Assembly (NCBI GenBank): GCA_028281365.1 | Contig: JANQJZ010000044.1 | Coordinates: 29,818 to 93,817, forward strand | DNA: 64,000 bases | From: Gammaproteobacteria bacterium | GTDB taxonomy: Bacteria > Pseudomonadota > Gammaproteobacteria > Eutrophobiales > Eutrophobiaceae | Reading direction: 5' to 3' | In this document: positions 1 to 64,000 of the stretch, piece by piece | Layout: every line of letters starts with the position of its first letter | How positions within the stretch are numbered: position 1 is the stretch's first letter | Translations under genes and position numbers: made by a program | Notes under the pieces: generated by a model | The model's database searches: none | What the model was told of the DNA's origin: nothing | Seen by the model: only the letters and a program-made list of their open reading frames with translations

Positions 1-231
1 AAAGGTTGGGTTTCCTTCTTCAGATAATGCTTTATATAAGCCTTCACGGGTTAGACCCGTGTCTCTGGCCAATTGACTCATATTTTTTGCACGAGCGATA
101 ACTCCCAATGCATGAACAATGAAAGCAGGATCATCACCTGCCTCTTCCAGACAGGCTTCAAGATACAACTGAATATCTTCTTCTGTTTTTAGATACTCAG
201 CTGAATCCCAGCGAGTAGTTTTAATTGCCAT
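1..231 (-). CDS. HigA-like antitoxin (addiction-module antidote, HTH), 3' end outside window
   Basis: Reverse-strand translation begins MAIKTTRWDSAEYLKTEEDIQLYLEACLEEAGDDPAFIVHALGVIARAKNMSQLARDTGLTREGLYKAL, typical of the antidote partner of HigB-type killers. It lies 3 nt downstream of the toxin gene in the same orientation. Confidence 0.6.
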   Translation of the reverse strand, partial: MAIKTTRWDSAEYLKTEEDIQLYLEACLEEAGDDPAFIVHALGVIARAKNMSQLARDTGLTREGLYKALSEEGNPTF

Positions 232-234
232 AGT

Positions 235-531
235 TCACTCCTCTAATTGCCTTGCAAGGTCTTTAGCCTTGACAATGTTTAATGCTTGAGAGTCTTTATC
301 ACCACCGCATAGTAGGATAACGACAATATCAGTAATCTGTTTGAAGTAGATTCGGTAGCCTGGTCCATAGAAAATACGCAGTTCGCTGACACCTTCACCA
401 ACCGGGCCAACATCACCGAAATGACCCATTTCCATTCTGTCAATTCGAGCCTGTATACGGGCTTTTGCCCGCCGGTCCCTTAGCTTATCGAACCATTTAT
501 CGAAAATTTCCGTTTTTCGAATTTCAATCAT
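235..531 (-). CDS. RelE/ParE-superfamily toxin (HigB-like addiction-module killer protein)
   Basis: 98 aa, MIEIRKTEIFDKWFDKLRDRRAKARIQARIDRMEMGHFGDVGPVGEGVSELRIFYGPGYRIYF, which is the family signature. Toxin-first gene order as in higBA. Confidence 0.7.
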   Translation of the reverse strand: MIEIRKTEIFDKWFDKLRDRRAKARIQARIDRMEMGHFGDVGPVGEGVSELRIFYGPGYRIYFKQITDIVVILLCGGDKDSQALNIVKAKDLARQLEE

Positions 532-537
532 TTGTAA

Positions 538-567
538 ACTATAGTTGACAATCTAACAACTGTCAAC
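538..567 (-). promoter_or_regulatory. Putative TA promoter/operator: -35 TTGACA, 17-bp spacer, -10 TATAGT, overlapped by inverted repeat GTTGACA-N10-TGTCAAC; apparently leaderless
   Basis: Read on the minus strand as TTGACAgttgttagattgtcaacTATAGTttacaaATG. The -10 ends 6 nt before the toxin start codon. The palindrome overlaps the -35 and spacer, as in autoregulated TA operators. Confidence 0.4.
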
Positions 568-668
568 TGTGGTTAACAGCTCGGTTACATTACATAATGC
601 CTTCTAACGATTGAACTCAGCGGCACGCCTTTAGCGCGTCGCTTTGGAGTTATTGGTTATAAGCCGTT

Positions 669-1244
669 TTATTTTGAATGATATTCTCCAAGCGCTTTTC
701 TTAAACCTCTAGTTGCATTTACTGCCCGATTGTAATCATTGATTTTGTATTTCTCATACTCACGATGATCAATCTCGTAAATATGTATACCAGAACGGGT
801 TTCCCACAGCCAAAGTAATTGATCTCTTAATGTGGCTTTGATAATACTTTTGTTCACCATCCTATTACATCTTTCACAAAAGCTATGCTTCTTACCTATG
901 ATGCCTACGGTTCCAGCGACTGCGAGAGTTTCACTTATTGAGCCCATTAAAGTTATAGCAGATTTGATTGTCATTTCTCTAGCCACACCGTATAGAGATG
1001 TTCGGTTTATAAGCCAAAGATAGACATCAGACTGGATTAGCGCATAAGCTAGGTTATTACGAACATTTTCATTTGAGACAAATGACAGTTGGCTTCTAAA
1101 GTGGTTTGCTGTGCGGATATACCCTTTTGGGAATTTGATTCTGCCAATACCATCTCGTCGATCACCTAGATAGTTTTGAATTTGCTGGAGACAAGTATCA
1201 GCAGTATTTACAACCAGCTTTAGTTCTTTGTCGTTAGAAATCAT
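669..1244 (-). CDS. Hypothetical soluble protein (191 aa), possibly HEPN-like (R-x6-H near C-terminus: RKALGEYH)
   Basis: ORF with no recognisable family. Co-directional with and 78 bp downstream of the 1323..1904 gene. Carries VRNNLAY and RGLRKALGEYH motifs. Confidence 0.45.
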   Translation of the reverse strand: MISNDKELKLVVNTADTCLQQIQNYLGDRRDGIGRIKFPKGYIRTANHFRSQLSFVSNENVRNNLAYALIQSDVYLWLINRTSLYGVAREMTIKSAITLMGSISETLAVAGTVGIIGKKHSFCERCNRMVNKSIIKATLRDQLLWLWETRSGIHIYEIDHREYEKYKINDYNRAVNATRGLRKALGEYHSK

Positions 1245-1322
1245 GCTTGTTTTCTGAAAAGCTTATAACGTTTGAATTCAGGCGGCGACAACGCCATCGT
1301 TTGGAATGATTTGTTAAGTGAA

Positions 1323-1904
1323 TTATCCACTACAACCACCAAATTTTTGCCAAGCTTCTCCCGCAATTAGCTCAGATTGATCTCTAGCAATTTCCATAAA
1401 TTTTGCTGCTTCTTTTTCGGATATAGGAAAGTCAACCTCATGTACAGCTTTGTTTCTAAGAGCACGCAAATCATTAATATTTGCTACATCCTGTTTTGTT
1501 AATACCTCAGCTTGTTCAAGAGTTTTTAAAGCAGTACCAAACATTATTCGCTTTCCTTTTGGAACTAAGTCGAAATATTGAACTGTAGATATAGCAGTTG
1601 CCTCTAAACCCAACCAAGATTCAAGGATGGCTGCTCTAGGTGATGCTTCTTTAACTTGTTCTAGATAATAGTCAGTTTCTTCCTCTTCTTGGTTTTTTTC
1701 AGTAACTTCAATACGTTTTTTAGACTCTTGAGATTTGATACTTAATTCATCAAGACCTTTCTCAAACTCCATTTCAAGTTCTTTATACTTAAGTTTTTTG
1801 AGTTGCGGCAACAACTCGATTAATGATTTACGCAAGACAAACAATCCAATCAGGATAGTAATTGGCCAAGCTAATGAATCTATGATAGCTACTATATGCT
1901 CCAT
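1323..1904 (-). CDS. Membrane-anchored coiled-coil protein with C-terminal DUF4145/HEPN-like domain (193 aa)
   Basis: N-terminal hydrophobic helix VAIIDSLAWPITILIGLFVL, then an E/K-rich coiled coil. The C-terminal region AILESWLGLEATAI...LRALRNKAVHEV matches the DUF4145 R..GN.A.H-type motif (R-x4-H). Confidence 0.5.
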   Translation of the reverse strand: MEHIVAIIDSLAWPITILIGLFVLRKSLIELLPQLKKLKYKELEMEFEKGLDELSIKSQESKKRIEVTEKNQEEEETDYYLEQVKEASPRAAILESWLGLEATAISTVQYFDLVPKGKRIMFGTALKTLEQAEVLTKQDVANINDLRALRNKAVHEVDFPISEKEAAKFMEIARDQSELIAGEAWQKFGGCSG

Positions 1905-1923
1905 ATTTCCTTAACGCTTAGGC

Positions 1924-1950
1924 TCAGACGCGCACCTTGTGCGCGTCTGA
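1924..1950. other. Perfect 12-bp GC-rich stem-loop (TCAGACGCGCAC ctt GTGCGCGTCTGA) between two co-directional genes
   Basis: Seen directly in the sequence. No clean T-tract follows on either strand, so this is not a canonical intrinsic terminator. It may be an attenuator, processing site or REP-like element. Confidence 0.6.
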
Positions 1951-1974
1951 CTGAAGTCTCTTGTTAGGTGACTA

Positions 1975-2466
1975 CTATTTTTTTCTAACGTACTCGACTT
2001 CATGAGATGAAATAACCTCTTTTCCGACATCATACATAGCAGTACTTCCACGAAGGATATTCCCATCTCCCACAATCTCTAGGAGAAGAACAGAATATGA
2101 CAGGCGATTTTTGATAGGAGAGCGGAATGTTAAGCTAACGAATCTATCTGATATATCACCCGACACGTCTAAGGATATTGTTTCAGAATTTAAATCTGGT
2201 TTTGGTACTAAAGTTGCGGTTCCAGAAAGGCGATGTGCAATTTGCTTTAGACTCATTACTTCATGTTGAGCCCATGATCCATCATCATCTGGACCATCCA
2301 CTAGTTCCCAAGTGCCTTGAATATTCAAACCTTTATATACGTGAGATTCATACTTTGGGATTACTGTGTCATTCCAAAATCTATTTAAAAACCAGAGAAG
2401 GGTAGCTGTCAGTACGCCGCTTACTAACCCTATCAATATACTATTTGCTGTGTCTGCGGAGATCAT
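1975..2466 (-). CDS. Hypothetical membrane-anchored protein (163 aa; single N-terminal TM, then ~130-aa likely beta-rich domain)
   Basis: N-terminus ILIGLVSGVLTATLLWFLNRFW is hydrophobic and the rest is a soluble domain with no recognisable family. A 200-bp AT-rich promoter-like region lies upstream. Confidence 0.45.
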   Translation of the reverse strand: MISADTANSILIGLVSGVLTATLLWFLNRFWNDTVIPKYESHVYKGLNIQGTWELVDGPDDDGSWAQHEVMSLKQIAHRLSGTATLVPKPDLNSETISLDVSGDISDRFVSLTFRSPIKNRLSYSVLLLEIVGDGNILRGSTAMYDVGKEVISSHEVEYVRKK

Positions 2467-2668
2467 TTAGTCACCTAACTACGGTTTTTAAGTGGCAGAT
2501 TGTCCCATAAACTTATATAGAGGCGCATAACGGATATCATAGAAAATCTCCTTGTATCAATAAAATATGAAATAGACAAACTATAGTAACTCTATATGCA
2601 AAGTACCCATTTTATATTTTGAATATTTAATAAGTAATTATAGAACATTACTGTGAATGTCATGGCTT

Positions 2669-3331
2669 TTAATTTAAAACTACCCGATACAGCTCATGCC
2701 CACTTTCGTAATACTTCTTCTCAAACGGGCTGATAAAATCTTTTATATCGACATTATCTATTGATGTTTTTTTGTTTGTGACTATATCCAATGCGAATTT
2801 AAATTCCTCTGCATAGATCTGCCAGTTGGTTCTTAATTCTATTTGATCACTTAGACCAACCATCTCAGGAAAAATCGGATGTCCCTGCCAACGTCGTTTT
2901 AATTGATCTTTTTTCGGCCAGGGGTTTGGATAAAGCAGGTAATGTTTTTTTATGTTCCAGTTTGTTTTTTTTGTTAAACGCCAAATGTCAACAATATCTG
3001 CCCTGACAAGGATTAAATTATCTTCATGATAAACCGTTTTATCTTTTATTAATTTATCCAAACGTTTTTCAGATTTATCGATACCGATAATTAAATTATC
3101 AGGATAAATTTTTACCAGGTTAAAACTACTCTCACCCGTGCCACAACCCGAATCAAGAATGATAGGTTTGTTAACCTTTTTTTGTATTTCATCAACCTGA
3201 TGAAAGATGTCTTCAGAAAATTCCCGATACGGTTTTTTATATGGGTGCGATAAATGTTTTTTAACTATCTGTTCGAGATCTTTGTGAATACCCGATTGAT
3301 TACTGCTAACAACGTTTGATCTTTTCGTCAT
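2669..3331 (-). CDS. trmB: tRNA (guanine46-N7)-methyltransferase
   Basis: LDSGCGTGE SAM-binding motif, PNPWPKK motif, 220 aa. Confidence 0.85.
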   Translation of the reverse strand: MTKRSNVVSSNQSGIHKDLEQIVKKHLSHPYKKPYREFSEDIFHQVDEIQKKVNKPIILDSGCGTGESSFNLVKIYPDNLIIGIDKSEKRLDKLIKDKTVYHEDNLILVRADIVDIWRLTKKTNWNIKKHYLLYPNPWPKKDQLKRRWQGHPIFPEMVGLSDQIELRTNWQIYAEEFKFALDIVTNKKTSIDNVDIKDFISPFEKKYYESGHELYRVVLN

Positions 3332-4218
3332 TAATCCTGAAATTGAATAACGGATTGCGCCTCAAACACCGGCCCATCGACACAAACGCGTTTCATTGCC
3401 GGGCCGTTATCGGTTTCGATTAACACCGTACAACCCGCACAACCGCCTACAGCACAAGCCATGTATTCTTCCAAAGAAACCTGACACGGTAGATCATATT
3501 CTCTTGCCAGTTGTGCAACGGCTTTTAACATCAGTGTCGGGCCGCAGGAAAAGATCTCAACTTCCTTACGTTGATCTTTATCAAGATTATTCAGCCAATG
3601 CCGGGCGAGATCGGTGACATAACCATTAAAACAGCCGGGATAGTCTTGCAGACTTGTTAAACGTGATGGAATCCCCCAATCGTCCAGTAATGGCATAGAT
3701 GCAATTACTTCAGCAGGCATTCCGTTTAGTATGATTTGTGATGGTCGGCTTTTAAATGGAAACGGGATCTCTGATCCCATGATAACCAGAGGATTTAAAT
3801 CTTTTGTCGTATTTTTTATATGTTCTGCCAGGAACACCATCGGCGGAATACCTACACCGCCACCAATCAATAAAGGTCGTTTTTTATATTTATCCAGTTT
3901 AAATGATTGTCCTATCGGGCCAATCAGATCAATTTGATCACCGACGTTGCGTTTTGATAAAAGATCGGTTCCTTCACCATGCACTTTATAGAGAACATCA
4001 ATCGTATTTTCTTTCGCATTACTACGCATGATCGACATGGGTCTACGCATGTATAAAACCGGATCGCATTGCATATGAATAAAATGACCTGGCCTGGCAT
4101 GGGCAGCAGTCTCCGGTGCCTGTAAGCGCATATGGAATTGTTGTTCGGCATATTCATCTTGCGAAAGCAGTTCTGCCTGTTCCACATATAATGTGTTTCG
4201 TGTTGCAGGATGTGTCAT
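3331..4218 (-). CDS. PyrK-like FAD/NAD(P)-binding oxidoreductase with C-terminal [2Fe-2S] (DHODH electron-transfer subunit / NfnA / SudB family)
   Basis: FNR-like fold (RPMSIMS, GGGVGIPP) and C-terminal CAVGGCAGC...C cluster motif. 1-nt overlap with trmB. Confidence 0.65.
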   Translation of the reverse strand: MTHPATRNTLYVEQAELLSQDEYAEQQFHMRLQAPETAAHARPGHFIHMQCDPVLYMRRPMSIMRSNAKENTIDVLYKVHGEGTDLLSKRNVGDQIDLIGPIGQSFKLDKYKKRPLLIGGGVGIPPMVFLAEHIKNTTKDLNPLVIMGSEIPFPFKSRPSQIILNGMPAEVIASMPLLDDWGIPSRLTSLQDYPGCFNGYVTDLARHWLNNLDKDQRKEVEIFSCGPTLMLKAVAQLAREYDLPCQVSLEEYMACAVGGCAGCTVLIETDNGPAMKRVCVDGPVFEAQSVIQFQD

Positions 4219-4221
4219 TAA

Positions 4222-5499
4222 TTATTCCCGGGTAAAAACAACTTCACCATTTAATATTGTATGAGATACCTGTCCTGGTAACTCCCAACCTTTAAACGGT
4301 GAATTTTTTCCGGCACTATGTAAATTATCCTGTTCTACGTTTGTGCTCTTATCTAAATCTACAATACATATATCGGCATCTTTATCTATTTCAATCCTGC
4401 CTTTGTCAATTCCCAATATATTTGCAGGTTGTGATGTCAGTAATGGTATTGCTTTTTCTAATTTTATCTCTTTGCGATCAACCAGGTGTAATAATAAAGG
4501 TAATAGATGTTCTATGGTTGACGCACCTGGTTCGGTCAAACTAAACGGTGCCGATTTCGCATCAACGTCATGCGGTTGATGGTCTGAACAAACGGCTGTT
4601 ATAACACCATCATTAATCCCGTTAATTAATCCCTGGCGATCTCGTTCACTTCTTAATGGTGGCTGTAGATGACAATCACTATTGTAATCTGCAATATCCA
4701 TTTCCGTGAGATGCAGGTTACATATTGCAACGTCGGCTGTTACCGGGAGATCTTTTGCTTGTGCTTCCTGGATTAATTTAACGCCGCGTGCTGTTGATAA
4801 GCGGCAGAAATGAGTTTTAACATTAGTCTGTTCAACTAAAAGAAGGGCACGACTTAACGCGACTGTCTCTGCTGTTTCGGGTATAGGCGGTAAACCTAAA
4901 CGTGTACTTAATTGCCCTTCATGTGCAACACCATTATTCCTTAACGATGTATCTTCTGCATAAAAGAAAACCGTCAGGTCACAGCTACGTGCGTATTCAA
5001 ATGCACGTCTTAGTACTTCTGTATTTTCAATTGGTGCAAGTGCATTACTGACACCAATACAACCTGCCTGTTTCAATGTATTCATCTCGGCTAATTGTTC
5101 ACCTTGTAAGCCGAGGGTTAAAGCGCCTAATGGAAATACATTAGTGCGTTTAGTCTCGGATGCACGTTGTTGAATCAGATCAACGACTGCTGTTGTATCA
5201 ATAACGGGCTTGGTATCAGGTGGGCAACATATAGAAGTGATGCCGCTACTATTTGCAGCGTAACATTCTGTTTCAAACGTTGCTTTATATTCAAAACCAG
5301 GTTCTCGCAGGCGTGCACATAAATCGATCAAACCGGGTATAACAATTTTGTCTTTCGCATCTATTTCTACATCGCTATCGAAACCGCCTGGTTTCTTTTT
5401 GATACCAACTATCTTGTCATCAGCAATAAATAAATCCTGTTTTGCATCCAGTTTGTTTGTCGGATCAAAAAGTCTACCGCCCTTGATATGGATATTCAT
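4222..5499 (-). CDS. pyrC': Dihydroorotase-like protein PyrC' (inactive ATCase structural subunit)
   Basis: DHOase fold, but the HxH metal motif is replaced (IDLCARLREPG). 1-nt overlap with pyrB as in Pseudomonas. Confidence 0.8.
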   Translation of the reverse strand: MNIHIKGGRLFDPTNKLDAKQDLFIADDKIVGIKKKPGGFDSDVEIDAKDKIVIPGLIDLCARLREPGFEYKATFETECYAANSSGITSICCPPDTKPVIDTTAVVDLIQQRASETKRTNVFPLGALTLGLQGEQLAEMNTLKQAGCIGVSNALAPIENTEVLRRAFEYARSCDLTVFFYAEDTSLRNNGVAHEGQLSTRLGLPPIPETAETVALSRALLLVEQTNVKTHFCRLSTARGVKLIQEAQAKDLPVTADVAICNLHLTEMDIADYNSDCHLQPPLRSERDRQGLINGINDGVITAVCSDHQPHDVDAKSAPFSLTEPGASTIEHLLPLLLHLVDRKEIKLEKAIPLLTSQPANILGIDKGRIEIDKDADICIVDLDKSTNVEQDNLHSAGKNSPFKGWELPGQVSHTILNGEVVFTRE

Positions 5500-6479
5500 T
5501 ATTCATTTTCCTCCATATCATCACCGCTTCGTCCCATGGTCATTGCCATTACAGCCATGCGCACAGCAATACCATGACTGACTTGCTGCAAAATAACCGA
5601 GCGCTCACTATCGGCTACACTGGAATCGATTTCAACACCACGATTTATTGGACCCGGATGCATGACAATCGCATCGGGCTTTGCTTTCTCTAATCGTTTA
5701 CCGGTTAATCCGTAACGCTGAAAATATTCAAATTCACTGGGCAATAATGCGCCCCGCATACGTTCCCGTTGCAAACGTAACATCATCACGACATCAACGC
5801 CTTCAAGACCCTCATCCATATCGTGATGAACATGCACACCTAAACTTTCTACTTCTTTAGGTATTAATGTATGTGGTGCAACGATCCGTGTTTCTAATAC
5901 GCCTAATGTGTTTAGTGCATGGATCTCCGACCGGGCTACCCGTGAATGTAAGACATCACCAACGATTGCAACACGCAGGTTTTCGAACTCCTTTTTATGT
6001 CGGCGTATAGTAAACATATCCAGCATTGCCTGGGTCGGATGGGCATGACGACCGTCACCCGCATTAATGACACTGATATGGGGTGCTACTTGAGTTGCAA
6101 TATAATGTGCTGCACCACTATTTGCATGTCTGACCACAAACATATCGCAATGCATGGCCTCAAGTGTTTGCAGAGTATCACTAAGAGATTCACCCTTACT
6201 TGTTGCAGAAGTAGAGATATTCAGGTTCAGGATATCGGCTGATAATCGCTTGGCTGCAAGTTCAAACGTTGTACGGGTCCGGGTACTGGGTTCAAAAAAC
6301 AGGTTGGCTATGGTCTTACCACGTAAAAGCGGGACCTTTTTTACCGGTCTGTCACCGACAGTCGCAAAGGATTCAGCGTGATCGAGGATTTTCTGGAGTA
6401 AAGATTGGCTTAAACCTTCTGTAGTAAGAAAATGTTTTAGATTGCCGTTATTGTCGAGTTGAATTGTGTTTCCAGTCAT
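5499..6479 (-). CDS. pyrB: Aspartate carbamoyltransferase catalytic chain
   Basis: STRTR, HPTQ and HPGP motifs. Confidence 0.9.
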
Positions 6480-6982
6480 CCCGTTTGTTTTATTTCCAGT
6501 GCCAATGGCTCTGGGCCGGAGAGTTTAGCATGTTCTCCCTCATTCAGGATAATTGTTTTTCCAATTATATCAGCCTGGATAGGAAGTTCTCTCCCGCTAC
6601 GATCGATCAATACAGCTAAACTAATACTCTTTGGTCGACCGTAATCAAAGATCTCATTCATGGCCGCACGGATGGTTCTACCTGTATAGAGCACATCGTC
6701 AACAAGAATAATGTGGCGATTCTTGATATCGACAGGCAATTGACTTGGGCTAACTTCGGGGTGCATACCTAATGTACTGAAATCATCCCGATAAAAAGCA
6801 ATATTTAATTCTCCTAATGGATCACTATAGCCAAGCTGTTCATGCAACTGTTTGGCAATCCATGCACCGCCCCGCTTGATTCCTATCATCAGGGGATCTT
6901 CATGACCACTTCTACCAGTATGTTCTTTAATTGAACTGGCCATCTCAGTGAGTAACTCATCAATATTAATTTGTTCAGACAT
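6476..6982 (-). CDS. pyrR: Bifunctional pyrimidine operon regulator / uracil phosphoribosyltransferase
   Basis: PRTase motif [11 protein letters not shown], 168 aa. Overlaps pyrB by 4 nt. Confidence 0.85.
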
Positions 6983-6987
6983 TTTAT

Positions 6988-7422
6988 CTAGTGTTCCTGA
7001 TTATCTGTCGCTTTATGATTATTGTTACTAGTATTTTCATTTAGCCATGTTTCAAGAATAAGTCGGGCAGCTACTGGATCAAGGTTTCTGGTTGATTTCA
7101 ACTCCCGCCTCGCTTCATAGCTGGATAGTTGTTCTTCGATCATTTCAACTGAAATATTAAATCGATTTTGAAGTTGTCGGGTAAATTTTTCAGCCGCCTC
7201 TGTCATTTCTTGCCGATCACCTTCCAGTGTTAATGGTTGACCAACAATTAATTTATTCGGGTTCCAGCGTTCGATCAAATATTCAATATTATCCCAATCA
7301 GGCTTACCGCCTACTATCATTATTGTTTCAAGCGCGGTGGCTGTGCCAGTTACTGTTTGCCCTACTGCTGCACCAATCCGCTTTTTACCATAATCAAAGC
7401 AGAGTAATGTTTGATTGTTCAC
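6988..7422 (-). CDS. ruvX: Holliday-junction resolvase-like protein YqgF/RuvX
   Basis: N-terminal LCFDYGKKRIGAAVG motif. Confidence 0.85.
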   Translation of the reverse strand: MNNQTLLCFDYGKKRIGAAVGQTVTGTATALETIMIVGGKPDWDNIEYLIERWNPNKLIVGQPLTLEGDRQEMTEAAEKFTRQLQNRFNISVEMIEEQLSSYEARRELKSTRNLDPVAARLILETWLNENTSNNNHKATDNQEH

Positions 7423-8003
7423 GCGTGACCAATATCAGATGATAACTTATCAATATCAACTCCCATATGGCCGGCAGCAAGTTCCCAACAATGTTCATAA
7501 GGAGTATTAAAAATTATATCCCGATCGGCAGGCCCACTTAACCAGGCGTTATCCATTATTTCCTGCTCAAGCTGTCCACCAGCCCAACCAGCATAACCCA
7601 GTGCGATTAGCGAGTCTTTTGGTCCATCACCTTCAGCAATCGCTTCAAGAATATCTTTTGATGTTGTAACACAAATCTCTTCCGAGACAATAATTGATGA
7701 ATCCCACTGCTGATTTGCATTATGTAAAATAAATCCACGATCTGTATGAACAGGCCCACCGTGAAATATTTTTTTAGCATAAGCATCCGGATCATTAATA
7801 GGTATTTCCATTTGCTCGAATATTTCCCCAAGCTCTATATCAAGTGGTTTATTAATTACGATTCCCATCGCTCCTTCTTCATTGTGAGCGCAAATATACG
7901 TTACAGTTCTCTCAAAGTTTGGGTCTTTGAGACTCGGCATCGCAATCAGGAACTGATTAGTCAGATTTGTTTGCTCCATACGGATAGTATCAACAGTTAT
8001 CAC
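7419..8003 (-). CDS. algH: YqgE/AlgH family protein (UPF0301)
   Basis: LIAMPSLKDPNFERTVTYICAHNEEGAMGIVINKP signature. Confidence 0.85.
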   Translation of the reverse strand: MITVDTIRMEQTNLTNQFLIAMPSLKDPNFERTVTYICAHNEEGAMGIVINKPLDIELGEIFEQMEIPINDPDAYAKKIFHGGPVHTDRGFILHNANQQWDSSIIVSEEICVTTSKDILEAIAEGDGPKDSLIALGYAGWAGGQLEQEIMDNAWLSGPADRDIIFNTPYEHCWELAAGHMGVDIDKLSSDIGHA

Positions 8004-8068
8004 TATTTCAACAAGCTTTTTTAATATTCAACAACAAGCAATATTTATGCAAATTAATAAAAAATACT

Positions 8069-9085
8069 TTATCTAAAGCCTTTATTATTTATAAATTGCC
8101 ATGTTCTCATAATATGAAGAATATCTGTTTCATCCTTGATATGCTGTGGAAATGGAGCATATGGTGCAGCCAGTTCAACAATCCTAACCGCTGCATCATC
8201 CAGTATTTTTTCACCTGAAGATCTTCTTATTGTAATTTCATTGATAGAGCCATCAGCATTCAAGGCAACATCAAGAACCAGGCTGCCCGATAAATTTTGT
8301 TGCCTTGCTTTCTCCGGATAATTCAAATTACCAACGCGTTCTACCTTTGATCGCCATGCTTCCATATAAGCTGCATATTTATATTCTTTCGTCGTTGCCG
8401 AAATAAAAGTACGTCTTGGTCGTTTAGCCTTGGCTTCCATCTTGCGCCTGACCTCGGCGCTTAATGATGCGATCTTAAAACTATTAGTTAACAATTCAGT
8501 AGCCGATGGCATTTTTGGCTTTTTAATAGTTTCCTTTACTCTTGTCTTTTCCTTTACTGTATTTGGTTTGGTCTCTTTTGTTTTAATTTCTTTTTCTTCT
8601 GTAATTTTCTTTTCCTTTGCGGGTGTTTCAACTTTTTCAATTACCGGATCAGGACTTTTTTCATTTTCTACCGCTATTTTCTCAACTATCTCTTTTTTAA
8701 CGGGTTCGGGCTCCGGTACTTCCACTTCTGCCGCAACCGGTTCAGGTGGCTGTGGTGGCTGGGTTACGACAGGTGGTGGTGGTGTTATATTGGGTTCCGG
8801 GTCCGGGAATGGTGCTGGTAATGGTGCCGCAGGATTCAGAACTTCTTCAACATCTCCACCACCCTCGAGGCTTGCTTGCGCCAGCATGTCAGCTTCTTTA
8901 GGTTCCGGACTTTTTTGTTGAACAATTACGATCTCCATTGTGTCATAACGTGCCCGGGAACGATCCTCTTCTATAAATGTAATACCCAATATAACTATTG
9001 CATGAACTAATATGGCAATACTTAATGTCAAACCAAAACGATCAAATGGTGTAATTATCGGTTTAACTGCCTGAACTGTTGCCAC
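8069..9085 (-). CDS. TonB-like energy transducer (N-terminal TM, Pro/Glu/Lys-rich spacer, C-terminal TonB domain)
   Basis: Pro-rich PEPEP/PPQPPEP repeats and a C-terminal TonB_C-like region. Sits between gshB and algH as in Pseudomonas (PA0406). Confidence 0.7.
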   Translation of the reverse strand: MATVQAVKPIITPFDRFGLTLSIAILVHAIVILGITFIEEDRSRARYDTMEIVIVQQKSPEPKEADMLAQASLEGGGDVEEVLNPAAPLPAPFPDPEPNITPPPPVVTQPPQPPEPVAAEVEVPEPEPVKKEIVEKIAVENEKSPDPVIEKVETPAKEKKITEEKEIKTKETKPNTVKEKTRVKETIKKPKMPSATELLTNSFKIASLSAEVRRKMEAKAKRPRRTFISATTKEYKYAAYMEAWRSKVERVGNLNYPEKARQQNLSGSLVLDVALNADGSINEITIRRSSGEKILDDAAVRIVELAAPYAPFPQHIKDETDILHIMRTWQFINNKGFR

Positions 9086-9162
9086 GGTGAAGCCTGCTAT
9101 TGAAGTACCTGGTGACGAAAAACATATTTTGTTTCACACATTAAGTTCATAAATTATTCAAA

Positions 9163-10110
9163 TTAACTTTTTCGTGTGTGCTTGATCAAAACATCCAGAA
9201 AATGACCGGCGATGTCGATATTATACAAATTTTCCAACTCTCGAATACAGGTTGGGCTTGTTACATTAATCTCGGTAAGATAATCACCAATGACATCAAT
9301 ACCGACAAATAACAAACCCATCTCCTGTAACCTGGGGCCAATTCTCTCGCAAATCCACCGATCACGAGCAGTTAATTCAACACCTTTACCTGTTCCGCCC
9401 TGTGCAAGGTTACCTCTTATTTCACCTTCAGCAGGTATTCTTGCCAATGCATAAGGAACCGGTTCTCCATCAATTAAAATAATACGCTTATCCCCTGCTG
9501 CAATTTCCGGTATAAATTGTTGCACCATTACATAATCAGTCCCATTGTTCGTTATCGTTTCAAGTATCACTTTTTGATTAGGATCAGAATCAGAAACCTT
9601 GAATATGTTTTCACCTGCCATACCATCTAATGGTTTGATGATCGTGTTTTTATGTTTCCGAATGAATTCAGACAGGATATCAATATCCTGACTTACCCGG
9701 GTTGGAACAATACAGTCACTAAAATGTGTAATAAAAAATTTTTCGTTAGCATTTCTTAATGCAGAAGGACTATTTACAATCAGGGTCCCAAGACGTTCTG
9801 CATGATCAAGGATATAGGTTGAATAAATATAATTCAGATTAAAAGGAGGATCCTTTCTCATTAGAATAATATCGAGAAAATCAAGCTGCTCATTCCGTAG
9901 TTCCGTTAATTCAAACCAGTTATCAGGATCGTCAAAAACCTTTAGCCGCTGCATCCTGGCCATAGGCATATCACTATTGATATATAGATCAGATATTTCC
10001 ATGTAATAGATTTCCCAATCACGTGACTGTGCCGCGAGTAACATGGCAAATGAGCTGTCTTTTTTAATATTGATCCCGTCAACAGGATCCATAATGATGC
10101 CTAATTTCAT
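9163..10110 (-). CDS. gshB: Glutathione synthetase
   Basis: ATP-grasp fold, MKLGIIMDP N-terminus, 315 aa. Confidence 0.9.
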   Translation of the reverse strand: MKLGIIMDPVDGINIKKDSSFAMLLAAQSRDWEIYYMEISDLYINSDMPMARMQRLKVFDDPDNWFELTELRNEQLDFLDIILMRKDPPFNLNYIYSTYILDHAERLGTLIVNSPSALRNANEKFFITHFSDCIVPTRVSQDIDILSEFIRKHKNTIIKPLDGMAGENIFKVSDSDPNQKVILETITNNGTDYVMVQQFIPEIAAGDKRIILIDGEPVPYALARIPAEGEIRGNLAQGGTGKGVELTARDRWICERIGPRLQEMGLLFVGIDVIGDYLTEINVTSPTCIRELENLYNIDIAGHFLDVLIKHTRKS

Positions 10111-10148
10111 AGTAAATTTACTTGATTAATAAATAACTTTCCCAATCA

Positions 10149-11132
10149 TTGTTAAAGTGTATCATTAAGGCAGTATGTTTTAATCATTTAGACACTTCAA
10201 TTTTTAAAAAAGTGAACCAACTCAAGATTGCAACTCGTAATAGCCCACTTGCCCTCTGGCAAGCCGAGCATGTAAAACAAAGATTAATTCAGATTCATCC
10301 CAATCTGGATGTCGAACTGGTAGGCATTCAAACTGAAGGTGATCGTTTTCTTGAGGCACCATTGGTAGCGGTAGGTGGTAAGGGCCTATTTATTAAAGAA
10401 CTGGAACAATCTCTTTTGGATAACAAGGCAGATATTGCTGTGCATTCCATGAAGGATGTAACTATTGATTTACCGGAGAAGCTTATATTACCTGTTATAT
10501 TAAAAAGAGAGGATGCCCGTGATGTACTTATAAGCAGGAAATACGGTAGTTTAAAAAACATGGCAGAGGGAAGTATCGTCGGAACGTCAAGTTTACGACG
10601 ACAGTCGCAAATTCGGGCAATTCGTCCGGATCTTGAATTAAAGGATCTTCGGGGCAATGTAGGTACCCGATTACGTAAACTGGAAAATAATGAATATGAT
10701 GCAATCATCCTTGCCGCCGCCGGAATTAACAGATTGGGTTTATCTGAAATAATTACAGAATATATTCCCCCGACTGAATTATTACCGGCAATAGGACAAG
10801 GTGCGATCGGTATTGAGTGCAGGCTTAATGATCCAGATGTTTTCGATCTAATCAACCCTTTAAATGATCACGAGACAGCACTTTGTGTGCAGACTGAACG
10901 TTCTTTCAGTGCATGTTTATATGGTGGTTGTCAGCTTCCTATTGCTGGACATGCTTCAATTTCAGGAAATGAAATTAAACTTGTCGGCTTGGTAGCACGG
11001 CTTGATGGTAGTGAATTAATTATATCTGAACATAAAGGCAGCATTAACGAAACTGATGCGATTGGTATTACATTGGCCGAGTCATTACTTGAGCGCGGGG
11101 CAGATGAAATTCTTAAAGAATTAGTACATTAA
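10149..11132 (+). CDS. hemC: Hydroxymethylbilane synthase (porphobilinogen deaminase); true start probably GTG near 10212
   Basis: Homology starts at LKIATRNSPLALWQAEHVKQRL. The N-terminal 21 aa of the listed ORF have no counterpart in HemC. Confidence 0.9.
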   Translation: MLKCIIKAVCFNHLDTSIFKKVNQLKIATRNSPLALWQAEHVKQRLIQIHPNLDVELVGIQTEGDRFLEAPLVAVGGKGLFIKELEQSLLDNKADIAVHSMKDVTIDLPEKLILPVILKREDARDVLISRKYGSLKNMAEGSIVGTSSLRRQSQIRAIRPDLELKDLRGNVGTRLRKLENNEYDAIILAAAGINRLGLSEIITEYIPPTELLPAIGQGAIGIECRLNDPDVFDLINPLNDHETALCVQTERSFSACLYGGCQLPIAGHASISGNEIKLVGLVARLDGSELIISEHKGSINETDAIGITLAESLLERGADEILKELVH

Positions 11133-11936
11133 ATGATGAAAACTGCTTTGAAATTGCTGGATAAGCGTATCATGGTGACCCGTCCTGCTGCACAATCAGA
11201 AAAATTATGTCCTTTAATTTCAATCAACGGTGGAGATGTAATTTTATTTCCTACAATAGAAATTAAGGAAGTATCCAAAACTGACGAACTTAAAAATTGT
11301 TTTAATGATATTGAAAATTATGACTATATGATATTTATTAGTCGCAATGCAGTTACTACTGCATTCAAATCGTACCTTACAAATATAAAATTTCCTGAGC
11401 GGCTAAAATTCATTGCCATCGGTCCCGGCACCGGTAATATACTCAATGAGACCGGTATACCTGATGTTATCATCCCGGAGAACCGCTACGATAGTGAATC
11501 ACTTTTGCAATTATCAATACTCCATGAGGAAAATGTTCGAGAAAAAAATATACTTATTGTTAAAGGTATCGGCGGTCGTAATTTAATAGAAGACACCCTG
11601 ACTCAACGTGGTGCAAATATTAGTTGCGCAGAAATTTATGAACGTTGCATACCAACTTATAATGACGATGCTATTGACGAAATTTGGCAAGATAATAAAC
11701 CTGATATAATTATCGTAACAAGTAATGATGGACTGGATAATTTGGTAACGCTGACACATGATCACTGGAAGACTTCATTATTCAATACCCCATTAGTAAC
11801 CATGTCAGACAGAATGATTACTCTTGCAAAAGAACGAGGTTTTGTCTCAGGGTTAGCAATTGCACCGGATAAAACTGATGAAGGACTGTTGTCTGCATTA
11901 TTAGAACTGGTGGAGATGGAACATAATGACAAATGA
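11133..11936 (+). CDS. hemD: Uroporphyrinogen-III synthase
   Basis: HemD fold, immediately downstream of hemC. Confidence 0.8.
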   Translation: MMKTALKLLDKRIMVTRPAAQSEKLCPLISINGGDVILFPTIEIKEVSKTDELKNCFNDIENYDYMIFISRNAVTTAFKSYLTNIKFPERLKFIAIGPGTGNILNETGIPDVIIPENRYDSESLLQLSILHEENVREKNILIVKGIGGRNLIEDTLTQRGANISCAEIYERCIPTYNDDAIDEIWQDNKPDIIIVTSNDGLDNLVTLTHDHWKTSLFNTPLVTMSDRMITLAKERGFVSGLAIAPDKTDEGLLSALLELVEMEHNDK

Positions 11937-13005
11937 GTTAGATAAAAAGGCATCTAATAAATCGCCGGTTAAAGGAGGAAAAACAGATGAAAAAAAAACT
12001 GAAGAAGTTAACAATAAAAAAATATATTTTGTCATTCCTGCATTGTTGGTATTAATTATAATTTTTAGTTTTCTTTACTTTAATAATCAAATTTCTAATC
12101 TAAAACAACAGCTAGTAAGTTCTGAAAATAGACACAAGTTATCTCTACAGAATATTGATGATCAAATCACGAATACCAGGTCACATCTTGCCTCGATTGA
12201 AAAAAATCTGGACGAGATAGAATTAAAACAGGATGTCCTTGCAAACAGCCTGTCAGAACCGGAAAAACAACAAATACATATCAATAAGGATTATGCGCTG
12301 GCGGAAATTGAACACCTGCTGATCATTGCCAGTTACAACCTGGAATTGGACCATAACATTGAAGCTGCACTGTCTGCAATGGAATCTGCAGACAAACGTT
12401 TGGCGGGATTTGATGACCCCAACATTTTAAATGTTCGTGAGCAACTAATTACTGATATCAATCAACTCCGATCAGTAAACCAGTCAGATCTTGGTGGCCT
12501 CGGTTTGTTTCTTTCAGATTTAATAAGCCGTGTAGATTATTTACCACTGAAGGAAGATGTTGTTATAGAAAATAACAAGGATAATATTCAAAATTCCTCT
12601 TCCACTGAAACAAAATCTTTTTTTAAACTCATTTGGCATGAAATAAAAAGTCTCGTCATCATTACTCGTGATGAAGATGTAGGCAGAGCAAGATTAATTC
12701 CGGAAGAAATATATTTTCTTCGAGCAAATATAAAACTCGAATTAGCAAATGCACGATTTGCCGTTTTTAACAGGGACACAAAAAATCTGCATGCATCTGT
12801 TGAACATATACAAACATGGTTGAATGAATACTTTGATTTATCCGATGCAGGTGTACAGAACATTCATGATTCATTAACCCGTATGAAAAAACTGGAACTG
12901 GATTTTCCTGAAGTAGATATCAATTCTTCTCTTGAATCTGTCCGTGCATTCATCCGCCACCAGAATGAATTAAATGAACCGGATAATATGAGTGATATAC
13001 AATAA
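11926..13005 (+). CDS. hemX: HemX (membrane protein, putative uroporphyrinogen-III C-methyltransferase-like)
   Basis: N-terminal TM helix then coiled-coil region. Position hemC-hemD-hemX-hemY. Confidence 0.75.
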   Translation: MTNELDKKASNKSPVKGGKTDEKKTEEVNNKKIYFVIPALLVLIIIFSFLYFNNQISNLKQQLVSSENRHKLSLQNIDDQITNTRSHLASIEKNLDEIELKQDVLANSLSEPEKQQIHINKDYALAEIEHLLIIASYNLELDHNIEAALSAMESADKRLAGFDDPNILNVREQLITDINQLRSVNQSDLGGLGLFLSDLISRVDYLPLKEDVVIENNKDNIQNSSSTETKSFFKLIWHEIKSLVIITRDEDVGRARLIPEEIYFLRANIKLELANARFAVFNRDTKNLHASVEHIQTWLNEYFDLSDAGVQNIHDSLTRMKKLELDFPEVDINSSLESVRAFIRHQNELNEPDNMSDIQ

Positions 13006-13010
13006 CTGCA

Positions 13011-14201
13011 ATGAAATTATTAATTACAAGTCTGATTGCACTATTAGTCGCCGTAATCATTGGTTCTATAGCCGGCTCGGATACCGGTTATGTGATGTTA
13101 AACATTTCGGGCTGGACGATACAAACCAGTGCAACTTTATTCGTAACTATTCTGTTTTTAGGTTTTATTCTGATTTATTTAATAGTTCGTAGCATAGTCC
13201 GTTTTATTCAAATGCCACAAGATATAAGAATCTGGCGTAAACACAGGCATCAACGTCGTGCGGAAAAATATCTTACTGAAGGACTGCTACACATGACCGA
13301 AGGTCGCTGGAGACAGGCTGAACGGGATTTTTGTAGGGCTGCCCCGTACAGTCGTGCCCCTCATGTTAATTACCTCTGTGCAGCCAGGGCTGCCCAGGAG
13401 TCAGGAGCAATAGATAAACGTGATGATTATTTGCGGCTTGCCTATCAAAATAATCCTGAAGCGAGTGTTGCTGTTGGGATTACCCAGGCGGAGTTACAGT
13501 TAAATCAGCAACAAACTGAACAAGCCCTGGCCACACTAAAACATTTACAACATAAACAACCCGAACAAAACCAGGTAAGACAGCTACTATTAAGTACTTA
13601 TACAGATTTAAATGATTGGCAATCTGTTATAAAACTTCTTCCTTCGATAAAAAAAACCGGTTTATATACACGTGAACAACTGGAATCGAAACAACTGGAA
13701 GCTTATTCGGGACTATTAAAAGATGCAGGAAATTTAAATAACCTGGATAAACTAAATAAAACCTGGAACGATACACCGAGCAAACTGAAACGACATTTTT
13801 ATTTAATAGAGGTCTATGTTACTGAGCGACTACGATTCGAAGATACCAGTGACTGTGAAGTGCTTATCAGGACAGCATTGAAACAGCGCTGGGATCATAT
13901 GCTTGTACGTCTATATGGTTTAATTATTTCAACGGACCTGAACAAACAGCTTACCACTGCCGAAAATTGGTTAACTAACCATACTCGTGACCCCATCCTG
14001 TTATTAACACTGGGCAGAATATGCATGAATAATCATCTTTGGGGTAAAGCAAGGAACTATTTGCAGGAAAGTATTAATATTCAGCCAAATCCTGAAGCAT
14101 ATTACGAATATGCAAAACTACACGAGCATGAGGGAAGTCCTGAAAACGCAGCTGTGTGTTATGAAAAAGGATTAACTCTCGCTACAGGTTTGAGTGAATA
14201 G
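13011..14201 (+). CDS. hemY: HemY (TPR-containing protoheme IX biogenesis protein)
   Basis: Two N-terminal TM helices plus TPR region. Conserved operon position. Confidence 0.75.
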   Translation: MKLLITSLIALLVAVIIGSIAGSDTGYVMLNISGWTIQTSATLFVTILFLGFILIYLIVRSIVRFIQMPQDIRIWRKHRHQRRAEKYLTEGLLHMTEGRWRQAERDFCRAAPYSRAPHVNYLCAARAAQESGAIDKRDDYLRLAYQNNPEASVAVGITQAELQLNQQQTEQALATLKHLQHKQPEQNQVRQLLLSTYTDLNDWQSVIKLLPSIKKTGLYTREQLESKQLEAYSGLLKDAGNLNNLDKLNKTWNDTPSKLKRHFYLIEVYVTERLRFEDTSDCEVLIRTALKQRWDHMLVRLYGLIISTDLNKQLTTAENWLTNHTRDPILLLTLGRICMNNHLWGKARNYLQESINIQPNPEAYYEYAKLHEHEGSPENAAVCYEKGLTLATGLSE

Positions 14202-14206
14202 ATAAA

Positions 14207-15217
14207 TCAATTTATCGCAAATTCAAATGAATCCGAAAAAAACTGTTCCATTACAAGACCACGATCAGGAAATGATTCAGATATTGCCTTGATCATAGGT
14301 GGTGGCCCGCACGCGTAAACATCGTATTCAGAAAGATCCTTATAATCTTGTAAGACTGCTTCATGTACAAAACCGGTTTTGCCTGACCATCCATTTATAC
14401 TTTCTATTTCAGACAATACAGGAATATAGTTGATATGGGTGTATCTATCTGACCAATCTTTAACCAGCTTATTCAGGTAAAGATCTTGCTCTTTTCTTAC
14501 ACCCCAATAGATATTGATATTACGTTTATCATTGTTTTTTAAGGCATATTCCACGAGACTCTTTATAGGAGCAAAACCTGTTCCCCCGGCAATCATTATG
14601 ATTGGACGCTCTGATTTATATAATGTGAACTGACCTAACGGACCTTCAATACGTAATACGGTTTTTTCCTTCAGCTCATTGAAGGCATATTCAGAAAACA
14701 AACCACCATCATAATGCCGTATATGTAATTCAAGCAGTTGATCCTCGTGTGGAGGGTTGGCTAGTGAAAAAGATCGCCGTTTACCATCCCGTAAAATAAT
14801 ATCTATGTATTGACCGGCTAAAAACTGTAATCTTTCTGTTTTAGGCAATTCTAATAACAGCTTAATAACATCATGACTCAGTTTCTCACAAGTATTAACA
14901 CGACAAGGTAATTGTCTAAGTTCTATATCAGCAGTCGTATTAATACTACGAGCTTTTATTATTAGATCACTTTCAGCATTAGCCTGGCATAACAATGCAA
15001 ATTTTTGCTTTTTTTCCAAATCGGATATGCCATCGGGATTACCAAGTGGATAAATATATTCACCCGCTATAATTTTTGCTTTACATGAACCACATGCGCC
15101 GTTACGACATCCATAGGGTAAATTATGGCCTTGCCTTAATGCAGCTTCAAGTATGGGTTCACCCTCTTCTACCATGAAGAATGAATCATTATCGTGGAAT
15201 TGAACTTTAAAAGACAT
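14207..15217 (-). CDS. [2Fe-2S] ferredoxin-FAD/NAD(P)H oxidoreductase (Fre/AscD/phenol-hydroxylase-reductase-like)
   Basis: N-terminal plant-type ferredoxin CRNGACGSC...C and FNR-like RxFS / GGTGFAP motifs. Confidence 0.7.
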   Translation of the reverse strand: MSFKVQFHDNDSFFMVEEGEPILEAALRQGHNLPYGCRNGACGSCKAKIIAGEYIYPLGNPDGISDLEKKQKFALLCQANAESDLIIKARSINTTADIELRQLPCRVNTCEKLSHDVIKLLLELPKTERLQFLAGQYIDIILRDGKRRSFSLANPPHEDQLLELHIRHYDGGLFSEYAFNELKEKTVLRIEGPLGQFTLYKSERPIIMIAGGTGFAPIKSLVEYALKNNDKRNINIYWGVRKEQDLYLNKLVKDWSDRYTHINYIPVLSEIESINGWSGKTGFVHEAVLQDYKDLSEYDVYACGPPPMIKAISESFPDRGLVMEQFFSDSFEFAIN

Positions 15218-15245
15218 GGAAAATATTCACTTATAATTTTTACAA

Positions 15246-15905
15246 TTATCGGGAAGGAATACTTCTTTGACTTGATAACCAACGTAATAAAGGTTCCCAT
15301 TGTTCACGGTCATAATAAGTTTTAGAAGGAGCAAGCTCGAAAATACTCAAGCCTTTTTCTGCAGCACGAATATAATTCTGACTTGCACGTAACATGGTTA
15401 TAAAAGGTAACTTTTTACCATTAGGTAATTTTAAAGTATCAAGATAATATTCAAGTCTTGCGGCAATTAACGTATCTTCCCTTACTCTATTAGCAACGGT
15501 AGCAATTTTAATCCTGTTATTAAGTGTGCCTTTAAATGAAAAGATTTGTTTCATAAAACGTTCAGCTGCACGTATATCTATCGGAGAAGCTATCACAGGC
15601 ACTACCATTGTTTGTGCCTGGGCAATAAATTTCTTTAATCGTTTATCTTTTAAACCTGCAGGGGTATCCATGATCAAAATTTCAGTTTTATCCGGGATCT
15701 TTAATCCTTCTTTTTTTAAAACTGCACCATTTATCAAACTATGCGTTTTTGGACGTAAAGAAAGCCAATCACGACTGGAACCCTGTGGATCACAATCTGC
15801 TAATGTAACAACCTTGCCTTGTAGAGAAAAATAACCGGCAATATTTGTTGCTAATGTACTTTTACCACTTCCACCTTTTGGATTTAAAACTAATATTATC
15901 CGCAT
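15246..15905 (-). CDS. ParA/MinD-family deviant Walker-A ATPase (orphan, 219 aa)
   Basis: NPKGGSGKST deviant Walker A with signature Lys. No parB-like partner adjacent. Confidence 0.75.
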   Translation of the reverse strand: MRIILVLNPKGGSGKSTLATNIAGYFSLQGKVVTLADCDPQGSSRDWLSLRPKTHSLINGAVLKKEGLKIPDKTEILIMDTPAGLKDKRLKKFIAQAQTMVVPVIASPIDIRAAERFMKQIFSFKGTLNNRIKIATVANRVREDTLIAARLEYYLDTLKLPNGKKLPFITMLRASQNYIRAAEKGLSIFELAPSKTYYDREQWEPLLRWLSSQRSIPSR

Positions 15906-15953
15906 TAGATTTAATATTACTTAGCGTAACGTCTCCCTGGTTAGATTTTAATT

Positions 15954-16826
15954 TTATTTATTTTTATGTTCCATTAGGTCATTTATTACAGGTAGCAATA
16001 TTAGTTGCATTGCAAATACTTTTTTACCTGCTGGAACAACTATTGTATCCGGACTCGACATCGACGATCCGCCGAGCATTTCCAACAAATGGCGAAAATC
16101 GACATCTATCTTTTCGCGATTACGAACATGTATCACACTATAACTTTCGTCATTACTTGGAACATAATCGGTTGCAAATGGATTAGATGTATCAATAGTC
16201 GGTACACGCTGAAAATTTATGTCTGTGCGCGAAAACTGTGGCGTAATATAGTTAACATAATCATACATGCGACTTAATATCAGTTTCGTTGCATCTTCAG
16301 AACTATAACCCCGGATGGCCCGATCACGATGGATCTTTTGCATCCATTCCAGGTTAATAATCGGTGTTTCTCCAATTAATAAATCTACATGTTGTGCTAC
16401 ATTAACAGTATCTGTAACAACTCCCCCATGTAATCCTTCATAAAAAAGTAAATCGGTACCTTCTTCTAACGGTTCCCAGGCAGTTAGTGTCCCTGGCGGA
16501 TGTCCGTGTTGTGAGGCCTCTTTTTCATCATGTACATAAAAACGACGTTGTCCCGTCCCGGTTTCTCCATATGATTTAAATAATTCCTCCAGTTCTTCAA
16601 ACAAGTTTCCTTCCGGCCCGAAATGGGTCAGGTTTTGCCCCTGTTCCTCAGCCTCTGCACTGAGCTTATCCATTTCAGCCCGGTTATATCTGTGAAAACA
16701 ATCGCCTTCAATTACCGCCGCTTTAATACCATTTTTTCGAAACATGTATTCAAACGCGTCTTTCGCGATGCTGGTTCCAGCACCGGATGATCCCGTTACA
16801 GCAATTATCGGATGTTTGGCTGACAT
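15954..16826 (-). CDS. prk: Phosphoribulokinase
   Basis: IIAVTGSSGAGTS P-loop and PRK family signature, 290 aa. Confidence 0.85.
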   Translation of the reverse strand: MSAKHPIIAVTGSSGAGTSIAKDAFEYMFRKNGIKAAVIEGDCFHRYNRAEMDKLSAEAEEQGQNLTHFGPEGNLFEELEELFKSYGETGTGQRRFYVHDEKEASQHGHPPGTLTAWEPLEEGTDLLFYEGLHGGVVTDTVNVAQHVDLLIGETPIINLEWMQKIHRDRAIRGYSSEDATKLILSRMYDYVNYITPQFSRTDINFQRVPTIDTSNPFATDYVPSNDESYSVIHVRNREKIDVDFRHLLEMLGGSSMSSPDTIVVPAGKKVFAMQLILLPVINDLMEHKNK

Positions 16827-16941
16827 TACGTTTACTTTAACCTCAGTTGAATCATGGAGTTAATATTATCCATGCATTGCACTATTCCATCTGCACGGGC
16901 ATTATAAGACATATAACACGCTGATTTACAAGAGGATTAAC

Positions 16942-18711
16942 TTGAACTCTGCAATTTACTCGGATATTTCGTTGTATCGAAGATTATTGAGATATGTAAT
17001 CCCATACTGGCGTGTGTTTATACTTTCGATAATTTGTATGGTCGTATTGGCTATAACTGATCCCGCTATACCGGCATTGATGCAACCCTTATTGAATGGG
17101 GCATTTATAGAAAAAGATCCGGCCACGATTGCAATCATGCCTTTTCTATTTATTGCACTTTTTCTTGTTCGTGGTATTGCCTCCTATGTAGGAAGCACAT
17201 CACTTGATTGGGTTGCTCATAAAGTCATCATGGATTTACGTTTGGCTATGTTTGATCGTTTTATCGATTATCCAGCCAGTTTTTTTGACGATAATCGCTC
17301 CGGAAATTTTATGTCGCGTTTTACATATGATGTCACACAAATTAAAGAAGCATCTACAAATGCTATTACTACATTAATTCGTGATTCTTTATCAGTCATA
17401 GGTTTACTTGCCTGGATGTTTTATATCGATTGGGTTTTGGCATTGATATGTATGCTTGGTGCGCCAGTTATAGGAATATTGATCACTATAATTCGTAGAC
17501 GTCTTCGAAAGATGAGTAGCAAAGTGCAGGATACTATGGGTGATATTCATCATGTACTCGCTGAATGTTTTGATGCACATAAAATAATCAAGTTACATGA
17601 CGGTAAGGATATTGAAAAGGAACGCTTTCATAATACTGTAAATTCTCACCGAAAATTCAGCATGAAATTTATTATGGCTGCAACGGCGACCAGCCCGATG
17701 GTTCAGATTATAACGGCTGTTATATTGGCCTGTATTATTTACATTACTACCCAGCAAGCTTCTGCGAATCCATTATTAGTTGGCGATTTTGTTTCTTTCT
17801 TTGCTGCCGTTGCAATGTTGTTAGGACCATTAAAGCGTTTAGCCGGATTAAATGAACATATACAAAAAGGACTTGCCGCCTGTGAAAGTGTCTTTGCATT
17901 ACTCGATACAGAAATTGAAACCCAATCCGGAATAAAAGAACTCCAGAGTCCTGCTGGTAAAATTTCATTTCAATCTGTCACTTATCGCTATCCAGGAACA
18001 GAATCTGATGCTTTAGATTCAATTTCTTTTGATATTAAACCCGGGGAAACAGTTGCATTAGTAGGTGAATCGGGGAGCGGGAAAACCACACTGGCTAATC
18101 TGATCCCGAGATTTTATGAACTTAAATCCGGTTCTATTTATTATGATGATATTAATATAAAAGAGCTATCACTTACGAATTTACGTAAAAATATCGCTTA
18201 TGTAAGTCAGGATGTTATCTTATTCAATGATTCTGTTAAAAACAATATCGCATACGGTGATCTTAAAGATGCTTCAGATCAGGAAATTTGGGCTGCAGCT
18301 GAATCTGCATGCGCAACAGAATTCATAAATCAGTTACCGGATAAAATGAATACGATAATTGGTGAAGACGGGACACGTTTATCTGGTGGACAAAGACAGC
18401 GTTTGGCAATCGCGCGTGCGTTACTGAAAGACACAAGACTTTTAATTCTTGATGAAGCTACTTCTTCACTGGATACACGATCAGAAAAACATATACAGTC
18501 CGCTCTGGAAAATGTTAAAAAAGGTAGAACGAGCCTGATAATTGCCCATCGATTATCTACAATAGAAAATGCTGACCATATAATTGTTTTAGATAAGGGT
18601 CGCATTGTAGAACAGGGAAGTCATAAAGAATTATTAAATTTACAAAATAATTATGCTCGCTTATATCAGGTACAATTTTGTGAGCAAGATCCATCTGATA
18701 TTGAAAACTAA
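16942..18711 (+). CDS. msbA: Lipid A export ATP-binding/permease protein
   Basis: 6-TM ABC exporter plus NBD (GESGSGKTT, LSGGQRQR), 589 aa. Confidence 0.85.
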   Translation: MNSAIYSDISLYRRLLRYVIPYWRVFILSIICMVVLAITDPAIPALMQPLLNGAFIEKDPATIAIMPFLFIALFLVRGIASYVGSTSLDWVAHKVIMDLRLAMFDRFIDYPASFFDDNRSGNFMSRFTYDVTQIKEASTNAITTLIRDSLSVIGLLAWMFYIDWVLALICMLGAPVIGILITIIRRRLRKMSSKVQDTMGDIHHVLAECFDAHKIIKLHDGKDIEKERFHNTVNSHRKFSMKFIMAATATSPMVQIITAVILACIIYITTQQASANPLLVGDFVSFFAAVAMLLGPLKRLAGLNEHIQKGLAACESVFALLDTEIETQSGIKELQSPAGKISFQSVTYRYPGTESDALDSISFDIKPGETVALVGESGSGKTTLANLIPRFYELKSGSIYYDDINIKELSLTNLRKNIAYVSQDVILFNDSVKNNIAYGDLKDASDQEIWAAAESACATEFINQLPDKMNTIIGEDGTRLSGGQRQRLAIARALLKDTRLLILDEATSSLDTRSEKHIQSALENVKKGRTSLIIAHRLSTIENADHIIVLDKGRIVEQGSHKELLNLQNNYARLYQVQFCEQDPSDIEN

Positions 18712-18736
18712 CTCAAGCAGATAAATTTATCTGGTT

Positions 18737-19696
18737 CTAGCTACATACTTTATCACGACCTGTATGCTTGGCTTCGTACATTGCGATATCTGCTGCTTCT
18801 ATAAGTTTATGTGAATCATCAGGATCCTGCATTTCTGCAACACCTATGGATATAGTCACAGACGGTAAGTGGTTCCCTTCTTTATCAATAATTTTTGTTT
18901 GTTTAACTGCTTTTCTTAATCTTTCAGCAACTGTAAACGTAGACTTGACATCAAGTTCCGGTAATAGCGCAAATAATTCTTCGCCACCATATCTGGTCAC
19001 AAGGTCTTCTGGCCTCAGGTACTGTACAATGGTTTTTGAAACCGCACGTAAGGCAATATCACCGGCCAAATGACCGTATTCGTCATTGTATTTTTTAAAA
19101 TTATCTATATCTATCATCATAACTGATAACACCTTGCTATCTTTATGACATCGTTGCATTACTCTATTTAACATATTATCCAACCAACGACGATTATAGA
19201 GGCTGGTTAATGCATCGACTGTTGCATTATGTTCATATTCTCTAAGCTGACTTTTAATTATATTAATTACGGAATTACCGTAGCGTAAACGTTGAGACAA
19301 TATCACCAATAAATTACTGGCAATTGCATGAGAACTTCCTATTAGTGACCAGACAACATCTTCCTCTATTACTAGAACCCTTGAATCCTCTGCAGCTTTT
19401 ACATATGCAGAAGCTGGTTGATGATCAATAGCTGCCATTTCACCAATACTTTGTCCAGCATTAATATTTGCAACCGGACTCGAACCATCATTTGACAACA
19501 ATACATTAAATGAACCAGACAATATTAGATAGATATTATTATTAACATCTGAAGCCCGAATTAATATCTCATCTTTTTCAATACTGTATATTTCACAATT
19601 TTGCAATAAGGACATAACAGTATCAAAATCAACGTCGTTAAATAATTCCTGATCCTTAATGTCAGATACAGTTATTCTTGTATCTACCTTTTTCAT
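18737..19696 (-). CDS. Diguanylate cyclase with N-terminal cyclic-nucleotide-binding-like domain
   Basis: cNMP-binding-like N-terminus and GGDEF domain with RYGGEEL active site. Confidence 0.75.
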   Translation of the reverse strand: MKKVDTRITVSDIKDQELFNDVDFDTVMSLLQNCEIYSIEKDEILIRASDVNNNIYLILSGSFNVLLSNDGSSPVANINAGQSIGEMAAIDHQPASAYVKAAEDSRVLVIEEDVVWSLIGSSHAIASNLLVILSQRLRYGNSVINIIKSQLREYEHNATVDALTSLYNRRWLDNMLNRVMQRCHKDSKVLSVMMIDIDNFKKYNDEYGHLAGDIALRAVSKTIVQYLRPEDLVTRYGGEELFALLPELDVKSTFTVAERLRKAVKQTKIIDKEGNHLPSVTISIGVAEMQDPDDSHKLIEAADIAMYEAKHTGRDKVCS

Positions 19697-19718
19697 TAAT
19701 CTATTACTTATCAGCTTT

Positions 19719-21740
19719 TTATTTAGGGGAAAATGTTTTTATAAGATTTTTAAAATCATTTAACTTGTTGAAACTCGATTGATATCGAATTAGAACATAT
19801 AAATCAGTAATACTGTTAACATCACTCGCCAAATCTTTTCTACTATGACAAATACGTCTTGAAAAATCGATTGGTCCCTCATGGATCATTTTTTGAATAC
19901 CAATTTTAGCCATTTTTTTACAAAAAATATCATAATATTGTTTCGCTAAATCGACAGTTTTTGGAGGTCTTGTAAAAATAAAGATAGCTATTGATAAAAA
20001 AATAACGCCAATAAAAATGATCATTGCTATAGTCATTTTTTTCCAATCTATAAAGCCAAAACCTAATCTATGCAACAAAAGTAACTGACGTTCCGGCCCA
20101 TAACCAAGCACCCATTGTGCCCACTGGTAATTTACCATATCAACAGTATTTCGAAATTGTTGCCATAGTCTTGCTACATATGCATTATGCTCAAGGTCAA
20201 GTGGCATATCTATAATTAGATCCGGAATACTATTTTCAATGCCCTGGTTAACACGTTCAGGTGAAACAGCTGAAGTAGGATCGATACGAACCCAACCTTT
20301 ATCATTCAACCATACTTCAGACCATGCATGTGCATCGTGTTGCCTGACGATTAAATAATTTCCTATCGGATTAATTTCTCCACCCTGATATCCTGTGACA
20401 ACTCTGGCCGGGATCCCCATTGCTCGCATAAGTACTGTAAAGGCAGCTGCATAATGCTCACAAAAACCCTGACGTGAGTTAAATAAAAATTCATCTACCA
20501 TATCACCGGCAATCAATGGTGGTCTTAAAGTGTAAATAAAATTTTCTTTATTAAACCAGTCTAATACCGCCTTGATTCGTAATTCAGGTTCCTGATACTG
20601 TTGTAATAATTCAGCCGCAAATTTGCGTGTACGTTCATGATATAAATCCGGTAATACCAGTGCACGCTGAATATCATCAAACGAATCTGCACCAAGCAGA
20701 TATGATGTATTTGATAATAGTGTAAATGCTTTTCTCGATCGTATCGCTTCATCCGTTTTCAATTGACGATCTTGTGTAAAATGAGTCTTTTCAGGCGGCG
20801 CTGAAACCATCTCTAAACCAAATAACCAATGTTTGTTTGTTGGCTCAATCGTGACATCATATTTAATAACATTGCCGGAAAACCTGACTGGTTCCGGTCT
20901 CTGTCTGTCTGCAGATTTACCCATGGTCCACTTCCTTCCATCTGTTTTCCAGAGTACCGGTCCCCGCCAATATAATTGTGATCGTTCGGGAATATCATTA
21001 TCAAAGCTGACCCTGAAAGCGACTTCATTGGATTGAACCAGTTTACTGATAGTACCTGGTGTCATTTGGTCATCTATTCCTGTGATACCGGTATAGGCAT
21101 CTTCAGGCAGACCCCATAACGGTCCATTCACACGTGGAAACAGGATAAACAATACGAGCAAAATAGGTAATGACTGTAATATTAATGTAGATGAATATCG
21201 AAATTGCTCCACGATTGACATTGATTCATCGACATCATTAAACCTTACTAAACTGGCCGTCATAATGATTATGACCAGTAACATATATGCTGCTGTAGGA
21301 ATTGTTTGTGAATAGAAAAAATTCGTTATGACCAAAAAATAACCCAGATAGGCAGATATATAAAAATCCCGCTTGGTTTTACTCTCAAAAACTTTCAAAC
21401 CGGCAAGCATAACCAGTAATGCTATACCAACATCACGACCCGCCAGACTTCCATAGCTCGCATAAACGCCAAGTATACCAAGCAGCATTATTACCAACCT
21501 GCTAAAACCAATCAGACTGGAAGCTTGTCTCCAGAATCCGGCATATCGAAAAGGAATATACACACGCAGAAACAACAATAGGGTATGTAAAACCGGTATC
21601 CATATGGGCAAGCGTTGCCAGTGTGGTAAACCGGCTAACAATAGACCTGTTATCAATACAATTAATTTATTCAGATCCAGTTCCGCTAGATGCTTGTTAT
21701 TCATCCTTCCATTCCGAACCAGGCCAGAATTTCCAGGCAT
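19719..21740 (-). CDS. Transglutaminase-like multi-TM protein (DUF3488/TGase core)
   Basis: Several N-terminal TM helices. QGFCEHYAAAFTVLMRAMGIPARVVTGYQGGE Cys active-site region. Confidence 0.75.
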   Translation of the reverse strand: MPGNSGLVRNGRMNNKHLAELDLNKLIVLITGLLLAGLPHWQRLPIWIPVLHTLLLFLRVYIPFRYAGFWRQASSLIGFSRLVIMLLGILGVYASYGSLAGRDVGIALLVMLAGLKVFESKTKRDFYISAYLGYFLVITNFFYSQTIPTAAYMLLVIIIMTASLVRFNDVDESMSIVEQFRYSSTLILQSLPILLVLFILFPRVNGPLWGLPEDAYTGITGIDDQMTPGTISKLVQSNEVAFRVSFDNDIPERSQLYWRGPVLWKTDGRKWTMGKSADRQRPEPVRFSGNVIKYDVTIEPTNKHWLFGLEMVSAPPEKTHFTQDRQLKTDEAIRSRKAFTLLSNTSYLLGADSFDDIQRALVLPDLYHERTRKFAAELLQQYQEPELRIKAVLDWFNKENFIYTLRPPLIAGDMVDEFLFNSRQGFCEHYAAAFTVLMRAMGIPARVVTGYQGGEINPIGNYLIVRQHDAHAWSEVWLNDKGWVRIDPTSAVSPERVNQGIENSIPDLIIDMPLDLEHNAYVARLWQQFRNTVDMVNYQWAQWVLGYGPERQLLLLHRLGFGFIDWKKMTIAMIIFIGVIFLSIAIFIFTRPPKTVDLAKQYYDIFCKKMAKIGIQKMIHEGPIDFSRRICHSRKDLASDVNSITDLYVLIRYQSSFNKLNDFKNLIKTFSPK

Positions 21741-22669
21741 CTTTCTTTATGTTGTTTTCCATAAGACGGTTTTACATCACTACCCGGAACAGTCAGGCTG
21801 TATTGTAAGCCTTCACGATCGGCAATCAGGACCCAAAAACATAATTGCGATAAACGGCCTTCTATATCCGGGATATGCGAGACAGACTCCCAGCTTAAGA
21901 TTAAACTTTCATTACCTTTACCGCTAAACAGCTTTACTAATAAGCCCTGTTCTCTGGCAAACGCTTTCCATGCAATAGAATTGATTGGATCACCCGGGTG
22001 ATACTTTCGGAAGCCGGCAAAATCATCTACACCAGTTTGAATACCTACTTCTGCTTTTTCATCATCTATCAATGATAGCGGCATGGTCTTTTGACCTATT
22101 GGTGAAGGATACACCAGACAGCTTTCACCCGATTCAAAATAGGACCAGGATTTAAATAAACCTATTGGATATTCAGTAGAAATAATCAGGCGATGCGCTT
22201 TTACTATTCCCCGTTGCAGGGTTTTTTGAGGATAGTAAATGATTCCTTGTTTACTCTTTTCAATATTGATAAATAAAGTGGAATTATTTTTATTCTTCTT
22301 GTGTCCTTCTATCTTTAACGACAGGCGTGTGATCCCCATCCTGTTATCAATTAATAACGGAAAATATGCTTCCTGCCCTGCAAATACAGGTGCAGGTATT
22401 TTAGAACTGATAATCAGTCCTGTGAGGTTCCTATAGGTATGTAACATACAGACCAGGCCAAGACTGGCAAGCAAGAAACAAAGTATAAAAGCCATGCTAT
22501 TGTTATAGTTTATTGCACCTAACAACATCACTATCAACATTAAAGCGTAAACCCATCCCTGGCTGGTAGGAAAAATATAAACCCGTTTTCGATCCAGGTG
22601 TTTAAGTTGTGACGTTGAATAACCGGTAGGGTCAACAGGTAATCTTTCTAGTACAACAGATGTTGACAT
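21701..22669 (-). CDS. DUF58 (vWA-like) protein
   Basis: DDFAGFRKYHPGD motif. Overlaps the downstream TGase gene. Confidence 0.75.
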   Translation of the reverse strand: MSTSVVLERLPVDPTGYSTSQLKHLDRKRVYIFPTSQGWVYALMLIVMLLGAINYNNSMAFILCFLLASLGLVCMLHTYRNLTGLIISSKIPAPVFAGQEAYFPLLIDNRMGITRLSLKIEGHKKNKNNSTLFINIEKSKQGIIYYPQKTLQRGIVKAHRLIISTEYPIGLFKSWSYFESGESCLVYPSPIGQKTMPLSLIDDEKAEVGIQTGVDDFAGFRKYHPGDPINSIAWKAFAREQGLLVKLFSGKGNESLILSWESVSHIPDIEGRLSQLCFWVLIADREGLQYSLTVPGSDVKPSYGKQHKERCLEILAWFGMEG

Positions 22670-22687
22670 AACATTACCTTAATAGAT

Positions 22688-23641
22688 TCAGGGGATAGGT
22701 ACTTGCTGAATAAGATGTTGAGCAGGTTTTAAGGTTTGAGGTTCTGTTGATTCGTATATGTATTGCAATCGATGCCCGACAACACTTGGAAGGACTGCTT
22801 GCAGATCCTCGGGCAGCACATGCTGATTTGAATGTAATATCGCCCATGCCTTGGCAGCATTGATAATAGCTAATCCGGCACGTGGTGAAAGCCCATGAAC
22901 ATAGTTTCCTGAATGCCGGCTAAAATCAATCAAATCTTGTAAATAGTTCAGTAATGCATCAGACACATGTACTGCATCCAGTGATTTTTGAAAAGAGATA
23001 AGTTCAGGGGGGGTTAATACTGCCGGAACGTCTTTAAGCATTTCTTTTCTATCTTTACCTTTAAATAAATCCCGCTCCGCTGAACTATCCGGGTAACCCA
23101 ATTCAATTCTCATTAAGAACCGATCCAGTTGCGATTCCGGCAAAGGGAAGGTACCAATCTGGTTTGCCGGGTTCTGTGTTGCAATAACATAGAATGGTTC
23201 CGGTAAATTACGCGTTTCCCCTTCTATAGTGACCTGATTTTCAGCCATCGCTTCAAGTAAGGCACTCTGTGTTCGAGGTGTGGCGCGATTAATTTCATCA
23301 GCCAGAATCAGATTAGAAAATACAGGGCCCTGATGAAAACTAAACTTACCTGTATCTTTGTTAAAAACAGACACACCAAGAATGTCAGCTGGTAATAAAT
23401 CACTGGTAAATTGAATACGCTGGTAACTCAAACCAAGCACTCTGGCCAGGGTATGAGCCAATGTTGTTTTGCCAACGCCGGGAGTATCTTCAATCAACAA
23501 ATGACCTTTGGCAATCAGACAGGTTATTGCCAGGCGAATAGCATTTTCCTTTCCTAATATTACTTTGCTTATTTCGTTTACTGCATCATCAAGTCTTGAT
23601 ACGTCGTTTGTTGTCGTTACTATATCTTCACTTATATTCAT
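22688..23641 (-). CDS. MoxR-family AAA+ ATPase
   Basis: GVGKTTLA Walker A and LADEINRA motif, 317 aa. Confidence 0.85.
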   Translation of the reverse strand: MNISEDIVTTTNDVSRLDDAVNEISKVILGKENAIRLAITCLIAKGHLLIEDTPGVGKTTLAHTLARVLGLSYQRIQFTSDLLPADILGVSVFNKDTGKFSFHQGPVFSNLILADEINRATPRTQSALLEAMAENQVTIEGETRNLPEPFYVIATQNPANQIGTFPLPESQLDRFLMRIELGYPDSSAERDLFKGKDRKEMLKDVPAVLTPPELISFQKSLDAVHVSDALLNYLQDLIDFSRHSGNYVHGLSPRAGLAIINAAKAWAILHSNQHVLPEDLQAVLPSVVGHRLQYIYESTEPQTLKPAQHLIQQVPIP

Positions 23642-23647
23642 AATTAA

Positions 23648-24997
23648 TTAATCACCAGCAATCGTCATGGAATCGATCAAAACTGAACCTGTCAGTACAT
23701 TACCCCTCGGATCAATATCATTCCCAATAGTAATAATATTTTTATACATATCGACCAAATTACCAGCAACTGTGATTTCTTCTACCGGAAACATAAGTTC
23801 TCCATTTTCTACCCAGAAGCCTGAGGCCCCACGGGAATAATCACCAGTAACCTGATTTACACCAAAACCGATCATGTCAGTAATCAACAAGCCTGTATTC
23901 ATTTCTTTAATCATTTCTTCAAGATTTTTAGTACCCGGTTCAATGACCAGATTATGAACACCTCCTGCATTACCTGTTGTTTTAAGTCCCAGTTTACGTG
24001 CCGAATAACCACCAAGAACATAATCCTGTAATATACCATTGCTGATAATTTCACGTTCCTTTGTAGCGACACCATCATTATCAAATGGCGCACTACCTAA
24101 TGCTTTCTTTAGATGTGGCTTTTCACTTATATTTATATGATCTGCAAATATTTGTTCTCCTTTTTTGTCCAGTAAAAAACTGGCGCGACGATATAAACTC
24201 CCACCGGAAATAGCAGTTATAAATACAGAAAAAAGACCTGATGCTACCGGTGCTTCAAAAATAACCGGAACCTGACGTGTAGAAATTTTTTGTGATCCAA
24301 GCCGGGCAATTGTTCTTCTGGCTGCTTCATTACTAATGTCTTTTACAGATTGTAACTCGTCATAGTTTCGCGCCTTACTGTACCAACCATCACGTTGCAT
24401 GCCCTTTTCATTTTCAGCAATTACCGTGCAATCAACTATATGAGTAGACCAGTTCCAACCATTTATAAAATCATTCGTATTTCCATATAGATTTATTCCA
24501 CTATACGTACTGACGACACAGCCATCAGAATTATTTATTCTCTGATCATATTCAAACGCGAGTTGTTCACATTCAATTGCCATGTCAATTGCCGTCTCGG
24601 GCGAGATCGACCAGGGATGATAAAGATCAAGATCAGGCACTTCTTTCGCCATCTCTTCAGGTTTAACCAGACCAGCACAATCATCACGACTGGCATGTCG
24701 TGCAATTCCATAGGAAGCATTAACAATATCTTTTAGTGCCTTGTCACTAAAATCAGAAGTACTTGCGCTACCTTTTTGACCATTCAGGTATAATGTCAGA
24801 CTTAGTCCTTTATCACGTTCAAATTCAAGCTTGTCGATTTCACTTTTACGAACGGTGGCTGAAAGTCCCGAGCCTGCACCAATATCGGCCTCAGCCGCGT
24901 CGGCCCCGGCTTGTTTCGAAAGATTTAACACTGTATCGATGATACGAATTAAATCTTCACGATTGTCAGATAAAATTGTGGTATTTATTGCATCCAT
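23648..24997 (-). CDS. pmbA: TldD/PmbA-family metalloprotease (PmbA/TldE-like)
   Basis: 449 aa, PmbA_TldD family. 6 nt upstream of the moxR-like gene. Confidence 0.75.
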   Translation of the reverse strand: MDAINTTILSDNREDLIRIIDTVLNLSKQAGADAAEADIGAGSGLSATVRKSEIDKLEFERDKGLSLTLYLNGQKGSASTSDFSDKALKDIVNASYGIARHASRDDCAGLVKPEEMAKEVPDLDLYHPWSISPETAIDMAIECEQLAFEYDQRINNSDGCVVSTYSGINLYGNTNDFINGWNWSTHIVDCTVIAENEKGMQRDGWYSKARNYDELQSVKDISNEAARRTIARLGSQKISTRQVPVIFEAPVASGLFSVFITAISGGSLYRRASFLLDKKGEQIFADHINISEKPHLKKALGSAPFDNDGVATKEREIISNGILQDYVLGGYSARKLGLKTTGNAGGVHNLVIEPGTKNLEEMIKEMNTGLLITDMIGFGVNQVTGDYSRGASGFWVENGELMFPVEEITVAGNLVDMYKNIITIGNDIDPRGNVLTGSVLIDSMTIAGD

Positions 24998-25073
24998 GAT
25001 GTTTTGTTTATTTTTTGGCCTTACATTCTAGCATTCAAACAGTTTAGAACAGCAATTTAATACTACGATTTAT

Positions 25074-27257
25074 TTGCGTACAATCCGTTCCATGGATGTC
25101 TCCCATATTCTTGAATCTCTAAATACTGCTCAACGTGATGCAGTCGCTGCAGCCGATGGCAACCTGTTGGTACTGGCCGGTGCGGGTAGCGGAAAAACCC
25201 GTGTATTGGTACATCGCATAGCCTGGTATATCGAGACCGGGCAAGCCAGCCCCTACAGTATTATGGCTGTCACTTTTACCAATAAAGCCGCTGCAGAAAT
25301 GCGTTCCCGTATAGAAAACCTGCTTGGGCAATCAGTTCGAGGCATGTGGGTAGGCACTTTTCATGGTTTATCTCATCGTTTGTTGCGAGCCCATTGGCAA
25401 GAAGCAAAGTTACCCGAAAATTTTCAAATTCTGGACAGTGAAGATCAATACCGAACCATTCGACGTGTTATTCGGACAATGATGCTGGATGAGTCACGCT
25501 ATCCGCCGAAAGAAGCACAATGGTTTATCAATGCACGTAAAGATGAAGGTTTAAGACCCGAACATATTGAAGATCATGGTGATGTAACAATAGCGCAAAT
25601 GATCCAGATTTATAAAACATATCAGGAAACCTGTGAGAGATCCGGCTTACTTGATTTTGCTGAATTGCTATTACGTGTCTTTGAAATGTTCAGGGATCAA
25701 AACAGTATCCGTGAACATTACCAACAGCGATTTAAACATGTATTAGTCGACGAATTTCAAGATACGAATACACTCCAATATGCCTGGTTAAGATTGGTGG
25801 TTGGTAACAGCAATACCCTATTTGCCGTGGGTGATGATGATCAATCTGTCTACAGCTGGCGCGGTGCACGTGTTGAAAACATGCAATCTTTTGAACAGGA
25901 CTTTAAAGATACAAAATTATTAAAGCTTGAACAAAACTACCGCTCTACTGCCACTATTTTAAAAGCTGCGAACAGCTTGATAGCAAATAATAATGCAAGA
26001 CTCGGTAAAGATCTCTGGACTGATGGTAAAGAAGGTGAACGTATTGACATATACATGGCCTACAACGAAACCGATGAAGCACGATATGTCGTAGATCAAA
26101 TCAAAACTGCACCGGAGCACGGTAAGCCATTTAGTGATTATGCCGTTTTATATCGAGTCAGCGCTCAATCACGTGTACTTGAAGAGGCTTTAATGCAGGC
26201 CCGTATTCCATACCGGGTCTATGGTGGAATGCGATTCTATGAACGTGCGGAAATTAAGGATGCCCTGGCCTATGTTCGCCTGTCTCGTTTCCAGGATGAT
26301 GATGCTTCTTTTGAACGTATTGTAAATACGCCCACAAGAGGTATTGGTAGTCGTACTGTAGAAGAGCTAAGAAGTATTGCAAGAAAAGATCAATGTTCAT
26401 TATGGAAAGCAGCTTTACATATTATTGAACACAAACTACTTGCAGCACGTGCTTTAAACGCGCTGGAACAATTTATTAAATTAATTCAACACATGTCTCA
26501 AGCTGAATCAGAATCAACATTAAATGAACATGTCGATAAGGTTATTCATTTAAGTGGATTGATTGATCATTTTAAAAAAGAAAAAGGAGAAAAAGGCCTT
26601 GCGCGTATTGAAAACCTGGAAGAACTGGTAACAGCCGCAGGAGAATTTGAGATCAGTGATGATGAAGAACTGGCAGAGATGGATGCATTATCAGCGTTTC
26701 TCGCCCATGCAGCGCTGGAATCGGGAGAGACCCAGGCAAATGACAATACGGAATGTGTTCATATGATGACCTTACATTCCGCCAAGGGTCTTGAATTCCC
26801 CGATGTTTTTTTAGTTGGTATGGAGGAAGGCCTGTTCCCACACCAACGTAGCAGTGAAGACTTGATTCAATTGGAGGAAGAACGGCGACTATGCTATGTC
26901 GGTATTACCCGGGCACAAAAAAAACTGACATTAACTCATGCACAGCATAGACGCTTACATGGTTCAGATTACTACCCGCAACCTTCACGATTCATTGATG
27001 AGGTCCCGTCTGAATTATTGAATGACATACGCCTTGGTGGAAATGTAACGGAAACTTTTTTTAACAAAAATGAAGTCATTAATTCAAATAATGATAAAGG
27101 TTTAACATTAGGACAACGGGTTTCACACGCAAAATTTGGTGAGGGAGTAATTTTAAACCTTGAAGGCAGTGGTGGACATATGCGTATACAAGTTAATTTT
27201 GAGCAGGCTGGTTGTAAATGGCTGGTGGCAGCCTATGCAAATCTAATCCCCGCTTAA
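25074..27257 (+). CDS. uvrD: DNA helicase II (UvrD/Rep superfamily 1 helicase)
   Basis: GAGSGKT Walker A, TFTNKAA, 727 aa. Confidence 0.85.
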   Translation: MRTIRSMDVSHILESLNTAQRDAVAAADGNLLVLAGAGSGKTRVLVHRIAWYIETGQASPYSIMAVTFTNKAAAEMRSRIENLLGQSVRGMWVGTFHGLSHRLLRAHWQEAKLPENFQILDSEDQYRTIRRVIRTMMLDESRYPPKEAQWFINARKDEGLRPEHIEDHGDVTIAQMIQIYKTYQETCERSGLLDFAELLLRVFEMFRDQNSIREHYQQRFKHVLVDEFQDTNTLQYAWLRLVVGNSNTLFAVGDDDQSVYSWRGARVENMQSFEQDFKDTKLLKLEQNYRSTATILKAANSLIANNNARLGKDLWTDGKEGERIDIYMAYNETDEARYVVDQIKTAPEHGKPFSDYAVLYRVSAQSRVLEEALMQARIPYRVYGGMRFYERAEIKDALAYVRLSRFQDDDASFERIVNTPTRGIGSRTVEELRSIARKDQCSLWKAALHIIEHKLLAARALNALEQFIKLIQHMSQAESESTLNEHVDKVIHLSGLIDHFKKEKGEKGLARIENLEELVTAAGEFEISDDEELAEMDALSAFLAHAALESGETQANDNTECVHMMTLHSAKGLEFPDVFLVGMEEGLFPHQRSSEDLIQLEEERRLCYVGITRAQKKLTLTHAQHRRLHGSDYYPQPSRFIDEVPSELLNDIRLGGNVTETFFNKNEVINSNNDKGLTLGQRVSHAKFGEGVILNLEGSGGHMRIQVNFEQAGCKWLVAAYANLIPA

Positions 27258-27606
27258 GAATGGTTATTTTATTCGATTACTTCGTTACTTCATTTTTTGC
27301 GATGCTCATGTATTGACATATACACTCCGCTTCTCAAAAATGTCGCGCCTCGTACTCGAATAAACTATCTCATTCTTAAAAATACTAACTGGCACAAAGG
27401 AAAGAAATATGAAGCTTTACTGTGAACAAATGAAACATTTCAGCACATTGAGCTGTAATAAACATAATAGTATTTACGAATGTTCAGATGTCTTAATATC
27501 TATTCAAAATAAAACATATGGGCTTATCATTCATGATGGTAGTTAAGTCAGATTACTATTCTCCATTGTCCTTGGTGTGGTATACATTTAGAAAAGGCAA
27601 ATAACT

Positions 27607-28716
27607 ATGAATAAATTTAATATTTTATTTCTCTTACTTATTAGCATATTCATTACTGCATGTGGTAACGACCCAGGGACTGATACTAATACAAGTAAAA
27701 ATACTAAAACTGATCTATCAAAAACCTTTCGTTGGAAAATGGTCACAACATGGCCAGCTAATTTTCCAATCTTTCAGGAAGGCGCACAAAAATTTGCCAA
27801 TGATGTAAAGCAGATGAGTAATGGTCGTCTCGATATCAGGGTTTATGCAGGTGGCGAACTTGTCCCACCACTTCAGGTGTTTGATGCTGTATCCCAGGGA
27901 GTGGTAGAAATGGGTCATGGCTCACCTTATTACTGGGCTGGTAAAGTACCCGCCGCACAGTTTTTTTCATCGGTCCCTTTCGGTATGACTGCAAAAGGAA
28001 TGAACGCCTGGCTATATAACGGTGGTGGCCTGGAGCTTTGGCGGGAAATATACAAACCCTTTAACTTAACTGCGTTCCCAATGGGAAATACCGGTTTACA
28101 AATGGGTGGTTGGTTTAATAAACAGATCAATTCTGTTGAAGATATATCAGGTCTTCGTATGCGTATCCCTGGTCTTGGCGGCAAGGTATTTAAAAAGGCC
28201 GGGGGTAACCCCGTTTTAATGGCAGGCGGCGAAATTTATACGGCTTTAGAAAGAGGTACTATTGATGCCACTGAATGGGTTGCCCCTTTTCATGACATGC
28301 GACTAGGGTTAAACCGCGCTGCAAATTTTTACTACTACCCTGGTTGGCATGAACCCGGGACTGTTTTTGAATTGATGATAAACCTGTCGAAATGGTCACA
28401 ATTATCACCTGACTTGCAGAAAATTGTCGAAGTCGCTGCTGCCGCAACCAGTGAATGGATCTATGCACAGATGGAATTTCATAACCAGGAAGCTTTAAAA
28501 GAATTAAAAACCAAACAAAACGTACAAATATTGGAATTTCCGGAAGAAGTATTATTAGAACTAAAACGCCTGACTAATGAAACATTAAATGAAGAAGCTG
28601 CAACTAATCCTGAATTCAAACGTGTATACGATGCATATGAATCATTTCGAAAAAATTATCAAAGCTGGAATGAGTTATCTGATGAAGCGTATCAGGATAG
28701 TCTCAGACTCAAGTAA
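27607..28716 (+). CDS. TRAP-transporter solute-binding lipoprotein (COG4663 family), orphan
   Basis: Lipobox FITAC. GELVPPLQVFDAVSQGVVEMGHGSPYYWAGK and GGEIYTALERGTIDATEW motifs. No dctQM adjacent. Confidence 0.6.
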   Translation: MNKFNILFLLLISIFITACGNDPGTDTNTSKNTKTDLSKTFRWKMVTTWPANFPIFQEGAQKFANDVKQMSNGRLDIRVYAGGELVPPLQVFDAVSQGVVEMGHGSPYYWAGKVPAAQFFSSVPFGMTAKGMNAWLYNGGGLELWREIYKPFNLTAFPMGNTGLQMGGWFNKQINSVEDISGLRMRIPGLGGKVFKKAGGNPVLMAGGEIYTALERGTIDATEWVAPFHDMRLGLNRAANFYYYPGWHEPGTVFELMINLSKWSQLSPDLQKIVEVAAAATSEWIYAQMEFHNQEALKELKTKQNVQILEFPEEVLLELKRLTNETLNEEAATNPEFKRVYDAYESFRKNYQSWNELSDEAYQDSLRLK

Positions 28717-28750
28717 TAACTTCGAATATTTGTCCTGAGACGATTTCATA

Positions 28751-28778
28751 ACCCCTATAAAAAAGGGGGCATTATGCC
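28751..28778. terminator. Bidirectional rho-independent terminator (aaaaGGGGGCATtATGCCCCCtttt)
   Basis: 8-bp GC stem flanked by an A-run and a T-run, between the convergent TRAP-SBP and cytochrome genes. Confidence 0.75.
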
Positions 28779-28805
28779 CCCTTTTGTTATCTATAAACTT
28801 TAGGC

Positions 28806-29636
28806 TTACTGAACCTGTTTAATCATGTAGTCTACTGCGGCCTTAACTTCATCATCGCTAAGATCAGGATTTCCACCCTTGCCCGGCATCATACCAAGAT
28901 CACCCGTAAAACCATTTATTGCATTGGTATAAAGTGTATCAGTGCCTTTTTCGATGCGTGATGCCCACACCGCTGCATCCCCTGTCTGAGGGATCATGGC
29001 GGCCAGGGCTGCTACACCATGACAATTAACACACAGACTGTCATATACAGTTTTACCAACATCTCCTGATGCCGCTCCTGTATCAGCCGCAGCAGTATCG
29101 CCTGACTCTAGTTGGCTCACCATATAATCAACAGCAGCCTTAACTTCATCATCACTAAGGTTTGGATTTCCACCTTTACCGGGCATCATTCCCATATCAC
29201 CGGTAAAACCATTAATGGCATTTTCATATAACGTATCAATTCCTTTTTCGATACGTGTCTCCCATGCAGCTGCATCCCCTGTCTGAGGTATCATTGCTGC
29301 CATCGCGGGAATGCCATGACAATTAACACAAAGTCCATCATAAACAGCCTGGCCTGGATGGCCACCAGATGCGTCCCCTGCAGGTGGTGTAGCCGGAGGA
29401 GCTTCTTCAACAACTTCATCACCCACTGCCGTAACCTTACCAACCGGTTTGGTTAACTCTGCAACCTGAGCAGCACGCATCTTTGCATCTGCTTCATCAT
29501 CATTACCAGCAAATTGCGCAACAATGAAAAACACTACCATCATTACTGCAATTGCACCTACAACAAGAGAAAAATTTCTGAAAAATACCTGATCTTGTTC
29601 TTTACTCATGACCTGTCCCCACTGGTGAATGCCCAA
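28806..29636 (-). CDS. Membrane-anchored diheme c-type cytochrome (c5-like, tandem-duplicated domain)
   Basis: N-terminal TM helix and two CVNCHG haem motifs in two ~75-aa repeats. Probable start at the internal MSKEQ. Confidence 0.8.
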   Translation of the reverse strand: MGIHQWGQVMSKEQDQVFFRNFSLVVGAIAVMMVVFFIVAQFAGNDDEADAKMRAAQVAELTKPVGKVTAVGDEVVEEAPPATPPAGDASGGHPGQAVYDGLCVNCHGIPAMAAMIPQTGDAAAWETRIEKGIDTLYENAINGFTGDMGMMPGKGGNPNLSDDEVKAAVDYMVSQLESGDTAAADTGAASGDVGKTVYDSLCVNCHGVAALAAMIPQTGDAAVWASRIEKGTDTLYTNAINGFTGDLGMMPGKGGNPDLSDDEVKAAVDYMIKQVQ

Positions 29637-29731
29637 AAAATATTTTTTTTAGTATTAGTAGCACAAGTATACCTATTGTCGGGAATTCTGGAAATATTGA
29701 GAAAAACAGTTACATTCTTTAAGAAAAATAA

Positions 29732-30250
29732 TTACTTAGCATCCCGGTCGATATTACTATTCAATGATTTGTCCTTCTTACGGGATTCATTGGCCAGATT
29801 CTTTTTATAATCCATTAGTTTATTCATCAACCTTGTATTATTCGTTGCAAGAATTTCCAATGCTAATAATCCCGCATTTTTACCTGCGCCAATTGCCACT
29901 GTCGCCACCGGGACACCACCGGGCATTTGAACTATAGAAAGTAATGAATCCATTCCACTTAATGCTTCCGATTTAATCGGTACCCCAATAACAGGTAAAG
30001 CTGTATGACTGGCAACCATGCCAGGTAAATGCGCTGCTCCACCAGCTGCTGCAATGATGACTTTAATGCCGCGCTTGTGCGCTGCTTTTGCATATTTACT
30101 CATATCATCTGGTGTTCGATGGGCTGAAACGACATGAACTTCATAGACAATAGAAAATTGTTCACATACTTCTGCAGCTGCTTTTAATGTAGGCCAATCC
30201 GAATCACTACCCATAATAATTCCGACAACAGGTTTGGTTTTATTTGTCAT
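29732..30250 (-). CDS. purE: N5-carboxyaminoimidazole ribonucleotide mutase
   Basis: [10 protein letters not shown]...SAHRTP signature. Confidence 0.9.
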
Positions 30251-31425
30251 TTTTGTGCTCCAAAGCGGATACTTTTAGCTGCACATTGCGCAATATGTTC
30301 TGCATCGTCAACACTTTGACCTAATGCCGTTACATGCCCCATTTTACGTCCTATGTTGGTTGTTGTTTTACCGTAAACATGAATATGAGCCCCATCTACC
30401 TTTAAAGCATCATCAATTCCAGCCGGGTAACCATTACCCTGCACTTCGCCTAAAAGATTTATCATCACGGCGGCAGGACTAACCATGTTTGTTGATCCTA
30501 ATGGCCAACCAAGTATCGCGCGTACATGATTTTCAAATTGAGAACATTCACATGCTTCAATGGTGTAATGCCCCGAATTATGAACTCTCGGTGCCATTTC
30601 ATTAAGAATAATGTGATTGTCACTGGTTAAGAACATTTCAACGCCTATTGTACCGATCCCGTCGATTGATTCGACAGCTTTGCAGGCCAAATCAGTCGCA
30701 TCATTAATCAAAGAATCTTCTATTTTTGCAGGTGCCCGGACAATATGACAAATATGGTCCCTTTGCACAGATTCTACCACCGGATAAGTGGCTATTTCAC
30801 CGTCACGGCCACGCGTAACCATAACTGCAAGTTCCATAGTAAATTGACAAAACCCTTCTACATATAGCTCTCGATTTTCTCCGTCCAGTTTGTTCCAGGC
30901 ATTATCAATATCCTGTTCTGATTTGAGTGTGGCATTGCCCTTACCGTCATACCCATTCCTTCTGGCCTTCAAGACAAGAGGCCAACCTAATCGTTTAGAT
31001 TCACTAATAATATCTTCCCTGGAACTGACTCCTGCAAATGCTGCAACTGCAATTCCAGCATCTGCCAAAGTTTGTTTTTGAATGAGTTTATCCTGTACAA
31101 GACTTATTGTTTTAGCACTCGGTAAAACAGTGTAGCCAGCCTGCTCTACTTTTTTTAGACTATTGGCATCAACAAATTCATTTTCCAGTGACACAATATC
31201 TACCGTCCTGGCAAGTTTTAGAATTTCCTGTGGATTATCCCAATCCCCATAAAAAATATTCGCTGCCAATTTAGATGACGGGAATTCTTTGGCCCTCTCC
31301 AATATGGCTACCTCACAACCTAGCTCCATAGCAGACAAAGCAGTCATTTTTGCAAGTTGACCACCGCCAATAATTCCAATTTTGCATATGCTTGAGCTAT
31401 TCGCGTTTGCTGCTATCTGCGCCAT
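30247..31425 (-). CDS. purK: N5-carboxyaminoimidazole ribonucleotide synthase
   Basis: ATP-grasp fold. purK-purE overlap. Confidence 0.85.
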
Positions 31426-31612
31426 ATCTATGCCTACAAAAAACAGGCGAATTTATCATATTTCATCTGCTAATGCTGTAGCAGTTGCTTTAATTTATTA
31501 AATTATTTGCGCGCAGATGTATTGATCAAAATTGATAACGGGGATTCATTATTAGCAGACAATTAATACATGAAGTAATGTATATATATACTATTAATTC
31601 AGACATGTATTC

Positions 31613-33064
31613 ATGACAAATAACACTTTATTTTTGTTTCGCAATGATCTCCGGTTAAACGATAACACTGCATTGAGTGCTGCCTGTCAGACAAATCAAC
31701 CTGTTATTTTTTTATATATACTTGATGAAAAAGCCACTAATGACAGGTATCACGATATCGGTAGTGCCAGTCGCTGGTGGCTACATCACAGTCTATTTTC
31801 ACTTTCTATCGAAATAGAAAAATTTGGCGGATATTTAAATTTAAGAAAAGGTAATACACTCAAGATACTTAATGAATTTATTGACAAGGAAAACATAAAC
31901 AAACTTTATTTTAGCCGGGGATACCAGCCCCTGGAAGTAAAAACAGAAAATGAAATTTACGCACGTTGGCATAAAAAAATAGAACTCAAACGTTATGCTG
32001 GTTACTCGTTATTTGAACCCGAACAGATTCATGCTGCCAATGGCCAAACATATAAAGTCTATACACCATTTTGGAAAGCCTGTCTTAAACAGCCAATACC
32101 TGCATTAAAAAACAAATTTAAACCACCAACAAAAAAAACAAGAAAAAAATTCAGATCAGATAATCTTAAAGATTGGAAATTATTACCATCCAAGCCTGAT
32201 TGGTCTAAAGGTTTTAATCAATACTGGTGCCCGGGTGAACAGGGTGCAATTCATGCATTGAATAAATTTCTGAATAGTGGATTCTTTGAATATGATTATG
32301 GGCGTAACAGACCAGATCTGGTAGCTACTTCTCGTTTATCAGCACATTTACATTTTGGAGAAATCTCTCCTGCAAGAATCTGGCATGAAGTAAAAAATTT
32401 TACTAACAAACATAATATTGATCATGTGAATTTAACCAGCTATTTACGGGAACTGGGCTGGAGAGAGTTTTCAACACACCTGCTGTTTAATTGGCCTGAA
32501 CTAGCAAATAAACCTTTTAAAAAAGAATATAAGACATTTCCATGGAGACGGAACAAAAAAAACTTAACAGCATGGCAAAAAGGACTAACAGGGTATCCAA
32601 TAGTTGATGCCGGTATGCGTCAACTCTGGTATAGCGGTTGGATGCATAACCGGGTCCGAATGATCGTCGCATCATTTCTGGTTAAACATTTATTGATTCC
32701 CTGGCAAGACGGAGAAAAATGGTTTTGGGATACTTTAGTAGATGCTGACCTGGCCAATAATGCGGCAAGCTGGCAGTGGGTTGCAGGGTCAGGTGCCGAT
32801 GCCGCGCCTTATTTCAGAATATTTAACCCGATACTACAGGGGAAAAAATTTGATCCTCATGGGAATTATGTAAGGGAATGGGTCCCGGAAATTCGTAAAC
32901 TTTCAAATGACGTGGTGCATGAACCATGGCTGGCAGATAAACAGCAGCTATCGAATGCTGAACTTGCACTGGGTGTAAACTACCCTAAACCTATTGTTAC
33001 GCATGAAAATGGCAGAACACGTGCTTTATCAGCATTTAAAAAGTTTAAATCAGGATCAAATTAA
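31613..33064 (+). CDS. phrB: Deoxyribodipyrimidine photolyase
   Basis: FRNDLRLNDNTAL N-terminus and FAD-binding C-terminal domain, 483 aa. Confidence 0.85.
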   Translation: MTNNTLFLFRNDLRLNDNTALSAACQTNQPVIFLYILDEKATNDRYHDIGSASRWWLHHSLFSLSIEIEKFGGYLNLRKGNTLKILNEFIDKENINKLYFSRGYQPLEVKTENEIYARWHKKIELKRYAGYSLFEPEQIHAANGQTYKVYTPFWKACLKQPIPALKNKFKPPTKKTRKKFRSDNLKDWKLLPSKPDWSKGFNQYWCPGEQGAIHALNKFLNSGFFEYDYGRNRPDLVATSRLSAHLHFGEISPARIWHEVKNFTNKHNIDHVNLTSYLRELGWREFSTHLLFNWPELANKPFKKEYKTFPWRRNKKNLTAWQKGLTGYPIVDAGMRQLWYSGWMHNRVRMIVASFLVKHLLIPWQDGEKWFWDTLVDADLANNAASWQWVAGSGADAAPYFRIFNPILQGKKFDPHGNYVREWVPEIRKLSNDVVHEPWLADKQQLSNAELALGVNYPKPIVTHENGRTRALSAFKKFKSGSN

Positions 33065-33263
33065 TGGTTATTGTTAACCAATTTACTGGTTAAATAGAAC
33101 CAATAATTTAACTTTTAGCATACATTTGAAATAATAATGTTCTATATAAATTATTGATATATATAATGAAATTGTAATTTTACAGTTTTTGGCACAGTAT
33201 CTGCTGTATCTATAGTACGTAAAGTAATTTACTTTTTTGTTAACCTAAAAAGAGGATAGAACA

Positions 33264-33338
33264 ATGAAATGGGAAACACCTGAATATAACGACATTCGTT
33301 TTGGTTTTGAAGTCACCATGTACATCAACAACAAATAA
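33264..33338 (+). CDS. pqqA: Coenzyme PQQ precursor peptide PqqA (24 aa, not in ORF track)
   Basis: MKWETPEYNDIRFGFEVTMYINNK matches the PqqA consensus W.KP.YTDLRIGFEVTMY, with the conserved E-x3-Y crosslink residues. AAGAGGA RBS 7 nt upstream and an intrinsic terminator 28 nt downstream. Confidence 0.85.
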   Translation: MKWETPEYNDIRFGFEVTMYINNK

Positions 33339-33365
33339 GACTTCCTTCTCGAAAGAGTAAATAAA

Positions 33366-33394
33366 AAAGGGACTACAAAGTCCCTTTTTTATTT
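33366..33394 (+). terminator. Rho-independent terminator (AAAGGGACTacaaAGTCCCTTTTTT)
   Basis: 9-bp stem, 4-nt loop and T6 run directly after pqqA. Confidence 0.8.
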
Positions 33395-33592
33395 GCGCGA
33401 TTATTATTATCTCTAAATAATCTGTAGCTGATTTTCTGTTATACAACAATTTCTTTCGCTTTATAGAGTACCTTGTCTGCTCTTTGCAATACTGAATTAA
33501 AGTTCATGATTAAAATATTATGCAGCCTGCAATAGAGGTTAGACGTTTCCCGATCAAAGACTAAAAAGTATTATTTATTGAACAGGGCGATA

Positions 33593-34213
33593 CTAGTTTG
33601 CAGCACTTGCCCTTTCTTTATCGACGAGCTGGTTAACTATTTTTAGAAGATTTGAAAAACTACCCGCAGTTGAGCCAGTTACCATATATTTTCCATTCAC
33701 TATAACAGCGGGAACACCGGTTATTTTATAGCGTTGCCCCATAATATATGCCTGCTTGACCTTGGTTTCAGTTTCTTCAGATTGATAAACCTTCTTGAAT
33801 TCATCATCATCAATTCCCTGTTTAATGAAGAATTTTCGTATAGCAGAATCATCATGAATGTTTTTTTTGTGCTTATGAATTGCGCTAAACAATGGACTGT
33901 GAACAGTATCCAATACACCCAGCTTTTCTGCAGTAAAAAAAGCGCGGGCATGAGGAATCCAGCTTTTTCTAAAAATTCCTGGCATACGTCTGAACTCGAC
34001 ATCATCTGGCTTGTTTGCTAACCAGTCATGAAGATAAGGTTCGAATTCATAACAATGAGGACAGGCATACCAGAATACTTCTAATACCTCTATCTTATCA
34101 CCGGTTTGTGTAGGTTGAGCAGGTTCAATATCAACGTATCCATCTGCCGCATAAAGATAAGGAGTAAATACAATAAAAACAGAAATTGTTAATGATATGA
34201 TAAGTTTTTTCAT
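33593..34213 (-). CDS. dsbA: Thiol:disulfide interchange protein DsbA
   Basis: CPHC active site, signal peptide, 206 aa. Confidence 0.85.
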   Translation of the reverse strand: MKKLIISLTISVFIVFTPYLYAADGYVDIEPAQPTQTGDKIEVLEVFWYACPHCYEFEPYLHDWLANKPDDVEFRRMPGIFRKSWIPHARAFFTAEKLGVLDTVHSPLFSAIHKHKKNIHDDSAIRKFFIKQGIDDDEFKKVYQSEETETKVKQAYIMGQRYKITGVPAVIVNGKYMVTGSTAGSFSNLLKIVNQLVDKERASAAN

Positions 34214-34306
34214 GGTCGTCCTAATTGTTATTGGTAGATATTATTCTTGTATAAACCTTTAGACTGCATAAATGCAGTTTTACTCAATATATTATGCAGA
34301 TAAATA

Positions 34307-34957
34307 TTAATGGAGGCCCTGAATATACTCTGATACCGCTTCTATTTGGGCATTTGTCATAGGGCCGGAAATCGAACGCATGACATTATTTGCATCATTA
34401 CTACGTTCTTCTGTCTTGAACATCTTCAACTGAGTCGCGGTATATGTAGCATGCTGTCCTGCTAATGCCGGGTACAAGGCACCCGGGTTACCTGTACCAT
34501 TCGGACCATGACAGGCCATACATGCCGGGACACCGGATTGACTGTCACCCGCACGGTATAGTTTCTGGCCCTGAGCAATTAATTCCGGTTTGGCAGAACC
34601 TCCTTTAACTTTTTGGCTGGCAAAATAGGCTGCGATATGATGCATATCCTGTTCACTTAAATTTGCTACCATTCCCGTCATTTGTGCATTGACACGACGA
34701 CCTTCCTTAAAATCTTTTAATTGTTTTACGGTATAAGAGATATGTTGACCCGCAAGTTTGGGCCAAACCGGATTAACACTATTACCATCAACACTATGAC
34801 ATGCGGCACAGGGCTGCGCTAAATCCTTACCTTTCGCTGGATCACCTTCACTGGCGAAAATAGAATTTACGTTAAAAATTAACAGGCTAACTACACATAG
34901 ATATTGTAATTTCATGACTCCAGTCCTTAAGGTAAACATATAGCTACTTACGAACAA
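34307..34957 (-). CDS. cc4: Cytochrome c4 (diheme); probable start at internal MKLQYL (~34915)
   Basis: Two CxxCH motifs (CAACH, CMACH) and a signal peptide. cc4-dsbA-engB neighbourhood as in Pseudomonas. Confidence 0.8.
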   Translation of the reverse strand: MFVSSYMFTLRTGVMKLQYLCVVSLLIFNVNSIFASEGDPAKGKDLAQPCAACHSVDGNSVNPVWPKLAGQHISYTVKQLKDFKEGRRVNAQMTGMVANLSEQDMHHIAAYFASQKVKGGSAKPELIAQGQKLYRAGDSQSGVPACMACHGPNGTGNPGALYPALAGQHATYTATQLKMFKTEERSNDANNVMRSISGPMTNAQIEAVSEYIQGLH

Positions 34958-35074
34958 TAAACTCGTAGTATGATTATTCTAATTACTTAAGTTTACCCGC
35001 AATAGGGCCAATTAATAAATACAATCTTGCTAAATCACTAATAGAGAATTTTCAACTTAACGCATTCAGGTAAC

Positions 35075-35690
35075 TATTATTACAAATCAAAAACCGGATA
35101 AGGGCTGGTATAGTCGTTTCGAATTCATCAAGGGAGTCACGTCGATAGCTCAATTACCGTCGGATGCGGGTAGAGAAGTTGCTTTCGCCGGCCGATCGAA
35201 TGTCGGTAAATCCAGCAGCATTAATAAAATTACCAATCGCCGGTCCCTGGCAAAAACAAGTAAAACACCAGGCAGAACACGGGAAATAAACTATTTTGCA
35301 TATTCCGAAAATATCCACATCGTAGACCTGCCTGGCTATGGTTATGCCAAAGTTGATGCCCACCTACAGCGCTCATGGTCGAAATTACTGGAATATTATC
35401 TTCAGAAAAGAAAAGCCCTGGTCGGAATATTTTTAATAATGGACATTCGACGCCCCATGACTGAATACGATCAACAAATGCTGGAATACTGTCAAACATG
35501 TCATCTGCCCGTTCACATACTTTTAAACAAATCTGACAAACTTTCCCGTCACGCCGCATTAAAATCGATGACACAAATCAAGAATCAACTGCCATTTCCC
35601 AACACCAGCTTTCAGCTATTTTCTGCACTTAAATCTACTGGTGTCGATATTGCCAGAACAAAACTGGCAGAATGGCTTTTTTATCAGTAA
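35075..35690 (+). pseudogene. engB: GTP-binding protein EngB/YihA with an apparent 1-nt insertion frameshift and no canonical start codon
   Basis: Frame 2 encodes ...FEFIKGVTSIAQLPS, then stops. Frame 0 continues DAGREVAFAGRSNVGKSS...DLPGYGYAKV to the stop at 35690. The join (ccgtCcggatgcg, ~35157-35163) would read LPSDAG if one C were removed. No ATG/GTG/TTG occurs in 35041-35160. Confidence 0.55.
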
Positions 35691-35713
35691 TTCAGAAATA
35701 TAAAGATAAAAAG

Positions 35714-35815
35714 TGCCCCGGGTGTTTCTTTAGGGGAATGTAGGGCATCCGGGGCCAGGGTTTCCCGGCTGGGGAGAACCGGGTTTTTTTCTGCCTTGGG
35801 AGGTTGGCAGAAAAA
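35714..35815 (+). other. GC-rich structured element: three consecutive hairpins (GCCCCGG...CCGGGGC; CCCGG-loop-CCGGG+T7; CTGCC-loop-GGCAG+A5). The middle one is a likely engB terminator
   Basis: Seen directly. Conspicuous in an AT-rich genome. Begins 24 nt after the engB stop. Confidence 0.5.
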
Positions 35816-36205
35816 TCGAGCTTTATAACTTAGAACCCGAACCTATATATGAGTTCCCTGATTTTCGAATTTGTCAACAGAACTTGAATCTTTATACACA
35901 GATTGAATTTACTATCACTTACGCTGTTTACTGTCCTGCAAAACAACGCCCTGAAGCCAAATGAGTACGGTATAAATTATTGATAATAAAGTATTAATAA
36001 GCAGGTGGTTAATTTTTAACAATTTTGTAATATATGAGACAACTATGCTCTTTCCAGCCGACTGTGCGCACTGCATCCACAAAGATATCCACAGAAAATG
36101 TGGATAAAGAACTAAGCTTCAAATAGAGCAATTAGTTAGGAAATGAAAACTAGAATCCGCTTGAAGAGCTGTAATAGAAAAAGGGCTTAATACTTAACAA
36201 TAGCG

Positions 36206-37684
36206 TTATTTAACTATCTTTAACAATTCGCCTTTTCTGGCTTCTCCATGTGGATATTTGGCATTTAACAGACGCAATTTCGATTCCGCATGATTTTCCA
36301 ATGGTGATTGCCTGGCCAGGTCTATAAATCGGGTAGATTCTCCGGCCTGTACCACAGTTAAACGAAGTGGCTTGGCTAAAACCCTCTCATTTTCCGTCAA
36401 TTGATGAAATGACTTTGCCGTATTCAATATAAGCTGATCAAATTTTGCTATTTGGCCCGGTTCTCTACTGGTACCGGCAATGATATAGGCACGCTGCTCA
36501 TAATAGAGCACAACAAAACGCGTCGGACGATTACCCTCTGTGGTTCTAACCACGGATATACCTGTATGCGCAGGCAAACCATTAATGCTCAGGGATGACT
36601 CACTGTCCAGATTACCTAGGCCAAGCCTCTGAAACATAAAATCCCTTGGTGAAATTTTTTTATTGATATCTTCCACACTGATTTGTATCAGGGCAGACCC
36701 TTCGGGAGCCGTTAATATAATGACATCAGGTCTATTTGTTACCGTCCATTTCCTGGGAAAGCTCATGGCAAAATTCAGATCACTATGGAAAAAACGACCA
36801 CCGCGTAAAATACCCTCGCGAGGACTGTCACCGTAGACCATATTATCGATAAAGGATAAATATTCCTCATGCCCAACATATTGTGCTTTACTGGTATCAC
36901 TCAGTTGTTTAGCTGTACCAACAACTTCTTGCAAACGTTTATCATTGTCAGGATGGGTTGAAAATACGCCATGGTAAATACGAGGTTGACGGCCTTCTGC
37001 CCTGGCTAATTCGGTTTCGAATATTTCCTGATCTTTTAACACACTTATTACATCAAGCATCGCTTGCGGATTGTAATTGGTGCGTGCCAGATATTCTGCA
37101 CCTAAACGATCAGCCTCCAATTCATGTTCCCTGCCATAACCTCTTAACAAAGCAGCCCCGAAAAGCTGGGCCAACTGATTTGATGCCTGATTCATTCCGG
37201 GAACAAATATTGAACCCAATACTAATCCGATATTTGTAAGTTGATTTGCACTGTATTGTCTAACTGAATGACGTGCGGTGACATGCCCGATTTCATGTCC
37301 AAGTACTGCAGCTAATTCTGCTTCAGATTTCAGATAGGCCATCAAGCCACGTGTAATGTAGATATATCCACCCGGCAAGGCAAATGCGTTTACTTCTTTA
37401 CTGTCCAGTACAGTAAAACGGTATACCAGGTTATTACGATGACTTTTAGCAGCTAATTTAGTGCCTATATCCTGTACATATTTTTGTAATGCCGGATCTT
37501 CATAAACAGCATACTGCTTTAAAACTTCCTGGTGCGTTTTACGACCTAATGAAATTTCATCACTCTCGGAAAGCAGAACCAGGTCCTGTTGACCAGTAAC
37601 AGGGTTAACAGCACAGCCACTGATATATAAAAAACAGATTAGATAAATTGGAATAAAAATTCTCATTTTCATATTTTGTGACAA
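36206..37684 (-). CDS. M48-family zinc metalloprotease lipoprotein
   Basis: Lipobox ISGCA and HEIGHVTARH zinc motif, 492 aa. Confidence 0.75.
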   Translation of the reverse strand: MSQNMKMRIFIPIYLICFLYISGCAVNPVTGQQDLVLLSESDEISLGRKTHQEVLKQYAVYEDPALQKYVQDIGTKLAAKSHRNNLVYRFTVLDSKEVNAFALPGGYIYITRGLMAYLKSEAELAAVLGHEIGHVTARHSVRQYSANQLTNIGLVLGSIFVPGMNQASNQLAQLFGAALLRGYGREHELEADRLGAEYLARTNYNPQAMLDVISVLKDQEIFETELARAEGRQPRIYHGVFSTHPDNDKRLQEVVGTAKQLSDTSKAQYVGHEEYLSFIDNMVYGDSPREGILRGGRFFHSDLNFAMSFPRKWTVTNRPDVIILTAPEGSALIQISVEDINKKISPRDFMFQRLGLGNLDSESSLSINGLPAHTGISVVRTTEGNRPTRFVVLYYEQRAYIIAGTSREPGQIAKFDQLILNTAKSFHQLTENERVLAKPLRLTVVQAGESTRFIDLARQSPLENHAESKLRLLNAKYPHGEARKGELLKIVK

Positions 37685-37696
37685 CCTCTTTTAATA

Positions 37697-38512
37697 TCAG
37701 TTCTCTGATAAATTAATGATATTAATGTCCAGTGGATGACGAATTTGCATACGTAACTGACCCTTTTTTTTATATAACCAGCCCTTGGCTTCTATGATCT
37801 TTCCTGCAAAAGATTTTAACGCATCATGATTAAAATACTTTAAATCATCTTTAATAATCCTGAGCGAGACATTATTTTCCAGGTTAATCCATATGGCAGA
37901 ACGGCTTTCCGTAACCCGTTCGACTTTACCAAAAATAAAATTAAATCCTCTCTCTTTTCCTGCAAGTGAATGAACATGTCTTGCTTTATATTTATCAAGC
38001 GCCCAAAGACCTCGTTGTGCCGTCCTCGCTGTTTTCGCTTTTTCCGTATAACAATCAAGATGCTTAAAATTTGGTGGAATTGTCAACGGTATTGCCAGGC
38101 CGTCTTCTAACATCAGAGCCTGAATATTCGTCCCAACCTCAAGATATAGATGCGCCAAAGTCCGACCGTGTCTGTCAGACTGTTCGATATCGTAGTTTAA
38201 ACCAACAATTTTAGATGTATTAAGTAGACGTTCGAGCTCGAGCTTTGCCCGCTCGGCACCGGCTTCATCAGGGCGATTATCGCGCCCTAATTCAGGGGTA
38301 TTGATACCGATTAAACGAACATGCCTGTTGTCCTCGAGTATGACAGTATCGCCATCAATTACATGCTTTATTCGGACCTTTTCATCGAAGTATGTACTTA
38401 CACAAGAATCTGGTGATTGCGGCTCTGAAACCCCATAGGGAGTAAAAAACAATAAAATTATGCCCATAAAAAAACGCCCGTTAAGGGCGCTTTTCCGGAT
38501 ACAGACTGACAT
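37697..38512 (-). CDS. Secreted thermonuclease (SNase-like) with extra C-terminal domain
   Basis: Signal peptide. SNase motifs IDGDTV...RLIGINTPE...DRHGRTLAH. Confidence 0.7.
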   Translation of the reverse strand: MSVCIRKSALNGRFFMGIILLFFTPYGVSEPQSPDSCVSTYFDEKVRIKHVIDGDTVILEDNRHVRLIGINTPELGRDNRPDEAGAERAKLELERLLNTSKIVGLNYDIEQSDRHGRTLAHLYLEVGTNIQALMLEDGLAIPLTIPPNFKHLDCYTEKAKTARTAQRGLWALDKYKARHVHSLAGKERGFNFIFGKVERVTESRSAIWINLENNVSLRIIKDDLKYFNHDALKSFAGKIIEAKGWLYKKKGQLRMQIRHPLDINIINLSEN

Positions 38513-38521
38513 GTTTATTAA

Positions 38522-38725
38522 TTACGACATGCCATACTTACGGCGGAATTTATCCACACGACCGGCTGTATCGAGCATCTTTTGTTTACCCGTGTAAAAA
38601 GGGTGGCATTCGGAACAAACGTCCAGATGCAGTTCTCCAGTATGGGTGGAGCGCGTTTTAAATGTGTTCCCACAACTACATTGAACTGTAACTTCATCGT
38701 AGTTTGGATGTATATCTGACTTCAT
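38522..38725 (-). CDS. rpmE: 50S ribosomal protein L31 (Zn-ribbon type)
   Basis: MKSDIHPNY...CSCGNTF...[12 protein letters not shown]. Confidence 0.9.
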
Positions 38726-38853
38726 TTGCCTTGCTCTGGTTAATCGTATTCTTGAATCAGGGGCGGGGAGTTTATGTCAAACTTATGAGATTCGCAATGC
38801 TGCAGCACTATTATTCAGCTATTTTCATCATTTTTCAGGTCGAATGTTTAGTT

Positions 38854-39624
38854 CTAAAGCTTAAATTCGGCAACAACAGGTGTATGGTCTGAAGGTCGCT
38901 CAAGTTTACGAGGTTCTTTATCGATATAACAGGCATTGCATGATTTAGATAAAACATTGGATGCTAAAATATGATCTATTCTTAGTCCTCGATTGCGGCG
39001 GAAAGAGGCAGCCCGATAGTCCCACCATGAAAATATTTTGTCTTCCTGATCAAATAAACGAAAACAATCCGTTAACCCATGTGACAGCATTTTTTTAAAT
39101 TCTTCTCTTTCAGCTTCACTAACAAGTACATTACCTTCCCATTCTATCGGATCATGTACATCCTGATCTTCCGGCGCAATATTAAAATCACCCAATATAA
39201 CCAGATTATCATTACCTTTTAATAGTCTTTTTATGAACGGATGTAATTTGGAAAACCATTCAAGCTTATATTGATATTTTTCTGAACCAACCTCTGAACC
39301 ATTTGGAACATATAAATTAAGTATTGCTATATCAGAAGTTCTAATAGCCAGGACACGCCGTTGTTCATCATCATAATCCGGTAGCGAACCGGCAAGTGTA
39401 TCTATAGGAGTTTTACTAATTGTTGCTACTCCATTATACGTTTTTTGTCCTGTGTAACTTACCTGATAGCCAGCTTTAGTGATGGCTTCAAGCGGAAAGT
39501 TTTCATCGATTGATTTGGTTTCCTGTAATGCCAAAACATCCGGTTTTTCGGATTCGAGCCATTGCAAAACATGCGGCAAACGTACTTTTAGTGAATTAAC
39601 ATTCCAGGTCGCGATCTTAAACAC
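38854..39624 (-). CDS. xthA: Exodeoxyribonuclease III
   Basis: MFKIATWNVNSL...LALQETK EEP-nuclease signature, 256 aa. Confidence 0.85.
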   Translation of the reverse strand: MFKIATWNVNSLKVRLPHVLQWLESEKPDVLALQETKSIDENFPLEAITKAGYQVSYTGQKTYNGVATISKTPIDTLAGSLPDYDDEQRRVLAIRTSDIAILNLYVPNGSEVGSEKYQYKLEWFSKLHPFIKRLLKGNDNLVILGDFNIAPEDQDVHDPIEWEGNVLVSEAEREEFKKMLSHGLTDCFRLFDQEDKIFSWWDYRAASFRRNRGLRIDHILASNVLSKSCNACYIDKEPRKLERPSDHTPVVAEFKL

Positions 39625-39683
39625 AATATTATGCTGCGTAATTTTATTGTTTGTTTATATACAACAGGGGGTATGAACTATGA

Positions 39684-40424
39684 TCAAACTCTGAAACCAC
39701 CATGCCTGCGCCGGTTTAGAAAGTCGAGTAGATATGCACCAGCAGCCACGCCAATAATTAAAACAATAATACAGGTGGTAATCAATTGCTTCCAATTGGC
39801 AAAACCAAATGTTCCATTATTAACAGATAAATCAGTATCCTTGACATCGATACCAGATGATTGCATTTGAGCAATAAGCTGTTTATTTTCCTGTTTCAAT
39901 TTTTCAATTTCGGATAAAAATTTATCTGAATCATCAAGATCAGCAATCCTTGCTTTCAAGTCCGTCAATTCCGCCTGTAATTCTCCGGCTTTAAGTCGTT
40001 CTGAATTGAGTTGTTGCTCTAACTGTTTTTGTGAGCCTGTTGCTGCAGTGGATCCAGTGTTAATCGAGGTTTGACTTTTAGTCTTCAGGATTTCAATTTC
40101 CTTCAATAGCTTATTATTTTCGTTTTCCAAAACAGCCAACTGGGCCCGGCCAGGTTTTTGGGCAACAACATATTTAACGTTGATCCAGCCTTGAATTCCT
40201 TCGGGTTCTTTTACAAGAATCAAATCATCAGCGCGTTCAATGACTGTTAATTCTGTCCCACTTGGTACAAGTTTAGTAATCGGACTATCAACACTACGCT
40301 CTTGATGTAAACCAATATTTAAGCTGTCAATCACATAAAGTGTTTCTGCCGATGCCGGTAATATGAAGCTAATTAAAAAGACAAACAGCAGATATCTTGT
40401 TGATGAGTTGATTCGTAAATCCAT
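39684..40424 (-). CDS. SH3-domain / coiled-coil / C-terminal TM protein (YgiM/TIGR04211-like)
   Basis: Signal peptide, SH3-like N-domain, long coiled coil and C-terminal TM helix. Confidence 0.55.
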   Translation of the reverse strand: MDLRINSSTRYLLFVFLISFILPASAETLYVIDSLNIGLHQERSVDSPITKLVPSGTELTVIERADDLILVKEPEGIQGWINVKYVVAQKPGRAQLAVLENENNKLLKEIEILKTKSQTSINTGSTAATGSQKQLEQQLNSERLKAGELQAELTDLKARIADLDDSDKFLSEIEKLKQENKQLIAQMQSSGIDVKDTDLSVNNGTFGFANWKQLITTCIIVLIIGVAAGAYLLDFLNRRRHGGFRV

Positions 40425-40427
40425 AAT

Positions 40428-42467
40428 TTATGCTGCTATTCCGGAATGTCTTAATAAAGGCTCAATACTCGGTTTACGTCCACGAAATTCGATAAATAAC
40501 TCCATCGGCTCTCGACTTCCACCTTGTTCAAGTATGGTTTGTAAAAATTCTCGGCCCGTTGTTTTATCAAAGATACCCTTTTCCTCAAATTTGGAAAAGG
40601 CATCAGCTGATAATACCTCTGCCCATTTATAGCTATAGTAACCGGCAGCATAGCCGCCGGCAAAAATATGCGAAAAACTATGTTGAAATCTATTGAAATC
40701 GGGCGGAATAATGACCGCAACCTCCCTGCGCACCTCATTTAATAAATCCTGTATATTCAAGCAGGGATTATTCGCAAACTCCAGATGCAGACGAAAATCA
40801 AAAATTGCAAATTCTAATTGTCTGACCATTTGCATGCCGGACTGGAAAGTCCTCGCATTATTCATTTTAGTGTAAAGCTCTTCGCTAATGACCTCTCCGG
40901 TTTTAACATGCCTGGCAAACAAATCCAGGGCCTCCTTCTCCCAGCACCAGTTCTCCATAAATTGGCTGGGTAATTCAACGGCATCCCACGGTACGCCATT
41001 GATTCCCGCCACACCACTATAATCGACCTGGGTTAACATATGGTGCAAACCATGACCAAATTCATGGAACAACGTCGTTACCTCGTCATGCGTTAGTAAT
41101 GAAGCGTCATTGCCTATTGGCGGTGTAAAATTACAGGTAAGATAAGCAACAGGATTTTGTATATTTTTATTAGATTTTCTTCTAACAATGCATTCGTCCA
41201 TCCATGCACCACCTCGTTTGTTTTGTCTCGCATATAGATCGAGATAAAAACCTGCTTTAACGTTCCCGCTATTACCATAAATCTCAAAATACAAAACATC
41301 TTCGTGCCATATACTTATATCTTCACGCCGGTGTATCGTTACATCATAGAGTTTTTCAGTTATAGCAAATAAACCTTCTATAACCTGATTTACAGGAAAA
41401 TAAGGTCGTAATGCTTCTTGTGAGATATCAAATTTTTCTTGTCTTAACTTTTCTGAATAATATGCAACATCCCATGCTTCCAGTGTGTCAATATTCGCGG
41501 TTTCTTTTACATAATTTTTTAACTCCTCAAATTCCTTTTGCGCATGAGTAATTGACTTGTTTGCCAAATCAGTCAGGAAGTTGATTACCTCTTCCGGATT
41601 CTCAGCCATCTTTGTTGCCAGGGAATAATGAGCATAACTTTCAAACCCAAGCATACGGGCTTTATCTGTTCTTAATTTAAGAATCTCGTACATGTTATTA
41701 CTGTTATCCCATTGCCCGGCATTTGGTCCCAGGTCGGAAGCACGGGTAACATAAGCATGATACATTTCCTTACGTAATTCGGAATTATCTGCATATTGCA
41801 TAACGGGCATATAGGATGGAAACTCCAGTGTAAACAACCAGCCCTGTTGGTTTTCATTTTTAGCAGCTTGTTCGGCCAGGGCTAAAGCTGTATCGGGCAA
41901 TCCGGAAAGTTCTTTTTTATCTGTGATTGGTTTTTTCCAGGCATATGTCGCATCCAGCAGGTTTTCTTCAAATTTTGTTTGCAGCCTGGATAATTTTTGC
42001 TGAATAGCTTTATACTTTTCTTTAGATTCTGCATCGAGATCGATTCCAGATAGACGAAAATCACGCAAGGAATTTTCAATTATCTTTTTTTGCGCATTGG
42101 ATAATGAATTATATTTCTCGCTGTTTGCTAAATTTTCAAAAGCTTTGAATAATTCGACATTCTGGCCCATTTCAGTTGAATAGTCTGAAAGCTTTGGCAA
42201 ACAAGCATTATATGCTTTTCGTAATTCATCATTATCCGCAACTGAATGCAGATGGCTTGCTGGTGACCATGCACGATTTAATTGATCATCCATATCTTCC
42301 AGGACTTGAACAAAACTGTCCCAATTCAAATCTGTAATATCCTCCAATATGGATTTAACTTCAGAACGGTTATTTGATATCAAATGATCTATCGCGGGCT
42401 CTATGTGATTAGCCTTAATAGAATCAAAATTCGGCAAACCTGCCATATTCAAAAGCGGATTGTTCAT
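40428..42467 (-). CDS. prlC: Oligopeptidase A (M3 family)
   Basis: HEFGHGLHH zinc motif, 679 aa. Confidence 0.85.
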   Translation of the reverse strand: MNNPLLNMAGLPNFDSIKANHIEPAIDHLISNNRSEVKSILEDITDLNWDSFVQVLEDMDDQLNRAWSPASHLHSVADNDELRKAYNACLPKLSDYSTEMGQNVELFKAFENLANSEKYNSLSNAQKKIIENSLRDFRLSGIDLDAESKEKYKAIQQKLSRLQTKFEENLLDATYAWKKPITDKKELSGLPDTALALAEQAAKNENQQGWLFTLEFPSYMPVMQYADNSELRKEMYHAYVTRASDLGPNAGQWDNSNNMYEILKLRTDKARMLGFESYAHYSLATKMAENPEEVINFLTDLANKSITHAQKEFEELKNYVKETANIDTLEAWDVAYYSEKLRQEKFDISQEALRPYFPVNQVIEGLFAITEKLYDVTIHRREDISIWHEDVLYFEIYGNSGNVKAGFYLDLYARQNKRGGAWMDECIVRRKSNKNIQNPVAYLTCNFTPPIGNDASLLTHDEVTTLFHEFGHGLHHMLTQVDYSGVAGINGVPWDAVELPSQFMENWCWEKEALDLFARHVKTGEVISEELYTKMNNARTFQSGMQMVRQLEFAIFDFRLHLEFANNPCLNIQDLLNEVRREVAVIIPPDFNRFQHSFSHIFAGGYAAGYYSYKWAEVLSADAFSKFEEKGIFDKTTGREFLQTILEQGGSREPMELFIEFRGRKPSIEPLLRHSGIAA

Positions 42468-42521
42468 ATTTAAAGATATAAAGTTATATTTTTTTATTTC
42501 AAGATATTAAGTCAAAATGCA

Positions 42522-43481
42522 CTAACTCGCTAATCTTATACTTATCATCCAGGTTACAAGACTGCCAGCAATTAAAAAAACGCCAATGGAAAGAAGCGAA
42601 TATATATGTAGTTTTTTCGTCAGGTCATCCTGTGCAAGTGCCGACAATATATAAGGTCTGCGCCGATCATTGGTCTTGCCCATTAGATGCACGGGCGGTA
42701 ACAGTTTTTGTTCATCATGTTTTTCCATAACTTTTTTATATGCTGCTTCCCTGACTTTTTGCCATTCCTGTAAATCCAGTTCACCGTCTTTATCGGTATC
42801 AAACTGTTTCATCAATTTTTCTGTATCTGTCTTCCATTCTCTTATTAATTCACGAACATCTTCGTTCACATCCAATTTTGCTCCGGAACCACCTACTGTT
42901 TTATAAAAACCAATCGCATAAAGACTCTCACCAGAGTGCAATAGTTTCTCCGTGTACCTGTATTTATTCACGCTCCCAATAAGACTTCTGGTAAATCGAC
43001 CCATAGCACTTGCTTTAACACTTCCAGGGTTAGCAGACGGAGATGAACTATGACCATACCAAACCCGACTATCACTAACAGTGACATTAGCCCCTTCCGG
43101 GTCAATGACACACTCACCCGTTTCGTCCTTTATTAAAAATAATTCATCACTGATTCCTTTCCTGATGGTTTTCCATTCCGTGCGTTTTCCACTTTGCCTT
43201 CGTTCTTCAACCCGGTACTCATACCATGTGCATGATTTACCGGTTAAAGGTGAAGCAATAGGTTGACCGTCCATCAAATAGCCATGCCCAACTAATTCAA
43301 TATAACCCTGGGCAGCGGAACGTATCTTCGATGTCGGCGTATCTTCTATGATTCTTTTTTTATGTGTGACGTGAAAAGCAAAGAAAAAGCCTGTTATTGC
43401 AGCAACAACTAATCCTGTAGACCAAAGCCAAAAATCGTCAGACGGACTTATTATGACCCATTCTTTCAGAGTATTAAGCAT
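42522..43481 (-). CDS. Membrane protein with N- and C-terminal TM helices and an EF-hand Ca-binding loop (GIDE-like topology)
   Basis: DTDKDGELDLQEW EF-hand loop with TM helices at both ends. Immediately downstream of lemA. Confidence 0.45.
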   Translation of the reverse strand: MLNTLKEWVIISPSDDFWLWSTGLVVAAITGFFFAFHVTHKKRIIEDTPTSKIRSAAQGYIELVGHGYLMDGQPIASPLTGKSCTWYEYRVEERRQSGKRTEWKTIRKGISDELFLIKDETGECVIDPEGANVTVSDSRVWYGHSSSPSANPGSVKASAMGRFTRSLIGSVNKYRYTEKLLHSGESLYAIGFYKTVGGSGAKLDVNEDVRELIREWKTDTEKLMKQFDTDKDGELDLQEWQKVREAAYKKVMEKHDEQKLLPPVHLMGKTNDRRRPYILSALAQDDLTKKLHIYSLLSIGVFLIAGSLVTWMISIRLAS

Positions 43482-43505
43482 CTCGGACTAAACTAAAAAG
43501 AAGAT

Positions 43506-44078
43506 TTAATTAAATAAAGCTTTTATATCTACGTCTTTCTTTTCTTCGTCGCTAAATTCAAGTAAGTCTCTAGCAGTAAACGCCATCATCCTGGCAATGA
43601 TTACATCCGGAAATTGTTCTATCCGAACATTATTTGCGTTGACAGATTCATTATAAAATTCACGTCGATCTGCTATCGCTTCTTCCAGCCCTGAAATACG
43701 TTGCTGCAGATGTTGAAAATTTTCATTGGCTTTTAAATCCGGGTAGGCCTCGGCAACAGCAAACAGATTACCCAATCCCATTCTAAGTTGAGTCTCTGCT
43801 GGACCCAGTGAAGAAACATCGCCTTTTTCTCTTGCTGCAAACACAGCCGCGCGCGCCTGCATCACTTTTTCCAATGTTTCCTGTTCAAATCCCATATATT
43901 GTTTACAGGTTTCAACCAGCTTTGGTAACTCATCGTGACGTTGTTTTAACAATACATCAATATTTGACCACGCCTTGGAAACATTGTGTTTTAAGGAAAC
44001 CAGGTTGTTATAGATAGTAACAACGTACATGACTATTGCTGCAACTATTCCCAGAAAAATGATCGTGGATACATCCAT
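43506..44078 (-). CDS. lemA: LemA-family protein
   Basis: N-terminal TM helix and LemA signature NNLVSLKHNVSKAWSNIDVLLKQRHDELP. Confidence 0.8.
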   Translation of the reverse strand: MDVSTIIFLGIVAAIVMYVVTIYNNLVSLKHNVSKAWSNIDVLLKQRHDELPKLVETCKQYMGFEQETLEKVMQARAAVFAAREKGDVSSLGPAETQLRMGLGNLFAVAEAYPDLKANENFQHLQQRISGLEEAIADRREFYNESVNANNVRIEQFPDVIIARMMAFTARDLLEFSDEEKKDVDIKALFN

Positions 44079-44137
44079 TTAACTTCTCCTTAAAATTTAT
44101 GATGTAAAAATTATAGCGACTATCAGCTAATCTAAAT

Positions 44138-44156
44138 AGTAATAATTATCATTAAG
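44138..44156. promoter_or_regulatory. Putative Fur box upstream of bfr (AGTAATAATTATCATTAAG, ~13/19 to consensus)
   Basis: Match to GATAATGATAATCATTATC, judged by eye. Confidence 0.35.
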
Positions 44157-44244
44157 AAACAAATACTTATAAATTGACAAGCGTTATTTAGTACCTATTA
44201 TTAATTCATTCATTTTAGATAAATCATTACAGGACAAACACATT

Positions 44245-44709
44245 ATGCAGGGTAATAAACAGGTTATCGTTCATTTAAATAAAGTATTAAAAAATGAGTT
44301 AACGGCAATTAACCAATATTTTTTACATGCGCGCATGTATAAAAATTTTGGCTTAAAAGAACTTAATGAGCATGAATACCAAGAATCTGTTGACGAGATG
44401 AAACATGCTGATCAATTAATTGAGCGCATTTTGTTTCTGGAAGGTTTACCAAATTTACAGGACCTGGGTAAATTAAAGATTGGCGAGAACCCCAAGGAAA
44501 TGTTAGAGGCTGATCTAGAACTTGAAATGGAGGCCTTACCTGACTTGAAAGAAGCCATTCAATTTTGTGAAACCGAGCAAGACTATGTATCACGTGAGAT
44601 TTTTGAAGAGATCCTTGAGAGTGAAGAAGAACATGTCGATTGGTTGGAAACCCAATTAGACCTAATCAATAAGGTTGGTCTGGAAAATTATTTACAATCC
44701 AAGATGTAA
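44245..44709 (+). CDS. bfr: Bacterioferritin
   Basis: High similarity to Bfr, including the heme-ligand Met in [10 protein letters not shown]. 154 aa. Confidence 0.9.
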
Positions 44710-44715
44710 ATTATT

Positions 44716-44752
44716 GAAAAACCTGCTTTTATTTAAAAAAACAGGTTTTTTA
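44716..44752 (+). terminator. AT-rich hairpin plus T-run after bfr (aaaaaCCTGcttttatttaaaaaaaCAGGtttttt)
   Basis: Seen directly in the sequence. Probably only a partial terminator. Confidence 0.45.
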
Positions 44753-44765
44753 TTCAATTCTATTT

Positions 44766-44784
44766 GATAATAATTCTCATTAAG
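44766..44784. promoter_or_regulatory. Putative Fur box upstream of bfd (GATAATAATTCTCATTAAG, ~14/19)
   Basis: Match to the Fur consensus, judged by eye. bfd is a classical Fur target. Confidence 0.45.
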
Positions 44785-44831
44785 ACTACAATTCTTAATT
44801 AATTATATACGGATATGTCGATAAATATATT

Positions 44832-45029
44832 ATGTACGTTTGTGTTTGTAACGCCATTACCGAGTCAGACATTAAACAGGCCGTAAATGATGGGGCCAAT
44901 TGTCTGAAGCATCTTGAAACCAAACTGGGAGTAAGTAACCAGTGTGGCGCATGCAGTTGTGATGCAAAGCAATGCCTGACTACAGCATTAGAAGATCAAG
45001 TCACTGATTTCGACGTAATCACTTACTAA
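44832..45029 (+). CDS. bfd: Bacterioferritin-associated ferredoxin
   Basis: MYVCVCNAITE...CGACSC [2Fe-2S] motif, 65 aa. Confidence 0.85.
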   Translation: MYVCVCNAITESDIKQAVNDGANCLKHLETKLGVSNQCGACSCDAKQCLTTALEDQVTDFDVITY

Positions 45030-45088
45030 TTTATCCCTGAATATCTCTCACAGCTATGTGATTTAGTGGATAGATATTTTTAATAAAT

Positions 45089-45107
45089 AATAATGATTCT
45101 TATTTTG
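45089..45107. promoter_or_regulatory. Putative Fur box upstream of porin gene (AATAATGATTCTTATTTTG)
   Basis: ~13/19 match by eye. Confidence 0.35.
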
Positions 45108-45129
45108 ATTTAGATTTAAACATCTATTA

Positions 45130-46401
45130 TTGGGAGGAACTATGAACGTTAATACAAATATCAAAAAAACAATATATTTAATGGTTGCAGCATTGATGGT
45201 GGCACTATCGCCCACTGCCTATTCGGAAACGCCTGATGCTGAAGAGATGTGGAAGATCATCCAGCAGCAACAAAAGGTGATAGAGCAGTTACAAAAGAAG
45301 CTCGAACAGACAGAAGAGAAAGTTCAGGTGACGGAGCAGAAAGTCGAAGAGACGGCCCAGGAAGTTGAAGCGGCGGCTGAGGCAATCGAGACTGCATCAT
45401 CTTCGACAACCGGCAGTGGCTGGTGGGAAAGGACCAGCCTCGGTGGTTATGGTGAACTTCACTTCAATAGCCGAGATGGCGACGACCAGGTCGATTTTCA
45501 CCGTTACGTACTCTACGTTGGACATGAATTTACCGATAGCGTCCGCTTCTTCTCAGAGTGGGAGTTGGAACATTCTCTGGCAGGCGAAGGTAAGCCCGGT
45601 GAAGTGGAGCTCGAACAAGCCTGGATTGAATTGGATATCAATGATAATCATCGCTTCCGTGCCGGTCTGGATATCCTGCCTATCGGTATTATCAATCCTA
45701 CGCATGAACCAAATACCTTTTATGGCGTAGAGAGAAACCGTGTTGAATCGGAAATCATTCCGGCAACATGGTGGGAAGCAGGCGCAGGATTTAATGGTGA
45801 ATTTGCACCGGGTTGGAATTATCACGTCGTTCTTCACTCAGGACTGGATGTCCCGGTTACTGGTTCCAGTGCCGGTAGAATTCGAAGCGGTCGACAAAAG
45901 GTTGCAGAAGCCACAGCTGATCATCTGGCCACAACCGGTAGCTTGAGATTCACCGGTATTCCCGGACTGGAGCTTGGTACTTCATTTCAATACCAGGAAG
46001 ACATAACCGCGGGTGATGATGTTGGTGCAAACGAAGCAACCTTGTTTACCTTTCACGGTGATTACAAACATAGTTCAGGATTTGGACTACGTGCCTTATA
46101 CGCCCGTTGGGACCTGGACATGGTCATAGAGGCGGGTACAGAAGATGACGAACAAGATGGTTTCTACATCGAGCCGTCTTATCGCTTTAGCGAGCTGGTG
46201 GCAATGGGTGATATAGGTATCTTTGGCCGCTGGCAACAACTTGACCTGGCCAATGACAGAGAAGAAGAAAGTGTAGTAGCTGGTATCCAATGGTGGCCGG
46301 TTGATCAGGTTGTCTTCAAGTTTGACTATGAAAACAGGGAAGATGAAGATGCCAACACTGATCAGGATATCTACAGCCTGGGGTTAGGTTTCTCATTCTA
46401 A
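45130..46401 (+). CDS. Outer-membrane porin-like beta-barrel with N-terminal coiled coil; probable start MNVNTNIKK (~45142)
   Basis: Signal peptide, Q/E-rich coiled coil, alternating amphipathic beta strands and C-terminal ...LGLGFSF (terminal Phe). Confidence 0.6.
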   Translation: MGGTMNVNTNIKKTIYLMVAALMVALSPTAYSETPDAEEMWKIIQQQQKVIEQLQKKLEQTEEKVQVTEQKVEETAQEVEAAAEAIETASSSTTGSGWWERTSLGGYGELHFNSRDGDDQVDFHRYVLYVGHEFTDSVRFFSEWELEHSLAGEGKPGEVELEQAWIELDINDNHRFRAGLDILPIGIINPTHEPNTFYGVERNRVESEIIPATWWEAGAGFNGEFAPGWNYHVVLHSGLDVPVTGSSAGRIRSGRQKVAEATADHLATTGSLRFTGIPGLELGTSFQYQEDITAGDDVGANEATLFTFHGDYKHSSGFGLRALYARWDLDMVIEAGTEDDEQDGFYIEPSYRFSELVAMGDIGIFGRWQQLDLANDREEESVVAGIQWWPVDQVVFKFDYENREDEDANTDQDIYSLGLGFSF

Positions 46402-46423
46402 TTTCAGAACTGTTATTTAAAGA

Positions 46424-46442
46424 ATTATCGTTTAACGATAAT
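46424..46442. promoter_or_regulatory. Inverted repeat ATTATCG-tttaa-CGATAAT (GATAAT half-sites, Fur-like) upstream of the FMN_bind gene
   Basis: Perfect 7-bp arms seen directly in the sequence. Confidence 0.4.
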
Positions 46443-46462
46443 ATCCTCTGGTGATGATATTA

Positions 46463-46489
46463 AGGGCGCTTTTTAAGCGCCCTCTTTTT
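46463..46489 (+). terminator. Rho-independent terminator after porin gene (AGGGCGCTTtttAAGCGCCCTcttttt)
   Basis: 9-bp stem plus T-run. Confidence 0.75.
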
Positions 46490-46504
46490 ATGTTTAATTA
46501 AATA

Positions 46505-47029
46505 ATGAAGAAAAGATTAATCTATTTTTTTACTGCTGGTTTTATTTTTTTGTGCCTGGATTCACATGCAAAAGGAACCTATTTAGAACCAGAGCAGTTT
46601 TTAGTTAATACATTTGGAAACAATGTTCCTAAACCAAAAAAATTATGGATTAAAAAAGACCTGAAGCCGGAAATAAAAAAGATCATGGAACATGATCTGG
46701 GCGTTATACGACTACGTTACTGGGATAATGGCGTAAAGACTGCCTGGATATTAGAAGAGATTGGTAGGGATAAACCGATAACCGTTGGTTTAGTCATAAA
46801 AGACAAAAAAATTGAAAAGGTCAATGTATTAATCTTTCGTGAATCCAGGGGCTGGGAAGTAAAATATCCCTTCTTTACAGATCAATACAAGCAAGTCAGT
46901 CTATTGCCTGGATATAAACTTGATAAAAAGATCGATGGGATATCAGGGGCAACGCTTTCTGTTAATGCGTTAAATAAATTGGCCCGACTTGCGTTATATC
47001 TCGACTCATATGTAAAAAAGAATAAATAG
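46505..47029 (+). CDS. Periplasmic FMN-binding domain protein (FMN_bind; candidate covalent flavinylation site GISGATLS)
   Basis: Signal peptide and an NqrC/RnfG-type S-G-A-T motif. Confidence 0.6.
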   Translation: MKKRLIYFFTAGFIFLCLDSHAKGTYLEPEQFLVNTFGNNVPKPKKLWIKKDLKPEIKKIMEHDLGVIRLRYWDNGVKTAWILEEIGRDKPITVGLVIKDKKIEKVNVLIFRESRGWEVKYPFFTDQYKQVSLLPGYKLDKKIDGISGATLSVNALNKLARLALYLDSYVKKNK

Positions 47030-47030
47030 T

Positions 47031-47750
47031 ATGTTTGCATTTTTTCAAAAGTGGCACAGGAAGATAGGCATTATTGTTGCACTTTTCGTCATTTTCCTGG
47101 TGATTAGTGGCATAGCACTGAATCATAGTCATACACTAAAACTAAACATTCATTATATAAAGAATGATTGGTTGCTTGATTTATATCAAATTAACCCGAC
47201 AAAAAAACCGATAGGGTTTAATGAAGCGAATAATTGGGTGACTCAAATAGAAAATAGAATTTATTTTAATGATATAGAAGTAGCAAATGATATCGATCAA
47301 CTATTTGGCCTGATTTTAATTAACGACAATTTTGTTATTGCTATGGATGGCCAGTTAACACTGGTATCTAAACAAGGGGAAATCATAGAGCATATGACTG
47401 GTGCCGACGGTGTTCCTGCAGGGATGCGTGAGATTGGTATTTCAGATGAAAAAAATATAATTATTAAAGCCGCACATGGATTTTATCAGGTAAATCTCGA
47501 TGAACTTGAGTGGGAGGAATTTGATCATCTTGATGCTGTATGGTCAAAGGCCAAACCATTACCGAATGAGCTTGAACAATCACTACTTAAAAAATATCGA
47601 GGCACAGGACTCAGCATGGAAAGAGTCTTACTGGATTTACACAGTGGCAGAATTTTAGGTCCATGGGGGGTGTATCTGGTTGATATTGCCGCGATATTGT
47701 TTTTATTGCTGGCTTTAAGCGGCTCCTGGATGTGGTGGACAAAACGCTAA
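47031..47750 (+). CDS. PepSY-associated TM-helix protein (two PepSY_TM helices flanking a periplasmic domain)
   Basis: N-terminal WHRKIGIIVALFVIFLVISGIAL and C-terminal LHSGRILGPWGVYLVDIAAILFLLLALSGSWMWW helices. 1 nt after the FMN_bind gene. Confidence 0.6.
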   Translation: MFAFFQKWHRKIGIIVALFVIFLVISGIALNHSHTLKLNIHYIKNDWLLDLYQINPTKKPIGFNEANNWVTQIENRIYFNDIEVANDIDQLFGLILINDNFVIAMDGQLTLVSKQGEIIEHMTGADGVPAGMREIGISDEKNIIIKAAHGFYQVNLDELEWEEFDHLDAVWSKAKPLPNELEQSLLKKYRGTGLSMERVLLDLHSGRILGPWGVYLVDIAAILFLLLALSGSWMWWTKR

Positions 47751-47777
47751 AAAAATTTTTACATATTATGTAATTCG

Positions 47778-47796
47778 GAATCATTATCATTTATAC
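47778..47796. promoter_or_regulatory. Putative Fur box upstream of fbpA (GAATCATTATCATTTATAC)
   Basis: Contains an ATCATTATCATT core similar to the Fur consensus. Confidence 0.45.
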
Positions 47797-47824
47797 TTTC
47801 AAAATACGGAAATAAGCTATAAAA

Positions 47825-48829
47825 ATGAAGAACTTATTAATTATTGTATTACTGCTTTTTCAACAACAACTATTTGCTGCGGAAGTGAATGTCTATTCCG
47901 CGCGTAAAGAGGCCTTGATTAAACCGTTATTCGATCAGTTTACTGAACAAACAGGCATCGATGTAAATCTTGTAACCGGTAAGGCAGACACATTAATAAA
48001 ACGTCTGGAAGTTGAAGACAAAAATAGTCCCGCGGATATTTTAATAACTGTTGATGTTGCCCGCTTAATCAGAGGAAAAGAAAAAGGACTATTTCAATCC
48101 GTGAATTCAACTATTTTAGAAGAAACTATTCCTGTTCATTACCGCGATAGTAATAAAGAATGGTTTGGTTTGTCATTGCGATCACGTGTCATGGTTTATG
48201 CGCCTGATCGTGTTACTGATGATGAGCTTGACAGCTATATCGATCTTGCTGATGAAACCTGGAAGAATCGATTATGTGTCCGTTCATCTTCTAACGTCTA
48301 TAATCAGTCATTAGTTGCTGCCATGATTTCAAATTATGGTATTGAAAAAACGAAACACTGGGCGGATAGATTAGTTGGTAATTTTGCAAGACCTCCTAAA
48401 GGTGGTGATCGCGATCAAATTAAGGCTGTTGCAGCCGGGATATGCGATGTTGCTTTAGTTAATAACTATTACCTGGCGGGCATGTTGGAATCATCACGAG
48501 ATGATGAAGTCACTGCAGCTAAAAAAGTAAAATTATTCTGGCCAAATCAAGATGGTCGTGGTGCACATATGAATATTAGTGGTGCTGCACTTTTAAAATC
48601 GGCGAAACATAAAAATGAAGCGGTGAAATTACTTGAATTTCTTGTTAGTGATGCTGCACAACAATGGTATGCAGACACCAATCACGAATATTCCATTAAC
48701 CAGAAAATAAAAAGTAATTCAATATTAAAAAATTGGGGTGACTTTAAAGCTGATACATTAAATTTAAGCCTGTTAGGCAAACATAATACGGATGCTGTCA
48801 TATTAATGGACCAGGTTGGTTGGAAATGA
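47825..48829 (+). CDS. fbpA: Fe(3+) ABC transporter periplasmic binding protein (FbpA/AfuA family)
   Basis: Signal peptide and family similarity, 334 aa. Confidence 0.8.
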   Translation: MKNLLIIVLLLFQQQLFAAEVNVYSARKEALIKPLFDQFTEQTGIDVNLVTGKADTLIKRLEVEDKNSPADILITVDVARLIRGKEKGLFQSVNSTILEETIPVHYRDSNKEWFGLSLRSRVMVYAPDRVTDDELDSYIDLADETWKNRLCVRSSSNVYNQSLVAAMISNYGIEKTKHWADRLVGNFARPPKGGDRDQIKAVAAGICDVALVNNYYLAGMLESSRDDEVTAAKKVKLFWPNQDGRGAHMNISGAALLKSAKHKNEAVKLLEFLVSDAAQQWYADTNHEYSINQKIKSNSILKNWGDFKADTLNLSLLGKHNTDAVILMDQVGWK

Positions 48830-50528
48830 TGACACCATGCTTGTTACACGATCAACACAAGCAATTCCACTCAACCTGAATCACAAAGCTTTTTCTTTTC
48901 TGTCCTCAAAATGGAATATTACTCTGATATTCATTTCATTCTTGTTTTGTATTCCTTTATTAATCATTTTTGGATCACTATTTTTTCCGGCAAAGGAAAT
49001 CTGGTTACATTTAATTGATACCGTACTTATTGATTATATAAGTAACTCTTTCGCATTATCAATTGGTGTTGGTTGTTTAAGTCTTGTGTTAGGAATCATC
49101 CCTGCCTGGTTAGTCACCATGTATCGATTTCCAATGAGTCGATTCCTTGAATGGGCATTGCTATTACCGATGGCGATGCCTGCATATATCATTGCCTATA
49201 GCTATACTGGTTTACTTGAATTTGCCGGACCACTGCAAACATTCTTAAGAGAAATAACCGGTTGGCAATATCATGACTACTGGTTCCCGGAGATCCGCTC
49301 ATTGGGCGGAGCAATAATTATGCTATCCCTTGTTCTATATCCATATGTTTATTTGTTGGCTCGCGCCGCATTTATTGAACAATCTATTTGTGTGTTGGAA
49401 GTTTCAAGGACTCTGGGATGTAATACGATTACAGCATTCAGGCGTGTTGCATTACCTCTGGCACGACCCGCCATTATCGTTGGTTTATCGTTAGTCATTA
49501 TGGAAACACTGGCGGACTATGGCACTGTGCAATATTTCGGTGTCTCTACATTCACGACCGGTATCTTTAGAACCTGGTTTGGACTTGGTAACAGCCTGGC
49601 CGCTGCACAATTATCTGCCTTGTTATTGGTGTTTGTTGCGATATTTTTATATATGGAAAAACGATCCCGAAAACAGGCACGTTTTCATCACACTAGCAGT
49701 CGTTACAGTTCATTACTGCAACATAGGTTGAGTAGAAAAAAAGGACTATTAGCCTTCACATTCTGTTCATCGCCGTTAATTTTTGGATTTCTGGTGCCAG
49801 TCTACTTCTTAACAAACTGGGCCTTTGAAACCTATTCGCATGTTATAGATAAAAATTTCTATCAATTATTAATAAACAGCCTGTTACTCGCTTCGATTGC
49901 CTCGTTACTTGCTCTATTGATTGCATTATTTATGGCGTATTCGAACAGAAATTCAAATTCACCACTAAACCATTTTATGGTTCGATTAGTTAGCCTAGGT
50001 TACGCTATCCCCGGAACTGTTATTGCAGTAGGTGTGTTAATCCCGTTTGCCTGGTTTGATAATACATTAGATACATTTTTAACCAGGCAATTTAATATAA
50101 GTAGCGGTCTGTTAATCAGTGGTACTGTATTTACATTAGTATTTGCCTATCTGGTTCGTTTTCTGGCCGTTTCTATAAATACGGTAGAAGCAGGTTTAAT
50201 AAAGATAAAACCTGTCATGGATGAAGTTGCTAAAACTACAGGAATGACATCAGGTAAAATTATCGGCCGCATTCATATCCCTATGATGCGGGGAAGCCTG
50301 TTAACAGCACTTTTATTAGTATTCGTTGACGTAATGAAAGAACTTCCTGCAACACTTATTTTAAGACCCTTTAATTTTAATACGCTTGCAGTCCGTGCCT
50401 ATGAGCTGGCCAATGAAGAACGTCTGGCTGATGCTGCTGTTCCGGCATTGGCTATTGTTATTGCTGGTATTATACCGGTTATTATGATCAGTAATTCTAT
50501 CTCCAAATCACGTCCCGGCCATGAGTAA
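48816..50528 (+). CDS. fbpB: Fe(3+) ABC transporter permease (two-domain FbpB/AfuB)
   Basis: 12-TM duplicated BPD permease, 570 aa. Confidence 0.8.
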   Translation: MVGNDDTMLVTRSTQAIPLNLNHKAFSFLSSKWNITLIFISFLFCIPLLIIFGSLFFPAKEIWLHLIDTVLIDYISNSFALSIGVGCLSLVLGIIPAWLVTMYRFPMSRFLEWALLLPMAMPAYIIAYSYTGLLEFAGPLQTFLREITGWQYHDYWFPEIRSLGGAIIMLSLVLYPYVYLLARAAFIEQSICVLEVSRTLGCNTITAFRRVALPLARPAIIVGLSLVIMETLADYGTVQYFGVSTFTTGIFRTWFGLGNSLAAAQLSALLLVFVAIFLYMEKRSRKQARFHHTSSRYSSLLQHRLSRKKGLLAFTFCSSPLIFGFLVPVYFLTNWAFETYSHVIDKNFYQLLINSLLLASIASLLALLIALFMAYSNRNSNSPLNHFMVRLVSLGYAIPGTVIAVGVLIPFAWFDNTLDTFLTRQFNISSGLLISGTVFTLVFAYLVRFLAVSINTVEAGLIKIKPVMDEVAKTTGMTSGKIIGRIHIPMMRGSLLTALLLVFVDVMKELPATLILRPFNFNTLAVRAYELANEERLADAAVPALAIVIAGIIPVIMISNSISKSRPGHE

Positions 50529-51564
50529 TGCGATTGAGTTAAAAAATATTAGCGTCTCTATAGAAGACCGGGTAATACTCGATAATATTTCATTTGGACT
50601 GAATGAAGGAGGAATTGCTTGTCTACTCGGACCCAGTGGTTGTGGTAAGACAACTTTATTACGTTGCATAGCTGGATTTCAGTATCAACAACAGGGTGAA
50701 GTATGGATAAAGGGTGTCAGGGCGAGTAACCCGGTTCATTATCTCCCTGTTGAACAAAGACAGATAGGTATGGTGTTTCAGGATTACGCATTGTTTCCAC
50801 ATTTAAATGTGGCTGACAATATTATTTTTGGCCTGAAAAAACTTGATAAACAAAGAACCAAACAGCGTTTGGATGAATTGATCGAATTATTCTCTCTTGC
50901 AGAACATGTAAACAAATATCCACATCGTTTATCCGGCGGACAACAACAACGGGTTGCACTAGCCAGGGCCATGGCTTCGCGACCGGGAGTTTTATTAATG
51001 GATGAACCATTTGCCAGCCTTGACATAGAACTACGGGAGCAGATTGCCAGGGAAGTACATCAAATATTAAAACAGGATGGCATTACAACAATAATGGTTA
51101 GTCATAATCAACTTGAAGCATTTGCAATAGCGGATGTTATTGGTGTAATGAACGAAGGAAAGCTATTACAGTGGGACAATGCATTCAATTTATACCATGA
51201 ACCGGAATCATCCGAAGTCGCTGACTTTATTGGAGAAGGTGTGTTCATCCCGGGTAAAGTTATTAATGAAAAAAAGGTCCAAACCGAGATTGGAAATATT
51301 ACCGGGCAATCTCCTCACGGTTTCCAGCCTGGAAGTAAAGTAAATGTGTTAATTCGACCCGATGACATTTTACATGATGACGATAGTTCTATGACTGCAT
51401 GTGTCAGAGATAAGGCTTTTAGAGGTGCAGAATTTTTATATACGCTGGAACTTGAAAGTGGCTTACGCTTATTGAGTCTGGTACCCAGTCATCATAATCA
51501 CCCGGTAAATGAACCCATTGGCATAAAGCTGGAAATTGATCACCTGGTTATTTTTCCTGCATAG
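50521..51564 (+). CDS. fbpC: Fe(3+) ABC transporter ATP-binding protein
   Basis: GPSGCGKTT, LSGGQQQRVALARA, 347 aa. Confidence 0.85.
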   Translation: MSNAIELKNISVSIEDRVILDNISFGLNEGGIACLLGPSGCGKTTLLRCIAGFQYQQQGEVWIKGVRASNPVHYLPVEQRQIGMVFQDYALFPHLNVADNIIFGLKKLDKQRTKQRLDELIELFSLAEHVNKYPHRLSGGQQQRVALARAMASRPGVLLMDEPFASLDIELREQIAREVHQILKQDGITTIMVSHNQLEAFAIADVIGVMNEGKLLQWDNAFNLYHEPESSEVADFIGEGVFIPGKVINEKKVQTEIGNITGQSPHGFQPGSKVNVLIRPDDILHDDDSSMTACVRDKAFRGAEFLYTLELESGLRLLSLVPSHHNHPVNEPIGIKLEIDHLVIFPA

Positions 51565-51669
51565 ATTTAAATAAAATATTCAAACAATTGTTGTGGTGGC
51601 GAAGTGCTGTTTGCTGTCTTAAACTAATTAAATTATAAATATGCTTTTGTATTTAACTATAAAAAATGA

Positions 51670-52071
51670 GTGGAAATAAAAATGCATAATGTCCCCGGCG
51701 AATTAAAATATACAGCAACACACACCTGGGTCGAAGAACTTGGAGAAAATAAATACCGTGTTGGAATCACGGATTTTGCCCAGGATGAGCTTGGTGATAT
51801 CGTATTCGTAGAACCACCCGAACTTAACCGGGAGTACTCACAATCAGATGAATGTGCGGTTGTTGAATCTGTTAAATCGACTTCAGATATATATTGCCCA
51901 CTTAGTGGTACTATCCTGGAAATTAACGAATTACTTGAAGATTCACCGGAAACAATAAATAGTGAACCATATAATGAAGGGTGGGTTTTTATTATTCATG
52001 CAGTGGATAATTCAGAACTCGAAGAATTAATAAATGCTGAAACTTATTCAGAGTTAACGGAAGAGGGCTAA
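51670..52071 (+). CDS. gcvH: Glycine-cleavage H-protein-type lipoyl carrier (orphan gcvH); probable start MHNVPGELKY
   Basis: Near-collinear with E. coli GcvH, including lipoyl-Lys ESVKSTSD. No gcvT/gcvP nearby. Confidence 0.8.
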   Translation: MEIKMHNVPGELKYTATHTWVEELGENKYRVGITDFAQDELGDIVFVEPPELNREYSQSDECAVVESVKSTSDIYCPLSGTILEINELLEDSPETINSEPYNEGWVFIIHAVDNSELEELINAETYSELTEEG

Positions 52072-52076
52072 ACAAC

Positions 52077-52574
52077 ATGGCAACTATCACATTACAAGGC
52101 AATGAAATACATACTAACGGGGATTTACCAAAAAAAGGGGATACTGCGCCGGATTTTACACTGGTAGATTCAGAATTAGGTGATGTTACTCTAGAAACCT
52201 ATAAAGGGAAGAAAAAACTATTAAGTATCGTACCCAGCCTGGATACTCCTGTCTGTGCAACATCAACAAAAAAATTTAATGACGCCGCAAAAGACAAATC
52301 AGATGCCGTCTTTTTAATGATTGCAACTGACTTACCATTTGCGATGTCCCGTTTTTGTAGTGCAGAGGGTACTGATAATGTTATTACCTTATCATTAATG
52401 CGATCCCGGAAATTTGCAAAAGACTACGGGGTACTAATCGAAGATGGGCCTCTGGCTGGTATTACCGCACGGGCTGTCGTTGTTATCGATGAAAATGACA
52501 AGGTTATTCATTCCGAGCTGGTACCGGAAATAGCACAGGAACCGGATTACGATGCTGCACTTGCGGCATTATAA
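52077..52574 (+). CDS. tpx: Thiol peroxidase
   Basis: Tpx family with ...SLDTPVCATS peroxidatic Cys, 165 aa. Confidence 0.85.
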   Translation: MATITLQGNEIHTNGDLPKKGDTAPDFTLVDSELGDVTLETYKGKKKLLSIVPSLDTPVCATSTKKFNDAAKDKSDAVFLMIATDLPFAMSRFCSAEGTDNVITLSLMRSRKFAKDYGVLIEDGPLAGITARAVVVIDENDKVIHSELVPEIAQEPDYDAALAAL

Positions 52575-52608
52575 AAACTAATAACAATTTACCCAGGGTA
52601 GGTGATTA

Positions 52609-52971
52609 ATGGCGTCGCAGGGTCCAACCGGTATTGTTCGAATTATTAAAGCAGCGGGATATTCCTGGCAGGGCTTGAAGGCTGCCTACGCCTATGAAGA
52701 AGCTTTTCGACAGGAGATATTACTTGCAATTATTACTATTCCGCTTGGATTCTATCTTGGTAATAACGGAATAGAGAAAGCTCTATTAATCAGCGTAATT
52801 CTCTTGATACTTATTACCGAATTACTCAATACAGGAATAGAAGTAATCACAGATCGGGTTGGGACAGATCACCACGAATTATCCGGAAGAGCAAAAGATA
52901 TTGGCTCATCTGCAGTTTGCCTGAGCATTATTAATGCGATACTGGTTTGGGCATTAGTACTAATAAACTAG
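52609..52971 (+). CDS. dgkA: Diacylglycerol kinase
   Basis: 120 aa, 3 TM, DgkA signature. Confidence 0.8.
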   Translation: MASQGPTGIVRIIKAAGYSWQGLKAAYAYEEAFRQEILLAIITIPLGFYLGNNGIEKALLISVILLILITELLNTGIEVITDRVGTDHHELSGRAKDIGSSAVCLSIINAILVWALVLIN

Positions 52972-52972
52972 T

Positions 52973-54025
52973 GTGTATAAATTCATATTATTAATAATAC
53001 TGGTTACATTATCCCGGTCAGTTCTTGCAGATAAACCTCCTCATGAATCCTGGACATTCAGCTTTGGTTTTGAAAATGATCTCTTTGCTGATACCGATCG
53101 ATTCTATACAAACGGGATAAAACTTAACTGGATATCTCCCGAGCTAAAATGGTTTGAAGATCTGGAATGGATAAAACGCGACGCCTTTCTAAGTGATACT
53201 TTAAAACAGTTCATTAAGTTACTTCCCTATAATGAAGACCCAAACCGGCAACGGCATTTTTCGTTTTCAATCGGCCAAAAGATTTTTACACCGGAAGACA
53301 TAAATAATTTCAATCTGGTTACTACTGATCGACCCTATGCTGCCTGGTTGTATGGCGATATTGCATTTCATAGTAAAAATGAAAGGCAACTGGATACTTT
53401 TGGAGTACAACTGGGTTTGATTGGTGATTTTGCACTGGGTGAAGAAGCCCAGGATCTGGTTCATTCCATTCGAGGGATTGCCAAGGCCAATGGTTGGGAT
53501 AACCAGCTTGATAACGAAATTGGTCTGGCATTAATTTATGATCGGAAACAACGGTTAATACGGCGAACGGATGTCAAGGGACTATTTGGTTTCGACTCCA
53601 TCATCCATATCGGCGGGGCAGCAGGAAACGTTTTTACACATTTAAATACTGGTGCCGAATTTCGTATTGGTTGGAATATTCCCACCGATTTTGGCTCAGC
53701 CCTGATAAGACCTGCGGGCAATACCAACGCACCTGCCGATGCACATGACCCGCGTTATTTATCAGGTAAAGACGCATTAAGCTTTTATTTCTTTGGAGCC
53801 GTAAATGGTCGGTGGGTGTTGAGAGATATTTTTCTCGATGGAAATACCTTTAGTGATAGTCACAGTGTCGATAAAGAATCACTGGTTGGTGAATTTATTA
53901 TTGGTTCAAGCATGGTATTCAAGAATATAAAATTATCTTATGCGCAGGTATTTCGTTCTAAAGAGTTTGAGTTACAACGGAGTGGACAAAGTTTTGGATC
54001 GATTTCAATTTCTTATACCTATTAA
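52973..54025 (+). CDS. Outer-membrane lipid A 3-O-deacylase LpxR-like protein (DUF2219)
   Basis: Signal peptide and FGFENDLFADTDRFYTNG N-terminal motif typical of the LpxR family. Confidence 0.45.
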   Translation: MYKFILLIILVTLSRSVLADKPPHESWTFSFGFENDLFADTDRFYTNGIKLNWISPELKWFEDLEWIKRDAFLSDTLKQFIKLLPYNEDPNRQRHFSFSIGQKIFTPEDINNFNLVTTDRPYAAWLYGDIAFHSKNERQLDTFGVQLGLIGDFALGEEAQDLVHSIRGIAKANGWDNQLDNEIGLALIYDRKQRLIRRTDVKGLFGFDSIIHIGGAAGNVFTHLNTGAEFRIGWNIPTDFGSALIRPAGNTNAPADAHDPRYLSGKDALSFYFFGAVNGRWVLRDIFLDGNTFSDSHSVDKESLVGEFIIGSSMVFKNIKLSYAQVFRSKEFELQRSGQSFGSISISYTY

Positions 54026-54762
54026 TTACAAACCGGGCAGTTAGGATCTTTTTTCAAAATTGCCTGATTCCACTCCATATGTAAGGCATCCATTAATAAT
54101 AATTTACCTTGTAGCGTTTCCCCGATACCCATAATCAACTTCATTGTCTCATTCGCCTGTATGCTACCTATAATACCTAACAGCGGTGCAACCACACCAT
54201 TTGCTGTACACGTCTCCTGGGTAGCCACATCTTCATTGTACAAACAACGGTAACATGGAGAGCCTTTATCAAGTGGATTGAATACTGATACCTGTCCTTC
54301 AAACCGAATTGCTGCACCGGAAACCAGAGGCGTTCCGGTTTTTACTGATGCTTCATTTAAAGCAAATCGCGTTTTAAAATTGTCCGATGCATCAACGATA
54401 ACCGTTGCTTTATCAGCTTGATCATACAACTCATTCTCATCTAATACATGATCGATACACTCGATTTTTATTTCCGGATTAAGCGCTTGTAAATGTTCTC
54501 TGGCAGAATCAATCTTTGGCCGATCTATATTTGGCGTAGTATGAACTATTTGGCGTTGAAGATTACTGAGATCAACTTTATCAAAATCAACCAGTACTAA
54601 ATGACCCACGCCCGCACTTGCGAGATACATTGAAACAGGAGAACCAAGGCCACCAAGACCAATAATTAATACGCGTGCCTCATTAAGTTTTTGCTGGCCT
54701 GCTGCATCGATCTCCGGCAACATCATCTGTCGGCTATAGCGTAATAGTTGTTCGTCATTCAT
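54022..54762 (-). CDS. moeB: Molybdopterin-synthase adenylyltransferase (ThiF/MoeB E1-like)
   Basis: GLGGLGSP nucleotide motif and C-terminal CxxC...CxxC, 246 aa. Confidence 0.8.
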   Translation of the reverse strand: MNDEQLLRYSRQMMLPEIDAAGQQKLNEARVLIIGLGGLGSPVSMYLASAGVGHLVLVDFDKVDLSNLQRQIVHTTPNIDRPKIDSAREHLQALNPEIKIECIDHVLDENELYDQADKATVIVDASDNFKTRFALNEASVKTGTPLVSGAAIRFEGQVSVFNPLDKGSPCYRCLYNEDVATQETCTANGVVAPLLGIIGSIQANETMKLIMGIGETLQGKLLLMDALHMEWNQAILKKDPNCPVCN

Positions 54763-54928
54763 GCTGAATCAATTCTACCTTTTTGCAAACCTAGATACAT
54801 ATTTTGTATATAAAAAGTCCAACCACCCTTATGCCTGAGATGGTCCTGTCTGTTTCTTTCACAATAGCTGTTTAATAAAGAGAAAAAACTTTTTTCTCTT
54901 ATGTTGTTTTTATCATTGTCCTGAATAT

Positions 54929-55765
54929 TCATGTCAGCCATTGACCAAGAGTAATGCGTTCATGTCCACTATAATCTCTTATGGTAGATACATTTCTTAT
55001 ATTATTTTCACCCATTAAACTTCTAACAGCATTCCCTTGTTCAAAACCATGTTCAAGTATTAACCAACCTTCACTTTTTAAATGATATATTGCATCTGAT
55101 ATTATTGCTTTAATATCATTCAGCCCATCCTCACCTGATGCCAGGGCAGATACCGGTTCAAACCTGACGTCACCTTGTGCAAGATGTGAATCATTAGCAC
55201 TTATATAAGGTGGATTGCTTAAAATTAGGTCGTAAAAATGATCTTTTTCCATTTCAAACCAATTTGAATTTTTAAATGTAATATTTTCTATTTTATGTGT
55301 CTTTGCATTTTCCATTGCAACCTGTAGTGCATTATTATTTATATCGGTAGCTGTTACCGTTGCTAACGGTCTTTCAGATGCAATAGCGATTGCAATCGCT
55401 CCTGAGCCAGTACCTAAATCTATAATTGAACAAGAACCATCTTTATTAATTTTTTCCAATGCAGTTTCAACCAATAATTCGGTCTCGGGTCGAGGTATTA
55501 AAGTATCCGCTGTTATTTTCAACTTCATTGACCAGAATTCCTTGTTATTAATCAAATATGCAATCGGATGGCCCTGTTTGCGTAAATTGATTAATTCATC
55601 CAGGGATTGTGCATCACTTTCAGAAAGATTTAGCTCGGGGGAAGAATAAAGTTTACTGCGGTCACAATTCAAAACTGAACATAATAATAATTCTGTATCC
55701 AGATTCGCGCTGGCAGATGCAACCAGTTTTTCTCTGGCATTTTTAAGTGTTTCGTTGATTTGCAT
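54929..55765 (-). CDS. prmC: Release-factor glutamine methyltransferase
   Basis: NPPY motif (ILSNPPYIS). Downstream of prfA. Confidence 0.85.
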   Translation of the reverse strand: MQINETLKNAREKLVASASANLDTELLLCSVLNCDRSKLYSSPELNLSESDAQSLDELINLRKQGHPIAYLINNKEFWSMKLKITADTLIPRPETELLVETALEKINKDGSCSIIDLGTGSGAIAIAIASERPLATVTATDINNNALQVAMENAKTHKIENITFKNSNWFEMEKDHFYDLILSNPPYISANDSHLAQGDVRFEPVSALASGEDGLNDIKAIISDAIYHLKSEGWLILEHGFEQGNAVRSLMGENNIRNVSTIRDYSGHERITLGQWLT

Positions 55766-55767
55766 TT

Positions 55768-56892
55768 TTAATCACCAAGTGAAGCCAAAAGATCTGCCTG
55801 ATGCTCATTAATCAATGAATCAATGACCATATCAAGATTACCCTCAAGAAATTCATCAAGTCGATACAATGTCAGGTTAATACGATGATCCGTTACGCGT
55901 CCCTGTGGAAAATTATAGGTACGAATACGTTCTGATCGATCGCCGCTACCCACAAGGTTCCTTCGATTTTCAGCTTGCTCGGTTTGTTGTTTTTCACGTT
56001 CACTACTAAGTAACTTCGCCTGTAACAATGACATCGCCCGTGCCTTGTTTTTATGTTGTGAACGTTCGTCCTGACATTCAACAACGGTATTTGTAGGAAT
56101 ATGGGTAATACGTATCGCAGAATCCGTTTTATTCACATGTTGACCGCCGGCACCCGATGCACGAAAAGTATCTATACGGAGATCGGCTGTATTTATTTCA
56201 ATCTCACTAACTTCATCGACTTCCGGTAAAACTGCAACCGTACATGCTGAAGTATGTATGCGGCCTTGTGATTCGGTTTCAGGTACTCGTTGTACCCGGT
56301 GAGCCCCTGATTCAAATTTTAACCTGGAATAGGCACCGTCACCTATTACCCGCATAATGACTTCCTTATAACCTTCCAGATCACTTTCAGCTGCACTGAT
56401 ATGCTCTATCCTCCAACCACGGGATTCTGCATAACGCGAATACATGCGCATTAAGTCACCGGCAAACAGTGCAGCTTCTTCACCGCCTGTCCCTGCTCTA
56501 ATTTCAAGGAAGATATTGCTATTATCTGCAGGATCCTTTGGTAGTAGTAAAACCTGTAACTCATCATCTAATCGTTCATGTTCCAGTTCTGCCTGTTTTA
56601 ATTCTTCTGCAGCCAATTCCTGTAACTCTTTATCATTGTCTTTTAACATTTCGCGTGCATTCTCAATGTCATCACTTGCTTTACGATATTCATTGAAACA
56701 ATTAACGATAGGACGTACCTCGGCATATTCCTGTGAAAGTTCACGGAATTTATTTTGATCATTAATAATACCTGGATCAGAAAGTAAACCATCCAGTTCT
56801 TCCTGACGTTCCATTAGTTTCTCGAGTTTTATTTGTAGTGATTCTTTCATAGTTAAATTTTTATTGATGAAATAGCTCGAATGAATGAGCAA
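55768..56892 (-). CDS. prfA: Peptide chain release factor 1; probable start at internal MKESLQ (~56850)
   Basis: [19 protein letters not shown] with GGQ motif. Confidence 0.9.
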
Positions 56893-56917
56893 AGAATATA
56901 TCTATTAGCTAATGCAG

Positions 56918-58198
56918 CTAATGTTTTTTTTCTTTTTTATTAACTTGTCTATTTAAGTTATATAGTTCTTCTGCAGCCTGTAACAGGTCATTTCTGTTAT
57001 TTGCACTGGCATTTCTGAGTTGCGAACTGGGAGAGTGTATAAGTTTATTGGTCAAGGCCCTTGTTGTTTCCTGCAGAATCGATTCGGGATCGCCACCTTT
57101 TCTGAGTTTGGTTAATCCTGCCTGAATAACTTCTTCCTGAATCAATTCGGCCTGACCACGCAATGCACGTATGGTTGACACAGCATCCAATGAGTTTAAC
57201 CAATCCATATATTCCCGGGCTTGTGTATCGATTATCTTCTCAGCTTGTTTTGCAGCTTGTTGACGATTGCGCAGGTTTTCCTGAACCATATCCTTTAAAT
57301 CATCGACGCTATAGAGGTAAATATCATCCATTTCACCTACCTCAACTTCGATATCTCTTGGTACTGCAATATCAACCATAAACATGGGTTTATGCTTTCT
57401 TGCTTTAATAGCACTCTCTACCGCACCTTTACCAAGAATGGGTAACTGGCTTGCGGTTGATGAAATGACAATATCCGCTTCGGCCAGATGTTTTGGTATA
57501 TCCCCAATCTGAATAGCATATACCGAATATTCACTTGCTAATCGTTGTGATCGTTCCAATGTTCGATTGGCAATAATCATTCTACGTAGACCATTTTCAT
57601 AAAGATGCTTGGTAGCCAGCTCAATGGTCTCGCCTGCACCAATTAATAGCGCCGTTTGATCTTTCAATTCACCAAATATTTGTTGTGCCAATCTTACTGC
57701 AGCGAATGCAACTGATACTGGATGACTACCGATTGCTGTATTACTTCTGATCTCTTTTGCGACATGGAATGAATGTTGAAACAGTCGATTTAGTTGATGA
57801 CCAATACTGCCCGCGTGAATTGCCTTTTGATAAGCTTCTTTTAGTTGTCCAAGAACTTGTGGTTCTCCCAGAACCATTGAATCCAGCCCGCTGGCAACGC
57901 GTAATACGTGACGTACAGCATTTTCATTAGGGTGGCTGTATAAGAAGGGCTTTAACAATCCGGGTTGCATACCGTGAAAATTATGTAACCAATCTATTGG
58001 ACTGTTATGTTTTTCTTGATCAAGACTGCAATAAATCTCCGTCCTGTTGCAGGTCGACAAAATTGCGGCTTCATGCACACCTACCTGGTGCTTTAACTCA
58101 CTTAACGCATCGGAGACCGTTTCGTTGCCAAAACTCACCTTTTCCCGCACATCGATTGGTGCCGTTGCGTGATTTATACCATATGCAATGAGTGCCAT
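56918..58198 (-). CDS. hemA: Glutamyl-tRNA reductase
   Basis: HemA family, 426 aa. hemA-prfA-prmC operon. Confidence 0.9.
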   Translation of the reverse strand: MALIAYGINHATAPIDVREKVSFGNETVSDALSELKHQVGVHEAAILSTCNRTEIYCSLDQEKHNSPIDWLHNFHGMQPGLLKPFLYSHPNENAVRHVLRVASGLDSMVLGEPQVLGQLKEAYQKAIHAGSIGHQLNRLFQHSFHVAKEIRSNTAIGSHPVSVAFAAVRLAQQIFGELKDQTALLIGAGETIELATKHLYENGLRRMIIANRTLERSQRLASEYSVYAIQIGDIPKHLAEADIVISSTASQLPILGKGAVESAIKARKHKPMFMVDIAVPRDIEVEVGEMDDIYLYSVDDLKDMVQENLRNRQQAAKQAEKIIDTQAREYMDWLNSLDAVSTIRALRGQAELIQEEVIQAGLTKLRKGGDPESILQETTRALTNKLIHSPSSQLRNASANNRNDLLQAAEELYNLNRQVNKKEKKH

Positions 58199-58417
58199 AA
58201 TTTTATTAATTAAATGAAATTGTTATGAAAATTCTGTGCCACGAAGCGCAAGAATACAACAAAAACCTGGATAAACTTATACTAAAATGAACAAATTTCA
58301 TTGATTTGAATCAAGTAATAAATACCCTGTACGATAAGCTGTACAGCATCAATAAGTATATGATTTTTAGCCCTAACATGACAAAATGACCAGATAAAAC
58401 GGTAAACAGGATTTAAT

Positions 58418-60202
58418 ATGACAAGCTTTTCAAACTCCCAAATAGTGCAGTGTCTACTCATATTGACACTGACTCTGGGTATTAGTGCCTGTACTACCGT
58501 TCCAACAGAACCTGCATCAGAGCAGGAAGCCGCACAAGAAACAACAGGAGCGACGCCTGAACAAAAGACAACTGCTGAAGAAGAAGCTGTTGTCAGGAAA
58601 AAGCCGGAACGACCGAAGATAGAACTGACTGAAGACATACTGTTTAAAGTATTGGTCGCGGAGGTTGCTGGTCAGCGCGGTAAAATTGATATTGCCGTAG
58701 AAAATTACCTCGACCTTGCAAGAACTACCCGGGATCCTGCTGTCATAGAACGTGCTGCCCGTATTGCTGTTTATGCACGTGATGATGTTGCAGCCCATGA
58801 GACAGCAAAACTCTGGACAGATGTTGATCCTTATAATTCTGATGCACACCAGATATTAACTGTCATGACCCTGAGAAAGGGCGATATCGATCAGGCATTA
58901 AACCATTTGGAAGTCATACTGAAAAACTCACAGGGAAAATTTGATCAGAAACTGTGGATGATTGCTAACTTTCTTGGACGGGAAGAAAACCAGTCAGCCG
59001 TATTACAGTTGATGGAACGGCTCATGGAAAACCGAATGGATGATGCCGAAGCTATGTATGCCTTTGCACATGTATCTGCCCGTATGGGTGATACCGAACG
59101 TTCTCAAGCATTACTGGAACGTGTCCTTGAGTTAAAACCTGGTAATGAGACTGCCGCAATTACCTACATCTCTTTACTTCAAAAAAAGGGAGATACAAAT
59201 AAGGCGATCGAATGGCTAGAAAATGCGTTAAAGGATAAAGAAGATGATTTTAATCTTCGTATGGCTTATGCAAGATTGTTAACCGATGCCAAACGCTTTG
59301 ACGAAGCAAGACGACAGTTTGAAATTTTATCCGTACAGGCACCAAATAATATTGATGTACTTTATGCGCTAGGTCTATTGTATTTACAGGTTAATCGCCT
59401 TGACGACGCTGAACAATACTTCACACGTTTAAGTAAATTAAAGAAGCGTGTATTCGATGCTAATTATTATCTGGGTCGAATTGCTGAAGAGAAGAAAGAT
59501 TTGGATAAGGCAAGTAATTTATATCAGGGTGTTCATGGAGGAGAAAACCATTTTGATGCGCAAATCCGGCTTAGTTTAATCCTGGCAAAACAAGGTGACG
59601 TAGATAAAGCCCTCGGTAATATTAGATCTATAGAAAATAAGAACCCGACAAACAGGCTTATCCTGATACAGGCTGAAGGTGAAATATTAACCGGAGTAAA
59701 ACGTTATACCGAAGCCATGAGTGTCTATGATAAGGCTATTGCTGAACAAAGCCATCCGGATCTATTGTATTCCCGCGCCATGTTGGCTGAGAAAATGGGT
59801 AAGCTCGACATTCTCGAAGCCGATCTAAAAACAATACTTGCTGATGACGCAGATAATGCTACAGCATTAAATGCATTGGGATATACATTGGCTGATCGAA
59901 CTGATCGATACGATGAAGCATATGAATATATAAAACGTGCATATGAATTGAGCCCCGAGGACTTTTATATTCTTGATAGCATGGGTTGGGTGTTATACCG
60001 GCTTGGTAAACTTGATGAAGCTGTCGAATTTTTAAGAAAGGCACTTGCCTTAAGGAACGATCCGGAGATAGCTGCTCATCTGGGAGAAGTACTTTGGGTT
60101 ATGGGAAATAAAGAGGCTGCCAAAGAAATCTGGGAAACAGCACTTAAAGACACACCCACTGACAACAGGTTACTGGAAGTCATCCAACGATTTAAACCGT
60201 GA
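58418..60202 (+). CDS. TPR-repeat lipoprotein (Pseudomonas PA4667-like)
   Basis: Lipobox ISACT and many TPR repeats. Conserved position between hemA and lolB. Confidence 0.7.
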   Translation: MTSFSNSQIVQCLLILTLTLGISACTTVPTEPASEQEAAQETTGATPEQKTTAEEEAVVRKKPERPKIELTEDILFKVLVAEVAGQRGKIDIAVENYLDLARTTRDPAVIERAARIAVYARDDVAAHETAKLWTDVDPYNSDAHQILTVMTLRKGDIDQALNHLEVILKNSQGKFDQKLWMIANFLGREENQSAVLQLMERLMENRMDDAEAMYAFAHVSARMGDTERSQALLERVLELKPGNETAAITYISLLQKKGDTNKAIEWLENALKDKEDDFNLRMAYARLLTDAKRFDEARRQFEILSVQAPNNIDVLYALGLLYLQVNRLDDAEQYFTRLSKLKKRVFDANYYLGRIAEEKKDLDKASNLYQGVHGGENHFDAQIRLSLILAKQGDVDKALGNIRSIENKNPTNRLILIQAEGEILTGVKRYTEAMSVYDKAIAEQSHPDLLYSRAMLAEKMGKLDILEADLKTILADDADNATALNALGYTLADRTDRYDEAYEYIKRAYELSPEDFYILDSMGWVLYRLGKLDEAVEFLRKALALRNDPEIAAHLGEVLWVMGNKEAAKEIWETALKDTPTDNRLLEVIQRFKP

Positions 60203-60792
60203 ACCGGTTAACTGGTTTTTTTCTTTTATTCTTTCTTATAGGTGGTTGTGCGCAGGCACCTGAAAAATTAAACCAGACAAATTCTTCACGCTGGCTCGAA
60301 CACCAACTTGATATAAACGCTATTGAGTCATGGCACATCAGGGGGCGCGTTGCCATTAAAAATGATAATGAAAGCGGCACCTTAACACTGCATTGGAACC
60401 AGGAAAAAAATAATTATGAACTGCGCTTCATTGCACCTTTCGGCCAGGGGACTTATATCTTAACGGGTTCCCCCGATGGCGTGATTATGCAAGGAACCGA
60501 TAACAATGTGTTGACCGCCACGACAGCTGAACAATTAATGCAGGACGTGCTTGGCTGGTCTGTGCACCTTAATGGACTTAAATATTGGGTAAGGGGGATC
60601 CCGGAACCCGATGTAAATCATGGGCAAATACTGCTCGATCAACAAGGACGCCTGGCCAACATGAACCAGGCCGGGTTTAATGTCAGCATAACACGTTACA
60701 CTAATCATAACGGTATATCATTACCTGAAAAATTATCTATCAGGAATGATAGTATTCAGCTCAAACTAATCATACAGAACTGGAATATTTAA
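60199..60792 (+). CDS. lolB: Outer-membrane lipoprotein LolB
   Basis: Lipobox IGGCA, 197 aa. Position upstream of ispE. Confidence 0.8.
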   Translation: MNRLTGFFLLFFLIGGCAQAPEKLNQTNSSRWLEHQLDINAIESWHIRGRVAIKNDNESGTLTLHWNQEKNNYELRFIAPFGQGTYILTGSPDGVIMQGTDNNVLTATTAEQLMQDVLGWSVHLNGLKYWVRGIPEPDVNHGQILLDQQGRLANMNQAGFNVSITRYTNHNGISLPEKLSIRNDSIQLKLIIQNWNI

Positions 60793-60796
60793 ATAC

Positions 60797-61651
60797 GTGC
60801 TAAGTACTGCGTGGCCTGCTCCGGCCAAACTTAATCTTTTTTTGCATATCATTGGTCAACGGCCTGACGGTTATCATTTACTACAAACCGTTTTTCAATT
60901 TATTGATCTTGTTGACTACATTGATTTCAATATTTTGAATTCAGATAAAATTGTACGCCGCTCTAGTCTCCCGGACGTAAAGCCTGAAAATGATTTAGTA
61001 ATTCAGGCTGCACATAGTCTTAAAGAATATACAAATTGCAAATTCGGAGTCGAAATCAATGTAAAAAAAAATATTCCTGTGGGAGGAGGCCTGGGTGGCG
61101 GTAGTTCCAATGCAGCCACAACCCTGCATGCTCTCAATCAATTATGGGATACAAAACTTGGTGTCGAGGAATTGGCAAGTCTTGGATTGAAATTGGGAGC
61201 AGATGTGCCCGTCTTTATTCATGCCCATGCTGCATGGGCCGAAGGGGTTGGTGAAAAACTAACCCCGATAGAACCGCAAGAAGATACTTATCTGCTTATC
61301 TATCCGGGTTGTAGTGTAAATACAGTCAGTATTTTTAGATCACCTGATTTGACACGGAATACGCCTGCAATCACAATACGCGCCTTCCTCGAAGCTGGAG
61401 GGAAGAACGATTGCGAAAGCGTTGTTCGAGACCAATACAAAGAAGTTACCAAGGCATTAGACTGGTTAAATAACTTTGCACCAGCAAGATTGACCGGGAC
61501 AGGTAGTTGTTTATTCGCTGCGTTTTCCAGTCGACAAGAGGCGTTAGAAGTTAACAAGCAACTACCAGAAAATTGGAAGGGTTATGTTGTTAATGGTATG
61601 AATCGTTCTCCATTATTAGAACGATTGGTGAAAGAATCCTCGAGTTCATAA
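60797..61651 (+). CDS. ispE: 4-diphosphocytidyl-2-C-methyl-D-erythritol kinase
   Basis: GHMP kinase motif PVGGGLGGGSSNAA. Confidence 0.9.
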   Translation: MLSTAWPAPAKLNLFLHIIGQRPDGYHLLQTVFQFIDLVDYIDFNILNSDKIVRRSSLPDVKPENDLVIQAAHSLKEYTNCKFGVEINVKKNIPVGGGLGGGSSNAATTLHALNQLWDTKLGVEELASLGLKLGADVPVFIHAHAAWAEGVGEKLTPIEPQEDTYLLIYPGCSVNTVSIFRSPDLTRNTPAITIRAFLEAGGKNDCESVVRDQYKEVTKALDWLNNFAPARLTGTGSCLFAAFSSRQEALEVNKQLPENWKGYVVNGMNRSPLLERLVKESSSS

Positions 61652-61686
61652 ACAAGTTTATTCGCATATTAAAAACAAGATCATGA

Positions 61687-61762
61687 TGGGGTATAGCCAA
61701 GTTGGTAAGGCACAGGGTTTTGATCCCTGCATTCCCAGGTTCGAGTCCTGGTACCCCAGCCA
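61687..61762 (+). tRNA. tRNA-Gln (anticodon TTG), 76 nt with encoded CCA
   Basis: Near-identical to E. coli tRNA-Gln. 7-bp acceptor stem TGGGGTA/TACCCCA, anticodon loop cTTTGat and T-arm GGTTCGAGTCC. Confidence 0.9.
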
Positions 61763-61794
61763 ATTTTTTTAATTGTCTGGAGAAAATTAAACTA

Positions 61795-62748
61795 ATGTCT
61801 ATTTCCAATATGATGATTTTCAGCGGTAATGCTAACCCGAAGCTTGCACTGGAATCTGCCGAGTATCTGAATATGCCGCTGGGCAAGATCTCGGTTGGAA
61901 GGTTCAGTGATGGCGAGGTTATGGTCGAAATCAATGAAAATGTCAGGGGCCGGGATGTCTATATCATGCAGCCAATATGTGCACCGACCAATGACAATCT
62001 GATGGAATTACTGGTCATGTCTGATGCAATCAGGCGTGCCTCAGCAACCCGTATCACTGCTGTCATTCCTTATCTTGGCTATGCGCGCCAGGATCGACGT
62101 TCACGTTCATCCCGGGTCCCGATTACGGCCAAGGTTGTCGCCAATATGATTACATCTACAGGGATAGACAGGGTATTAACCGTTGACCTGCATGCTGACC
62201 AGATCCAGGGGTTTTTTGATATTCCGCTCGATAATGTTTACGGCTCACCTGTGCTTTTGGGCGACTTATGGAAGCACAAATACCCTGATTTAATGGTTGT
62301 TTCTCCCGATGTCGGTGGTGTAGTTCGCGCGAGGGCCCTGGCAAAGCGCCTGGATGATACCGAACTGGCGATTATTGATAAACGTCGTCCGAACCCAAAT
62401 GAATCTGAAGTGATGAATATTATCGGTGATGTCGATGGCCGAACCTGCGTGATTATTGACGATTTGGTCGATACCGCCGGGACACTATGTAATGCAGCAG
62501 GGGCATTGAAGGATTTTGGCGCAAAAAAGGTCGTCGCTTATTGTACGCATGCGGTCCTTTCAGGCAATGCTGTGAAGAATATAGACAATTCAAGACTTGA
62601 TGAATTGGTTGTAACAGATACAATTCCACTCCGCTCAGAGGCAGCAACCTGTGAGCGGATTCGTCAACTCAGCGTTGCAGCGATGCTTGCTGAGAGTATG
62701 AGACGAATCGCCGAGGGAGAATCCTTAAGCTCGATGTTTCTGGATTAA
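61795..62748 (+). CDS. prs: Ribose-phosphate pyrophosphokinase (start at ATG 61795; the listed ORF start 61702 lies inside the tRNA)
   Basis: PRPP synthetase motifs with GGAGAAA RBS before [11 protein letters not shown]. Confidence 0.9.
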
Positions 62749-62825
62749 TCCATTGGCAAAGGTTCTCCGAATTGGTCGCGATCCGGAGAGGCATAAAAAC
62801 GTAACTATTAAGGAGTCATTCTAAA

Positions 62826-63530
62826 ATGAATCAATTTGAGCTCGTCGCCGAAACGCGCGAGGATGTAGGGAAAGGTGCGAGCCGCCGCCTACGCCGCGCT
62901 GGCAAAATACCCGGCATCGTCTATGGGACTGATAAAGATGCCACCATGATTACACTGGATCACAATGAACTTATGCATCAGCTTGATCATGAAGCTTTCT
63001 ATTCTCACATTTTAAGTCTGAAGATAGGTAAAAAGGCTGCAGAAAAGGTTGTATTGAAAGATCTGCAACGCCACCCATATAAACGTGCTGTAATGCATGT
63101 CGATCTGCAACGCATCAATGAGAATGAATCATTGACCATGCGTATTCCGCTACATTACATCAACGAAGATAAATGTATTGGCGTAAAACAGGATGGAGGT
63201 GTCGTTAGTCACCTTATCACAGAAATTGATATTGTTTGCTTGCCTAAAGACCTGCCTGAATTTATTGAAGTCGATATGCATAATGTTGAACTTAATGAGA
63301 CGGTTCAACTTTCAGACCTGAAACTTCCAGAAGGTGTTGAGCTTTATAGCTTGTTGCACGGCGGGGACGACACACAGGCTATTGCAACTGTGCATCTGCC
63401 TAAGGCTGTTGAAATAGAAGAAGAGATCGAAGGCATTGAAGGCGTTGAAGGCGTTGAGGCGGAAGAAGGTGCCGTTGCTGCAGTAGAACCCGCACCTGAA
63501 GAGGCACCTTCAGAGGACAGCGAAAGCTGA
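62826..63530 (+). CDS. rplY: 50S ribosomal protein L25 / general stress protein Ctc
   Basis: L25 family with acidic C-terminal tail, 234 aa. Confidence 0.85.
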   Translation: MNQFELVAETREDVGKGASRRLRRAGKIPGIVYGTDKDATMITLDHNELMHQLDHEAFYSHILSLKIGKKAAEKVVLKDLQRHPYKRAVMHVDLQRINENESLTMRIPLHYINEDKCIGVKQDGGVVSHLITEIDIVCLPKDLPEFIEVDMHNVELNETVQLSDLKLPEGVELYSLLHGGDDTQAIATVHLPKAVEIEEEIEGIEGVEGVEAEEGAVAAVEPAPEEAPSEDSES

Positions 63531-63551
63531 GCCTGTTAGCAGGCCAGGCTG

Positions 63552-64000
63552 TTGTCAGCTTCCATAAAATTAATAGTGGGCCTGGGTAATCCAGGCCCGG
63601 AACATCTATTAACTCGACATAATGCCGGATTCTGGTTCGTTGATGCCCTTGTAAATAAATTATCTTTAAATTTATCCGTAGATAAAAAATTCCAGTCGGA
63701 AATTTGTCGTTATCAATCTGATAATATTGATTGCTGGATATGTAAACCACAAACTTATATGAACGAAAGTGGTACTTCTGTGCAATCTCTACTTGCCTAT
63801 TACAAGATCCCGATAGAACAAATGCTTGTCATTCATGATGAAATTGATCTTGATGTTGGCACTATACGTTTCAAAAGTGGCGGCGGTCATGGCGGAAATA
63901 ATGGCATCAGGGATATCATCACGAAAACAGGTAATAATAATTTTAATAGACTACGAATAGGTATCGGACACCCTGGAGATCCGAATCAGGTTTCGTCATA
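63552..64000 (+). CDS. pth: Peptidyl-tRNA hydrolase (5' part; likely TTG start at 63552; continues past window)
   Basis: SIKLIVGLGNPGPEHLLTRHNAGFWFVDAL matches the Pth N-terminus. Confidence 0.8.
   Translation, partial: MSASIKLIVGLGNPGPEHLLTRHNAGFWFVDALVNKLSLNLSVDKKFQSEICRYQSDNIDCWICKPQTYMNESGTSVQSLLAYYKIPIEQMLVIHDEIDLDVGTIRFKSGGGHGGNNGIRDIITKTGNNNFNRLRIGIGHPGDPNQVSS

What the first reader, a model, noticed from the sequence alone, without database searches (positions are those of the whole stretch)
669..2466. Candidate novel three-gene membrane-associated HEPN/DUF4145 cassette next to a TA module
Three co-directional genes (1975..2466, 1323..1904, 669..1244) with 70-140 bp gaps encode small proteins with no confident family assignment. 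Two are anchored by a single N-terminal TM helix. The middle one adds an E/K-rich coiled coil and a C-terminal domain with a DUF4145/HEPN-like R-x4-H motif (ALRNKAVH). The third is soluble and carries an R-x6-H near its C-terminus. The cassette is wedged between a HigB/HigA-like TA pair and conserved core genes (trmB, pyr operon), which is the typical context of anti-phage or abortive-infection islands. A membrane-tethered HEPN-like RNase with two small partners does not correspond to any named system I can place. The DUF4145 and HEPN assignments are by eye and are only moderately secure.
Basis: partly seen in the sequence, partly recalled or inferred. Interest (0 to 1): 0.78.

Follow-up and report, generated by a model that had tools for sequence, protein, structure and literature searches.

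The report
Three separate integron gene cassettes
The three small genes are not one defence system but three independently mobile integron gene cassettes, followed by a toxin-antitoxin cassette, inserted just after the housekeeping gene trmB; this is an ordinary kind of element, and two of its cassettes encode little-studied HEPN-type putative RNases.

Summary
The three ORFs are real. A covariance model trained only on attC sites from other loci, mostly a Vibrio parahaemolyticus array, finds exactly three hits in the 64-kb window. They lie at 1908-1970, 1262-1320 and 601-663, all on the gene strand. Each cassette starts with GTT plus bases complementary to its own attC.

Homologues of the three proteins never sit together: 102 of 103 loci carry only one family. 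Many are single cassettes in unrelated arrays. The ORF3 family keeps the same ends (TTATAAGC...GCTTATAAC) in four unrelated contigs. The nearest available relatives have trmB followed directly by a nitroreductase, with no array. No integrase lies within 9.5 kb on the side where attI is expected, so the visible part qualifies as a CALIN.

ORF2 is a membrane-anchored DUF4145/HEPN protein with invariant WP and RNxxxH motifs, an architecture already described in 2013. ORF3 has a HEPN fold with R-x3-H-x-Y and no Pfam family. ORF1 has one TM helix plus an eight-stranded beta-barrel. The three-gene system is refuted. Each gene remains a plausible single-gene toxin or defence cassette, but nothing here tests that.

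The parts
2480..2668 (-). AT-rich junction between the trmB stop (2669) and the first cassette. It has no attC and no integrase. It holds a 21-codon ORF (2540-2475) with an AAGGAG site.
   Evidence: Sequence read. No covariance-model hit here. GC 0.32-0.35. Synteny with relatives ends at 2682.
1915..2478 (-). Cassette 1. It starts at G|TTAGGTGA (GTT at 2479-2477) and ends at the G of the attC1 R' core (1915).
   Evidence: GTTAGGTGA at the start is the reverse complement of TCACCTAAC just after the ORF1 stop.
1975..2466 (-). ORF1, 163 aa: one N-terminal TM helix plus an eight-stranded up-and-down beta-barrel. It belongs to a large family absent from Pfam.
1908..1970 (-). attC1: R'' ACCTAAC, a perfect 12-bp central stem (1924-1935/1939-1950), R' GTTAAGG.
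   Evidence: R2 model trained without window sequence: 31.4 bits, E=8.6e-5. R1: 59.9 bits. Fold z=-5.2. Inverted repeat I6.
1269..1914 (-). Cassette 2, from TTAAGGAA... to the G of the attC2 R' core.
   Evidence: Relatives in L006 and L003 start GTTAAGGG / GTTTAGGG and end CCCTTAAC / TCCTTAAC.
1323..1904 (-). ORF2, 193 aa: WP-signature TM helix, charged helical linker, C-terminal DUF4145/HEPN domain with invariant R150-N151-x3-H155.
   Evidence: Architecture described in PMC3710099.
1262..1320 (-). attC2: R'' ACTTAAC ... R' GTTATAAG.
   Evidence: R2: 26.1 bits, E=1.2e-3. R1: 47.0 bits. Its fold is no more stable than shuffles (z=-0.24 on the window + strand, -0.09 on the - strand).
608..1268 (-). 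Cassette 3, from TTATAAGC... to the G of the attC3 R' core.
   Evidence: The same TTATAAGC start and GCTTATAAC end occur in L010, L015 and L016. Ungapped pairwise identity is 0.24 upstream of G|TT and 0.55 inside the cassette.
669..1244 (-). ORF3, 191 aa: soluble all-alpha protein with a HEPN fold. W147, R150 and H154 are invariant (R-x3-H, then usually x-Y). No Pfam family.
601..663 (-). attC3: R'' (GC)TTATAAC ... R' GTTAGAAG.
   Evidence: R2: 25.5 bits, E=1.8e-3. R1: 61.1 bits. Top-strand fold -14.2 kcal/mol, z=-2.6.
1..607 (-). Cassette 4, cut by the window edge: a toxin-antitoxin cassette with its own promoter (566-538) inside an operator-like inverted repeat (533-578). Toxin 531-235, antidote 231-1 (partial).

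Best explanation
Window 1-2479 (minus strand) is the upstream end of an integron-type cassette array inserted immediately after trmB.

Structure. The array has at least four cassettes in one orientation: ORF1, ORF2, ORF3 and a RelE/ParE-HI1420 toxin-antitoxin pair. Each of the first three is a single promoterless ORF followed by its own attC site. No integron integrase or attI is visible on the side where they are expected, so the visible part qualifies as a CALIN (cluster of attC sites lacking an integrase).

Mobility (inferred from established integron biology). Each cassette is a separate mobile unit. An IntI acting in trans folds the attC bottom strand, cuts between G and TT of the R' core, excises the cassette as a circle and re-inserts it at an attI, attC or secondary site. 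The three genes are therefore neighbours by successive insertion, not by shared function.

Cargo (inferred).
- ORF2 is an inner-membrane-anchored, cytoplasm-facing DUF4145/HEPN RNase. It most likely dimerises to build an R-N-x3-H active site and cleaves RNA when triggered, causing growth arrest.
- ORF3 is a stand-alone HepT-like HEPN-fold protein with a shortened R-x3-H-x-Y motif.
- ORF1 is a single-pass membrane protein with a small ligand-binding-type beta-barrel.
- Each is a candidate single-gene toxin or phage-defence cassette.
- The TA cassette probably stabilises the array.

Shown here: the attC sites, the cassette boundaries, the lack of co-localisation, the absence of the array from relatives, and the folds and motifs. 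Inferred: recombination activity, RNase activity, any defence role.
For: attC sites.
- RNAalifold on 3 window sites plus 5 foreign sites gives the canonical attC layout. There is an invariant TAAC/GTTA R-box helix, a 5/6-nt unpaired spacer and a 6-bp L-box helix with one extrahelical base. Four pairs show compensatory changes.
- Model R1, built from these sites, finds 20 regularly spaced sites of about 128 nt in a V. parahaemolyticus contig. All are on one strand and none was in the training set.
- Model R2, built only from non-window sites, finds exactly three hits in 64 kb. They lie in the three gaps, all on the gene strand, at E=8.6e-5, 1.2e-3 and 1.8e-3. The next best hit has E=1.8.
- On 39 distinct sites, 97.9% of cells pair and all 6 L-box pairs covary. 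0 of 500 shuffles reach the observed values. Slid controls pair at 24-43%.

Boundaries.
- Each cassette start is complementary to its own R'' core.
- The ORF3-family ends are conserved in Melioribacteraceae and Desulfobacterales MAGs and in one further metagenome contig, and similarity begins exactly at G|TT.

Independence.
- 102 of 103 homologue loci carry only one of the three families.
- In 80 metagenome loci holding ORF2 relatives, 81 of 82 attC hits are on the gene strand. In 22 loci an attC starts within 45 nt of the end of the match.
- The neighbours of the homologues differ from locus to locus.

Promoters. The only strong minus-strand promoter-like site lies in the TA cassette.

Insertion. 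Seven syntenic relatives, about 73% identical in DNA, have trmB followed 12 nt later by a nitroreductase. Synteny stops at window 2682.

No integrase. The flank 2669-11936 encodes only trmB, pyr genes, ruvX, algH, tonB, gshB, hemC and hemD.

Proteins. See and the papers read.
Against: - The window ends inside cassette 4. The length of the array and any integrase beyond the left edge are unknown.
- Exact look-ups of the 110-kb source contig failed.
- attC2 and attC3 do not fold more stably than shuffled sequence (z=-0.24 and -0.87 on the window + strand). Simple energy or arm-complementarity scans did not single them out. Their identification rests on the covariance models and the boundary logic.
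- Model R2 was trained on sites selected by R1, and R1 had seen the window sites, so a mild circularity remains.
- E-values from the shortened calibration are rough.
- ORF1 homologues in four other loci have no detectable attC. The same is true of the Nitrospira copy of ORF3. The genes therefore also live outside cassettes.
- The comparator genomes are one lineage at only about 73% nucleotide identity. A rearrangement at trmB cannot be separated from a simple insertion.
- No PADLOC model matches any of the three proteins. No experiment supports RNase activity, toxicity or defence.
Confidence: 0.86

Rival explanations
1. One reading: ORF1, ORF2 and ORF3 form one co-evolving three-gene, membrane-associated HEPN defence or abortive-infection operon.
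For: The genes are co-directional and tightly spaced. They have no internal strong promoter, so they may be co-transcribed. Two are membrane-anchored and two have HEPN folds. They lie next to a TA module.
Against: No locus among 103 carries the three families together, and ORF3 never occurs with ORF1 or ORF2. Every gene has its own attC. In L085, the only locus with two of the families, two attC sites and another cassette separate them. The family sizes differ greatly: 6, 32 and 54 close homologues. No PADLOC hit.
Confidence: 0.04
2. The array is part of a complete sedentary chromosomal integron. Its integrase lies outside the window, either past the left edge after a rearrangement or inversion, or elsewhere in the genome. 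It would then not be an integrase-less CALIN created by insertion at a secondary (attG-type) site. This is a variant of the best explanation, not an alternative to the cassette reading.
For: The array runs off the window. TA cassettes are typical of large chromosomal arrays (own knowledge). Half of CALINs lie in genomes that encode IntI, and rearrangements can split integrons (PMC4889954).
Against: The attC orientation puts attI and intI on the trmB side, where 9.5 kb holds only housekeeping genes. Cassette insertion at GWT genomic sites is documented, and small CALINs and SALINs are common (10.1101/2022.09.11.507474). The first cassette abuts non-attC DUF-free spacer DNA at a GTT.
Confidence: 0.3
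3. The intergenic palindromes are ordinary terminators or REP-type repeats, and the genes are ordinary accessory genes rather than integron cassettes.
For: attC1 has a perfect 12-bp GC-rich stem. attC2 and attC3 are thermodynamically unremarkable.
Against: The terminator scan finds none at these sites, which have no T-run. A model trained on foreign attC sites, mostly from a Vibrio array, picks exactly these three and nothing else in 64 kb. Each cassette start is complementary to its own R'' core. Cassette ends are conserved across phyla. The L-box covaries.
Confidence: 0.03
4. The region is a remnant of a prophage or filamentous-phage-like element carrying lysis or superinfection-exclusion genes.
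For: ORF2 matches phrog_18019 over its full length (5e-16). One ORF1 homologue lies on a 3.4-kb contig with a REP_ORF2-G2P rolling-circle replication gene.
Against: No phage structural, integrase or replication gene lies in window 1-12000. ORF1 and ORF3 have no credible PHROG match (ORF1 none; ORF3 only a chance-level 0.029). The attC evidence explains the layout completely.
Confidence: 0.02

Closest known systems
Integron cassette arrays lacking a neighbouring integrase (CALIN; Cury et al. 2016, PMC4889954) and cassette insertion at genomic attG sites (Loot et al., 10.1101/2022.09.11.507474)
   Same: At least three attC sites lie less than 700 nt apart on one strand. There is one promoterless ORF per cassette, with GTT boundaries. 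No intI lies within 4 kb on the visible side. The cargo has unknown function. The array sits in a core-gene neighbourhood and is absent from relatives.
   Different: One end is off the window, so absence of an integrase is shown on one side only. Recombination was not tested. Whether the array arose by secondary-site insertion or by loss or separation of intI is unknown.
Membrane-associated DUF4145-family HEPN proteins with a WP-signature TM helix (Anantharaman et al. 2013, PMC3710099, section on bacterial membrane-associated HEPN domains)
   Same: ORF2 has a single N-terminal TM helix with invariant W13-P14 and a C-terminal DUF4145 HEPN domain with invariant R-N-x3-H. The published example is from Vibrio cholerae, and an ORF2 homologue sits in a V. 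parahaemolyticus cassette array (L001).
   Different: The family has only been predicted computationally to degrade RNA at the membrane on a signal. The window protein itself scores 0.4 bits below the Pfam cutoff.
RAZR, a single-gene zinc-finger plus DUF4145 abortive-infection RNase (PMC13017515)
   Same: It has a DUF4145-type HEPN domain whose Arg and His are needed for defence. It is a single-gene system that arrests growth by RNA cleavage.
   Different: RAZR has an N-terminal zinc ribbon and is activated by assembling on phage ring proteins. ORF2 has a TM helix and a charged linker instead. No PADLOC model matches ORF2.
HepT/DUF86 HEPN toxins of HEPN-MNT toxin-antitoxin systems (PDB 7ae2, 5yep, 1ylm)
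   Different: ORF3 has R-x3-H-x-Y rather than R-x4-H-x-Y. It has no MNT partner and no Pfam HepT hit. It is about 50 residues longer at the N-terminus.
Cap15 / S_2TMBeta CBASS effectors (PDB 7n34)
   Different: The fold is generic: avidins and designed barrels score equally or higher. ORF1 has one TM helix rather than two, no CD-NTase neighbour and no Pfam S_2TMBeta match.
Phage-resistance integron cassettes (BRiCs; Kieffer et al., 10.1101/2024.07.02.601719)
   Same: These are small one- or two-gene cassettes of formerly unknown function. About a third contain TM helices. HigAB and AbiV-type cargo occur, and arrays act as low-cost defence islands.
   Different: None of the three window proteins has been tested. 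No sequence match to a named BRiC was checked.

Membership tests
Integron gene cassette (attC-bounded) | attC site with inverse core R'' (RYYYAAC) and core R' (GTTRRRY) at the 3' end of the ORF | tested here: met
   ACCTAAC...GTTAAGG, ACTTAAC...GTTATAAG and TTATAAC...GTTAGAAG. TAAC/GTTA is invariant in 39 sites.
Integron gene cassette (attC-bounded) | Folded structure: R helix, unpaired central spacer, L helix with extrahelical base, variable terminal loop | tested here: met
   RNAalifold consensus. All 6 L-box pairs covary, with 96.5% of that helix's cells paired (97.9% over all ten pairs) and 0/500 shuffles reaching the observed values. The alignment was fitted to the model, so the pairing counts lean towards it.
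Integron gene cassette (attC-bounded) | Recognised by an attC covariance model not trained on the sequence | tested here: met
   R2, trained on non-window sites only, gives three hits at E=8.6e-5 to 1.8e-3. The next best hit has E=1.8.
Integron gene cassette (attC-bounded) | The cassette 5' end (after G|TT) is complementary to its own R'' core; the unit is conserved between hosts while the flanks differ | tested here: met
   GTTAGGTGA/TCACCTAAC and GTTATAAGC/GCTTATAAC. The ORF3-family ends are shared by 4 unrelated contigs. Identity is 0.24 outside and 0.55 inside the cassette.
Integron gene cassette (attC-bounded) | IntI-dependent excision and integration | not testable with these tools
   Needs a recombination assay.
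Complete integron | intI and attI adjacent to the first cassette | tested here: not met
   Window 2669-11936 encodes trmB, pyr genes, ruvX, algH, tonB, gshB, hemC and hemD only. The left side is off the window.
CALIN | At least 2 attC sites within 4 kb and no integron integrase nearby | tested here: inconclusive
   Three attC sites lie within 1.4 kb. There is no integrase on the right side. The left side is not visible.
DUF4145 / HEPN superfamily (ORF2) | Profile match to PF13643 and a conserved R-x4-6-H motif | tested here: met
   26 of 28 family members match, best E=8.7e-8. The window protein scores 22.7 bits against a 23.1-bit cutoff. R150-N151-x3-H155 is invariant. Weak PDB HEPN hits.
WP-TM + DUF4145 group of Anantharaman 2013 (ORF2) | [quoted passage not shown] | tested here: met
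   W13 and P14 are invariant in 28 sequences. Hydropathy peak at residues 4-22. Description in PMC3710099.
HEPN RNase (ORF2, ORF3) | RNA cleavage dependent on the Arg and His | not testable with these tools
   Needs biochemistry.
HepT/DUF86 HEPN toxin (ORF3) | HEPN four-helix fold | tested here: met
HepT/DUF86 HEPN toxin (ORF3) | R-x4-H-x-Y motif, Pfam HepT-like match, adjacent MNT antitoxin | tested here: not met
   The motif is R150-x3-H154-x-Y. No Pfam hit in 44 members. No MNT gene in the cassette.
Integron cassette HEPN family (PDB 3jrt) | Sequence or structural similarity to 3jrt | tested here: not met
Cap15 / S_2TMBeta CBASS effector (ORF1) | Two TM helices, beta-barrel, Pfam S_2TMBeta, CD-NTase operon | tested here: not met
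Known anti-phage systems (PADLOC 2.0) | HMM match | tested here: not met
   No hit for ORF1-3 at E<=1 or for 10 distant ORF1 relatives.
   0 of 103 loci have all three families. 102 have exactly one.

The most novel reading that the evidence does not exclude
One or more of the three cassettes is a new single-gene phage-defence or toxin module. There are two attractive cases. First, the ORF1 family (one TM helix plus a Cap15-like eight-stranded barrel; at least 802 clusters at 50% identity; no Pfam, PADLOC or PHROG model) could be a stand-alone membrane effector that senses a small molecule without a dedicated cyclase. Second, the ORF3 family could be a new HEPN clade with a shortened R-x3-H-x-Y catalytic motif that works without an MNT antitoxin.
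Probability: 0.2. Interest if true: 0.6.

Novelty: new member of a known kind. Interest (0 to 1): 0.3.

Why it matters
The result corrects the unit of analysis. What looked like a three-gene operon is an array of independently mobile cassettes. Guilt-by-association between these neighbours is therefore invalid, and cloning the three genes together as one system would be misdirected.

The region is a clean example of an integron-type array sitting directly after a housekeeping gene without a visible integrase. It is relevant to the question of how CALINs arise: by secondary-site insertion or by loss of the integrase.

The cargo gives three compact candidates for the growing catalogue of integron-borne single-gene defence or toxin cassettes. 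They are the WP-TM DUF4145 HEPN protein, a HEPN-fold family absent from Pfam, and a large TM-plus-beta-barrel family. None has been tested.

Tried and rejected
- Source contig. Exact-sequence look-ups to recover the 110-kb contig and its left flank failed for ORF2, ORF3 and the toxin. The source genome was not among the genome-contig hits.
- Hand-made attC detectors did not discriminate. ViennaRNA with pair constraints let chance GC-rich pairings outrank the real sites. Arm-against-arm alignment scores were too strict. Duplex energies over all 4236 AAC...GTT candidates were also unhelpful.
- Plain MAFFT alignment of foreign attC sites gave no RNAalifold consensus. A curated 8-sequence set was needed.
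- Fold stability alone is significant only for attC1.
- Profile-profile comparison of ORF3 with ORF2 aligned the two R..H motifs, but at 0.5% probability. HEPN status for ORF3 therefore rests on the predicted fold.
- PADLOC, NCBIfam and PHROGs gave nothing useful for ORF1 and ORF3.
- The two ORFs upstream of the L016 array, suspected to be a broken intI, are DUF3795 and DUF2946 proteins.
Full report
OBSERVATION. The three minus-strand ORFs exist exactly as listed: 1975-2466 (163 aa), 1323-1904 (193 aa) and 669-1244 (191 aa). The gaps between them are 70 and 78 nt. ORF1 and ORF2 each have one strongly hydrophobic N-terminal segment. ORF2 matches Pfam DUF4145 at 22.7 bits, against a cutoff of 23.1, and more weakly matches other HEPN models. 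ORF1 and ORF3 match nothing in Pfam, NCBIfam or PADLOC. Downstream lie a RelE/ParE toxin (TIGR02683) and its HI1420-type antidote (TIGR02684). Upstream lie trmB and the pyr genes.

On the coding strand, each ORF is followed by an imperfect palindrome. It starts with an RYYYAAC-type core just after the stop codon and ends with GTTRRR just before the next ORF. The first bases of each unit are the reverse complement of the core at its own 3' end: GTTAGGTGA...TCACCTAAC for ORF1 and GTTATAAGC...GCTTATAAC for ORF3. This is the signature of integron gene cassettes, in which recombination between G and TT of the attC R' core joins successive cassettes (established integron biology; PMC4889954).

TESTING THE attC HYPOTHESIS. 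Simple energy and arm-complementarity scans did not discriminate. Only attC1 folds significantly better than shuffled sequence. I therefore used covariance models, as IntegronFinder does.
- An alignment of the three window sites with five sites found next to homologues elsewhere gave the textbook attC structure. It has an invariant TAAC/GTTA helix, a 5/6-nt unpaired spacer and a 6-bp second helix with one extrahelical base. Four pairs show compensatory changes.
- Model R1, built from this alignment, recognised 20 evenly spaced sites of about 128 nt on one strand of a Vibrio parahaemolyticus contig. None of them had been used for training.
- I then rebuilt the model (R2) from the 26 non-window hits only and searched the window with filters off. 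It returned exactly three significant hits: 1908-1970, 1262-1320 and 601-663. All are on the gene strand, with E=8.6e-5 to 1.8e-3, and the next hit has E=1.8.
- On 39 distinct sites from many contigs the R box is invariant and all six L-box pairs covary. 97.9% of cells pair, 0 of 500 shuffles reach the observed values, and slid controls pair at 24-43%. This alignment was fitted to the model, so the pairing counts lean towards it.

INDEPENDENCE OF THE THREE GENES. Database searches gave 32 close relatives for ORF2, 54 for ORF3 and 6 for ORF1. A profile search extended the ORF1 family to 802 clusters. I collected 103 loci around such homologues and searched them with all family members.
- 87 loci hold only an ORF2 relative, 11 only an ORF3 relative and 4 only an ORF1 relative.
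- One locus (L085) holds an ORF2 relative and a weak ORF1-like ORF. Two attC sites and another cassette separate them.
- The neighbours differ from locus to locus. They include a 1928-aa NACHT-like protein, HigBA and Fic in L003. They are an Mrr-like nuclease in L006, Mrr-like and SIR2-HerA cassettes in L016, and small Vibrio array genes in L001.
- In 80 metagenome loci with ORF2 relatives, 81 of 82 attC hits lie on the gene's strand. In 22 loci an attC starts within 45 nt of the end of the match.
- The ORF3 family keeps the same cassette ends (TTATAAGC...GCTTATAAC plus attC) in the window, in Melioribacteraceae and Desulfobacterales MAGs, and in one further metagenome contig. Ungapped identity is 0.24 just outside G|TT and 0.55 just inside.

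GENOMIC SETTING. The attC orientation places attI and intI on the trmB side. That side holds a 189-nt AT-rich spacer and then only housekeeping genes for 9.5 kb. The visible part therefore fits the CALIN definition, although the array runs off the left edge of the window. Seven syntenic contigs of a related marine lineage are about 73% identical in DNA and colinear from window position ~16280 down to 2682. In them trmB is followed 12 nt later by a nitroreductase gene, and none of their downstream genes occurs anywhere in the window. The array is thus accessory DNA whose boundary coincides with the 3' end of trmB. This is compatible with insertion at a secondary genomic site, as shown experimentally for cassettes (10.1101/2022.09.11.507474), or with a rearranged integron (PMC4889954). 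The only strong promoter-like site on the coding strand lies in the TA cassette, inside an operator-like inverted repeat. The other three cassettes are promoterless, as is typical of cassettes.

THE PROTEINS.
- ORF2. The family has invariant W13-P14 in the TM helix, a conserved KYKELExEF segment and invariant L-R-x-L-R-N-x3-H. Of 28 members, 26 hit DUF4145 and 12 hit HEPN_RiboL-PSP. The PDB profile search finds only HEPN proteins, weakly. ORF2 also matches phrog_18019 over its full length. [quoted passage not shown] The published example is from V. cholerae, and the prediction was a cytoplasmic RNase on the inner membrane responding to surface stimuli (PMC3710099). The same paper notes HEPN and RelE-type RNases as recurrent integron cargo. 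A functional precedent for a single-gene DUF4145 RNase is RAZR (PMC13017515).

MECHANISM AND STATUS.
- Shown: the attC sites, the cassette boundaries, the independence of the three genes, their absence from relatives, and the folds and motifs.
- Inferred from established integron biology: each cassette is excised and integrated individually by an IntI acting on the folded bottom strand, and expression depends on read-through from upstream.
- Inferred from the families: ORF2 and ORF3 are RNases that arrest growth when activated. ORF1 is a membrane protein with a ligand-binding-type barrel. The TA cassette stabilises the array.
- A defence role is plausible, because integron cassettes of unknown function often confer phage resistance and about a third of these carry TM helices (10.1101/2024.07.02.601719). 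It is untested here, and PADLOC finds nothing.

VERDICT. The finding is an ordinary kind of element, an integron-type cassette array, carrying poorly characterised cargo. The proposed novel three-gene HEPN system does not exist as a unit. Novelty: new member of a known kind. Interest: 0.3.

Noticed in passing
window 2475-2540 (-): A 21-codon ORF (MISVMRLYISLWDNLPLKNRS*) has an AAGGAG site 7 nt upstream of its ATG. Its stop codon TAG overlaps the G|TTAG junction where cassette 1 begins, 8 nt before the ORF1 ATG. It recalls the short attI-borne ORF said to aid translation of first cassettes in class 1 integrons (from memory, untested).
   Followed up: no
window 533-578 (-): The TA cassette carries the only strong sigma-70-like promoter on this strand (TTGACA-17-TATAGT, 566-538). 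It is embedded in an 18-nt inverted repeat, probably an autoregulated operator. The other three cassettes are promoterless.
   Followed up: partly
L104-L110 (e.g. L104:13249-14663) versus window 2669-2682: A related marine lineage, about 73% identical in DNA, is colinear with window ~16280-2682. It has trmB followed 12 nt later by a nitroreductase, then DUF5698, dksA-like and ahpC genes. None of these is in the 64-kb window. The synteny break is exactly at the trmB 3' end.
   Followed up: yes
L016:10670-13921: In a Desulfobacterales MAG, the cassettes after the ORF3-family cassette encode an Mrr-like nuclease (360 aa) and a single 661-aa protein combining SIR2 and HerA domains. Each is followed by an attC hit. 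This array also starts without an integrase.
   Followed up: partly
L021:826-3371: An ORF1 homologue (57% identity) sits on a 3.4-kb contig with a REP_ORF2-G2P rolling-circle replication gene and no detectable attC. The ORF1 family therefore also travels on small ssDNA-type replicons.
   Followed up: partly
L085:1-5599: A dense array of about ten attC sites in 5.6 kb. An ORF2 relative and a 225-aa ORF with weak ORF1-like similarity lie two cassettes apart. This is the only locus with two of the three families.
   Followed up: yes
L012/L013 (Nitrospira), L020 (Pyrinomonas): ORF3-family genes occur here without any recognisable attC. This suggests either recruitment of the gene into cassettes from chromosomal copies or decay of the attC.
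   Followed up: partly
window 61687-61759 (+): A tRNA gene is the only Rfam family hit in the window at gathering threshold.
   Followed up: no
window 5499-6479 and 9163-10110: The 90% identity cluster of PyrB includes 'marine bacterium B5-7' and Tara Oceans sequences. GshB clusters with a 'Pseudomonadota bacterium' MAG. The source is therefore an uncultured marine proteobacterium.
   Followed up: partly

Follow-up and report, generated by a model that had tools for sequence, protein, structure and literature searches.

The short ORF at positions 33264-33338 of the stretch of DNA analysed here (64 kb in all, called the window below) very likely forms a self-contained transcription unit for PqqA, the PQQ precursor, with the genes pqqBCDE encoded elsewhere. 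The ORF is a real pqqA gene, with its own translation and termination signals, and is conserved in sequence and in chromosomal position. The coding sequence and the predicted elements around it are as follows.

33065-33080, no strand assigned: upstream activator site 1, perfect palindrome TGGTTATTGTTAACCA (TGGTT-N6-AACCA), directly after the phrB stop codon
33087-33102, no strand assigned: upstream activator site 2, perfect palindrome TGGTTAAATAGAACCA, its centre 22 bp, or two helical turns, from that of site 1
33147-33159, minus strand: IHF-like site, TAAATTATTGATA; the minus strand reads TATCAATAATTTA, matching WATCAANNNNTTR
33190-33205, plus strand: sigma-54-type -24/-12 promoter, TGGCACAGTATCTGCT, of the form TGGCAC-N5-CTGCT, with GG at 33191-33192 and GC at 33203-33204
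33250-33256, plus strand: Shine-Dalgarno sequence AAGAGGA, whose GAGG ends 8 nt before the ATG
33264-33338, plus strand: pqqA coding sequence, 24 codons plus stop, encoding MKWETPEYNDIRFGFEVTMYINNK
33357-33396, plus strand: intrinsic terminator, with the core stem-loop and T-run at 33369-33390 (GGGACT-ACAA-AGTCCC-TTTTTT)

The peptide matched two curated PqqA models over their full lengths, at about twice the cut-off in each case. These were Pfam PF08042 (E 3.1e-11, 43.4 bits against a cut-off of 21.1; profile positions 1-19 of 19) and the NCBIfam PqqA equivalog TIGR02107 (E 1.4e-12, 47.1 bits against a cut-off of 20; positions 1-21 of 21). As a criterion for PqqA we used a peptide of about 20-40 amino acids with a Glu and a Tyr three residues apart, and the window peptide carries this E-X3-Y pair as Glu16-Val-Thr-Met-Tyr20. 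The Glu and Tyr of this pair are the residues of PqqA that are turned into PQQ. A degenerate DNA pattern for IRFGFEVTMY matched once in the window, with 0.00 matches expected (100 shuffles), and the core-peptide pattern had no second match anywhere in the 64 kb. No Rfam family was found at the locus, and no sequence relative of the peptide in the PDB. On the 5' side lies the photolyase gene phrB (31613-33064, plus strand, PF00875/PF03441), and on the 3' side a convergent DsbA gene (33593-34213, minus strand, PF01323). The original prediction, made from the letters of the DNA, had described a PqqA-coding ORF between phrB and dsbA that retains the cross-linked Glu and Tyr, together with its own AAGAGGA ribosome site and an intrinsic terminator, and all of this held up.

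GGAG or GAGG was found at the same distance from the start codon in all inspected relatives. The core of the terminator has a 6-bp stem with four G-C pairs, a 4-nt loop and a run of six T, and A/T pairing extends the structure to 33357-33396. The predicted fold has a free energy of -24 kcal/mol, against -9.3 +/- 2.5 for shuffled sequences (z -5.8; 0 of 200 shuffles were as stable). A consensus terminator scan gave no match at pqqA; we regard this as an artefact that is overruled by the folding, because the A and T tracts pair with one another and so consume the T-run that the scan looks for. Inspected relatives likewise have a GC-rich hairpin 15-40 nt after the pqqA stop codon, mostly with a T-run after it. 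The A- and T-tracts of the window terminator are symmetric and lie about 200 nt downstream of the convergent dsbA; the terminator at 33357-33396 is potentially bidirectional and may also stop dsbA transcripts.

The region between phrB and pqqA appears to hold a regulatory module that extends the picture given by the original prediction and adds modest interest to it. The putative -24/-12 box, TGGCACAGTATCTGCT, matches 10 of the 11 specified positions of the sigma-54 consensus TGGCAC-N5-TTGCW, and the pattern TGGCAY-N5-YTGCW has a single occurrence in the window (both strands searched), at 33190-33205. Perfect TGGTT-N6-AACCA palindromes are found just twice in the 64 kb, both times upstream of pqqA. 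The IHF-like site at 33147-33159 is an exact match to WATCAANNNNTTR, which we take to be the IHF consensus. In enhancer-activated sigma-54 promoters the dyad activator sites are found about 80-150 bp upstream, and an IHF site commonly lies in between; glnAp2 and nifH are NtrC-type sigma-54 promoters of this kind, in which an upstream activator site is combined with an IHF bend. Judged by its motifs, the combination of palindromes, IHF site and GG-N10-GC core in the window is such a classical enhancer-dependent architecture. Like glnAp2 and nifH, the predicted pqqA promoter has GG-N10-GC, dyad sites about 100-120 bp upstream and an IHF site between them, and its dyad sites are spaced by two helical turns, as in that architecture. 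It differs from those promoters in that the target is a 24-codon gene for a cofactor precursor. A sigma-54-dependent promoter, not an ordinary housekeeping one, most likely drives the window pqqA, with a transcription start that we infer to lie near 33216. Neither rpoN nor a gene for a cognate activator is present in the 64 kb.

Relatives of the gene were collected with a metagenome scan for the pattern FGFEVTMYINN, which returned at least 120 rows, mostly marine contigs; the C-terminus YINNK of the window peptide marks a subgroup of pqqA genes. Among the matches listed, the -24/-12 motif was found in 65 of 85 INNK-type and 24 of 40 INNR-type upstream regions, compared with 2.7% of random windows, and in 0 of 24 Methylococcales-type and 3 of 53 Methylophilaceae-type pqqA genes. 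In most YINNK-type genes among these matches the distance from the motif to the start codon is at most about 140 nt, and mostly 50-110 nt. We then aligned on the -24 box the 72 unique upstream regions of pqqA genes of the window type among the matches listed. At least one TGGTT-N6-AACCA palindrome is present in 67 of these 72 listed regions (2.0% of control windows) and at least two in 38 (0.4% of controls), and their centres fall mainly about 94, 116 and 138 nt upstream of the -24 box, two helical turns apart. IHF-like sites 37-48 nt before the box occur in 47 of the same 72 listed regions, against 7-13% of controls. Among the matches listed, the module precedes pqqA genes of the window type in all of their four unrelated genomic contexts. 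Upstream of the pqqA of Methylohalomonas lacus, at a distance of 78 nt, lies TGGCACGGGAACTGCA.

These comparisons bear on the simplest alternative, that an ordinary sigma-70 promoter (TTGGCA-16-TATAGT, 33189-33216) drives a constitutive spare pqqA and that the sigma-54 features are coincidental. This sigma-70-like site, which overlaps the predicted sigma-54 box, matches at 10 of 12 positions and stands at a suitable distance from pqqA, in an AT-rich upstream region where -10-like hexamers are frequent. However, sigma-70-like sites are not enriched upstream (5 found, 3.6 +/- 1.5 expected), whereas 72 diverged upstream regions among the matches listed have conserved the spacing of GG-N10-GC, palindromes placed helical turns apart and the IHF-like site, and a sigma-70 match explains neither the conserved spacing nor the palindromes nor the IHF site. 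We therefore consider a constitutive sigma-70 promoter improbable and retain the sigma-54-dependent one.

No pqqB, pqqC, pqqD or pqqE was found in the window by tblastn with 43 PqqB, 31 PqqC, 22 PqqD and 28 PqqE proteins, nor any XoxF/MxaF (methanol/ethanol-type PQQ dehydrogenase) with 9 queries; the best E value over all queries was 0.027. The queries were taken from related loci and their family identity was confirmed with NCBIfam. With these 124 PqqB/C/D/E proteins the search agrees with the original prediction, which had noted that these genes are missing from the 64 kb and had offered two explanations, an additional copy that supplies a pqq operon at another place in the genome, or a RiPP precursor that stands by itself. 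For the latter, nothing supports another maturase: no PqqE- or PqqD-like sequence was found in the 64 kb, and the neighbours within 10 kb of pqqA are housekeeping genes. The former is favoured by an unlinked layout in a complete relative, by a PqqB in a closely related MAG, by operons in AT-rich relatives and by the shared cis module.

The complete relative, ERZ25074583 ctg10007 (2,754,404 bp), was found with the PqqB of locus L158 (GC 0.40, YINNK-type pqqA-pqqB) and the window PurK as protein queries. Its pqqA, encoding MKWETPAYNDIRFGFEVTMYINNK, comes immediately after phrB at about 2.07 Mb, some 1.3 Mb from pqqBCDE at 0.71-0.74 Mb, and no pqqA precedes its pqqB. The gene order of the window is repeated at 2.07-2.09 Mb (nuclease, M48 peptidase, cytochrome c, DsbA, GGDEF protein and photolyase) and continues with PurK, PurE, DctP, UvrD, PmbA and MoxR. 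In another complete relative, of 2.21 Mb, pqqBCDE likewise lacks a pqqA beside it. The MAG GCA_022360385.1 is closer still to the window organism, being 97% identical in PurK and 96% in L25, with PurE and HemA in the same 90% clusters. The accession of the MAG's PqqB, MCG8380070.1, differs by five or six from those of PurE/PurK (MCG8380075/76), and we assign this PqqB to the same assembly because the numbers are near-consecutive. The 90% PqqB cluster that contains MCG8380070.1 also includes contigs of AT-rich relatives (GC 0.37-0.39) with pqqA-pqqBCDE. Because these relatives and a MAG that is 96-97% identical encode pqq enzymes, the window organism very probably has pqqBCDE elsewhere in its genome. 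It may also carry an operon-linked pqqA, since the operons of the AT-rich relatives hold their own; if the same is true here, the copy beside phrB is an extra. Alternatively, the window copy may be the only pqqA of its genome, as in the 2.75-Mb relative.

The pqqBCDE genes of ERZ25074583 ctg10007 sit among genes for tetrahydromethanopterin synthesis. At loci L250 (6495-9671 and 13157-13945) and L262 (4324-7519), pqqBCDE is found among DUF6513, DUF447 and 4HFCP-synthase genes, and the same stretches encode pterin-4a-carbinolamine-dehydratase and pterin-binding (dihydropteroate-synthase-like) domains; we read these neighbours as tetrahydromethanopterin/methanofuran-synthesis genes. As pqqBCDE is embedded among such genes, the arrangement suggests that the lineage oxidises C1 compounds.

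Several PqqB sequences were considered as the window genome's own. The candidates P0068, P0050, P0014 and P0348 were rejected, as they come from samples other than SRR20820735, the Logan sample in which a 14.8-kb copy of the window locus occurs, and P0351, on an unannotated NCBI contig of 100,160 bp and 92% identical to the PqqB of the close relative, could not be assigned. The tracing of those four candidates to other samples, and the lack of a pqq enzyme gene in the 64 kb, would fit a genome without pqqBCDE, in which pqqA is a peptide or RNA regulator, the substrate of some other maturase, or a relic. Judged by PurK, the nearest complete relative (2,664,267 bp, 75% identical) is absent among the best 120 PqqB matches, which would point the same way, but weakly: the match table gives contig data for cluster representatives only, and we rejected the conclusion that this 2.66-Mb genome is without pqqB. 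Set against this, GCA_022360385.1 encodes PqqB; the syntenic 2.75-Mb relative has pqqBCDE with no pqqA of its own, so that an unlinked copy is necessary there; neither the Glu/Tyr core nor W3, P6, D10 and R12 of the leader differ from those of operon-linked copies; and the promoter module is common to orphan pqqA and pqqB. A genome without pqqBCDE is thus highly improbable, and we continue with a precursor gene that serves enzymes encoded elsewhere.

The coding sequence is under purifying selection. Locus L092 encodes an identical peptide with 4 synonymous changes, and its flanks do not align with those of the window; loci L044, L085, L110 and L014 differ from the window pqqA by 1-3 substitutions and 5-8 synonymous changes. 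Among the matches listed, 105 unique INN-type coding sequences show 704 synonymous and 250 non-synonymous codon differences, with conservation of residues 13-23 partly by construction, as the collection scans required the core including E-X3-Y, which is invariant in every relative collected. In the same 105 listed sequences W3, P6 and R12 never vary and D10 hardly does, at positions left free in the metagenome pattern. The idea of a chance ORF in an AT-rich spacer, which could appeal to a length of only 24 codons and to the many ORFs of such size on both strands here, can be dismissed, given E values of 1e-11 to 1e-12 against two curated models, a pattern expected 0.00 times, and more than 100 independent contigs in which the peptide recurs while its DNA carries synonymous changes and its flanks are not conserved.

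Chromosomal position is conserved as well. In at least 17 marine metagenome contigs purE-purK and pqqA are followed by dsbA and cytochrome c4, with neighbours 59-83% identical to those of the window. At L222, phrB directly precedes pqqA, as in the window, and L254 (GC 0.394, PurK 75% identical) repeats the gene order of the window over 20 kb. On four marine contigs this purK/dsbA slot holds tandem pqqA genes about 125 nt apart (L131 1012-1212, L154 1110-1313, L173 4709-4905 and L220 3000-3200), with a sigma-54 box close to the upstream copy only.

Other homes of the gene recur. At least 11 further contigs, and Methylohalomonas lacus, have pqqA beside homologues of the window genes at 2669-4218; a second pqqA or remnant was sought in the window at 2467-2668, downstream of trmB/pyrK-like genes, and this interval contained no activator-site or sigma-54 motif. 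At a third recurrent home (L092 1679-4603; also L110, L124, L164, L187, L237, L241 and about 30 other loci) pqqA is divergent from genes for a sensor histidine kinase and a sigma-54-dependent response regulator, and on the 3' side lie cytochrome b561, L,D-transpeptidase-like and DUF302-like genes, none of which is in the window. In at least 21 contigs a YINN-type pqqA stands directly before pqqB or pqqC. The high-GC YINNR-type loci L125, L129, L132, L151, L152, L197, L205 and L213 have the order pqqA-pqqC-pqqD-pqqE, a cluster without pqqB; at L152, pqqB lies about 3.5 kb off on the opposite strand.

Orphan pqqA genes are common and of an already known kind, especially in C1-oxidising bacteria, and the window gene is in this respect largely ordinary. 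A genome scan (one genome per species) for the core RFGFEVTMY gave at least 120 stretches, nearly all from methylotrophs; the sources were Methylophilaceae, Methylococcales, Methylophaga and Cycloclasticus among the matches listed. The matches listed contain 129 pqqA genes, 42 of them followed by pqq biosynthesis genes and 56 unlinked (the sequence continues for 1 kb or more past pqqA and the 8-kb block lacks any pqq gene); the remainder comprises 27 that could not be judged and 4 with pqq genes elsewhere in the block. Methylomicrobium lacus has linked and unlinked copies (L096 and L093), as do several MAGs. Methylophilaceae have been described with 3-12 pqqA copies per genome and a single pqqBCDE set (PMC4109929), M. 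extorquens AM1 with 'orphan' pqqA2 and pqqA3, and Methylovorus sp. MP688 with five pqqA copies (PMC11317620). In Methylophaga and some Burkholderiales (L030, L112, L116, L115, L121 and L089) the unlinked pqqA adjoins a sensor kinase and LuxR-type response-regulator pair, which lies before pqqA or divergent from it and is distinct from the sigma-54 two-component pair.

With the pqqA of canonical pqqABCDE(F/G) operons (Klebsiella, Pseudomonas, Acinetobacter, Methylorubrum extorquens) the window gene shares its length class, Glu-X3-Tyr and a hairpin after the stop codon. Unlike those genes it has no pqqB next to it, is a separate unit from promoter to terminator, located between phrB and dsbA, and lies tens of kb or more from any pqq enzyme gene. 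The extra pqqA copies of methylotrophs resemble it more closely, being unlinked single-gene loci, in their case in genomes with one pqqBCDE set. The window lineage differs from them in belonging to other, mostly uncultured marine gammaproteobacteria, with the C-terminus YINNK and a conserved purK/dsbA chromosomal slot, and at least one relative appears to have no pqqA but the unlinked one, near neither end of the operon, so that this copy is not a spare.

The cis module is not confined to pqqA. A palindrome and a sigma-54 motif also precede pqqB at five loci, and the 2.75-Mb genome is included here.

L250, 9730-9890: palindrome and box before the pqqB operon
L243, 1608-1725: palindrome and box before the pqqB operon
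L260, 4555-4715: palindrome and box before the pqqB operon
L262, 7578-7740: palindrome and box before the pqqB operon
L256, 3573-3735: palindrome and box before the pqqB operon

Whether or not the pqqB operon of a relative includes a pqqA, the palindrome stands about 100-145 nt before a TGGCAY-N5-TMGCT (TCGCT or TAGCT) box. Because relatives carry the pqqA-type module before pqqB, the unlinked pqqA and the pqqBCDE operon probably form one co-regulated regulon. Genes for a histidine kinase and a sigma-54-dependent response regulator adjoin pqqA at about 36 loci or more, and relatives also encode sigma-54-type response regulators beside pqqE; the idea that these two regulators near pqq genes are one orthologous activator was rejected, as they are only 31% identical. 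Our literature search turned up no description of a sigma-54 promoter for pqqA, only incidental co-mentions of RpoN/sigma-54. In Pseudomonas, pqq control has been ascribed to the regulator AgmR (PMC12997753).

Based on the conserved motifs, transcription of the window pqqA could proceed as follows. An NtrC-type enhancer-binding protein would bind the two TGGTT-N6-AACCA palindromes about 100-120 bp upstream of the promoter, bending of the DNA at the IHF site between palindromes and promoter would assist looping, and sigma-54 initiation at TGGCAC-N5-CTGCT (33190-33205), with a start near 33216, would give an RNA of about 175 nt ending at the hairpin at 33369-33390. Following the established PQQ pathway, PqqD would bind the PqqA leader, the radical-SAM enzyme PqqE would cross-link Glu16 and Tyr20, a peptidase would release the linked pair, and PqqB and PqqC would finish the cofactor; relatives place these enzymes elsewhere in the genome. 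We tentatively extend this model, as a possibility that we find about as hard to accept as to dismiss, to PQQ synthesis as a whole. In abundant, largely uncultured marine gammaproteobacteria with H4MPT/PQQ genes it might constitute a sigma-54 regulon, in which one TGGTT-N6-AACCA activator would serve both pqqBCDE and one to several dispersed or tandem pqqA genes. The supply of precursor by a stand-alone pqqA would then be a control point that is tunable on its own and possibly rate-setting, and the adjoining kinase and regulator could provide the input, perhaps a C1 or lanthanide signal.

Elsewhere in the window, positions 235-2466 hold small minus-strand ORFs (191, 193 and 163 aa) to which no function was assigned, beside a 98-aa ORF that, judged by eye, looks like a RelE/ParE-type toxin; these ORFs may form a small accessory island at the start of the window. 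A 290-aa ORF at 15954-16826, with the N-terminal P-loop MSAKHPIIAVTGSSGAGTS, is by eye a candidate phosphoribulokinase.

For annotation, these results illustrate that short-ORF cut-offs hide real genes such as the window pqqA. Scoring PQQ capacity from operon structure alone would wrongly give an incomplete pathway, because the operon of a close relative has no pqqA of its own. Unlinked pqqA genes are already known, so the gene itself adds little to the biology; in at least one relative, however, the 'orphan' pqqA is the copy on which the operon depends. The shared module of sigma-54 box, activator sites and IHF site before pqqA and pqqB, found in more than 70 diverged marine sequences, offers a testable regulatory model for PQQ supply in widespread marine C1-oxidising bacteria, and its DNA motif could be used to find the rest of the regulon.

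Follow-up and report, generated by a model that had tools for sequence, protein, structure and literature searches.

The iron gene cluster at positions 44138-51564 of the window, the 64,000-nucleotide stretch of gammaproteobacterial DNA that was analysed, is real. We consider it rather likely that its core serves siderophore-independent, reductive iron acquisition, as an envelope module repressed by Fur. The initial annotation had proposed an FMN_bind protein and a PepSY_TM protein as an iron-regulated reductase. The conserved flavinylation threonine, the recurrence beside iron genes and a conserved predicted Fur box all speak for this proposal. The pair, however, was too narrow a definition. 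Judged by synteny, kept in approximately 75 of 80 species-level genomes, the functional unit is the triad porin, FMN_bind and PepSY_TM, in this order.

All eight genes initially described, encoding bacterioferritin, its ferredoxin, the porin, the FMN_bind and PepSY_TM proteins and an iron ABC importer, were recovered with Pfam and NCBIfam (Table 1). In the NCBIfam search, Bfd scored under the cut-off of NF007803, as did the ATPase with PRK11432, the ferric ATPase (246 bits). The substrate-binding protein matched 6G7N (2.4e-96), 2PT1 (2.1e-88) and 1Q35 (4.4e-79) in a phmmer search against the PDB. A single nucleotide separates the FMN_bind stop codon from the PepSY_TM ATG. The order bfr then bfd, previously regarded as atypical, is usual in this lineage (18 loci). 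The 2.2-Mb source genome carries Fur genes and only two TonB-dependent receptors, and no FeoB was found in it.

Table 1. Genes and predicted regulatory features of the iron cluster (positions in the window)
Feature	Positions	Strand	Evidence or remark
bfr, bacterioferritin	44245..44709	+	TIGR00754 252.5 bits; Pfam Ferritin
bfd, bacterioferritin-associated [2Fe-2S] ferredoxin	44832..45029	+	Pfam Fer2_BFD 33 bits
Porin	45142..46401	+	Porin_O_P 27.5 bits vs cut-off 20.9
Secreted FMN_bind protein, 174 aa	46505..47029	+	PF04205 35.6 bits; signal peptide; DGISGATLS
2-TM PepSY_TM protein, 239 aa	47031..47750	+	PF03929 and PF16357
FutA/IdiA/FbpA-class periplasmic iron-binding protein	47825..48829	+	phmmer against PDB
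Fused double permease, FbpB/FutB type	48816..50528	+	two BPD_transp_1 stretches
ABC ATPase, FbpC/FutC type	50521..51564	+	ABC_tran and TOBE_2 domains
Fur-like site, bfr upstream	44138..44156	.	14/19; ~18 nt upstream of -35
Predicted Fur box, bfd upstream	44766..44784	.	15/19; overlaps -35 and spacer of promoter-like 44764-44792
Predicted Fur box, porin upstream	45086..45107	.	13-14/19; overlaps -10 of promoter-like 45067-45094
Fur-like half-site, fbpA upstream	47770..47794	.	13/19; overlaps promoter-like 47758-47787
Predicted intrinsic terminator or attenuator hairpin, porin/FMN_bind gap	46463..46492	+	9-bp stem, 6 GC pairs, T tail

The triad is widely conserved. In all 29 sampled loci FMN_bind directly preceded PepSY_TM, and in 27 the porin preceded FMN_bind. 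Among 80 species-level loci, FMN_bind was present in 77 and the porin in 75, with the missing genes mostly falling at contig ends. A median of 4 nt separates FMN_bind from PepSY_TM, and in 33 of 75 loci the two genes overlap. This type of PepSY_TM protein occurs in 77 of 400 sampled genomes of the class, that is, in 63 of 321 genera. The porin profile was found in 86 of the 400, mostly those with the PepSY_TM type. A porin with no detectable PepSY_TM occurred in genomes G206 and G363, where it stood alone, and in G233 and G381, together with FMN_bind and ApbE. A distant variant cassette consists of porin, FMN_bind and ApbE.

The proximity to iron genes is not peculiar to this genome, as the pair recurs beside bfr-bfd and fbpABC elsewhere. 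Both linkages are restricted to a subclade, bfr-bfd being upstream of the triad in 18 and fbpABC downstream in about 21 of the 80 loci. Because the fbpABC linkage is lineage-specific, the suggestion that the reductase feeds FbpABC does not hold as a general design. Furthermore, the classical ligand of FutA/FbpA proteins is Fe(III), and a reductase encoded directly upstream does not obviously suit them. Outside the subclade most neighbours are housekeeping genes (HemJ, ErpA-like, RppH-PtsP), and there only the predicted Fur boxes tie the triad to iron.

Fur sites were scored as matches to a 19-mer consensus, and no site with three or fewer mismatches was found in the cluster. Sites with at least 14/19 matches have a background of 0.20 per kb in intergenic DNA of the same genome, and three of them occur in 577 bp (Poisson p ~2e-4). 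The predicted operators upstream of bfd and the porin are well supported. The bfd box is kept at -57 to -69 in 13 of 18 related loci. Upstream of the porin the best match is 14/19 at 45089, and 42 of 61 related loci spanning a GC of 35-70% carry a canonical Fur box (nTAAATGATAATCATTATC) between about -40 and -110, as do 13 of 18 loci in another count. This agrees with the iron-dependent regulation previously predicted for the operon. The candidate operators of fbpA and bfr are weaker. A near-identical sequence is kept at -54 to -65 of fbpA in close relatives, with a chance expectation below 0.1 in only 5 of 19 loci. A site resembling that of bfr, at about -105, was seen only in close relatives (3 of 16 with a chance expectation below 0.1). 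Four of the five operators initially claimed are thus plausible, two of them strongly, while the one upstream of FMN_bind is not supported: the best match there is only 11/19 and the place is occupied by a strong intrinsic terminator.

This terminator, a hairpin with its stem region at 46463-46483 and then a T tail, has a counterpart at the equivalent place in 49 of 64 loci, with differing stem sequences. No Fur box of their own was found for FMN_bind and PepSY_TM. Transcription of both genes seems to start at the porin promoter and to read through the conserved terminator.

The porin has a signal peptide and a conserved N-terminal coiled-coil helix (about residues 33-88). Its AF2 model (pLDDT 77.6) consists of a 16-strand barrel plus the N-terminal helix, and matched OmpC, OprP and OmpU at ~1e-13 in Foldseek. 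The phosphate-selective porins OprP/OprO are similar in the Pfam family, Porin_O_P, in the predicted 16-strand barrel and in the Foldseek matches 2O4V and 4RJX. In contrast to them, the cassette porin carries the coiled-coil helix, and where OprP has an arginine ladder it has invariant, alternating Glu/His strands (ELELEH, EVELEQ). This replacement suggests a selectivity for cations rather than anions.

The PepSY_TM protein is modelled with high confidence (AF2, pLDDT 92.9) as TM1, a periplasmic three-blade partial β-propeller and TM2, and structure searches returned propeller-like matches. Its haem-type histidines H9, H32 and H204 are conserved, and the protein is likely loaded with haem. FoxB of Pseudomonas aeruginosa (PDB 7ABW), a di-haem PepSY_TM siderophore reductase, aligns with it at the TM segments, the N-terminal KWH with TM1 of FoxB, and DLHSGR plus the next TM with TM2 and TM4. 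The cassette protein is presumed to work likewise, passing electrons through haem b to periplasmic Fe(III). FoxB, however, combines four TM helices and two PepSY domains in one polypeptide, is encoded beside a TonB-dependent receptor and lacks a flavoprotein partner, whereas the cassette protein has two TM helices, an all-β three-blade domain, and a porin and a flavoprotein as partners. The model depicts a 2-TM "half FoxB", in which a partial β-propeller replaces the PepSY domains. Given this half-size form, the protein presumably acts as a homodimer. A fused double-length form was not found, which is weak evidence against a dimer, and the lack of a cytoplasmic domain counts against a reductase.

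A complex of two PepSY_TM chains, two haems and FMN_bind residues 24-174 was predicted with a score of 0.33, compared with 0.00 for the best control, which is a weak pass, as only 7 of 80 solved complexes, and both of the passing mismatches, reached the mark at 0.60 or below. Overall, 58 of the 80 solved complexes reached the mark, compared with 2 of the 110 mismatched pairs. The partner pLDDT was 82 and the runs shared at least 75% of contacts. The prediction lends weak support to a PepSY_TM/FMN_bind complex.

The FMN_bind protein likely carries covalent FMN at T150 in DGISGATLS. The motif has the form D-x-x-S-G-A-T across homologues, and D144, G148, A149, T150 and S152 show no variation among all 77 sequences, which bears out the initial reading of this threonine. 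The search for a flavin transferase returned one ApbE in the genome, encoded away from the cassette.

The general idea of flavinylation-associated PepSY-like iron reductase systems is already published. In a bioinformatic study, Méheust et al. (2021, eLife; PMC8238504) tied 3,220 such clusters to iron reduction and Fur, 2,833 of them with DUF2271, accompanied by DUF4198 and a local ApbE. Some clusters contain NAD-binding fusions, VIT1 or TonB-related genes (PMC8238504; PMC11334425, Huang et al. 2024, mSystems). As in the cassette, a PepSY_TM (PF03929/PF16357) gene adjoins that of a secreted ApbE-substrate flavoprotein; extracytosolic iron reduction has been proposed for these systems, and Fur control is documented for some members. 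The cassette differs in its flavoprotein (PF04205 FMN_bind, with ApbE encoded elsewhere), in its 2-TM half-size membrane protein with a partial β-propeller, and in a dedicated porin as first gene. Porins are mentioned in neither paper, and our literature search found none naming PepSY, FMN-binding, porin and iron together. VciB of Vibrio cholerae and CCNA_03155-03159 and HiuB of Caulobacter are also PepSY-related inner-membrane proteins under Fur control, with an implied part in reducing Fe(III) in the periplasm. Yet their architectures are different, their partners are a TBDT, DUF2271/DUF4198 or the small protein HiuC, and none has a porin plus an FMN_bind protein beside it. Cyanobacteria acquire inorganic iron by a comparable route, with entry via porins, a FutA-class periplasmic protein (FutABC) and a reductive step at the inner membrane (PMC7676907). 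The cassette binding protein matches FutA of Trichodesmium and Synechocystis (E about 1e-90), but the proposed cyanobacterial reductase, ARTO, is unrelated and the parts are not encoded as a single cassette.

In the mechanism that we favour, iron limitation would fire the porin promoter, and the partial terminator 3' of the porin gene would keep the porin in high ratio to the two downstream products. Iron species would enter the periplasm through a trimeric-type 16-strand porin with a lumen rich in invariant Glu/His. Two PepSY_TM chains would form a FoxB-like four-helix bundle with two b-haems, one held by H9 and H9' at the cytoplasmic face, the other by H204 and H204' at the periplasmic face. 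We infer that this dimer relays electrons, taken from the membrane or from the cytoplasmic side, to the FMN, which ApbE would attach covalently to T150, and that Fe(III), whether free or ligand-bound, is then reduced by the flavin. In the source genome the iron could then be taken up by the adjacent FutA-type binding protein and FbpBC, with Bfr and Bfd serving storage and mobilisation. Other genomes would use whatever importer is present.

The flow could also be reversed, with porin-borne Fe(II) oxidised at the flavoprotein, electrons passing via the cytochrome to the quinone pool, and Fe(III) going to FutA/FbpA. Such a route would suit the Fe(III)-binding importer and the many carriers that are sulfur-oxidiser-type Gammaproteobacteria of sediments and redox interfaces, habitats in which Fe(II) occurs. 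However, the protein-bound FMN of NqrC/RnfG-type domains carries electrons at low potential, which fits the reduction of Fe(III) and not the acceptance of electrons from Fe(II). Moreover, the characterised PepSY_TM and VciB relatives are all reductases and only about a quarter of the loci have the fbpABC linkage, which makes oxidation quite improbable. We see slightly less reason still to assume another metal, with the same hardware acting as a periplasmic cupric (or other metal) reductase for respiratory oxidases. The PepSY_TM superfamily does have a copper-linked branch, in which Bordetella CrpH, with conserved haem histidines, is linked to copper and haem-copper oxidases and for which this role was proposed (PMC13038864), and the invariant His/Glu of the porin would fit any divalent cation. 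Yet what is conserved upstream is a Fur box of the canonical type and not a copper-regulator site, bfr, bfd and the FutA-type iron importer are the specific neighbours that recur, and inspection of the 16-kb contexts revealed no copper genes.

Many extracytosolic redox systems rely on flavinylated FMN_bind proteins (PMC8238504, PMC11334425), and outside the subclade the triad is mostly flanked by genes other than those for iron uptake. The pair might hence supply electrons in the periplasm more generally, for instance for repair or a non-metal substrate, and be placed in an iron-regulated operon with a porin as a regulatory convenience. Strict synteny of the three genes over more than 60 genera, their tight coupling and the Fur box make this unlikely, and no candidate substrate enzyme is conserved alongside the triad. 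Reductive iron acquisition thus stays our preferred reading of this conserved, uncharacterised porin-FMN_bind-PepSY_TM unit, which many uncultured Gammaproteobacteria probably use for siderophore-independent iron reduction and uptake.

The eight genes named in the initial annotation (bfr, bfd, a porin gene, an FMN_bind gene, a PepSY_TM gene and fbpABC) were all recovered by an ORF listing and profile searches of the window. The iron cluster is real and looks ordinary; at its core is a variant, widespread though uncharacterised, of a class already published. Méheust et al. 2021 (PMC8238504) described 3,220 flavinylation-associated PepSY-like clusters, argued for iron reduction, and cited Fur control in Shewanella and Caulobacter as well as links to VIT1 and TonB. 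Work on Caulobacter lends support to iron phenotypes of related loci, and Huang et al. 2024 (PMC11334425) reported the structural kinship of PepSY, MsrQ and DUF4405 cytochromes. The cluster studied here fits the working definition that Méheust et al. 2021 used, as a PF03929/PF16357 protein and an FMN-binding protein with an apparent signal peptide are encoded together. Because PepSY-like flavinylated iron-reduction clusters were published in 2021, the central idea of the initial annotation, an FMN_bind and PepSY_TM pair acting as a ferric reductase that feeds FbpABC, is a rediscovery. In the literature searched, including the text of the 2021 and 2024 surveys, we found no porin as a fixed first gene, no two-TM half-propeller cytochrome, no internal terminator and no porin-FMN_bind-ApbE variant. 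The two surveys name no porin among the partners of flavinylated systems.

Features of the iron cluster and its immediate surroundings, in window coordinates
Feature	Position	Strand	Evidence
LemA gene, then gene for GIDE-domain membrane protein with EF-hand	42522-44078	-	
Fur-like site upstream of bfr	44138		14/19 matches
Fur-like site and near-consensus promoter of bfr	44138-44201		TTGACA, 16 nt, TATTAT
bfr (bacterioferritin)	44245-44709		TIGR00754, 252 bits
Fur-like site upstream of bfd	44766		15/19 matches
bfd	44832-45029		Fer2_BFD match
Fur-like site upstream of porin	45089		14/19 matches
Porin	45142-46401	+	Porin_O_P, 27.5 bits (cut-off 20.9)
Intrinsic terminator	46463-46483 (hairpin region 46463-46492)		strong hairpin and T tail
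Best site upstream of FMN_bind			11/19 matches
FMN_bind protein, secreted	46505-47029	+	PF04205, 35.6 bits; DGISGATLS close to C-terminus
PepSY_TM protein, 239 aa	47031-47750	+	PF03929, 50.3 bits; PF16357, 29.8 bits; both above cut-off
Fur-like site upstream of fbpA	47770		13/19 matches
Binding protein, fused double permease and ATPase	47825-51564		two BPD_transp_1 stretches; ABC_tran with TOBE_2
Stand-alone GcvH, then Redoxin/Tpx-type peroxidase	51670-52574		GCV_H, 138 bits

The LemA and GIDE-domain genes are divergent from bfr, and the GcvH and peroxidase genes lie just 3' of fbpC. In several relatives a Redoxin gene is paired with HemJ (UPF0093) near the cassette. Several relatives (loci L054, L056, L058 and L060) also carry two tandem bfr paralogues ahead of bfd, upstream of the porin gene, with products ~82% and ~55% identical to the Bfr of the window; these loci resemble the two-bacterioferritin arrangement of pseudomonads.

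Comparison with relatives shows that the conserved unit is a triad, which includes the porin. FMN_bind lay directly upstream of PepSY_TM in 29 of 29 foreign loci, preceded by the porin in 27. Among a further 80 species-level loci, mostly from marine and sediment MAGs labelled Thiotrichaceae, Ectothiorhodospiraceae, Chromatiales, Thiohalophilus and Acidiferrobacterales, 77 had FMN_bind and 75 had the porin; the loci missing either gene were mostly at contig ends. The PepSY_TM start codon follows the FMN_bind stop codon by one base in the window; across loci the median spacing is 4 nt and the two genes overlap in 33/75. In 400 evenly drawn genomes of the class, covering 321 genera, the PepSY_TM type was found in 77 genomes (63 genera) and the porin profile in 86, mostly the same set; both genome tallies include two genomes flagged unpublished (G039 and G141), on which no particular conclusion depends.

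The exceptions among the porin-profile genomes were two contig ends, one porin-only genus and one porin-FMN_bind-ApbE lineage. The porin-only genus (complete genomes G206 and G363, loci L136 and L137) encodes a strong porin orthologue with neither partner, flanked by Ppx/GppA and histidine phosphatase genes and, on the other side, by an Orn/Arg decarboxylase gene. The second lineage is a distant branch of the porin family, in which the porin and FMN_bind genes are followed directly by ApbE (L141:4953-7737 in genome G233, and L142 in G381); at these two loci the surroundings yielded no PepSY_TM gene and the upstream DNA no Fur-like site.

The proposed association of the FMN_bind and PepSY_TM pair with iron genes recurs in other genomes, with bfr-bfd upstream in 18/80 loci and fbpABC downstream in about 21/80. 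As a general rule, iron-specific neighbours had to be rejected. Outside the subclade with these flanks, housekeeping genes recur, and the neighbours there include HemJ with a Redoxin protein, an ErpA-like protein paired with an ATP-grasp one, RppH-PtsP, ClC and PrlC.

The porin is modelled as a 16-strand barrel with an extended helix at its N-terminus. By sequence, the porin profile gave only marginal OmpX and coiled-coil matches in the PDB; by fold, the model matches OmpC, OmpU and OprP (Foldseek; OprP 2O4V, E 2.5e-13). The 16-strand barrel and a profile match above cut-off place the protein in the OprO/OprP family (PF07396). OprP has an arginine ladder and selects for anions (phosphate), whereas the invariant residues of the cassette porin are mainly Glu and His, among them five His and the alternating strands ELELEH and EVELEQ. 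Charged side chains spaced in this alternating way are expected to point into the lumen and would suggest a cation-selective equivalent of the OprP ladder.

The FMN_bind protein begins with a hydrophobic signal sequence, as seen by inspection of its translation, and its DGISGATLS stretch contains the ApbE-substrate motif [S/T]GA[T/S]. Residues D144, G148, A149, T150 and S152 were invariant in 77 of 77 homologues, so the conservation of the motif threonine anticipated in the initial annotation holds; T150 is the expected ApbE acceptor, and covalent FMN is predicted. The search for a flavin transferase suggested there yielded a single ApbE in the genome (297 bits, contig C48), which is stand-alone. 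The genome has one further FMN_bind gene, RnfG-like in appearance.

The cassette gene is the only PepSY_TM gene of the genome. The AF2 model of its product is a confident one (pLDDT 92.9): a first TM helix in N-in orientation leads to an all-β domain in the periplasm (residues 61-164), followed by a pair of short helices and a second TM helix at the C-terminus. We rejected an assignment of the periplasmic region to PepSY domains; its fold is a partial β-propeller, matching three-blade pieces of NHL, WD40 and designed propellers. Three histidines are invariant: H9 lies on the cytoplasmic side of the membrane, H32 and H204 on the periplasmic side. FoxB carries two b-haems on conserved histidines of a four-helix bundle. 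Since the His-bearing segments of the cassette protein align to FoxB TM1 and to both TM2 and TM4, and its fold has two TM helices, it looks like half a FoxB. FoxB itself differs in having all four TM helices in one chain, together with two PepSY domains, and its gene adjoins a TonB-dependent siderophore receptor, whereas the conserved neighbour here is a porin. As a homodimer, the cassette protein would restore the two bis-His sites and might bring the two half-propellers together. No double-length or fused relative was found, which is weak evidence. Complex prediction of FMN_bind with two PepSY_TM copies and two haems scored 0.33 against 0.00 for the best control, a weak pass that we counted neither way.

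A search of the window with the E. coli Fur 19-mer, allowing up to three mismatches, returned no site. Candidate sites were then scored by match count to this 19-mer, against genome and intergenic backgrounds. Sites with at least 14/19 matches occur at 0.20 per kb in the intergenic DNA of this genome; the cluster holds three in 577 intergenic bases against 0.11 expected (Poisson p ~2e-4). Three sites, those of bfd, the porin and fbpA, coincide in part with promoter-like hexamers; the porin site overlaps the -10. The bfr site lies just 5' of the -35, a position which would suit activation or anti-silencing by Fe-Fur more than repression. Of the five Fur-like operators initially described, those upstream of bfr, bfd, the porin and fbpA remained plausible. 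The fifth, upstream of FMN_bind, was rejected: scores of the relatives are background-like, and the spacer is taken up by a conserved terminator that leaves no space for a promoter after it.

Of the related loci, 42/61, from genomes of 35% to 70% GC, carry a canonical Fur box 40-110 nt ahead of the porin gene, where chance would give fewer than 0.1 per region; the consensus derived from these porin-upstream sites is nTAAATGATAATCATTATC. In a separate set the porin box was present in 13/18 loci. The bfd site is likewise conserved (13/18), the fbpA element is kept only among close kin (5/19), and the bfr element is weak (3/16). The porin and bfd genes are thus predicted members of a Fur regulon, as their boxes overlap promoters and are kept in orthologous promoters, and Fur is encoded (the genome has three Fur-family genes).

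The porin-FMN_bind spacer contains a GC-rich hairpin with a T tail in 49/64 related loci, and no Fur-like site stands out in it among the 64. The stem sequences differ between lineages, thus the structure and not the sequence is conserved. The simplest reading makes the triad a single operon under Fur control, in which an internal attenuating terminator maintains an excess of porin; the hairpin is probably an attenuator setting the porin-to-reductase ratio.

The binding protein downstream is firmly placed by its sequence matches in the FutA/IdiA/FbpA iron-binding class, with best PDB matches to 6G7N (2.4e-96), Synechocystis FutA1 (2PT1, 2.1e-88) and Mannheimia FbpA (1Q35, 4.4e-79). Together with the double permease and the ATPase, overall sequence matches point to an FbpABC/FutABC importer. 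The genome (2.2 Mb, estimated 100% complete) has two Plug-domain (TonB-dependent) receptor genes, both away from the cassette. Its FeoB_N matches are only at the level of generic GTPases and come without a Gate-domain match, so no FeoB was found. With two TonB-dependent receptors and no FeoB, the FutA-type importer, with the cassette directly upstream, is probably the main iron route.

We favour, with somewhat better than even confidence, the triad as a Fur-derepressed, siderophore-independent reductive iron uptake module. Fe(III) would enter through the porin and receive electrons passed from a haem-b dimer to the covalent FMN, and the iron would then be handed to FutA-FbpBC or another importer. 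The proposed route parallels one put forward for cyanobacteria (PMC7676907), in which porins and FutABC are joined by a reductive step. The same proteins might instead reduce copper or another metal, as in a CrpH-like reductase (PMC13038864), run electrons in reverse and oxidise Fe(II), or supply electrons to the periplasm in general. The Fur boxes, the iron neighbours or the flavin chemistry speak against each of these three.

A more ambitious version of the reductive uptake module joins its parts into one envelope-spanning redox device. Here the half-FoxB homodimer, with its half-propellers closed to a six-bladed ring, would pass electrons to a flavoprotein docked on the coiled-coil stalk under the Glu/His-lined porin. 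Reduction of Fe(III) would take place at the porin mouth or within it, and the iron would be drawn through the outer membrane with neither TonB nor siderophores. We consider this connected arrangement unlikely.

FutA/FbpA-type Fe(III) ABC importers are the commonest iron transporters of marine bacteria. For cells with few or no siderophore receptors, the passage of iron through the outer membrane and its release from ligands are poorly understood. A dedicated cation-type porin under Fur control, coupled with a flavin/haem reductase, would give a concrete and testable route. Roughly a fifth of the genomes sampled from the class have the PepSY_TM component, and the cassette provides a minimal model, with two helices, of PepSY_TM cytochromes. 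If the connected device were true, streamlined Gammaproteobacteria of marine waters and sediments would have in it a distinct pathway for high-affinity uptake of iron.
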